Source of the DNA: a virus
Lineage: Duplodnaviria > Heunggongvirae > Uroviricota > Caudoviricetes
Length of the DNA stretch: 4,788 nt
Reading direction: 5' to 3' (one strand)
Virus record (IMG/VR): IMGVR_UViG_2537561727_000003
Span: 1-4,788 of that record
Program-made: the position numbers and the translations under genes
The notes under the pieces: generated by a model
Seen by the model: the letters and a program-made list of their open reading frames with translations, nothing else
Database searches by the model: none
What the model was told of the DNA's origin: nothing
Shown: positions 1 to 4,788 of the stretch, piece by piece
Layout: every line of letters begins with the position of its first letter
Position numbering within the stretch: position 1 is the first letter of the stretch

Positions 1-25
1 GCATCCCCCTGAATAAAAACCGGAG

Positions 26-439
26 ATGATGCCAGTTGCCCGTTATCTCTGCATTTTCATAAACGTTGGTTTGGGAGAAGCGGCAAAACGGGATGTGGGG
101 ACAGGGGAAAATCAGATACCGGACATGGCCTCTTTTGCCAGTGGTGATGGATGGATGAAATTACCCAACGGGAAAATCCTGCAATATGGTCGTGGTGCGG
201 TTACGCCGACATTATCGACGCAAACAATGAGAATTACATTCAGCATCCCTTTTCCTAAAAAAGTGGACTGCGCCATGCTTACTCATTCTGGTGATGGTGG
301 TGCGCCTTTAGGTGCTGGGCGAGGGTTCATGATGACTGCAGAAGGCCCAACATTAACCGGTTTTAATTCCGCTTACAGAACTGCATCAACCAGTTCCACA
401 GTATCGATGAATTACAGTTGGTGGGCTGTTGGTGAGTAA
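26..439 (+). CDS. Silent alternative tail-fibre C-terminal cassette (variable receptor-binding domain), expressed only after inversion
   Basis: Open frame from the ORF track (137 aa). The crossover site at 54-79 lies inside its 5' end, and codons 71-79 (GGA GAA = GE, preceded by GLG) are identical in frame to the GLGE codons of the minus-strand tail-fibre gene at the other site. Only 68-439 (about 119 aa, AAKRDVGTGENQ...WWAVGE) would be joined to the constant N-terminus after inversion. The ATG at 26 has a GGAG only 1 nt upstream (poor spacing), so independent expression is doubtful. A cognate chaperone gene follows 20 nt downstream. Confidence 0.65.
   Translation: MMPVARYLCIFINVGLGEAAKRDVGTGENQIPDMASFASGDGWMKLPNGKILQYGRGAVTPTLSTQTMRITFSIPFPKKVDCAMLTHSGDGGAPLGAGRGFMMTAEGPTLTGFNSAYRTASTSSTVSMNYSWWAVGE
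54..79. repeat. Left crossover site for a Hin/Gin/Cin/Pin-family serine invertase (26 bp, imperfect dyad)
   Basis: TTTTCATAAACG TT GGTTTGGGAGAA. The inner half (68-79) is the exact reverse complement of the inner half of the right site (1960-1971), and the 15-bp core 66-80 is a perfect reverse complement of 1959-1973. The central TT is compatible with the AA of the right site in inverted orientation. Confidence 0.8.
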
Positions 440-459
440 TTTTATTCAGGGTGATTTAT

Positions 460-903
460 ATGAACGAATATGTTTATAGCGCAAGGCATAATGCTTTTTT
501 CCCTGTGGATATGATTGATAAATATAAATCAGAGGGATGGGATTTATCAGATGCAAAGGAGGTGAATCAAAATATTATCAGTGAGTTTATGGCTGAACCG
601 CCACAAGGAAAAATCAGTATTGCCGGAGATGATGGGATGCCTGCGTGGGCAGATATTCCTCCACCCACGCATGAAGAGCTTATTGAAATTACTGAATCAG
701 AAAGACAGCTACTAATTAACCAGGCCAACGAATACATGAACAGTAAGCAATGGCCCGGTAAAGCCGCTATTGGTCGTCTGAAAGATGACGAACTGGCGCA
801 ATATAATTTGTGGCTGGATTATCTGGACGCACTGGTGCTGGTCGATACTTCCGGTGCGCCAGATATTGAATGGCCTACGCCTCCGGCAGTTCAGGCCAGA
901 TGA
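460..903 (+). CDS. Tail-fibre assembly chaperone (Tfa family), partner of the silent cassette
   Basis: C-terminus ...LWLDYLDALVLVDTSGAPDIEWPTPPAVQAR is the conserved Tfa C-terminal signature seen in lambda/Mu/P2-type tail-fibre assembly proteins. ATG at 460 is preceded by AGGGTGA (446-452); the ORF track starts at GTG 451, which has a weaker RBS context. It sits directly downstream of the tail-fibre cassette, as for Mu U' / P2 G. Confidence 0.85.
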   Translation: MNEYVYSARHNAFFPVDMIDKYKSEGWDLSDAKEVNQNIISEFMAEPPQGKISIAGDDGMPAWADIPPPTHEELIEITESERQLLINQANEYMNSKQWPGKAAIGRLKDDELAQYNLWLDYLDALVLVDTSGAPDIEWPTPPAVQAR

Positions 904-1480
904 CATCCGGCGCGGTGCTGGTATCTGTTGCCGTCACCGCGTCAATGTAATCCAGCACAGCGTTAAGTCTGGTTGTTTCTGCCTGCGTCAACTTCCGTCC
1001 GGCCTGTAATTTCAGCTGAATCAGACTAATGGAAGCCATTGCTGCATCAATCAGTGACTGGCGCTGTGCTTCTGCCGCGTCTACTGCGGCACTATGCTGT
1101 GCCTCAGTATCCGTCACCCATTTCTCACCATCCCATTTATCATATGGCGTTAACGGGGCGATAGTGGTTGTATTTTCAGGGTAATCACCCGGAGCTGTGA
1201 TTTCTTTCGATTCTCCTGTTTCGGTGCTATAGATGATTTCACCGCGATGGTCTGGCACATATTCCCATGAGTTAAAATCTGCAGAACGGCAGATTGCATA
1301 ACCAGCTTTATGTGTAACTGGTGCATCTAAACAAGAACATGCCGGGATACCGACGCCGACAGCGAGATATTCAGTTGATGTAGAAATATATTCACGCGTT
1401 TCACCATCATAATTATAAATGATAATGTCTCCCGCTTTTATGGCAATGAGTTCACTATTTAATACAGCTTTATTCATCAT
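875..1480 (-). CDS. Tail-fibre assembly chaperone (Tfa family), partner of the currently expressed tail-fibre variant
   Basis: 201 aa. C-terminus ...LNAVLDYIDAVTATDTSTAPDVIWPELPEA matches the Tfa C-terminal signature and the plus-strand Tfa. Its start ATG (1480-1478) overlaps the TGA stop (1479-1477) of the upstream tail-fibre gene (ATGA coupling). The AT-rich 5' half and GC-richer 3' half suggest a mosaic gene. Confidence 0.9.
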   Translation of the reverse strand: MMNKAVLNSELIAIKAGDIIIYNYDGETREYISTSTEYLAVGVGIPACSCLDAPVTHKAGYAICRSADFNSWEYVPDHRGEIIYSTETGESKEITAPGDYPENTTTIAPLTPYDKWDGEKWVTDTEAQHSAAVDAAEAQRQSLIDAAMASISLIQLKLQAGRKLTQAETTRLNAVLDYIDAVTATDTSTAPDVIWPELPEA

Positions 1481-2799
1481 GCAGCCCTCACAATATAATT
1501 AAAGGCGATGTTACGTGGACGATTTTCATTTGCTGTTGGAACAACATTTGCCGCCGAGAAGTGAACATCTTGTCGGATTTTTCGGTCATTAGCGTATGTC
1601 ATAGACACATTGATGTTATTCCGGACTGAGGTACCTCCGTAAAAAGCCCCACTCACACTTTGAACATCGACAATTGCATTAATTTCGCTGTTTACGCGCA
1701 ACTGACCAAAACCGCCAGTAATGTTTCGAATAGCATCTCCTTGCGATGAAAGCAGAGTTCGCCCACTATCCACACCACGTTCATCATCCCAGCCACGAAT
1801 AAACTCACCACGTAAATCAGGCAATTTATTGGTCGGGTAAGCCTTTGCCAGTTCCGGGTATTCTTCAGCAGAAAAAGCCGCACCATTGCATTTCAGCCAG
1901 CCTGTTGGCGGAGTGGCTGAAGGCCACGGAACAGGCACACCAACCGGTAATGCAGAGCCTTCTCCCAAACCAAGGTATGCGAGAAGACCAGCTACATCCT
2001 TTCCACTCAAATGAGTCAGCGTCTCATCCAGTGGCTGCTTACCTGACAGCGCATTGTTAATGGTGGTGCTGAATTTCGGGTCATTGTTAATGGCTGCGGC
2101 AATTTCTTTCAGTGTGTCCAGCGTGGCTGGCGCACCGTTAATCAGAGCGGTAATAGCGGCCTGAACAAACGCAGTGGTCGCAATCCGCGTGGTGTTATTT
2201 CCTGCGGCAGGCGTCGGCGCTTTTGGTTCTCCGGTAAATGTCGGATTATGTTTCTGCGCATACTGTGTATGAGGATCCTGTGCGGCAATGTGGTTTCTCA
2301 TCTGGTCATCCACATACAGCCTTAATTCCAGGACTTCATCATCCACGTATTTACGGGTCGCCAGTACCACCGACGGGTCGATTTTCAGCGTGATAGCTTC
2401 GGTATTCGTGACAACCAGAATCATGCGGATAGTCTGGGTACGACCACTGCCTTCCTGCAACTGCGGTTTGTACGTTTCCGGGCAGTTCGCCACCGCAATG
2501 AGTACGCCTTCATCATCATAAAGCCCAATCTCACGGATCCAGAATCCGCCCTCGTTCTCAGGGATGATTTGCTCCGCAATAATCTGGCTCTGGTTGTTCG
2601 GGTCAACACTCAGAAGATTCAGCGGCGCGATGCGTTTCTGGTTAATCAGTTTTGTCTGTGCCGGGTCTGGTGTCGGCAAGACACCATTCGCATCACCAAC
2701 GGCCATTTGCGTCAGATTCAGCTTACTGCCGAGCATCGTCGCGTTAGCCAGCCGTGCTGCGCCCTGATTAGTCAGAATGGCGTAGTATTTCACTGTCAT
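1477..2799 (-). CDS. Tail-fibre protein (P2 gpH / Mu S-like constant N-terminus fused to a variable C-terminal domain)
   Basis: 440 aa. N-terminus MTVKYYAILTNQGAARLANA...MAVGDANG resembles the N-terminus of P2 gpH-type tail fibres (from memory). The C-terminal part contains a tail-collar-like stretch (PVGVPVPWP...GWLKCNGAAFSAEEYPELAKAY). Start ATG 2799-2797 overlaps the stop of the upstream gpI-like gene. The crossover site at 1960-1985 lies in codons 273-281 (LLAYLGLGE), separating constant residues 1-280 from variable residues 281-440. Confidence 0.9.
   Translation of the reverse strand: MTVKYYAILTNQGAARLANATMLGSKLNLTQMAVGDANGVLPTPDPAQTKLINQKRIAPLNLLSVDPNNQSQIIAEQIIPENEGGFWIREIGLYDDEGVLIAVANCPETYKPQLQEGSGRTQTIRMILVVTNTEAITLKIDPSVVLATRKYVDDEVLELRLYVDDQMRNHIAAQDPHTQYAQKHNPTFTGEPKAPTPAAGNNTTRIATTAFVQAAITALINGAPATLDTLKEIAAAINNDPKFSTTINNALSGKQPLDETLTHLSGKDVAGLLAYLGLGEGSALPVGVPVPWPSATPPTGWLKCNGAAFSAEEYPELAKAYPTNKLPDLRGEFIRGWDDERGVDSGRTLLSSQGDAIRNITGGFGQLRVNSEINAIVDVQSVSGAFYGGTSVRNNINVSMTYANDRKIRQDVHFSAANVVPTANENRPRNIAFNYIVRAA
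1960..1985. repeat. Right crossover site for a Hin/Gin/Cin/Pin-family serine invertase (26 bp, imperfect dyad)
   Basis: TTCTCCCAAACC AA GGTATGCGAGAA. The half-sites are TTCTCCCAAACC and, in reverse complement, TTCTCGCATACC. This closely resembles the hixL sequence as I recall it (TTCTTGAAAACC AA GGTTTTTGATAA), about 20 of 26 positions. It lies inside the tail-fibre gene at the constant/variable boundary. Confidence 0.8.
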
Positions 2800-3407
2800 G
2801 CGTTTACTCTCAGGTTATCAATTAAATGAATGGCCGAGGCCGGGAAATAATCCCCTCCGACAATAATGGCCTCCGGGGTGTAGGGATAAACCGTCAGGGC
2901 GTCGCCGTGATAGCATCCCGCAACGGCAAAAATGTTGCCGGTTGTACTTAAACTGATAGCCAGTCCCGTCAGATGGCGGCTTGCCGGTTTTGCATCAGCA
3001 ACGAGGCGCTCCAGCTCCTGATACATTTCCTCGGTAATACCCTGCTCAAGCACGCCAACAACGATACGGAACGTCCCCGGCTCCTCGTTGAGTTGCCACC
3101 ACTCCCTCACCTCAATCAGATAGCCGAGCGGCTCCACCACACGGCGAATCGCACCAATAGTGCCCTTATGGCAGTGAATGAAATACGCATCGCGGATAAC
3201 AGCGCGTTTGGTCGCTTCCGGCCATTTATCATCCCACCTGTCGACCGAAAATGACCACGCCAGCCACGGCAGCAGATTTGCCGGACAGGTATCCGGGTTC
3301 CACAGCTCACGAATACTGACCGGCGTTTTTTCAATTTCCGCACAGGCTTTTGCGGCGGCGACTTCAAGCGGTGATGAGCCGGTCGGCAGCAGTCGCGAAT
3401 CACTCAT
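2796..3407 (-). CDS. Phage tail/baseplate protein, P2 gpI-like
   Basis: 203-aa ORF immediately upstream of the tail-fibre gene and downstream of the J-like gene, matching the P2 order J-I-H-G. A strong SD (GGAGG, reverse complement of about 3412-3416) precedes the ATG at 3407. The family assignment rests on position and recollection, not on a search. Confidence 0.8.
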   Translation of the reverse strand: MSDSRLLPTGSSPLEVAAAKACAEIEKTPVSIRELWNPDTCPANLLPWLAWSFSVDRWDDKWPEATKRAVIRDAYFIHCHKGTIGAIRRVVEPLGYLIEVREWWQLNEEPGTFRIVVGVLEQGITEEMYQELERLVADAKPASRHLTGLAISLSTTGNIFAVAGCYHGDALTVYPYTPEAIIVGGDYFPASAIHLIDNLRVNA

Positions 3408-4233
3408 CCGAGCCTCCGGTCACGACGCGGTATTCAGTACAGAAAGACGCCTGCGTATTGTTGAGCACGATGTCAGCCAGAGGTGCAGTCAGTTCGACAC
3501 GCTGCACGCCTTCCACATGCAAAGCGGCATAAATGGCAGACAGACGGATGTCGCGCCCCAGCCGGTGCTGTGCCGTGATATACGCTTCCAGTTTTTTCAC
3601 GGCGGCAGCGCGAATGGGTTCGCTTTCAGGACCAGGGTAAAGGTAAAGCGTGGCGTTTATCTGGTATTCAACGATGGCAGCAGACTGCACGGTCACACGA
3701 TCGGCCACCGGTCTGACGTCCTCGCCATTAAGGGCGTTACGCACCACGGCCAGCAGGTCTTCGGATGCGACACCGTTATTTTCACGTGACAGCACAGAGA
3801 TGGTGACGCAGGCCGGAGACGGACTGGTGACAGAGATATCCGCGACACGCCCGTCGGCACTGCGACCATGATACTGATAGGCTCCCACCGACCCGGCGAC
3901 GCTTAAGCCCTCAAACGCCTGCTGAATACGCAGACGATAATCGGTGTCAGACTCCATCACTGCCGGTGTCGGCGGGATAGTCGAATCATCTGCCGGGGTG
4001 ATAATCAGGCGCGTGGTGTTGTAATTGGCACCAATCACATCAAGGTCATTACCGGCGGCACAGGCCAGCATTACCGCCCGTGCGGCCTCATTCACACGCT
4101 GACGCCAGATAAGCTCACGATAAGCATTTTCCTCCAGCAGTTTGACGAGAGGCTCGGATTCCAGCGTCAGGGTACGGGCAACCGCCTCCTGCTGGTCTTC
4201 CGGGTATCCGCCGTGGCTGTCTGGAATATGACG
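3400..4233 (-). pseudogene. Baseplate assembly protein J-like, 5'-truncated (no start codon at the upstream end of the open frame)
   Basis: The minus-strand frame is open from a stop at 4236-4234 down to the TGA at 3402-3400 (277 codons). I translated 4233 to 4096 by hand and found no ATG, GTG or TTG; the first possible start is GTG at 4095, which is where the ORF track begins (231 aa). Baseplate J proteins of P2-like phages are about 300 aa, so the N-terminus appears to be lost at a deletion junction. A protein starting at GTG 4095 cannot be excluded. Confidence 0.6.
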
Positions 4234-4262
4234 TCAGCGCCACCGACATCACCAGCTCGTTT

Positions 4263-4439
4263 ATGGCTATCCGCAAGACCATGACCAGCAGCGGACGCAG
4301 CGCCACCTATGAGGCCAGCCGCAGCGAGGAAGCCAGCCACGCAGACCTCGCCTGGGCGACCATGCACGCCCTGTTAAATGAGCCACTCACCGCCGGTATC
4401 AGCACCCCGCTGACATCCACCATTCTGGAGTTTTACTGA
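4263..4439 (+). CDS. Short ORF or 3' remnant of an upstream packaging gene (by P2 synteny possibly the terminase large-subunit C-terminus), stop/start-overlapped with portal
   Basis: The plus frame is open from 4146 to the TGA at 4437-4439. The first ATG is at 4263 (MAIRKTMTSSGRSATYEASRSEEASHADLAWATMHALLNEPLTAGISTPLTSTILEFY, 58 aa), below the ORF track's apparent length cut-off. Its TGA shares the A at 4439 with the portal ATG (TGATG). There is no usable start at the 5' end of the open frame, so it may be a truncated remnant. Confidence 0.35.
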   Translation: MAIRKTMTSSGRSATYEASRSEEASHADLAWATMHALLNEPLTAGISTPLTSTILEFY

Positions 4440-4788
4440 TGAGCAAGAAAAAAGGGAAAACACCGCAACCTGCGGCAAAAAAAATGACTGCCAGCGCCCC
4501 GAAAATGGAGGCATTCACCTTTGGCGAGCCGGTGCCGGTACTCGACCGCCGTGACATTCTGGATTACGTCGAGTGCATCAGTAACGGCAGATGGTATGAG
4601 CCACCGGTCAGCTTTACCGGCCTGGCAAAAAGTCTGCGTGCTGCCGTGCATCACAGCTCGCCGATTTACGTCAAACGCAATATTCTGGCCTCGACATTTA
4701 TCCCGCATCCGTGGCTTTCCCAGCAGGATTTCAGCCGCTTTGTGCTGGATTTTCTGGTGTTCGGTAATGCGTTTCTGGAAAAGCGTTA
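4439..4788 (+). CDS. Phage portal protein (P2 gpQ-like), 5' part; continues beyond the window
   Basis: ATG at 4439 with GGAG about 10 nt upstream. Translation MSKKKGKTPQPAAKKMTASAPKMEAFTFGEPVPVLDRRDILDYVECISNGRWYEPPVSFTGLAKSLRAAVHHSSPIYVKRNILASTFIPHPWLSQQDFSRFVLDFLVFGNAFLEKR stays open to the window end and matches my recollection of P2-family portal N-termini. The ORF track does not list it because it has no stop inside the window. Confidence 0.8.
   Translation, partial: MSKKKGKTPQPAAKKMTASAPKMEAFTFGEPVPVLDRRDILDYVECISNGRWYEPPVSFTGLAKSLRAAVHHSSPIYVKRNILASTFIPHPWLSQQDFSRFVLDFLVFGNAFLEKR

Follow-up and report, generated by a model that had tools for sequence, protein, structure and literature searches.

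In phage Mu, the gene for the Gin invertase lies outside the invertible G segment, with its 5' end directed toward the silent-cassette side, and the segment, which is bounded by 26-bp crossover sites, carries two tail-fibre C-terminal cassettes together with two chaperones. The P segment of the E. coli K-12 prophage e14 is flipped by Pin, a serine invertase residing in a defective prophage that, likewise, exchanges tail-fibre cassettes. In the P1-type phage D6, the 3' end of the cin gene overlaps cixL, and hence the cin promoter is located away from the crossover site. The hin gene of Salmonella, which belongs to the H segment, differs from all of these in that it sits within its own segment, the inversion of which controls a promoter and does not swap C-termini. 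The closest counterparts in terms of the host element are the P2-like prophages of the E. coli strain EPEC E2348/69, for which sequencing and PCR have demonstrated that invertase-driven segments give rise to alternative fibre C-termini (Goldberg et al., PMC4272514); one of these loci contains three inverted repeats and yields four variants. Furthermore, the flipping of tail fibres in cryptic prophages has been reported to be capable of blocking the adsorption of phage T2 (PMC12529663).

The present analysis concerns the left edge of a 4,788-nucleotide stretch of DNA (hereafter, the window), which belongs to a known, widespread tail-fibre switch of the Mu G type carried by a P2-like prophage. 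Very probably, the explanation of this locus as a whole is that the gene for an invertase of the Gin/Pin/Hin family begins three bases past the left edge, on the minus strand, and that its product flips a tail-fibre segment. The layout is that of Mu: the constant 5' part of the tail-fibre gene H lies outside the segment, the opposed cassettes and their chaperones lie inside it, inversion produces an in-frame fusion, and the invertase gene is located at the silent side. The crossover sites are of like form in the two systems, and the distance from the invertase start to the crossover point is 67-69 nt in both (in Mu, the G boundary lies at 35025 and gin starts at 35092; here, the site core at 66-67 and the start at -2, in notional coordinates continued leftward beyond the window). 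Conservation extends to a TGGCAT(C/G)AT block and to the candidate Fis sites. The differences are that the element in the window is a P2-type prophage (J, I, H, then FI, FII), that gin starts with GTG rather than ATG, that the central dinucleotide is GA in Mu but AA here, and that the Mu cassettes are unrelated in sequence to those in the window, which are of the Collar and gp53-like types.

The D6 Cin protein is 77% identical to the invertase and belongs to the same Fis- and enhancer-dependent family; a phage invertase annotated as Fin (H76) shows 75% identity, Fin being the invertase of the Salmonella prophage Fels-2 (cited as reference 43 in PMC4272514). Some homologues (H139, H143) are named pinE by PGAP, and the resemblance to e14 extends to the serine invertase, the defective prophage and the flipped tail-fibre cassettes, although e14 is lambdoid whereas the element analyzed here is P2-like. 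The EPEC segments represent the same type of element with the same function, the window containing a simple two-site switch in contrast to the locus with three inverted repeats. The original prediction had taken it as a premise that, in Mu, P1 and e14 alike, the invertase adjoins the silent-cassette side and its promoter overlaps the crossover site. This layout does apply to Mu but cannot be extended to P1, given the opposite placement of cin in the P1-type D6.

An ATG that is four bases away from the edge of a window has no statistical weight by itself and acquires meaning only through the flanking DNA. By exact look-up of the silent-cassette protein (window 29-439), we matched the window to scaffold JH954133.1 (GCA_000304115.2), bases 1-4788 of which are identical to it, with 0 mismatches; the window begins at the scaffold end. 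Past the window, the scaffold continues with a gap of 10 Ns (4789-4798) and then with a second contig, the first 65 nt of which are the exact reverse complement of window positions 1-65 (L004 4789-4863, JH954133.1). Beyond this overlap, the second contig reads ...AGGGGG ATG CTC ATG CTT ATT GGC TAT GTA CGC GTG TCA... In the scaffold, the two contigs are oppositely oriented and joined across the gap, and we base the adjacency of the window and the invertase gene on the exact 65-nt overlap combined with three relatives: the rebuilt flank, from -700 to +100, is identical in three uninterrupted assemblies (L001, L002 and L003), the first of which, E. coli 65COLEC, shows 99.4% identity to the window across positions 1-4206. 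Because the window and invertase contigs truly meet head to head, the deposited scaffold contains the window contig in flipped orientation. The second contig stops at the base beside the central dinucleotide of the crossover site (65|66). A contig break at the crossover point along with a flipped contig would follow from the presence of mixed segment orientations in the sequenced culture.

Every annotation and gene call, PGAP included, places on the minus strand past the left edge a gene of 594 nt that encodes a protein of 197 aa, and the annotations show that it is followed by P2-type genes for the tail sheath, the tube, E, T, U, D and ogr. The invertase gene that was originally expected on the minus strand directly beyond the edge, adjoining the silent cassette, is accordingly present in the recovered flank, as a gene of the Gin type. 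The frame is open for 199 codons that include the 197-aa invertase as well as the ATG at 4-2, which is in frame; no stop, early or otherwise, follows this ATG before the recombinase sequence. The protein contains a Resolvase domain (PF00239, E = 8e-53) and a helix-turn-helix domain (HTH_7, PF02796, E = 1e-12), aligns with the Gin structure 3UJ3 over residues 1-182 (E = 1e-94), and is 80% identical to Mu Gin. The serine recombinase catalytic motif that was anticipated near the N-terminus is found there, with the catalytic Ser9 embedded in YVRVSTNDQ. In Hin, Gln151, Arg154 and Leu155, together with the basic residues 47, 48 and 51 of helix B, touch Fis and the enhancer, and these residues separate invertases from resolvases (McLean et al., PMC3798978). 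Their equivalents in the present protein are Q150, R153, L154, K46, K47 and R50 (Hin numbering minus 1, the offset being taken from the 1HCR alignment). The locus, then, combines a serine recombinase of approximately 190 aa, with an N-terminal resolvase domain and a C-terminal HTH, with inverted 26-bp sites and the Fis-contact residues, and the gene is an ordinary, already annotated DNA invertase of the known Gin/Pin kind. None of the NCBIfam models scores above the cutoff for this protein, which is why it bears the generic name 'recombinase family protein'.

Within the window, the strongest inverted repeat, 54-80 with 1959-1985 (repeat I1), encompasses the two crossover sites (Table 1). Both are 26 bp long, are inverted relative to each other, and consist of two imperfect 12-bp half-sites around an identical dinucleotide, the same form as in the Mu gix site TTCCTGTAAACCGAGGTTTTGGATAA. 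When the segment 66-1973, both central dinucleotides included, is inverted in silico, H becomes fused in frame to the silent cassette, resulting in a protein of 399 aa that is identical to the present H through residue 280 and then continues ...LGLGEAAKRDVGTGENQ... into a gp53-like C-terminus. In all likelihood, the 136-aa ORF annotated over the silent cassette is a cassette without a promoter of its own rather than an independent gene.

Table 1. Features of the invertase locus and the invertible tail-fibre segment; coordinates are those of the window unless indicated otherwise
Feature	Position	Strand	Basis
Invertase CDS	notional -2 to -595 (JH954133.1 4866-5459), outside the window	minus	recovered flank
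Last 4 nt of the invertase leader, including ATG 4-2	1..4	minus	sequence and frame
Shine-Dalgarno sequence AGGGGG, 6 nt upstream of the conserved ATG	5..10	minus	SD-like 4-mer in all distinct relatives
Block TGGCATCAT, candidate extended -10 or 5' arm of a leader hairpin	26..34	minus	conservation; putative function
Left, invertase-proximal 26-bp crossover site, TTCTCCCAAACC AA CGTTTATGAAAA; central dinucleotide 66-67	54..79	minus	inverted repeat
Invertible segment, 1,908 bp; two alternative tail-fibre C-terminal cassettes, each with a chaperone	66..1973		in-silico inversion
Silent C-terminal cassette of H (Gp53-like_C, PF21882), annotated as a 136-aa ORF from 29	68..439	plus	domain match
Assembly chaperone of the silent cassette	460..903	plus	Caudo_TAP, E = 4e-30
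Assembly chaperone of the currently expressed cassette	875..1477	minus	Caudo_TAP, E = 1.7e-32
Tail-fibre gene H, 440 aa; constant N-terminal part 1974-2799, fused variable cassette 1477-1971	1477..2799	minus	Phage_tail_fib and Collar domains
Right crossover site within H, TTCTCCCAAACC AA GGTATGCGAGAA; central dinucleotide 1972-1973	1960..1985	plus	inverted repeat

Two of the viral contigs depart from the common organization. In L043 (1107, 2927), the invertase-proximal site has GGTATGCGAGAA, the outer half-site of the H type, in place of CGTTTATGAAAA. The two sites of this contig thus match perfectly as inverted copies for 27 nt or more, possibly as a result of gene conversion or recombination. 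L046 (1618, 3001) contains two invertase gene starts with identical upstream regions, 1.4 kb apart, and the first copy is disrupted and includes an ambiguous base, suggestive of either a duplication or an assembly artefact.

As a rule, the Fis sites of invertase enhancers are 48 bp apart. A scan with the classical degenerate Fis motif, covering the initial 300 nt of the invertase gene, yielded one pair of motifs at exactly this spacing, centred at gene nt 30 (TGTCAACAAATGACC) and 78 (GCGCAGGATGCGAGC), which we treat as sites predicted at the motif level. The left crossover site has its centre 97.5 bp from the first of the predicted sites; the native enhancer-to-site spacing in Hin is about 99-100 bp (PMC3798978). 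Across 70 distinct genes, including Mu gin and D6 cin, the predicted Fis cores are near-invariant, and synonymous codon diversity is the lowest in codons 5-32, a combination that fits the presence of a DNA element embedded in the coding sequence. Under the mechanism that we envisage, the invertase would bind the site at 54-79 and its inverted partner at 1960-1985 in H, with Fis, bound to the predicted enhancer within the initial ~90 nt of the gene, probably driving inversion. Recombination would then flip the 1.9-kb segment (66-1973), and the flip would swap the C-terminal receptor-binding cassette of H along with its chaperone, as inversion of the G segment does in Mu.

The existence of both orientations in nature could be assessed directly from related sequences. 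Compared directly, the near-identical viral contigs L012 and L019 show 1,375 mismatches over 3,100 positions; in-silico inversion reduces these to 37, with breakpoints within a 14-nt stretch that is common to the two sites and comprises the central dinucleotide and the identical inner half-site. The set of cassettes found in the window is itself represented in both orientations relative to H and the invertase gene, one way in L031, L078 and L063, and the other way in L032, L044 and L084. Among complete E. coli genomes, the left junction of the window type is uninterrupted in 282, and the flipped junction is present in 802. The top match of the 'flipped' kind, the genome of NCTC9104, is truncated by IS1 and uninformative, and the L012/L019 pair was used instead. 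For E. coli P2-like prophages, invertase-driven variation has been shown experimentally by Goldberg et al. (PMC4272514). Inversion of the segment is a documented property of this family of elements and would be expected in the strain from which the window was derived.

The element is a P2-like prophage with an internal deletion that removed genes for the capsid, lysis and some of the baseplate. Homology to intact prophages ends at position 4206; past this point, the window covers the terminase gene P at its 3' end and then the beginning of the portal gene Q. The baseplate gene J lacks its first ~34 codons and is joined to the 3' end of P (window 4199-4262), with W, V, S, R, the lysis genes, L-O and most of P deleted. 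This J/P junction in one piece was found in 0 of 5,426 complete E. coli genomes. Over about 6-8 nt, the homology to J (through 4206) coincides with that to P (which sets in at about 4199-4201), and such a short overlap favours a real deletion over an assembly chimera. The degraded state of the prophage, which is without capsid and lysis genes and has an incomplete set of baseplate genes, with J truncated onto a terminase remnant near 4200-4206 at a junction shared by no complete E. coli genome, raises the question of whether the switch, its genes and sites intact, is a silent relic in this strain, in which inversion has stopped or has no consequence. We consider this unlikely: the invertase ORF is identical to the copy in intact prophages, both crossover sites and the in-frame fusion are preserved, and the contig break exactly at the crossover, coupled with the flipped contig, is what mixed orientations in the culture would be expected to leave behind. 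Moreover, defective prophages, e14 among them, retain invertases that continue to flip their segments (PMC4272514; PMC12529663).

For PinQ and StfE2 of e14, a block of adsorption directed against other phages has been reported (PMC12529663). By analogy, and given that the reduced prophage has retained an intact invertase, intact sites and both cassettes, the switch in the window might have been kept for the benefit of the host, for example, through a fibre-derived adsorption block, and the strictly conserved ATG just beyond the segment (26-31) might express the 'silent' cassette on its own; our estimate of the likelihood of this scenario is very low. The reading that we favour is a switch of the Mu G type that is probably operative.

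How such a switch would be controlled can be considered at the level of the invertase leader. Because both ends of the segment carry the 5' ends of cassettes that read away from the invertase, the promoter of the invertase gene should be located in, or next to, the 55 nt between the crossover site and the start codon. A scan for consensus sigma-70 promoters upstream of the invertase gene returned 0 matches at the threshold of the tool, and a literature search for invertase promoters found nothing relevant. The leader contains the sequence TGGCATCATC (minus strand, 34-25), which is invariant in 54 distinct relatives; the Mu leader reads TGGCATGAT. The first nine bases match the pattern of an extended -10 element (TGn followed by CATCAT), and with a 17-nt spacer, the -35 hexamer would be ATGCAG at 54-49, touching the outer half-site of the crossover site, in keeping with the promoter overlap originally proposed; such a position would permit autoregulation. 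Judging from the sequence, TGGCATCAT at 34-26 is most likely the extended -10 of the invertase promoter, and the overlap of this putative promoter with the crossover site is plausible.

Alternatively, the same block could form part of a leader hairpin, in which it would serve as the 5' arm and pair with the Shine-Dalgarno sequence and the start codon. A hairpin of this kind does fold in this element, but its stability is not significant (z = -1.4) and covariation is weak, with a double change in 2 of the 13 pairs and a covariation term of -0.67. Among the 'known' invertase leaders, those of D6 cin (L091 4440-4500) and Mu gin (L090 4030-4092) have stems covering the Shine-Dalgarno sequence or the start codon, with z = -3.5 and z = -2.9, respectively (0/200 shuffles fold as well). 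The stems in Mu and D6 suggest translational damping of invertase synthesis as a common theme. Within the window, 0 RNA families from Rfam were matched. The start of the 136-aa 'gp53-like domain-containing protein' (ATG 26 or 29) falls outside the invertible segment. ORF finders begin the silent cassette at this ATGATG, which is complementary to the invariant TGGCATCAT block. A similar situation is seen in Mu, where the start of Mup52, at 35053, is located beyond the G boundary at 35025 (L090 4026-4054).

The start codon of the invertase gene itself calls for a revision. Window positions 1-10 are GCATCCCCCT, and the minus strand from 10 to 1 is AGGGGGATGC (AGGGGG-ATG-C), so the ATG at 4-2 and the G-run at 9-5 that abuts it without a spacer can be read directly in the sequence, as the original prediction had it. 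That prediction put forward this ATG as the candidate start and regarded the G-run as a poor Shine-Dalgarno sequence. The ATG is, indeed, in frame, and relative to it, the G-run has no spacer; however, the probable start is the next ATG, two codons downstream, and relative to that conserved ATG, the G-run is well placed, 6 nt away. It is because of this 6-nt spacing that we assign the G-run as the Shine-Dalgarno sequence of the conserved ATG.

Several lines of comparative evidence converge on the downstream codon. The conserved start, ATG CTT ATT GGC (MLIGYVRVS), at the notional positions -2..-4 (scaffold 4866), is 6 nt downstream of the ATG at 4-2, and it is ATG in 78 of the 78 related viral-contig loci. 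The triplet 6 nt upstream of it is ATG in 46 of 76 related loci and in 13 of the 33 distinct upstream sequences, being replaced in the other relatives by TCT, TCC, TTG, TTT, ATA, ATT or CTT. Each of the 33 distinct upstream sequences has an SD-like 4-mer at a distance of 5-8 nt from the conserved ATG. In Mu, gin has its GTG at the homologous start codon, with no start codon or ATG at -6, and the alignments with Gin (Met1), gamma-delta resolvase and Sin all begin at the second Met. In addition, the arrangement TTTTATTCAGGG(G/T)GAT + 4 nt + ATG precedes both the invertase gene and the tfa/chaperone gene at 460 (repeat I2). From these sequence comparisons, we conclude that the real start of the invertase is most likely the ATG at -2..-4, six bases past the one initially proposed, and that the ATG at 4-2 is best regarded as a chance in-frame triplet within the spacer between the Shine-Dalgarno sequence and the start.

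Translation of the invertase from the ATG at 4-2, to yield a 199-aa protein beginning MLMLIGY..., is the obvious competing possibility, given that this codon is in frame with no stop in between and that ATG or TTG occupies the upstream position in 52 of the 76 related loci; the ATG at 4-2 may serve as a minor start. As the principal start, it appears very unlikely. The G-run abuts it, yet stands 6 nt from the next ATG; the upstream triplet is TCT, TCC, TTT, ATA, ATT or CTT in 24 of the 76 loci, whereas the downstream ATG is invariant; Mu gin lacks a start codon at the equivalent position, and it is with the second Met that the alignments to Gin, gamma-delta resolvase and Sin start; all gene callers chose the 197-aa form; and the tfa ATG at 460 is preceded by the same ribosome-binding block at the same 4-nt spacing. 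The ATG at -2..-4 is retained here as the start.

The window also contains a 16-nt inverted repeat, positions 3-18 and 440-455, that is 94% complementary, against an estimated chance expectation of about 0.13 for such 16-nt repeats in the window. It corresponds to near-identical ribosome-binding regions, TTTTATTCAGGGGGAT + 4 nt + ATG for the invertase and TTTTATTCAGGGTGAT + 4 nt + ATG for the chaperone at 460. This repeat may be a trace of an event in which the invertase gene became joined to the intergenic region between a fibre gene and a chaperone gene.

As a further alternative, the original prediction had envisaged a plus-strand gene that would end at the left edge, with no invertase start there at all; the three plus-strand stops on which this idea was built, TGA at 10-12, TAA at 14-16 and TGA at 27-29, do exist in the sequence, but in the recovered flank the three frames meet further stops at -2, -28 and -15, leaving ORFs of 0, 0 and 10 aa, the annotations show no plus-strand gene at the left edge, and a gene of this kind, with ORFs of at most 10 aa available to it, is refuted and has virtually no chance of being real.

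The value of these findings is mainly in correct annotation, considering that the invertase gene is already annotated in RefSeq and in thousands of E. coli genomes. The refinements that emerge are the position of the start codon, the role of the G-run as the Shine-Dalgarno sequence, the premise regarding P1, the status of the 136-aa ORF as a promoterless cassette, and the flipped contig in the deposited scaffold. In biological terms, the window represents one end of a standard tail-fibre host-range switch of the Mu G type.

Follow-up and report, generated by a model that had tools for sequence, protein, structure and literature searches.

A probable invertible tail-fibre segment in a decayed P2-like prophage of Escherichia coli

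We conclude that positions 54-1985 of the window (the whole stretch of 4,788 nucleotides analysed here) are very probably the invertible tail-fibre segment of a P2-like (Peduovirus-type) E. coli prophage, a switch of the Hin/Gin/Cin/Pin family. The closest characterised relative of the segment is the P segment/Pin system of prophage e14. The switch in the source strain appears still able to flip, and its output there is probably silent. The features of the segment and its immediate surroundings are as follows.

1-53, minus strand: leader from the left crossover site to the invertase start codon, with a ribosome-binding-site-like AGGGGGA; the invertase reads leftwards out of the window
54-79, no strand: left (invertase-proximal) 26-bp crossover site, TTTTCATAAACG-TT-GGTTTGGGAGAA, central dinucleotide at 66-67
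66-1973, no strand: invertible segment, centre to centre, about 1.9 kb
68-439, plus strand: Sv', the alternative C-terminal exon of the fibre (Pfam Gp53-like_C, PF21882, E=2.6e-13)
460-903, plus strand: tfa', the assembly chaperone paired with Sv', 147 aa (Pfam Caudo_TAP, E=4e-30)
875-1480, minus strand: tfa, the TfaE-like assembly chaperone paired with Sv, 200/201 aa (Pfam Caudo_TAP, E=1.8e-32)
1477-1973, minus strand: Sv, the tip of H (Pfam Collar domain)
1477-2799, minus strand: tail-fibre gene H, 440 aa, in which the constant part Sc (1974-2799) and the variable part Sv (1477-1973) are now joined
1960-1985, no strand: right 26-bp crossover site, within H, TTCTCCCAAACC-AA-GGTATGCGAGAA, central dinucleotide at 1972-1973

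Both crossover sites have the layout of the Hin, Gin and Pin sites, with imperfect 12-bp half-sites flanking a 2-bp centre (12-2-12; the 26-bp site is defined in PMC3798978), and they lie in inverted orientation with matching centres, TT at 54-79 and AA at 1960-1985 on the plus strand. The arms of the inverted repeat (54-80 and 1959-1985) are 27 nt each, are 81% complementary and are separated by 1,878 nt. The 15-nt core, TTGGTTTGGGAGAAG, has exactly two copies in the window, on opposite strands (66-80 and 1959-1973); two core matches were seen in 0 of 200 dinucleotide-preserving shuffles, with a chance expectation of 0.01, and a looser scan for the 26-bp architecture found these two sites only in the window, where 0.06 were expected. 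The first-pass annotation had described two inverted 26-bp sites of Hin/Gin type with a perfect 15-bp core and compatible central dinucleotides, and the coordinates, the chance test and the AA/TT centres all agree with it.

The core encodes a conserved peptide (LGLGE) at the boundary between the constant and variable parts, in both reading frames, and the inverted repeat could on these grounds be regarded as a mere conserved coding motif that serves as a substrate for homologous exchange between phages. However, the full 12-2-12 half-site architecture is present, the sites are identical to functional sites of e14 and of enteropathogenic E. coli (EPEC), a cognate invertase adjoins, and an exact reciprocal inversion within the core is found between strains. 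We consider that this last observation, made with the O157:H7 genomes F7386 and EC4115, effectively refutes the coding-motif reading, to which we attach almost no probability. When F7386 is flipped in silico at the central dinucleotides, it equals EC4115 with 100.000% identity over 9,203 bp; both genomes carry the right and the left site sequences, and the sole difference between the sister prophages is the exact inversion at these sites. Both orientations are found in complete E. coli genomes, with approximately 61 in the orientation of the window and 74 with the flipped junction (the 74 being counted by junction). The module of the window is itself 100% identical to copies in other assemblies.

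The layout inside the segment is convergent, with the Collar tip and its Caudo_TAP chaperone on the minus strand, the Gp53-like_C tip and its Caudo_TAP chaperone on the plus strand, and a 29-nt overlap between the 3' ends of tfa and tfa'. Comparison of the Sv and Sv' tips detected no similarity (E=29), and the similarity between tfa and tfa' is limited to the C-terminal 70 or so residues, at 36% identity. This agrees with the original description of about 1.9 kb holding two unrelated, convergent tips, each with its own Tfa. In the orientation of the window, Sv' is detached from the constant part and is read mechanically as an ORF at 26/29-439; it has a weak match to the C-terminus of a short tail fibre. 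The H protein contains the Pfam domains Phage_tail_fib (residues 1-150) and Collar (287-334), and its residues 282-438 resemble both the T4 gp37 tip and a short tail fibre. Flipping the segment in silico replaces the current 440-aa H by an in-frame H of 399 aa that ends in Sv', the reading frame being kept in both orientations through the common ...LLAYLGLGE motif. In EC4115, the flipped H is a single continuous ORF. The G/C/P-segment design that had been recognised at the outset is thus upheld, with one site inside the fibre gene and an in-frame product of 440 or 399 aa in either state. Annotation of the flipped fibre gene by PGAP gives a pseudogene and a fragment.

The window is one entire contig of the draft scaffold JH954133.1 (GCA_000304115.2), the reverse complement of 8012-12799 in the scaffold sequence that we examined. 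The first reading had predicted a serine recombinase of 180-200 aa within 1 kb to the left, and such a gene is found on the neighbouring contig: it is full-length, encodes 197 aa with the Pfam domains Resolvase and HTH_7, and has its ATG 3 bp to the left of window position 1, equally in the source scaffold and in intact relatives. The final 65 bases of the neighbouring contig are identical to window positions 1-65, and that contig ends inside the left crossover site. The orientation given to the window contig in the scaffold is opposite to the one that its 65-nt overlap with the invertase contig would imply. We considered whether this placement reflects a real, larger inversion, with the left site recombining with a secondary site in Q, and rejected it, since neither the window nor 8 kb from an intact relative contains a crossover-like site matching at 15/24 or better.

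The invertase sequence is identical to the copy in intact relative prophages, matches the Mu Gin structures 3uj3/4m6f with E=1e-94, and shows 86% identity to PinE of e14 (159/184) and 77% to Mu Gin (148/193). In systems of this kind, the recombinational enhancer is a cis-acting element with two Fis sites that normally lies within the 5' portion of the invertase gene. Here, one Fis-like 15-mer covers coding nt 94-108, the position that it also has in gin, and a second covers 131-145 and is identical in pinE; their spacing is 37 bp, in a region where conservation of the DNA is confounded by protein coding. The protein retains Ser9, Met114, the basic helix-B residues K46/K47/R50 and the Fis-contact patch Q150/R153/L154 (Gin numbering). 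In Hin, K47/R48/K51 and Q151/R154/L155 contact Fis/enhancer, and the wild-type Met114 represents the Fis-dependent state (PMC3798978, PMC3575834). The switch may accordingly depend on Fis and an enhancer.

We suggest that dimers of the invertase, encoded immediately to the left of the segment, would bind both 26-bp sites and cut the two strands in a staggered manner at the AA/TT centres, after which one pair of subunits would rotate by 180 degrees and the DNA would be religated with about 1.9 kb inverted. Because one site lies inside H, inversion would swap the C-terminal, receptor-binding part of the fibre (Collar-type Sv for gp53-like Sv') together with the matching Tfa. The outcome would be a fibre of 440 or 399 aa and presumably two host ranges; that the two tips confer different host ranges is suggested by the precedent of Mu and P1 and by the unrelated tip domains.

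The P segment and Pin of e14 in E. coli K-12 are credited to Plasterk & van de Putte 1985 as cited in PMC4272514, which gives e14 as phase-varying at 51:49 (Table S1). The invertase-proximal site of e14 is identical to the one here (TTCTCCCAAACC AA CGTTTATGAAAA), and the spacing of approximately 67 bp from the site to the invertase ATG is the same. DNA identity is 87% between window 3-80 and the stfE/pinE spacer, 89% between 748-1527 and tfaE/tfaP, and 96% between 1784-1976 and stfE. The convergent layout of two tips and two chaperones is shared, and in both cases the prophage is defective. The differences are that e14 is a lambdoid element whereas the prophage here is P2-like, that the half-site in the constant part is GGTTTTCGAGAG in e14 but GGTATGCGAGAA here, that the other arm carries StfP/TfaP in place of a gp53-like tip with a 147-aa Tfa, and that PinE has 184 aa compared to 197 aa for the present invertase.

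A sister module lies in a P2 remnant of EPEC E2348/69, and its phase variation was established by sequencing and PCR (Goldberg et al. 2014, PMC4272514 Table S1). The same 15-nt core is present at both sites, at the published inversion coordinates (2,977,580-2,979,467); the gene order (Sv, tfa, tfa', gp53-like Sv', invertase, sheath) is the same, the segment is of the same size (1,888 bp in EPEC, about 1.9 kb here), and the common parts have 87-93% DNA identity. It too is a decayed P2-like remnant, which flips experimentally at 93:7 (PMC4272514). On the other hand, the two invertases are only 77% identical (148/192), and EPEC has lost the constant part of H, its core directly adjoining a fragment of an integrase, whereas the window keeps H, I and most of J, its deletion lying further upstream.

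With Mu G/Gin (and P1 C/Cin), the segment shares a serine invertase adjoining the segment, 26-bp sites, one of them within the fibre gene, and a choice between S/U and S'/U' sets; the identity to Mu Gin given above includes Ser9, Met114 and the Fis-contact residues. Yet there is no DNA similarity between the Mu G segment and the segment here, the central dinucleotide of gix is TC/GA rather than AA/TT, and Mu has a 3-kb segment on another phage backbone. To our knowledge, canonical P2 has no invertase at the Z/fun position. In P2-like phages, this hotspot has the same location as the present module, between the fibre/assembly genes and the sheath gene FI, and a survey reported a DNA invertase there with inversion of neighbouring genes, although that study was a survey without site analysis (bioRxiv 10.1101/2024.10.15.618418).

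The remainder of the window shows what has become of the prophage.

2796-3407, minus strand: P2 gpI-type baseplate/tail protein (context; Pfam Tail_P2_I, E=2.9e-56)
3400-4206, minus strand: baseplate J without its start and first 33 or so codons (context; Pfam Baseplate_J); homology to intact J stops at 4206
4205-4206, no strand: deletion junction J'::P', with 2 bp of microhomology (TA); compared with E. coli 65COLEC, 9,066 bp have been lost
4207-4788, plus strand: last 235 nt of terminase gene P (58-aa ORF at 4263-4439; Pfam Terminase_6C) and first 116 codons of portal gene Q, which is cut by the contig end

Pfam matches, the scaffold context and intact relatives all place the prophage as P2-like (Peduovirus-type), with the order J-I-H-tfa ... 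FI-FII-E-T-U-D-ogr and with P-Q on the opposite strand. Identity to an intact relative prophage is 100% over window 1-4206, and identity to P/Q of 65COLEC is 97.9% over 4207-4788. The deletion joins approximately codon 34 of J to nt 1539 of P, and it has taken capsid, lysis and baseplate genes: V, W, R, S, L, M, N, O, the lysis genes and most of P are absent. The suspicion in the first-pass annotation that the surrounding prophage is decayed is therefore borne out by a 9,066-bp deletion mapped against an intact relative, and the remnant is incapable of making virions. No sigma-70-like promoter upstream of J'-I-H and no TGT-N12-ACA (Ogr-type) dyad was found in the window. The late promoter that drives V-W-J-I-H is one that we take, from the textbook P2 late operons, to be placed upstream of V and hence lost with the deletion. 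As the 9-kb deletion would take away the promoter of the fibre operon, flipping is probably silent in this prophage and the switch is probably without phenotype.

It could be argued that J'::P' is a chimeric join of the draft, and that the prophage is really intact with the switch serving a viable phage. Neither species-representative genomes nor complete E. coli genomes contain the exact junction, no match was obtained for the 231-aa J' ORF, the gene caller's 223-aa version of the J' product is on record in the source assembly alone, and the sequence comes from a draft scaffold with gaps. Against this, the 2-bp microhomology is too short for a repeat-induced misjoin, remnants broken at the identical base of P but with different left partners exist in four other independent assemblies, and the complete genome 1218KP has a similar J-P' remnant. 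We therefore regard an artefact of assembly as quite improbable and treat the deletion as real. A break at nt 1539 of P was found in none of 80 metagenome contigs scanned, a further contig scan for the P-gene breakpoint gave one stray match, and an E. coli-wide search for it was uninformative because intact copies of P dominate each record.

A decayed prophage could also harbour a frozen relic, in which inversion no longer takes place in the source strain even though the sequences of the sites and of the invertase gene are undamaged, the invertase being unexpressed or the enhancer defective. In keeping with this, a simple scan of the leader found no sigma-70-like promoter for the invertase, the enhancer in the invertase gene is a candidate only, and the window contig covers both sites in one orientation. 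However, demonstrably inverting prophages have an identical invertase and identical copies of both sites, e14 and the EPEC P2 remnant still flip despite being defective, and the break of the neighbouring contig falls inside the left site, as would be expected if reads were in conflict there. We judge such a relic to be unlikely and favour a switch that can still invert.

A bolder proposal, which we put forward only tentatively and consider doubtful, is that, in the culture that was sequenced, the invertase of this defective and promoterless remnant was actively at work. The contig break and the inverted scaffold placement would then be footprints of a mixed population, and the invertases of dead prophages might persist by acting in trans on other segments or through rearrangements at quasi-sites. 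If this were true, the EPEC integrase fragment that abuts the core could exemplify a quasi-site rearrangement.

This type of switch is already well known, invertase-driven fibre switching having been recognised since Mu, P1 and e14, and in P2-like E. coli prophages fibre switching has already been shown experimentally, such that the value of the present case as a discovery is small. The first-pass annotation overrated its interest, as the system is long known and the promoter of the fibre operon is probably lost here. The practical use is as a clean case of switches breaking contigs, confusing scaffolders and misleading annotation pipelines. Defective prophages often retain a working invertase, and this may have a bearing on genome stability and on the trans-activation of other invertible loci.

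The segment at 54-1985 is bounded by an inverted repeat whose 27-nt arms (54-80 and 1959-1985) are 81% complementary and lie 1,878 nt apart. Within them are two 26-bp crossover sites, each with a 2-bp centre between two imperfect 12-bp half-sites; the centres read TT and AA on the + strand and are therefore the same when the two sites are aligned as inverted copies. Exactly two copies of the 15-nt core, TTGGTTTGGGAGAAG, are present in the window, one on each strand (0.01 expected from shuffles), and a looser scan for the whole architecture gave two matches in the window, these sites alone (0.06 expected). The first-pass annotation had proposed inverted 26-bp sites with a perfect 15-bp core and compatible centres, and we find them as follows.

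Crossover sites and genes of the segment
54-79, left 26-bp crossover site, TTTTCATAAACG-TT-GGTTTGGGAGAA
1960-1985, right 26-bp crossover site, TTCTCCCAAACC-AA-GGTATGCGAGAA
26/29-439, + strand, fibre tip ORF (Pfam Gp53-like_C)
460-903, + strand, second Tfa chaperone, 147 aa (Pfam Caudo_TAP)
875-1480, - strand, Tfa chaperone, 200 aa (Pfam Caudo_TAP)
1477-2799, - strand, P2-type tail-fibre gene H, 440 aa (Pfam Phage_tail_fib N-terminus; Collar at residues 287-334)

The Pfam assignments agree with the earlier description of two unrelated fibre tips, each with its own Tfa and arranged convergently: the Collar-type and gp53-like tips are unrelated (E=29), and similarity between the two chaperones is confined to the C-terminal ~70 residues (36% identity). 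Of the tips, the Collar-type one is similar to the tip of T4 gp37 and to a short tail fibre, and the gp53-like one shows a weak resemblance to the C-terminus of a short tail fibre. In-silico inversion between the central dinucleotides leaves H in frame at 399 aa, with the gp53-like tip fused to the constant part via the same ...LLAYLGLGE motif. The 3' ends of the convergent chaperone genes overlap by 29 nt (875-903) with no terminator between them, and an 18-nt inverted repeat (813-830 / 939-956) encodes their common C-terminal motif (LDYLDA / LDYIDA). We note a further 16-nt inverted repeat (3-18 / 440-455, 15/16 matching), TTTTATTCAGGG(G/T)GAT, which forms an RBS-like leader on opposite strands directly upstream of the start codons of the invertase and tfa'; it may be a coincidence (chance expectation ~0.1, a rough estimate) or a vestige of an earlier recombination event.

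Read on the opposite strand, L007:8012-12799 gives the window, which spans positions 1-4788 of draft scaffold JH954133.1 (GCA_000304115.2) and makes up one entire contig at the scaffold end, followed by ten Ns (L007:8002-8011). The last 65 bases of the next contig (L007:7937-8001) are identical to window 1-65, this contig stopping within the left crossover site immediately before the central TT; its gene order is invertase, then sheath, tube, E, T, U, D, ogr and the host gene fieF. Joining the contigs by the 65-base overlap gives the gene order of the intact relatives (L001, L003-L005), the orientation of the window contig being opposite in the scaffold. We rejected a true inversion as the explanation because no secondary site scoring 15/24 or better was found to allow one in the window or in 8 kb of an intact relative, and therefore put the orientation down to scaffolding; a mixed-orientation culture may have confused assembler and scaffolder.

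The serine recombinase of 180-200 aa anticipated near the left site is a 197-aa Resolvase+HTH_7 gene on the neighbouring contig, its ATG lying 3 bp left of window position 1. It is full-length and does not differ from the copy carried by intact prophages; its identity is 86% with PinE and 77% with Gin, and its match to crystal structures of Gin has E=1e-94. It retains Ser9, Met114, the basic helix-B residues and the Q/R/L Fis-contact patch, all of which are marks of Fis/enhancer-dependent invertases (PMC3575834, PMC3798978). Four of the five defining features of Hin/Gin/Cin/Pin systems are present, one of them, the occurrence of both orientations, in sister prophages. For the fifth, the enhancer, the invertase gene has putative Fis sites, Fis-like 15-mers at coding nt 94-108 (matching gin in position) and 131-145 (identical in pinE), spaced 37 bp apart. 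The switch is a member of this long-known family. Invertases in this P2 hotspot were noted in a recent survey (bioRxiv 10.1101/2024.10.15.618418). The switch itself is nothing new and is thus of low interest.

The surrounding prophage is, as first supposed, decayed. Window 1-4206 is 100% identical to L004, an intact prophage integrated at the same position in the chromosome; at junction 4205/4206, J without ~33 codons is fused to nt 1539 of the terminase gene P, with TA microhomology. Relative to the intact prophage of strain 65COLEC, 9,066 bp are deleted (V, W, S, R, the lysis genes, L, M, N, O and most of P). From textbook P2, the V-W-J-I-H late promoter presumably falls within the deleted stretch, and no replacement promoter-like site or Ogr dyad was found for the fibre operon. 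It follows that the fibre genes are probably silent here and that virion production is impossible for this prophage.

On the P side the deletion ends at P nt 1539 (...|TATCCGCCGTGG; ...|TATCCGCCGTGGCTG; window 4205-4207), an endpoint common, to the base, to four other P2-like remnants (L019 and L022 at ~9943, L023 and L026 at 9943). Their left partners differ (a lysozyme-like lysis gene, sheath cut to 284 aa, sheath cut to 211 aa, and P nt 882), and they are not one clade, since their P'-Q haplotypes differ at 7-19/526 nt (1-4%). The sequences suggest that P nt 1539 may be a recurrent breakpoint, in a look-up biased toward this region: the remnants were found by a 58-aa ORF, so that endpoints could fall only within a stretch of about 80 nt. 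In an unbiased sample, 80 metagenome contigs that carry the same 24-mer, no break fell at P nt 1539 and seven fell elsewhere (nt 475-1492). An independent remnant adjoining ogrK in the complete genome of E. coli 1218KP (L018, 4093-8498) has the order ogr, H, I, near-complete J, P' (from nt 1492) and Q, a J-to-P deletion like that of the window in another lineage; its nt 1492 endpoint is seen again in metagenome contig L080. An identical ogr::P' fusion (P nt ~1596; ~9800-10020) lies beside fieF-pfkA in L020/L027 and beside trhP/yegQ in L025, one junction found at two chromosomal attachment sites. The remnants, ~10 kb long, retain ogr, P', Q, a cargo hotspot, A, B, cox, C and int, and may have kept their mobility, perhaps as excision-proficient or satellite-like P2 derivatives.

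Related copies bear directly on flipping. The sister prophage occurs in opposite orientations with the same flanking proteins in O157:H7 F7386 and EC4115; the junctions show reciprocal exchange inside the core, and F7386 flipped in silico at the centres matches EC4115 with 100.000% identity over 9,203 bp. Among complete E. coli genomes, counted by junction, the window's arrangement is found in 61 and the flipped Sc-Sv' junction (constant part to alternative tip) in 74. The invertase-proximal site is, base for base, the pinE-proximal site of e14, the closest characterised relative, and stretches of the segment match e14 tfaE/stfE at 89-96% identity. Paired-end sequencing and PCR revealed phase variation in e14 (51:49) and in the P2 prophage segment of EPEC E2348/69 (2,977,580-2,979,467; 93:7) (Goldberg et al. 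2014, PMC4272514). At both of its published boundaries the EPEC segment carries the window's 15-nt core, and it matches the window in gene order; the parts that the two share are 87-93% identical, and the EPEC remnant is even more decayed than the window's prophage.

In that EPEC record (L031 ~3040-3095; 2,977,540-2,977,594) a piece of an integrase gene runs exactly up to the crossover core, which makes the outer half-site, TTCTTCTTTCCC, integrase-derived, and flipping of the segment at 93:7 is reported all the same; from the sequence, the junction resembles the product of an invertase-mediated rearrangement involving a quasi-site. In EC4115 (L013:3975-5174, flipped), RefSeq/PGAP calls an 'incomplete' fibre pseudogene and a separate 136-aa 'gp53-like' protein where the fibre ORF is continuous over 399 codons; the split annotation is an artefact of the invertible segment. 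L002 (NC_041848, 'Escherichia phage P2' from O157:H43 T22; region ~4504-5110) carries the constant-part-type outer half-site, TCTTCTCGCATACC, at both sites and an invertase annotated at only 165 aa; its invertase-proximal region seems to be rearranged, or its invertase truncated.

The F7386/EC4115 inversion and the phase variation of e14 and the EPEC segment prove that this module type flips, defective prophages included. By analogy, we would expect it to flip in the window's own strain.

Follow-up and report, generated by a model that had tools for sequence, protein, structure and literature searches.

Invertible tail-fibre segments of the Gin/Cin/Pin type have been textbook material since the 1980s. 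In the Mu G segment, inverted by Gin, and the P1 C segment, inverted by Cin (S/U versus S'/U'), a serine invertase gene adjoins the segment, the crossover sites are 26 bp long with a 2-bp core, and the segment, which leaves the constant 5' part of the fibre gene outside, provides two opposed alternative 3' ends, each with its own assembly or chaperone gene; the C-termini of the Tfa proteins are conserved between the two chaperones. In Escherichia coli K-12, the P segment (stfP/tfaP/tfaE/stfE/pinE) belongs to e14, a defective prophage described as lambdoid in the title of Mehta et al. (2004), as cited in PMC4272514. In a P2-like prophage of EPEC E2348/69, an inversion whose orientations coexist in clonal culture has been attributed to tail-fibre switching (Goldberg et al., 2014, PMC4272514), and tail-fibre inversions of both e14 and P2-like prophages have been found with their orientations coexisting in single cultures (PMC4272514).

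The DNA analysed here, which we call the window, is a stretch of 4,788 nt, and we conclude with high confidence that its positions 54-1985 form an invertible tail-fibre segment of the Gin/Cin/Pin/Hin family in a P2-like (Peduoviridae) E. coli prophage. The phage backbone and the fibre sequences are unlike those of Mu and P1, and whereas in those phages a change of host range has been demonstrated experimentally, for the window it is a prediction. The P2-like module order J, I, H, G is present on the minus strand as Baseplate_J, Tail_P2_I, Phage_tail_fib and Caudo_TAP, and the arrangement is collinear with that of intact P2-like prophages. The H gene carries the N-terminal Phage_tail_fib domain (PF12571, E=2.6e-62 over residues 1-150) in its P2 gpH-like constant part, residues 1-276 (1972-2799, minus strand), and is accompanied by a context gene for a P2 gpI-like baseplate/tail protein of 203 aa (2796-3407, minus strand; Tail_P2_I, E=2.9e-56).

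The arms at 54-80 and 1959-1985 (27 nt, 81% complementary) form the longest inverted repeat in positions 1-2900. Two 26-bp sites, inverted relative to each other, make up this repeat and bound a segment of 1.9 kb. The proximal site, on the invertase side (54-79, unstranded; inverted repeat I1), reads TTTTCATAAACG-TT-GGTTTGGGAGAA, with its TT core at 66-67; the distal site, within the fibre gene (1960-1985, unstranded), reads TTCTCCCAAACC-AA-GGTATGCGAGAA, with its AA core at 1972-1973, inside codon 276. TT and AA are the same core in inverted orientation, and a search of the whole window for a half-site plus core, allowing up to four mismatches, returned two sites only. Two inverted 26-bp sites with imperfect 12-bp half-sites around a common 2-bp core are what defines the sites of Gin/Cin/Pin/Hin systems. 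The reverse complement of the proximal site, TTCTCCCAAACCAACGTTTATGAAAA, matches exactly the pinE-proximal site of K-12 e14 (L002 9606-9631), and the distal site of e14, TTCTCCCAAACCAAGGTTTTCGAGAG, has its inner half-site and core in common with that of the window.

The gene for the recombinase lies just outside the window. The flank that separates that gene from the proximal site, positions 1-53 (minus strand), is the upstream region of the invertase gene: both in the source scaffold and in relatives, the gene has its start codon 3 nt to the left of position 1, in L001 a recombinase CDS occupies 5405-5998 on the minus strand with window position 1 at locus position 6001, and window 3-80 is 87% identical to e14 9605-9680, which adjoins pinE. 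The window, which equals L011 6620-11407 in reverse complement, is one contig of a draft scaffold. The contig next to it has a copy of window 1-65 at its end, L011 6540-6609 consisting of the start of pin and then that copy. This adjoining contig encodes a 197-aa protein (MLIGYVRVSTNDQ...) with Pfam domains Resolvase and HTH_7, which is 87% identical to e14 PinE, matches PHROG 125 (DNA invertase) at 6e-100, and is full length and 99.5% identical to the invertase of L004. A small recombinase of the serine invertase subfamily is thus found next to the segment, on a contig that overlaps window 1-65, and the same position is occupied in L001, L004, L005 and L014. In the family, the 5' portion of the invertase gene holds a recombinational enhancer made of two Fis sites spaced by 48 bp, and by analogy the reaction here would probably depend on Fis and an enhancer; degenerate matches to the Fis consensus KNNYRNNWNNYRNNM occur 48 bp apart at invertase nt 23 and 71, and are conserved in e14 pinE, the pattern being one that is frequent by chance (10 matches in 594 nt).

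As drawn, the fibre gene (1477-2799, minus strand) encodes 440 aa, with codons 273-280 reading LAYLGLGE and residues 281-440 adding 160 aa. Its expressed 3' cassette (1477-1971, minus strand; residues 277-440) consists of GLGE and these 160 aa (GSALPVGV...IVRAA) and forms a Collar-type tip (PF07484, E=3e-15), with PDB sequence matches to the T4 gp37 tip (2xgf, 1.9e-15) and a short tail fibre (9cuy, 3.8e-26). The Collar family is T4 gp37/gp12-like. On the opposite strand, the silent cassette (68-439) comprises GLGE, encoded by 68-79 (GGTTTGGGAGAA) in the frame of the 26-439 ORF, then 119 aa (AAKRDV...WWAVGE) and a stop codon; it carries Gp53-like_C (PF21882, E=2e-13) and matches PHROG 1396, a tail fibre protein (E=3e-39). 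The placement of this domain is that of Pfam; a single-sequence AlphaFold2 model (pLDDT 47) was too poor for a fold search.

The preliminary description of this DNA had predicted that inversion would replace the 440-aa fibre by one of about 399 aa, and inverting 67-1972 in silico does produce a 399-aa ORF (...LAYLGLGEAAKRDVGTGENQ...WWAVGE) with neither stop nor frameshift. Inversion of 66-1973 or 68-1971 has the same outcome, and, as expected, the frame is lost in the asymmetric inversions 67-1973 and 66-1972. Strands are exchanged at the central TT/AA dinucleotide (66-67/1972-1973), within codon 276. Residues 1-280 had been taken as constant; the fusion in frame stands, but the strictly constant part is residues 1-276, and GLGE (277-280) is encoded by both cassettes, inside the invertible segment. 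The term "exon swap" used at that stage is wrong, the process being site-specific DNA inversion by a serine invertase. The 399-aa protein exists as a contiguous ORF in the natural genomes L004, L005 and L007, where the counterpart of the silent cassette is its C-terminus. Nor is the silent frame degenerate: relative to the intact prophage of E. coli 65COLEC, there are 2 aa differences in the silent cassette and none in the H protein, and the copy expressed in L007 matches the cassette at 100% identity.

Downstream of each cassette lies a Caudo_TAP gene of its own, in keeping with the earlier proposal that each variable domain directly precedes a different Tfa. The TfaP-like gene paired with the silent cassette (460-903, plus strand; 147 aa, Caudo_TAP E=4e-30) starts 21 nt after it and follows the 399-aa gene in flipped genomes; the TfaE-like gene paired with the expressed cassette (875-1480, minus strand; 200/201 aa, E=1.8e-32) has a start codon that overlaps the fibre stop (ATGA, 1477-1480), and converges on the other chaperone gene with an overlap of 29 nt. 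The C-termini of the two chaperones are alike (36% over 72 aa), and the 201-aa chaperone has no match in a sequence search of the PDB. A 3' end exchanged in frame, with a downstream assembly gene, is the arrangement of tail-fibre switching of the Mu S/U-S'/U' type. The two variable ends had been said to show no obvious similarity; BLASTP between them finds none even at E≤10, and they belong to separate Pfam families (Collar and Gp53-like_C). From these different domain families we infer that the two tips may differ in receptor specificity.

We propose that the serine invertase, whose gene lies immediately to the left of the window and points away from it, would bring the two 26-bp sites together and cut the central AA/TT dinucleotides at 66-67 and 1972-1973, after which the strands would be rotated and rejoined and the 1.9-kb segment flipped. 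The constant residues 1-276 would provide baseplate attachment and shaft, and because the distal site lies within fibre codons 272-280 and both inner half-sites encode GLGE in frame, this constant part could be joined to either tip. In the orientation drawn, the product would be the 440-aa fibre with a Collar-type tip and the TfaE-like chaperone gene downstream; after inversion, it would be the 399-aa fibre with a Gp53-like tip and the TfaP-like chaperone gene downstream.

The e14 P segment is built in the same way, from a constant fibre part, a cassette with its tfa gene, an inverted tfa gene with its cassette, and an invertase gene; in both loci the crossover falls within LGLGE, and e14 is likewise a defective prophage in which gpI/J-like genes and portal and terminase fragments adjoin the switch. 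Its TfaE is 93% identical to the counterpart in the window, StfE 59%, TfaP 53% and the invertase 87%. The crossover sites and one chaperone gene are common to the two loci. In contrast, the constant part of e14 is short, the whole of StfP having 209 aa, and bears no relation to the 276-aa P2 gpH-type N-terminus of the window, its second cassette (GAKLNAATA...) has no significant BLASTP match to the gp53-like cassette, and its backbone is described as lambdoid, that of the window being P2-like. The drawn orientations also differ, since K-12 MG1655 expresses the cassette on the TfaP side and the window that on the TfaE side.

Intact P2-like prophages with the same module occur in E. coli 65COLEC, in O157:H7 EC4115 and in the record "Escherichia phage P2" KC618326 (O157:H43 T22), all with the order invertase, silent cassette, tfa, tfa, H, I, J. 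The Collar cassette alleles of the intact relatives differ from that of the window, at 55-62% identity and with lengths of 144-165 aa. Among complete E. coli genomes in which at least 80% of positions 1-2799 are present, 72 carry the segment as drawn versus 63 that carry the version flipped in silico, and O157:H7 genomes, with matches at about 95% identity, include both states. One metagenome scaffold, L007, has both cassettes at 100% identity to the window in the flipped orientation. The L009 assembly contains both junction alleles; its Ns coincide exactly with the positions that distinguish the two outer half-sites, implying a mixed culture. The two orientations that mark Gin/Cin/Pin/Hin systems are therefore seen across natural genomes, a count that covers strains other than the source strain.

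The prophage itself is defective, a state that the preliminary description overlooked. At 4206|4207, a J gene lacking some 34 N-terminal codons (3400-4206, minus strand; Baseplate_J profile positions 112-254 of 255) is fused to a C-terminal fragment of the terminase large subunit gene P, which runs to 4439 (Terminase_6C) and is followed by the first 116 portal codons (4207-4788, plus strand; 97.8% identical to L003 7330-7913, whose annotation reads terminase and portal). Homology to intact J, and with it the L001 alignment, stops at 4206. Whereas the 65COLEC, EC4115 and KC618326 prophages keep their head, lysis and baseplate genes, this deletion has removed V, W, the N-terminus of J, all head and lysis genes and several baseplate genes. 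The late promoter of the V operon of P2 lies in the V-W region. A search on the minus strand ahead of J', I and H found no sigma-70-like site, and the window contains no Ogr-type motif (TGT-N12-ACA); a promoter scan gave counts at chance level and a terminator scan 13 sites, all weak, versus 4.4 in shuffles, with nothing usable upstream of the fibre operon in either. Expression of either fibre in the source strain is doubtful, because the upstream part of the operon is gone and no promoter-like site was found. The reading frames are intact, but this prophage copy cannot make phage on its own, and with the head, lysis and several baseplate genes lost, neither fibre would be displayed on a phage without help.

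It could be argued from this deletion, and from the lack of a promoter-like site upstream of J', I and H or of an Ogr-type motif, that the locus is an inert relic, with the architecture of a Pin switch but without meaningful flipping or protein, frozen as drawn in a decaying prophage. We regard this as unlikely: the five ORFs of the switch are all intact and nearly identical to those of the intact prophage, the adjoining contig encodes a full-length invertase, and e14, which is equally defective, flips in K-12 cultures (PMC4272514). By analogy with e14, the switch in the window may still flip. The intactness of both cassettes, both chaperone genes and the neighbouring invertase despite the deletion is also the premise of a more speculative idea, to which we give little credence, that the remnant module is kept as a reservoir of switchable tips that co-resident or superinfecting P2-like phages could pick up by recombination. 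Among relatives, the Collar cassette alleles are 55-62% identical (144-165 aa) and the gp53-like cassette is mostly conserved (87-100%), and the reservoir idea would have the Collar cassette diversifying fast and the gp53-like cassette remaining mostly stable.

The 26-439 ORF might also be taken for a free-standing gene of 136 aa (RefSeq "gp53-like domain-containing protein"), given its ATG at 26/29 preceded by GGAG at 22-25, and PGAP does call such a CDS in L001, which is oriented as drawn, and in the flipped L004 and L005. However, the cassette does not include the ATG at 26 or the first 14 codons, which belong to the flank on the invertase side and are acquired by whichever cassette is there: the flank reads MMPVARYLCIFINV joined to the gp53-like cassette in the window, MMPLARYLCIFINV joined to Collar in L004, and MPFACYFFIFINV joined to Collar in the "StfE" of e14. 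This ORF is without the N-terminal Phage_tail_fib domain of the constant part of the full-length fibre, and where the genome is flipped it forms the 3' end of one continuous 399-aa ORF, wrongly split by PGAP; we consider an independent gene very improbable.

Less probable still is an assembly artefact, in which the presence of several similar P2-like prophages in a draft genome, a known source of confusion in assembly (PMC3032704), would have yielded a chimeric contig whose proteins are not encoded as drawn. The window is a 4.8-kb contig between a scaffold end and a gap of 10 Ns, and the deposited scaffold orients it opposite to the orientation implied by the 65-nt overlap; yet window 1-4206 is gap-free, collinear and 99.4% identical to the finished genome of 65COLEC, with the same layout from invertase to gpI, and 72 complete genomes share that layout. 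The J'/'P junction is the sole feature unique to this contig, and it leaves the switch untouched; an exact 50-mer across 4206 has zero matches in GTDB representative genomes. A multi-site shufflon or Min-type system with more than two fibre variants, for which the four-variant, shufflon-like locus of EPEC E2348/69 (PMC4272514; likened to the window by its published description) and the other cassette alleles in relatives could be cited, is scarcely credible in a locus with two sites, two cassette/chaperone pairs and a serine invertase instead of an Rci-type tyrosine recombinase acting on multiple sfx sites. A diversity-generating retroelement, which would have a template/variable repeat pair and a reverse transcriptase, is rejected as well: positions 1-2900 contain no direct repeat longer than 31 nt and the scanned window ORFs no RT domain.

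The locus is thus best read as an invertible tail-fibre switch of the Pin type, a mechanism that is already known, and its value as a discovery is small; its use is practical and lies in annotation. Draft assemblies break or turn ambiguous at the crossover sites. The NCBI pipeline annotates the flipped 399-aa gene as two pieces, a small "gp53-like" CDS and a pseudogene, and assigns a spurious N-terminus to the silent cassette. Recognising the switch avoids false calls of pseudogenes and structural variants in E. coli, O157:H7 included.

Within window 1-2900 the longest inverted repeat, with 27-nt arms (54-80 and 1959-1985) that are 81% complementary, resolves into the two crossover sites: a proximal 26-bp site at 54-79 (TTTTCATAAACG-TT-GGTTTGGGAGAA) and a distal 26-bp site at 1960-1985 (TTCTCCCAAACC-AA-GGTATGCGAGAA). 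The tail-fibre gene H, an ORF at 1477-2799 on the minus strand, encodes 440 aa, in which codons 273-280 read LAYLGLGE and are followed by 160 residues, and plus-strand positions 68-79 read GLGE in frame with the ORF at 26-439, both as claimed in the preliminary description. Reverse-complementing 67-1972 in silico (or 66-1973, or 68-1971) gave a single unbroken ORF of 399 aa ending ...NYSWWAVGE, so the proposed in-frame swap from 440 to about 399 aa is exact in its numbers; the frame is lost with asymmetric cuts. In the Gin/Cin/Pin/Hin family, strand exchange occurs at the central dinucleotide of the site. By analogy, the exchange point here would be at 66-67 / 1972-1973, within codon 276, so that the strictly constant part would be residues 1-276 and not, as first described, residues 1-280, with GLGE provided by both cassettes. 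We considered the ATG at 26 as a real start and rejected it: the 14 codons ahead of GLGE are invertase-proximal flank, acquired by whichever cassette sits there.

The segment inverts in nature. Counting only complete E. coli genomes in which at least 80% of the 1-2799 query lay in one same-strand place, we found the as-drawn version in 72 and the in-silico flipped version in 63; since the wrong orientation covers at most 68% of the query, these counts are orientation-specific. Genomes of O157:H7, at about 95% identity to the query, hold both states (EC4115 flipped, F7386 as drawn). In three loci with the segment flipped (L004, L005 and L007) the 399-aa ORF runs without a break, with the 147-aa tfa downstream of it, bearing out the suggestion that each variable end precedes its own Tfa and that the two switch together; in L007 both cassettes are 100% identical to those of the window, in flipped orientation. 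In flipped genomes, RefSeq/PGAP splits this contiguous ORF (L004 4040-5239, L005 4097-5296) into a 136-aa "gp53-like domain-containing protein" and a pseudogene, "phage tail protein, missing C-terminus": the switch is systematically mis-annotated.

Both orientations can also be read from a single assembly. That of L009 (GCA_001953095.1, LYNF01000001.1) keeps the two junction alleles in tandem, flanking an N-gap, at 9645-9960 and 11789-11935, and its ambiguous site, TTCTCCCAAACCAANGTNTNNGANAA, has Ns exactly at the positions that differ between the two outer half-sites, which implies that the sequenced culture was mixed, holding both orientations. In e14 and in EPEC prophages of the P2-like type, orientations have been reported to coexist within single cultures (PMC4272514). 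A separate case is L014 (KC618326, deposited as "Escherichia phage P2" from O157:H43 T22), where one outer half-site, TTCTCGCATACC, occurs at both crossover sites (1584 and 3442) and the invertase CDS is only 495 nt long; these two features suggest that the switch was not assembled correctly in the deposited record.

In its source scaffold L011 the window corresponds, base for base, to the reverse complement of 6620-11407, the opening 4788 nt of JH954133.1 (GCA_000304115.2), and its contig is bounded by the scaffold end on one side and a 10-N gap on the other. The contig beyond the gap ends in a second copy of window 1-65 (L011 6543-6609, the copy at the window contig start being 11343-11407), adjoining the point where a 197-aa Resolvase+HTH_7 gene begins; past that gene come the P2 tail genes FI, FII, E, T, U and D. 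PHROGs classes this recombinase as a DNA invertase. The 65-nt contig overlap shows that in the natural arrangement the invertase gene lies directly against window position 1, with leftward transcription. In the deposited scaffold the window contig stands in the orientation opposite to that needed by the overlap, probably a scaffolding error, which mate pairs from a mixed-orientation culture may have caused. The invertase gene holds a pair of degenerate matches to the Fis consensus, 48 bp apart (nt 23 and 71), that is kept in pinE; as evidence for a recombinational enhancer the pair is weak. Window 3-18 and 440-455 form a 16-nt inverted repeat (ATCCCCCTGAATAAAA / TTTTATTCAGGGTGAT) that has a single mismatch, about a 1-in-20 event by chance for the region; TTTTATTCAGGGNGAT is shared between the stretches immediately before the invertase start and the tfa147 start.

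The 160-aa and 119-aa ends show zero similarity by BLASTP even at E<=10, in agreement with the earlier remark that the variable domains lack obvious resemblance. The Collar end (1477-1971, minus strand) matches solved structures in sequence, namely the 9cuy short tail fibre (3.8e-26), the T4 gp37 tip 2xgf (1.9e-15) and T4 gp12. The gp53-like end (68-439, plus strand) matches PHROG tail-fibre families, its sole PDB match being marginal (9zd7, short tail fibre gp92, E=0.0065), and a single-sequence structure model of this cassette (pLDDT 47) gave no usable fold. By the precedent of Mu and P1 within the family, the two tips may reasonably be expected to bind different receptors. Among relatives (L001, L002, L004-L011, L014), the Collar cassette is highly polymorphic, with 55-62% identity and 144-165 aa from GLGE, and has conserved ends (GLGEGSALPVGVPVPWPSATPPTGWLKCNG ... 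RN(I/V)AFNYIVRAA); identity for the gp53-like cassette falls mostly at 87-100%, L006 being the one outlier at 40%. The tfa genes are convergent, their 3' ends overlapping by 29 nt at 875-903, and the C-terminal 72 residues of the two chaperones are 36% identical (DTS.APD..WP..P), a conserved Tfa C-terminal module.

Window 1-4206 aligns gap-free at 99.4% identity with the intact P2-like prophage of E. coli 65COLEC, which runs invertase, silent cassette, tfa, tfa, H, I, J, W, V ... capsid. In Pfam, fibre residues 1-150 match Phage_tail_fib and residues 287-334 match Collar; the silent cassette is Gp53-like_C, both downstream tfa genes are Caudo_TAP, and the I and J genes match Tail_P2_I and Baseplate_J respectively. 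H is without differences from 65COLEC, gpI and each tfa have one apiece, and the silent cassette has only 2 substitutions, so the 68-439 frame, whose degeneracy would have spoken against the swap, is not degenerate. At 4206|4207, J has lost roughly its first 34 codons and is fused, with a 2-nt microhomology (TA), to a C-terminal terminase fragment, followed by the portal gene on the strand opposite to J. Read against the P2 gene order, the junction corresponds to one deletion of roughly 10 kb that starts in P, takes out O, N, M, L, X, the lysis genes, R, S, V and W, and ends in J. A similar but non-identical J'/'P junction, retaining 122 nt more, occurs in E. coli 1218KP (L003), within a remnant that lacks the invertible segment; as the junctions differ, the two deletions are either independent or nested.

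The P2 late promoter for the V-W-J-I-H-G operon lies in the V-W region, which the deletion has removed, and within the window there is neither a promoter-like site upstream of J', I and H on the minus strand nor any occurrence of the TGT-N12-ACA motif; the fibre is thus probably not expressed from this prophage copy. The best terminator-like hairpin in the window, at 4461-4477 on the minus strand (TGCCGCAGGTTGCGGTG followed by a T-run), is antisense within the first portal codons, and this predicted terminator would stop read-through heading towards J'-I-H. The copy cannot make particles. Its DNA, with both reading frames intact, may still flip as e14 does.

Shufflon and diversity-generating (DGR) arrangements were both rejected for the window, where the arrangement is a simple two-site switch, and the locus has those defining features of the Gin/Cin/Pin/Hin family that could be tested. 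The crossover site nearest the invertase has the same sequence in K-12 e14, while the distal sites of the two loci have the inner half-site and core in common; the proteins here are 87% (PinE, the invertase), 93% (TfaE), 59% (StfE) and 53% (TfaP) identical to their e14 counterparts. The system is of an ordinary kind that is already known; among described loci the e14 P segment and the inversion loci of P2-like prophages stand closest to it, and its useful by-products lie in annotation and assembly.

Follow-up and report, generated by a model that had tools for sequence, protein, structure and literature searches.

An inverted repeat at the overlapping 3′ ends of two convergent tail fibre chaperone genes is probably a by-product of coding

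Two tail fibre assembly chaperone (tfa) genes converge at the centre of an invertible segment in the window, the 4,788-nt stretch of viral DNA analysed here, and an imperfect inverted repeat lies across their overlapping 3′ ends. This repeat is probably a coding by-product of two paralogues packed tail to tail, and not a selected RNA or DNA signal. Across relatives, the conserved feature is the geometry of the overlap and not the hairpin.

The ORF listing and Pfam matches identify the content of the window as part of a P2-like prophage, in which the two chaperones sit within a Gin/Pin-type invertible tail-fibre segment with the tfa junction at its exact centre. The segment is bounded by two crossover sites that form a 27-nt inverted repeat, the left at positions 54–80 and the right at 1959–1985, inside the tail fibre gene. 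Exact copies of the 16-nt crossover core, TCTCCCAAACCAASGT, occur only at 63–78 on the minus strand and 1961–1976 on the plus strand, where 0.04 would be expected. The P2 H-like tail fibre gene (1477–2799, minus strand; Pfam Phage_tail_fib and Collar) keeps its constant N-terminal part outside the segment and its variable C-terminal part (1477–1958) inside. An alternative, Sv′-like fibre C terminus forms part of a silent cassette (26–439, plus strand; Pfam Gp53-like_C, E = 2.7e-13); it is promoterless and is annotated in L001, an E. coli prophage 99.2% identical to the window. The two alternative fibre C termini are convergent and each has its own chaperone, with 26–439 (+) preceding a tfa gene at 460–903 (+) and 1477–1958 (−) accompanied by another at 875–1480 (−). 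Both orientations of the segment are seen among related loci that share the same constant fibre part, 17 of them window-like and 9 inverted. No serine invertase gene lies inside the window; in L001, a CDS annotated as "recombinase family protein" begins 3 nt to the left of window position 1, and its N terminus, read off the sequence, is MLIGYVRVSTNDQ. A third crossover site at the junction, which would lead to multiple inversions, was rejected, as only the two expected sites exist.

Several other features flank the segment. On the minus strand, the fibre gene is accompanied by tail protein I (2796–3407) and a truncated baseplate J gene (3400–4095 and upstream). The J remnant runs straight into the C-terminal part of the terminase large subunit (window 4095–4265, with the joint at about 4201–4205), which ends at 4439, and the portal gene runs from 4440 onward. 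The P2-like prophage has thus undergone a large internal deletion at this joint, whose two halves are contiguous in no complete E. coli genome of the collection searched. Toward the left edge, a 16-nt inverted repeat that is 94% complementary pairs 3–18 with 440–455. The leader TTTTATTCAGGG(G/T)GAT precedes both the invertase start codon (minus strand, just left of the window) and the plus-strand tfa start at 460; the likeness may be accidental or may mark a translation-initiation region common to both. A terminator-like hairpin with TTTATTCAGG after it occupies window 37–18 on the minus strand, between the left crossover site and the start of the invertase gene, and is the first such site for minus-strand transcripts reading through the silent cassette toward the invertase gene.

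Both chaperones are full matches to the Pfam family Caudo_TAP (PF02413). The silent-cassette gene on the plus strand, here tfaP (460–903, alternative start 451; E = 4e-30), is RefSeq CDS 4460–4903 in L001. Its minus-strand counterpart, here tfaM (875–1480; E = 1.8e-32), belongs to the cassette now connected to the fibre gene; it is annotated as tfaE in L001. The two overlapping ORFs score 105.1 and 112.7 bits against a gathering cut-off of 22.1 bits, and their matches reach profile positions 130–131 of 131. Over their final 72 residues they are 36% identical, collinear and gapless, and to judge from sequence they are paralogous Caudo_TAP chaperones arranged tail to tail. A PDB sequence search with tfaM returned no match, and a PDB profile search finds only Mu U (5YVQ chain B).

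The 3′ overlap of the two genes spans 875–903, 29 bp that include both stop codons. The first-pass annotation had described this overlap, with the plus-strand gene ending at 903 and the minus-strand gene at 875, and both the ORF listing and the RefSeq annotation of L001, which holds the identical two overlapping CDS, confirm it. tfaP has a long tail that ends in …APDIEWPTPPAVQAR before its stop codon (TGA, 901–903, plus strand), and tfaM has a tail that is canonical for the family, …APDVIWPELPEA, before its own (TAG, 877–875, minus strand). The post-motif tail and stop of each gene are the antisense of the WPxxP codons of the other, such that the last eight residues and stop of tfaP (TPPAVQAR-stop) are the antisense reading of the tfaM tail WPELPEA-stop. 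The tail-to-tail tfa arrangement itself is already known, being annotated in thousands of genomes and in e14; a literature search returned nothing on an overlap or a terminator between convergent tfa genes.

Of 159 convergent Tfa pairs drawn from 160 viral-contig loci, 156 have exactly this 29-bp overlap. It is also present in a locus whose partner belongs to a Mu-U-like subfamily (L167; tail …NPVWPTPPGEQAN-stop) and in Citrobacter youngae (L191), and a Kosakonia locus has an overlap of 26 bp, one codon shorter; a single-protein scan of genome contigs gave 22 loci. The asymmetry of the tails is kept as well. One partner is canonical (WPELPEA-stop, WPAPPEA-stop or WPVPPVV-stop), and the other always reads WPTP(P/R)xxQAx-stop, the antisense reading of its neighbour's WPxxPEx-stop. 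Tails of the form WPTPPxxQAx-stop are found only in overlapped partners; in the Tfa alignment, the U and U′ proteins of both Mu and P1 and one P2-like single Tfa have canonical, WPxxPE-like tails. Nucleotide diversity is lowest at the junction (0.03–0.05, versus 0.09–0.15 in the adjacent conserved domain), a minimum that is partly an effect of anchoring the sequence set on 871–898 and partly of dual coding. At one further locus (L166, E. coli 03_3013), a hypothetical non-Tfa ORF (2313–2510) converges on a tfaM-like gene (2479–3084) with a 32-bp overlap. It stops at the same antisense TGA, inside GATGAC, and therefore any ORF entering that antisense frame ends there.

A repeat search places the arms of the imperfect inverted repeat at 856–876, the APDIEWP codons of tfaP, and 893–913, the antisense of the APDVIWP codons of tfaM; they are 21 nt long, 71% complementary and 16 nt apart, in line with the repeat first noted here. 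Paired by hand, they form 15 Watson–Crick and 2 G–U pairs with four mismatches. The symmetry centre is the CCGG at 883–886 (centre 884.5), where each gene uses CCG for the invariant proline of WPxxP and the two mirrored codons share 2 nt. This proline is invariant in the Tfa alignment, and the CCGG is also found in L191 and L167. A second inverted-repeat patch shares the same centre of 884.5, pairing 813–830 (codons WLDYLDA) with 939–956 (antisense of the tfaM codons VLDYIDA) at 83% complementarity. Because collinear homologous codons lie on opposite strands, the whole region is a diverged palindrome, and the inner TGGCC/GGCCA stem is guaranteed by tryptophan (TGG) and proline (CCN) codons on opposite strands.

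The region 850–920 was folded in both orientations. On the plus strand the fold reaches −29.2 kcal/mol (z −1.8, with 12 of 200 shuffles as good), and on the minus strand, from which the segment is transcribed as it now lies, −33.4 kcal/mol (z −3.4, with none of 200 dinucleotide shuffles as good). No U-tract follows the stem on either strand, as had been noted from the letters; the downstream sequences are GGTGCTGG… (+) and ACCGGAAG… (−). A terminator scan of the window does not call the 856–913 stem, and an uninterrupted GC-rich stem with a loop of 3–8 nt is absent, given the four mismatches and the 16 nt between the arms. An Rfam scan of the whole window returned no family match at E ≤ 1, and the supplements of one E. 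coli K-12 3′-end mapping study contain no entries for the e14 tail genes (tfaE, tfaP, stfE, stfP and pinE).

We then compared the repeat with what its codons alone would produce. Under a null of synonymous codon resampling for the peptides APDIEWP and APDVIWP, 13.84 ± 1.05 complementary positions are expected in the arms and 15 of 21 are observed (P = 0.26), so that the coding null accounts for the repeat and the proposed origin of the stem in the common C-terminal motif APD(I/V)xWP is borne out. When only the synonymous sites of the arms outside the overlap are randomised, the region folds at −29.0 ± 4.4 and −29.3 ± 4.4 kcal/mol on the two strands, and the fraction of randomised arms at least as stable as the observed sequence is 0.47 (+) and 0.19 (−). 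The repeat thus modestly exceeds random sequence and does not exceed the coding null.

The pattern of substitution gives a similar picture. Covariation is absent among 45 distinct versions of 850–920 from IMG/VR and E. coli loci: the share of paired cells, 95.7%, is matched in 426 of 500 shuffles. Only one double change falls in the stem, and the 858–911 pair is broken in 23 of the 45. Across 85 unique sequences, site 858 carries G (52 sequences), T (25) or A (8), and 911 shows no compensating change. L167 and L191 have the same 29-bp geometry with other variants of the motif, and keep only the inner TGGCC/GGCCA stem; their junctions are no more stable when folded than shuffled sequence (z −0.3 to −1.0). 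Among the points against the by-product reading is the near invariance of sites 859–904, including the synonymous positions 861, 864, 867 and 870 outside the overlap; the sites are so few, however, that they are indistinguishable from the flanks, and the sequences were anchored on 871–898. Extra synonymous constraint in the arms was considered and rejected, as 858 is highly variable and the right-arm third positions 905, 908 and 911 vary like their neighbours, in a comparison with too few sites for any claim.

We propose that the junction arose from the way in which the chaperones are packed. Each alternative fibre tip has one paralogous Caudo_TAP chaperone, and tight tail-to-tail packing of the two would make their C-terminal APDxxWPxxP motifs abut as mirror images about the CCGG at 883–886. 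In such a scheme, tfaM would keep the canonical WPELPEA-stop and the tail of tfaP would be a passive antisense reading of it. We infer that a single compaction event removed the tail, stop codon and spacer that one of the genes once had; since then, the geometry of the overlap would have been held by dual coding and inherited with the module. Transcripts of the active cassette would run into the silent cassette in antisense and end by Rho or further downstream, and any pausing or 3′-end protection caused by the hairpin would be incidental.

If so, a hairpin in the middle of an invertible segment, however striking, needs no function, as tail-to-tail paralogues with the same motif always give one. 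For swaps of fibre-plus-chaperone cassettes, cutting at either stop codon truncates the other gene, and the last eight residues of the long-tailed chaperone are dictated by the antisense strand of its neighbour. Beyond annotation, the finding matters little.

An alternative, which we consider unlikely, is that the hairpin is a working bidirectional transcript-end element (a terminator, pause site or 3′-end stabiliser) that replaces the GC hairpin of Mu and P1. Its role would be to stop late antisense transcription through the silent cassette into the invertase gene, and such a stop would be useful, since in L001 the invertase gene lies downstream of the fibre operon in the same direction. The stability of the fold on the transcribed minus strand speaks for such an element, as do the spacer hairpins of Mu and a P1-like phage, which are perfect and outdo all 200 shuffles (z −4.7 to −7.9), and the canonical terminators that follow single tfa genes. 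Indeed, where a single tfa ends an operon, canonical GC hairpins follow, several of them with T-runs (L169, L182–184, L188, L189 and L192). Structures of this kind are common after tfa, and the lack of a dedicated one in the overlapped lineage is the only real argument for termination at this stem; a transcript-end structure at the end of tfa seems to be generally wanted, and the overlapped lineage seems to have no other candidate there.

Set against this are the absence of a U-tract on both sides, a stem that the scan leaves uncalled, and a stability equal to that of synonymously randomised arms. Covariation is absent, half of the distinct sequences disrupt one of the pairs, and in L167 and L191 the junctions with the same geometry fold no differently from shuffled sequence. 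Translation also covers the 5′ arm and the loop, and the 3′ arm begins at the stop codon, so that both arms lie in or adjoin translated sequence. The bidirectional transcription stop suggested by the first-pass annotation is therefore unsupported, as coding explains the hairpin, no change in it is compensated and it is lost in L167 and L191. A stop or 3′-end structure at a tfa junction would be plausible in principle, given that Mu and the P1-like phage carry dedicated hairpins there. More specifically, this lineage may have lost a spacer hairpin of the Mu/P1 type and come to use the mirrored WPxxP codons as a coding-embedded bidirectional transcript-end or pause structure that lacks a U-tract, a scenario to which we give little weight. 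If it were true, a stretch of 58 bp would carry two protein C termini together with an RNA signal.

It is similarly doubtful that the junction is a homology patch for recombinational exchange of fibre-plus-chaperone modules and is conserved for that role. The 126 unique tfaP–junction–tfaM sequences do attest to exchange, since one right type is found with 23 different left N-terminal types and one left type with 10 right types, and similarity breakpoints relative to the window are scattered over about 720–1160, the C-terminal halves of both genes, with some at 871–917. The Mu-U-like partner in L167 has the same 29-bp overlap even though the sequence it shares with the window starts only at 871, and 52 bp of the other gene's 3′ end persist as an antisense remnant in HK97, which has a single tfa. 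However, the breakpoints spread over the whole C-terminal domain and are not concentrated on the arms, the diversity minimum at the junction owes something to set anchoring and dual coding, and imperfect arms of 21 nt are short for homologous recombination. The earlier suggestion of a homology patch thus stands for the conserved C-terminal domain as a whole and fails for the 21-nt arms. The whole conserved C-terminal domains are a shared linker between variable, fibre-specific N-terminal domains, and the arms within them are not special; support for a recombination role particular to the junction is weak. Structural work on Mu Tfa reportedly describes these proteins as modular, which fits the view of the C-terminal domains as linkers.

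That the repeat and overlap are chance features or annotation artefacts is very improbable, for although the window has many 20-nt repeats of 70–80% complementarity (261 pairs), the arms fall precisely on the homologous codons of the motif, a second patch has the same centre, the overlap recurs across genera, and both ORFs are full Caudo_TAP matches to the end of the profile with collinearity over 72 residues, which refute this reading.

We prefer the coding by-product, and comparison with known systems sets it in context. The stem resembles a bidirectional intrinsic (Rho-independent) terminator in being a GC-ended stem-loop at the ends of convergent genes, here inside them. It differs in having neither a U-tract nor an A-tract, in being interrupted by four mismatches and a 16-nt central part, in being entirely coding and uncalled by a consensus scan, and in showing no structural selection.

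The e14 P segment of E. coli K-12 (stfP-tfaP / tfaE-stfE, with the invertase PinE) is a close relative, matching window 748–1973 at 90.6% identity. It shares with the window the tail-to-tail tfa junction sequence and the type of crossover site, and a serine invertase gene adjoins it, as in L001. The K-12 junction (L002, 2603–2673) is nonetheless decayed, with CCT changed to CTT and a 1-nt deletion that turns GTTCAGG into GTTAGG, and the window copy is intact; as a result of these changes, RefSeq lists the K-12 tfaE as "frameshifted" and the opposing tfa as "partial". The equivalent segment of Escherichia phage pro483, a P2-like prophage, matches window 63–1973 at 94.5%. A P1-like phage, vB_EcoM-813R1 (L168, 3190–3240), has the overlapped junction of the e14/P2 type and not the P1 spacer hairpin. 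One C is missing from it, and its tfa therefore reads …INWPAPRRRRPDGI-stop; the opposing tfa (3615–4955 region) is annotated only as fragments. In HK97 (L165, 2726–2780), the only tfa has, directly downstream of it, some 52 bp left over from the 3′ end of another tfa in antisense (…LDALELVDTSGAPDIEWPTPPAVQAR-stop), including the second arm; this remnant is the footprint of an ancestral invertible segment.

The Mu G segment (S-U / U′-S′, inverted by Gin) and the C segment of a P1-like phage (inverted by Cin) have the same architecture as the window. Like the window, they combine a fibre part that stays constant with a pair of crossover sites, two alternative tips and two convergent Caudo_TAP chaperones; an invertase gene adjoins both, as in L001, and the chaperones of Mu and P1 are homologous to those of the window over the C-terminal domain. 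The overlap, by contrast, is absent. U and U′ are 28 nt apart in Mu, where the spacer forms a perfect GC-rich hairpin, AAGGCCCGatagCGGGCCTT, and 34 nt apart in the P1-like phage, where the spacer hairpin, GTGAAGGCCCGATaaATCGGGCCTTCAC, has a perfect 14-bp stem. The Mu (L163, 3504–3531) and P1-like (L164, 4217–4250) hairpins have a common core, AAGGCCCGATA…CGGGCCTT, and look like one homologous element; a U-rich tail is present only in the Mu hairpin and only in the U′ direction. Both chaperones of Mu and of P1 keep canonical tails (WPQKPE, FPEQPE, WPTEPG and WPEEP, each followed by a stop). The e14/P2-like family thus differs from Mu and P1 in having a 29-bp overlap where those phages have a spacer with a dedicated hairpin.

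Follow-up and report, generated by a model that had tools for sequence, protein, structure and literature searches.

The best described relatives of the element analysed here are phage P2 (Peduovirus P2, NC_001895) and the P2-like prophages of Escherichia coli. In P2, genes O and N serve the capsid and M encodes the small terminase subunit. Other defective P2-like prophages of E. coli, of the type of the ogrK remnant in strain K-12, have internal deletions of their late genes, as does the element described below. The K-12 element e14 also bears some likeness to it, with a portal fragment beside a J-like pseudogene and a Pin-type invertible fibre cassette; in e14, however, the two fragments are co-oriented, there is no meaningful similarity at the junction studied here and the element does not belong to the P2 family. 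Defective P2 elements keep their defence genes (PMC13586616), and breakpoints shared between such elements are described neither in that study nor in the literature that could be searched.

The stretch of DNA that we analysed (4,788 bases, hereafter the window) is a complete contig, positions 1-4788 of scaffold JH954133.1 in the draft assembly GCA_000304115.2, and in the scaffold a gap of 10 Ns follows directly after position 4788. It belongs to a P2-like (Peduovirus) prophage that one E. coli strain carries between cpxP and fieF, and its plus strand corresponds to the minus strand of P2. The scaffold is flanked on its other side by ogr and fieF. The cos site, the gpA replication module, the integrase gene and att lie beyond the contig; relatives integrated at this chromosomal position carry them. 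The late genes J-I-H and P-Q have P2 homologues in P2 order and orientation, which places the element among the P2-like phages (Peduoviridae); DNA identity to P2 is 98.3% over P'-Q' and 92.9% over I-J', with the same divergent transcription. In place of the fibre C-terminus and tfa genes of P2, the window holds an invertible cassette, accompanied by a Din-family invertase that is absent from P2. The prophages of E. coli Ecol_224 (NZ_CP018948) and of GCA_019587605.1 occupy the same cpxP/fieF site and carry the same fibre-switch cassette, but they keep the interval from P to J, most of which the window has lost. The features of the window are as follows.

26-439, plus strand: alternative fibre C-terminus (ORF list).
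54-1985, no strand: invertible fibre segment with 27-nt inverted crossover sites at 54-80 and 1959-1985 (inverted-repeat search).
451-903, plus strand: alternative tail-fibre assembly gene tfa (ORF list).
875-1480, minus strand: tfa, the copy in current use (ORF list).
1477-2799, minus strand: tail fibre gene H, 440 aa, in its current configuration (ORF list; the protein is identical in intact prophages).
2796-3407, minus strand: tail gene I, intact (ORF list; Tail_P2_I Pfam domain).
3400-4095, minus strand: J-like ORF from GTG 4095 (ORF list).
3400-4206, minus strand: truncated baseplate gene J', gpJ codons 35-302 plus stop, lacking the native start (blastn, BLASTP, Baseplate_J Pfam domain).
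4146-4204, plus strand: read-through of the terminase frame backwards into antisense J, a non-coding by-product with no start codon (translation).
4205-4206, no strand: deletion junction, TA in both parents (alignment of parents and product, with the same result when the intact relative L050 is used).
4206-4441, plus strand: terminase large-subunit remnant P', gpP codons 514-590 plus stop (blastn to P2 1455-1221; BLASTP 77/77).
4207-4233, minus strand: read-through of the J frame into antisense terminase, nine codons, a non-coding by-product (translation).
4263-4439, plus strand: 58-aa ORF, the form of P' that gene callers annotate (Terminase_6C Pfam domain).
4439-4788, plus strand: portal gene Q, first 116 codons (blastn to P2 1221-872); the gene breaks off at 4788 through the end of the contig, not through mutation.

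An earlier note, made from the letters of the window alone, had described two antiparallel open frames that overlap over 4146-4233 and had read them as the expected remnant of a deletion with one end in the terminase gene and the other in J. Its description of the frames proved exact on translation, and the overlap is present. On the minus strand, the J frame has a stop at 4236-4234, is open from 4233 downward and meets its first ATG, GTG or TTG at GTG 4095; on the plus strand, the frame running up to the portal start opens at 4146, directly after a TGA (4143-4145), and finds its first start at ATG 4263. For J', the candidate starts are GTG 4095 and then ATG 4071, the latter being the start of a 223-aa ORF annotated in the source record. 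Chance alone could account for the overlap: antisense-J read-through contributes 20 codons and antisense-P read-through 9, and stop-free runs of 9 and 20 codons are common enough to be unremarkable. We judge the feature real because homology breaks at the junction.

Two blastn blocks define that break. Window 2971-4206 corresponds to P2 12629-11394 (genes I and J, with the J' stretch 3400-4206 matching 12200-11394) at 92.9% identity, and window 4205-4788 corresponds to P2 1455-872 (the 3' end of P and the 5' end of Q) at 98.3%. The two blocks are collinear and on a single strand, as required of a simple deletion, and they put the break at 4205/4206, within the 4146-4233 interval proposed earlier. 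In base-by-base alignments, with a slash marking the break, the J parent (...CCGGGTA/AAGG) matches the window through ...CCGGGTA at 4206, and the P parent (...GACGTTA/TCCG) matches it from TATCCGCC... at 4205; only the TA at 4205-4206 is shared by both parents at the join, and their flanks are otherwise unrelated. There is no IS or foreign DNA at the join, positions 4150-4260 being fully accounted for by J and P, and IS-mediated adjacent deletion is ruled out, no insertion sequence being kept at the junction. The join is seamless, with a short shared sequence and no mobile element, as in microhomology-type illegitimate deletion, and it resembles the products of short-homology illegitimate recombination or alternative end joining in E. 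coli in sharing 2 nt and being free of foreign DNA. P2 coordinates 1456-11393 are absent at the junction (9,940 bp in P2 terms). Measured against the intact Ecol_224 prophage the deletion is 9,066 bp, and this is the true loss, below the 9.94 kb P2 figure, because the nearest relatives lack P2 orf30.

Both truncations are evident in the proteins. The kept part of gpJ, residues 35-302, is identical to P2 gpJ at 265 of 268 positions (BLASTP), with the first 34 residues lost, and of the 590 residues of gpP only 514-590 are kept (77/77 identical; BLASTP), residues 1-513 having gone. Together with the collinear flanks, this supports the deletion proposed earlier, from inside the terminase gene to inside J in a P2-like prophage. 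Intact J (302 aa) has its start upstream of the junction, and the ORF before the portal gene is not a complete small gene; the alternative named in the earlier note, a full-length J starting at GTG 4095 beside a complete small ORF, does not hold. Going by how P2 is annotated and by gene maps of intact relatives, the missing DNA comprises P codons 1-513, the region of the divergent promoters pP/pO, the genes O, N, M, L and X, the holin gene Y, the endolysin gene K, lysA/B/C, R, S, the pV promoter, V, W and J codons 1-34. Between these break points, intact relatives have P, O, N, M, L, X, Y, K, lysA/B/C, R, S, V and W.

The genes for virion production and lysis that should stand between 4205 and 4206 are absent, and the suggestion that the prophage is defective is borne out. 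Because of the deleted gene set, it should make no heads, complete no tails, form no baseplate hub or wedge, carry out no packaging or lysis and play no helper role for P4, and from P2 biology we infer that phage, tailocin and P4-helper functions are all impossible for this prophage. An R-type tailocin was considered and does not fit, as the lysis genes are all gone, along with V, W, R, S and the 5' end of J. The Ogr-dependent promoter pV, which the P2 annotation places upstream of V within the deleted interval, no longer serves I, J', H and tfa; since both pV and pP have been lost, J'-I-H-tfa and P'-Q are probably silent. The end of the contig within Q hints at a repeat, and a second, intact P2-like prophage in the same strain is possible.

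We are highly confident that the locus is the scar of a single internal deletion of about 9.07 kb in a P2-like prophage, and not a working element. A single illegitimate join, of RecA-independent type, connected the TA in J codon 34/35 to the TA in P codon 513/514. Since P and J are transcribed divergently, the join sets two promoterless 3' gene fragments, J' and P', back to back, and either frame continues for some codons on the antisense side of its neighbour before a stop ends it, giving the overlapping open frames. As a deletion scar, this is ordinary prophage decay.

Two other readings of the locus itself have to be set against that deletion. It is very improbable that the contig is a chimera in which reads from the J region and from the P-Q region of one or more intact prophages were fused. 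The source is a draft scaffold, the junction occurs in one assembly only, the contig stops within Q, which suggests repeated P2-like sequence in the genome, and the neighbouring scaffold join is wrong, since window 1-65 recurs in reverse complement after the 10-N gap. Assemblers, however, mis-join at long repeats and the parents here share 2 nt only; moreover, the flanks have the exact topology of a deletion, and closed genomes from unrelated laboratories show analogous joins at the same nucleotide of P. An e14-like element, with the portal fragment beeE abutting the J-like pseudogene jayE, had been raised in the earlier note, and the annotation of e14 does show a portal fragment beside a J pseudogene and a Pin-driven fibre switch. 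The alignment finds e14 in the fibre cassette only: e14 matches window 3-80, 748-1527 and 1784-1976, i.e. the Pin-type pix/stfE/tfaP/tfaE cassette, at 87-96% identity. There is no blastn match to e14 in window 3400-4788, which is instead 93-98% identical to P2, tblastx of e14 against 1985-4788 gives short fragments (9-33 aa), none of them to jayE or beeE, and the two e14 fragments are on the same strand. For the junction itself the e14 reading is refuted, and for the locus as a whole we give it next to no chance.

The single deletion in a P2-like prophage can also be dated by comparison with relatives. Window 1-4206 is 100.000% identical, with no gaps, to the prophage of GCA_019587605.1 (L006), which also lies next to fieF, and this match ends precisely at 4206; over window 4205-4788 the prophage next to cpxP in E. 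coli Ecol_224 (NZ_CP018948) shows 99.8% identity. The L006 prophage has a separate deletion of 465 bp in the L/X/holin region, at a 12-nt repeat. As one piece, the junction is absent from 5,426 complete E. coli genomes, the partner breakpoint at J 11394 is unique to this strain, and the J' ORF in the 223-aa form annotated in the source record is on record in one assembly only; the form starting at GTG 4095 is not on record. The deletion is recent and strain-specific, because of the 100.000% identity to L006 and the occurrence in a single assembly.

This recency bears on the fibre switch. The invertible segment (54-1985) has the features of a Din-family (Gin/Cin/Pin) tail-fibre switch: inverted crossover sites, of which 1959-1985 sits within gene H, opposed tfa genes (875-1480, minus; 451-903, plus) together with the alternative fibre C-terminus (26-439, plus), and a 197-aa invertase gene (Resolvase and HTH_7 domains) adjoining window position 1. 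That a defective prophage retains its fibre switch, as the earlier note had remarked, is correct, and we attribute it to the deletion being very recent. Recency explains the intact-looking fibre switch and tail genes and no selection need be invoked; it is solely through the recency of the event that genes I and H, the tfa and invertase genes and the tail genes FI-D are still there. The retention of the switch says nothing about function, and the switch is the context of the scar, not part of it.

The modest extra interest of the scar lies in recurrent, nucleotide-precise TA breakpoints that it shares with other strains. We read 27 distinct deletion junctions at base level, drawn from complete genomes, from contigs with the 58-aa remnant ORF (on record in 225 blocks), from one IMG/VR contig (L026) and from contigs with terminase-fragment fusion ORFs obtained by protein search; the sample is biased to the last approximately 120 codons of P, most junctions having been found through terminase-fragment ORFs. 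The TA at P2 1454/5, followed by TCCGCC, is the P endpoint of nine independent deletions (this window and eight others), whose partners are at 2112, 6928, a site in V (L026), 10669, 11394 (this window), 18031, 18128, 18473 and 21847. A second P endpoint, the TA at 1501/2, lies 47 bp off and is used by at least five junctions, with partners at 2112, 10668, 11317 and two sites in tfa. Other P-side endpoints are 1397/8 (twice), 1391 and 1587 (once each). Partner sites are also re-used, 2112 and 10669 each with both 1455 and 1502, 24052 with 1398 and 1587, and 8378 with 7637 and 1391. The other defective P2-like prophages of E. coli, with late genes deleted internally, still have Q, int, the replication genes and the defence hotspot that lies between Q and gpA.

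The crossover falls in TA at 18 of the 27 junctions (the left-parent TA being inferred, not aligned, in three of the 18: L026, L052/L053 and L058), against 4.7% for random pairs of P2 positions with at least 2 nt of microhomology containing TA (binomial p=4e-18). Two of the eight TA in P2 1391-1580 take 13 of the 16 TA-type events there (p=1e-4). At the other nine junctions the join is of the ordinary microhomology kind (1-12 nt) and lacks TA, yet one of these, L051, uses the P 1454/5 breakpoint. A complex inversion (L063), seen in a check for inversion-type products, has joints with 13-14 nt of microhomology that are not TA-type. A pattern scan for non-intact sequence upstream of TATCCGCCG gave one IMG/VR match, L026, which is another 1455 junction; JGI metagenomes and GTDB genomes yielded no match. 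In a BLAST census, the best P copy was truncated in about 48 of 1,646 complete-genome records, two of them among the matches listed, which is too sparse for unbiased endpoints; less targeted finds end elsewhere, at P2 1958 and at 1138 within Q. On balance, the hot spot on the P side is probably real, and we hold this with good confidence.

The TA sites that are used have dyad-symmetric flanks, with the consensus CGG-N-TA-N-CCG, a motif derived post hoc from 15 sites. In a cross-half test, a model trained on reverse-complemented left flanks is able to predict those on the right (p~1e-5), and leave-one-out scores have their median at the 90-95th percentile of the 1,496 TA sites in P2; the symmetry reaches +/-4 only. 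The two main endpoints, 1454/5 and 1501/2, have CG-N-TA-NN-CGCCG in common, which occurs nowhere else in P2 on either strand. At all six informative junctions, the left parent supplies the base before TA and P the one after it, and because this origin is constant the exchange is confined to the 2 bp of TA. An identical 2-bp crossover core, as expected for site-specific recombination of serine-recombinase type at pseudo-sites, is found here and at 17 other junctions. These TA-enriched junctions with nucleotide re-use set the class apart from short-homology recombination in E. coli, since random joining does not predict them.

How such breakpoints arise can be explained in several ways, none of which we would put higher than tentative. 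One is an undescribed, site-preferential TA-to-TA deletion process that would disable P2-like prophages, in which CGG-N-TA-N-CCG sites recombine in many combinations through a dimeric enzyme, 1454/5 and 1501/2 being dominant; its products typically lose the head and lysis genes but retain the portal gene together with the anti-phage defence hotspot and the replication/integration module. Exchange restricted to TA, dyad flanks, combinatorial re-use and weak partner similarity beyond TA are the signature of a dimeric enzyme, not of slippage. We would give comparable credence, no stronger, to ordinary RecA-independent microhomology joining with no site preference, the coincidence of endpoints then reflecting ascertainment and the scarcity of TA in a GC-rich stretch. 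The 2 nt shared at this junction are typical of slippage or alternative end joining, 9 of the 27 junctions are plain joins with no TA, and the survey by 58-aa ORFs detects breakpoints only in a window of approximately 78 nt that holds three TA. Such joining does not predict, however, the reverse-complement flanks of the used sites, and it fits poorly with TA at 18 of 27 junctions where 4.7% is expected, with the 13 of 16 events at two of eight TA, with the re-use of sites 2112, 8378, 10669 and 24052 with different mates, or with the partners of the 1455 site, which match it at a mean of approximately 5.3 of 12 flank positions against approximately 4.5 expected with TA given (manual count).

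Subunit exchange by DNA gyrase or topoisomerase IV, at sequences resembling REP elements or gyrase motifs, seems unlikely. The E. coli gyrase consensus has arms GCGGTAT and ATACCGC around the cleavage site (supplement of PMC6379681), a pattern similar to the CGG-N-TA / TA-N-CCG flanks and, at the hot site, to TATCCGCCG. The parentage of the bases next to TA nevertheless excludes a 4-bp stagger centred on TA; the one register that is compatible predicts the partner's base after TA in half of the cases, whereas six of six informative junctions carry the T of P, and the spacing of GG and CC relative to TA is off by one base from the consensus. A TA-targeting mobile element that once sat at the P site, made adjacent deletions and then excised seamlessly is improbable too. 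A fixed end, variable partners and a palindromic, target-like preference are the pattern of transposon adjacent deletions, and IS630/Tc1-type elements target TA. Against this, neither an element nor a footprint is present at any junction, P interrupted at the TA (after GACGTTA) gave 18 pattern matches in IMG/VR that are all unrelated to P2, the putative end at 1455 or 1502 has no inverted-repeat mate in P2, and seamless loss would have had to occur repeatedly. Among other candidates, the crossover sites of the phage's own invertase (TTCTCCCAAACC AA CGTTT...) and the ori nick site of P2 gpA (GCGCCTCG/GAGTCC, nicked at the slash) are by eye unlike the hot site, IS30 would fit in its 2-bp duplication and palindromic target but would leave an IS behind, and Rpn nucleases act without sequence specificity. 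The hot site forms no hairpin or cruciform (DNA fold z=+1.4), and among the candidates compared no recombinase or other enzyme matching the TA specificity could be named.

Of the enzymology, deduced from the junctions, we hold no more than that the join in the window is one of a recurrent class of TA-to-TA deletions in these prophages, distinct from ordinary microhomology slippage. If the class is real, our best guess, with about an even chance of being right, is a dimeric enzyme that cuts within TA; it could be recombinase-like or transposase-like, and of host or phage origin.

Taken by itself, the scar tells us no more than that the prophage is dead, with a leftover fibre switch. Annotation would gain from labelling J', P' and Q' as pseudogenes and from correcting the scaffold join next to the contig. 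The wider meaning of the scar comes from the terminase-side breakpoint, which is common to the nucleotide among many independent deletions in unrelated E. coli. If a specific DNA-breaking activity is responsible, it would provide a simple sequence signature for spotting such deletions in genomes, and it would constitute a mechanism that turns temperate phages into immobile, non-lytic islands with a defence cargo.

The terminase-side breakpoint of the window (4205-4206; P2 1454/5, in gene P) is common, to the exact nucleotide, to eight further independent deletions, each of which has a different partner. A second TA in P, 47 bp upstream at P2 1501/2, is the endpoint of at least five deletions. 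Besides the window junction, the loci concerned are L002, L003, L004, L016, L020, L023, L026, L027, L028, L051, L052, L058 and L059. Across the P2-like prophage junctions that we read, 18 of 27 crossed over at a TA, with dyad-symmetric flanks of the form CGG-N-TA-N-CCG.

The 1502 breakpoint is also seen in P0020, a 208-aa ORF in which gpP is fused directly to what looks like the N-terminal portion of an IS transposase (...HFCRC|YTPEMK). Judged by its sequence, the transposase part is probably IS21 IstA-like; if so, the left partner of this deletion would be internal to an IS gene and not the end of an IS.

L006, the relative with 100% identity to window 1-4206, is itself not intact. It carries a 465-bp deletion (P2 6390|6855), with its junction at L006 4929-4940, at the 12-nt direct repeat TGGATGCCGGTG; the deletion has removed X and fused L to the holin gene. 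Another P2-like prophage (L063 1101-1996) shows a complex rearrangement in which P 1507 is joined to a P fragment (1961-1785) and the L-X-Y segment (P2 6137-6868) is in inverted orientation. Microhomology at the joints of this locus is 13-14 nt long, a signature that differs from that of the junctions crossing over at TA.

Two pairs of inverted sequences were mapped in the window:

Repeats in the window
54-80 and 1959-1985: fibre-switch crossover sites, 27 nt, 81% complementary, of the TTCTCCCAAACC AA CGTTTATGAAAA type
3406-3422 and 4143-4159: 17-nt inverted repeat flanking the truncated J gene, 88% complementary

Nothing suggests that the repeat around the truncated J gene is beyond chance. 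The crossover sites are 87% identical to the site adjoining pinE of the K-12 cryptic prophage e14, and the neighbouring contig begins exactly at the centre of one of them. This contig start suggests either that the sequenced culture contained both orientations of the invertible segment or that the assembly was interrupted by the repeat.

In the source scaffold JH954133.1 (L024), window 1-65 recurs as an exact reverse complement just past the 10-N gap (within L024 4789-4863), ahead of the invertase gene, which means that the window contig is mis-oriented in the scaffold. The true place of the invertase gene is left of window position 1, and 4788 is the real free end of the contig. This end falls mid-gene in the portal gene Q, which is otherwise intact, and likely reflects a second P2-like copy of Q elsewhere in the genome, which would mark another candidate P2-like prophage.

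Deletion derivatives without head, lysis or tail genes regularly retain the portal gene and, between Q and gpA, anti-phage cargo of varied kinds. This cargo includes retron Ec48 with its RT, a TIR protein, OLD-like or AAA_15/DUF4435 proteins, methyltransferases and a DEAD/ResIII helicase; the loci with cargo downstream of Q are L002, L016, L019, L020, L022, L023, L025, L051, L056 and L063. The cargo carried at this position by the deletion derivatives agrees with the known P2 defence hotspot.
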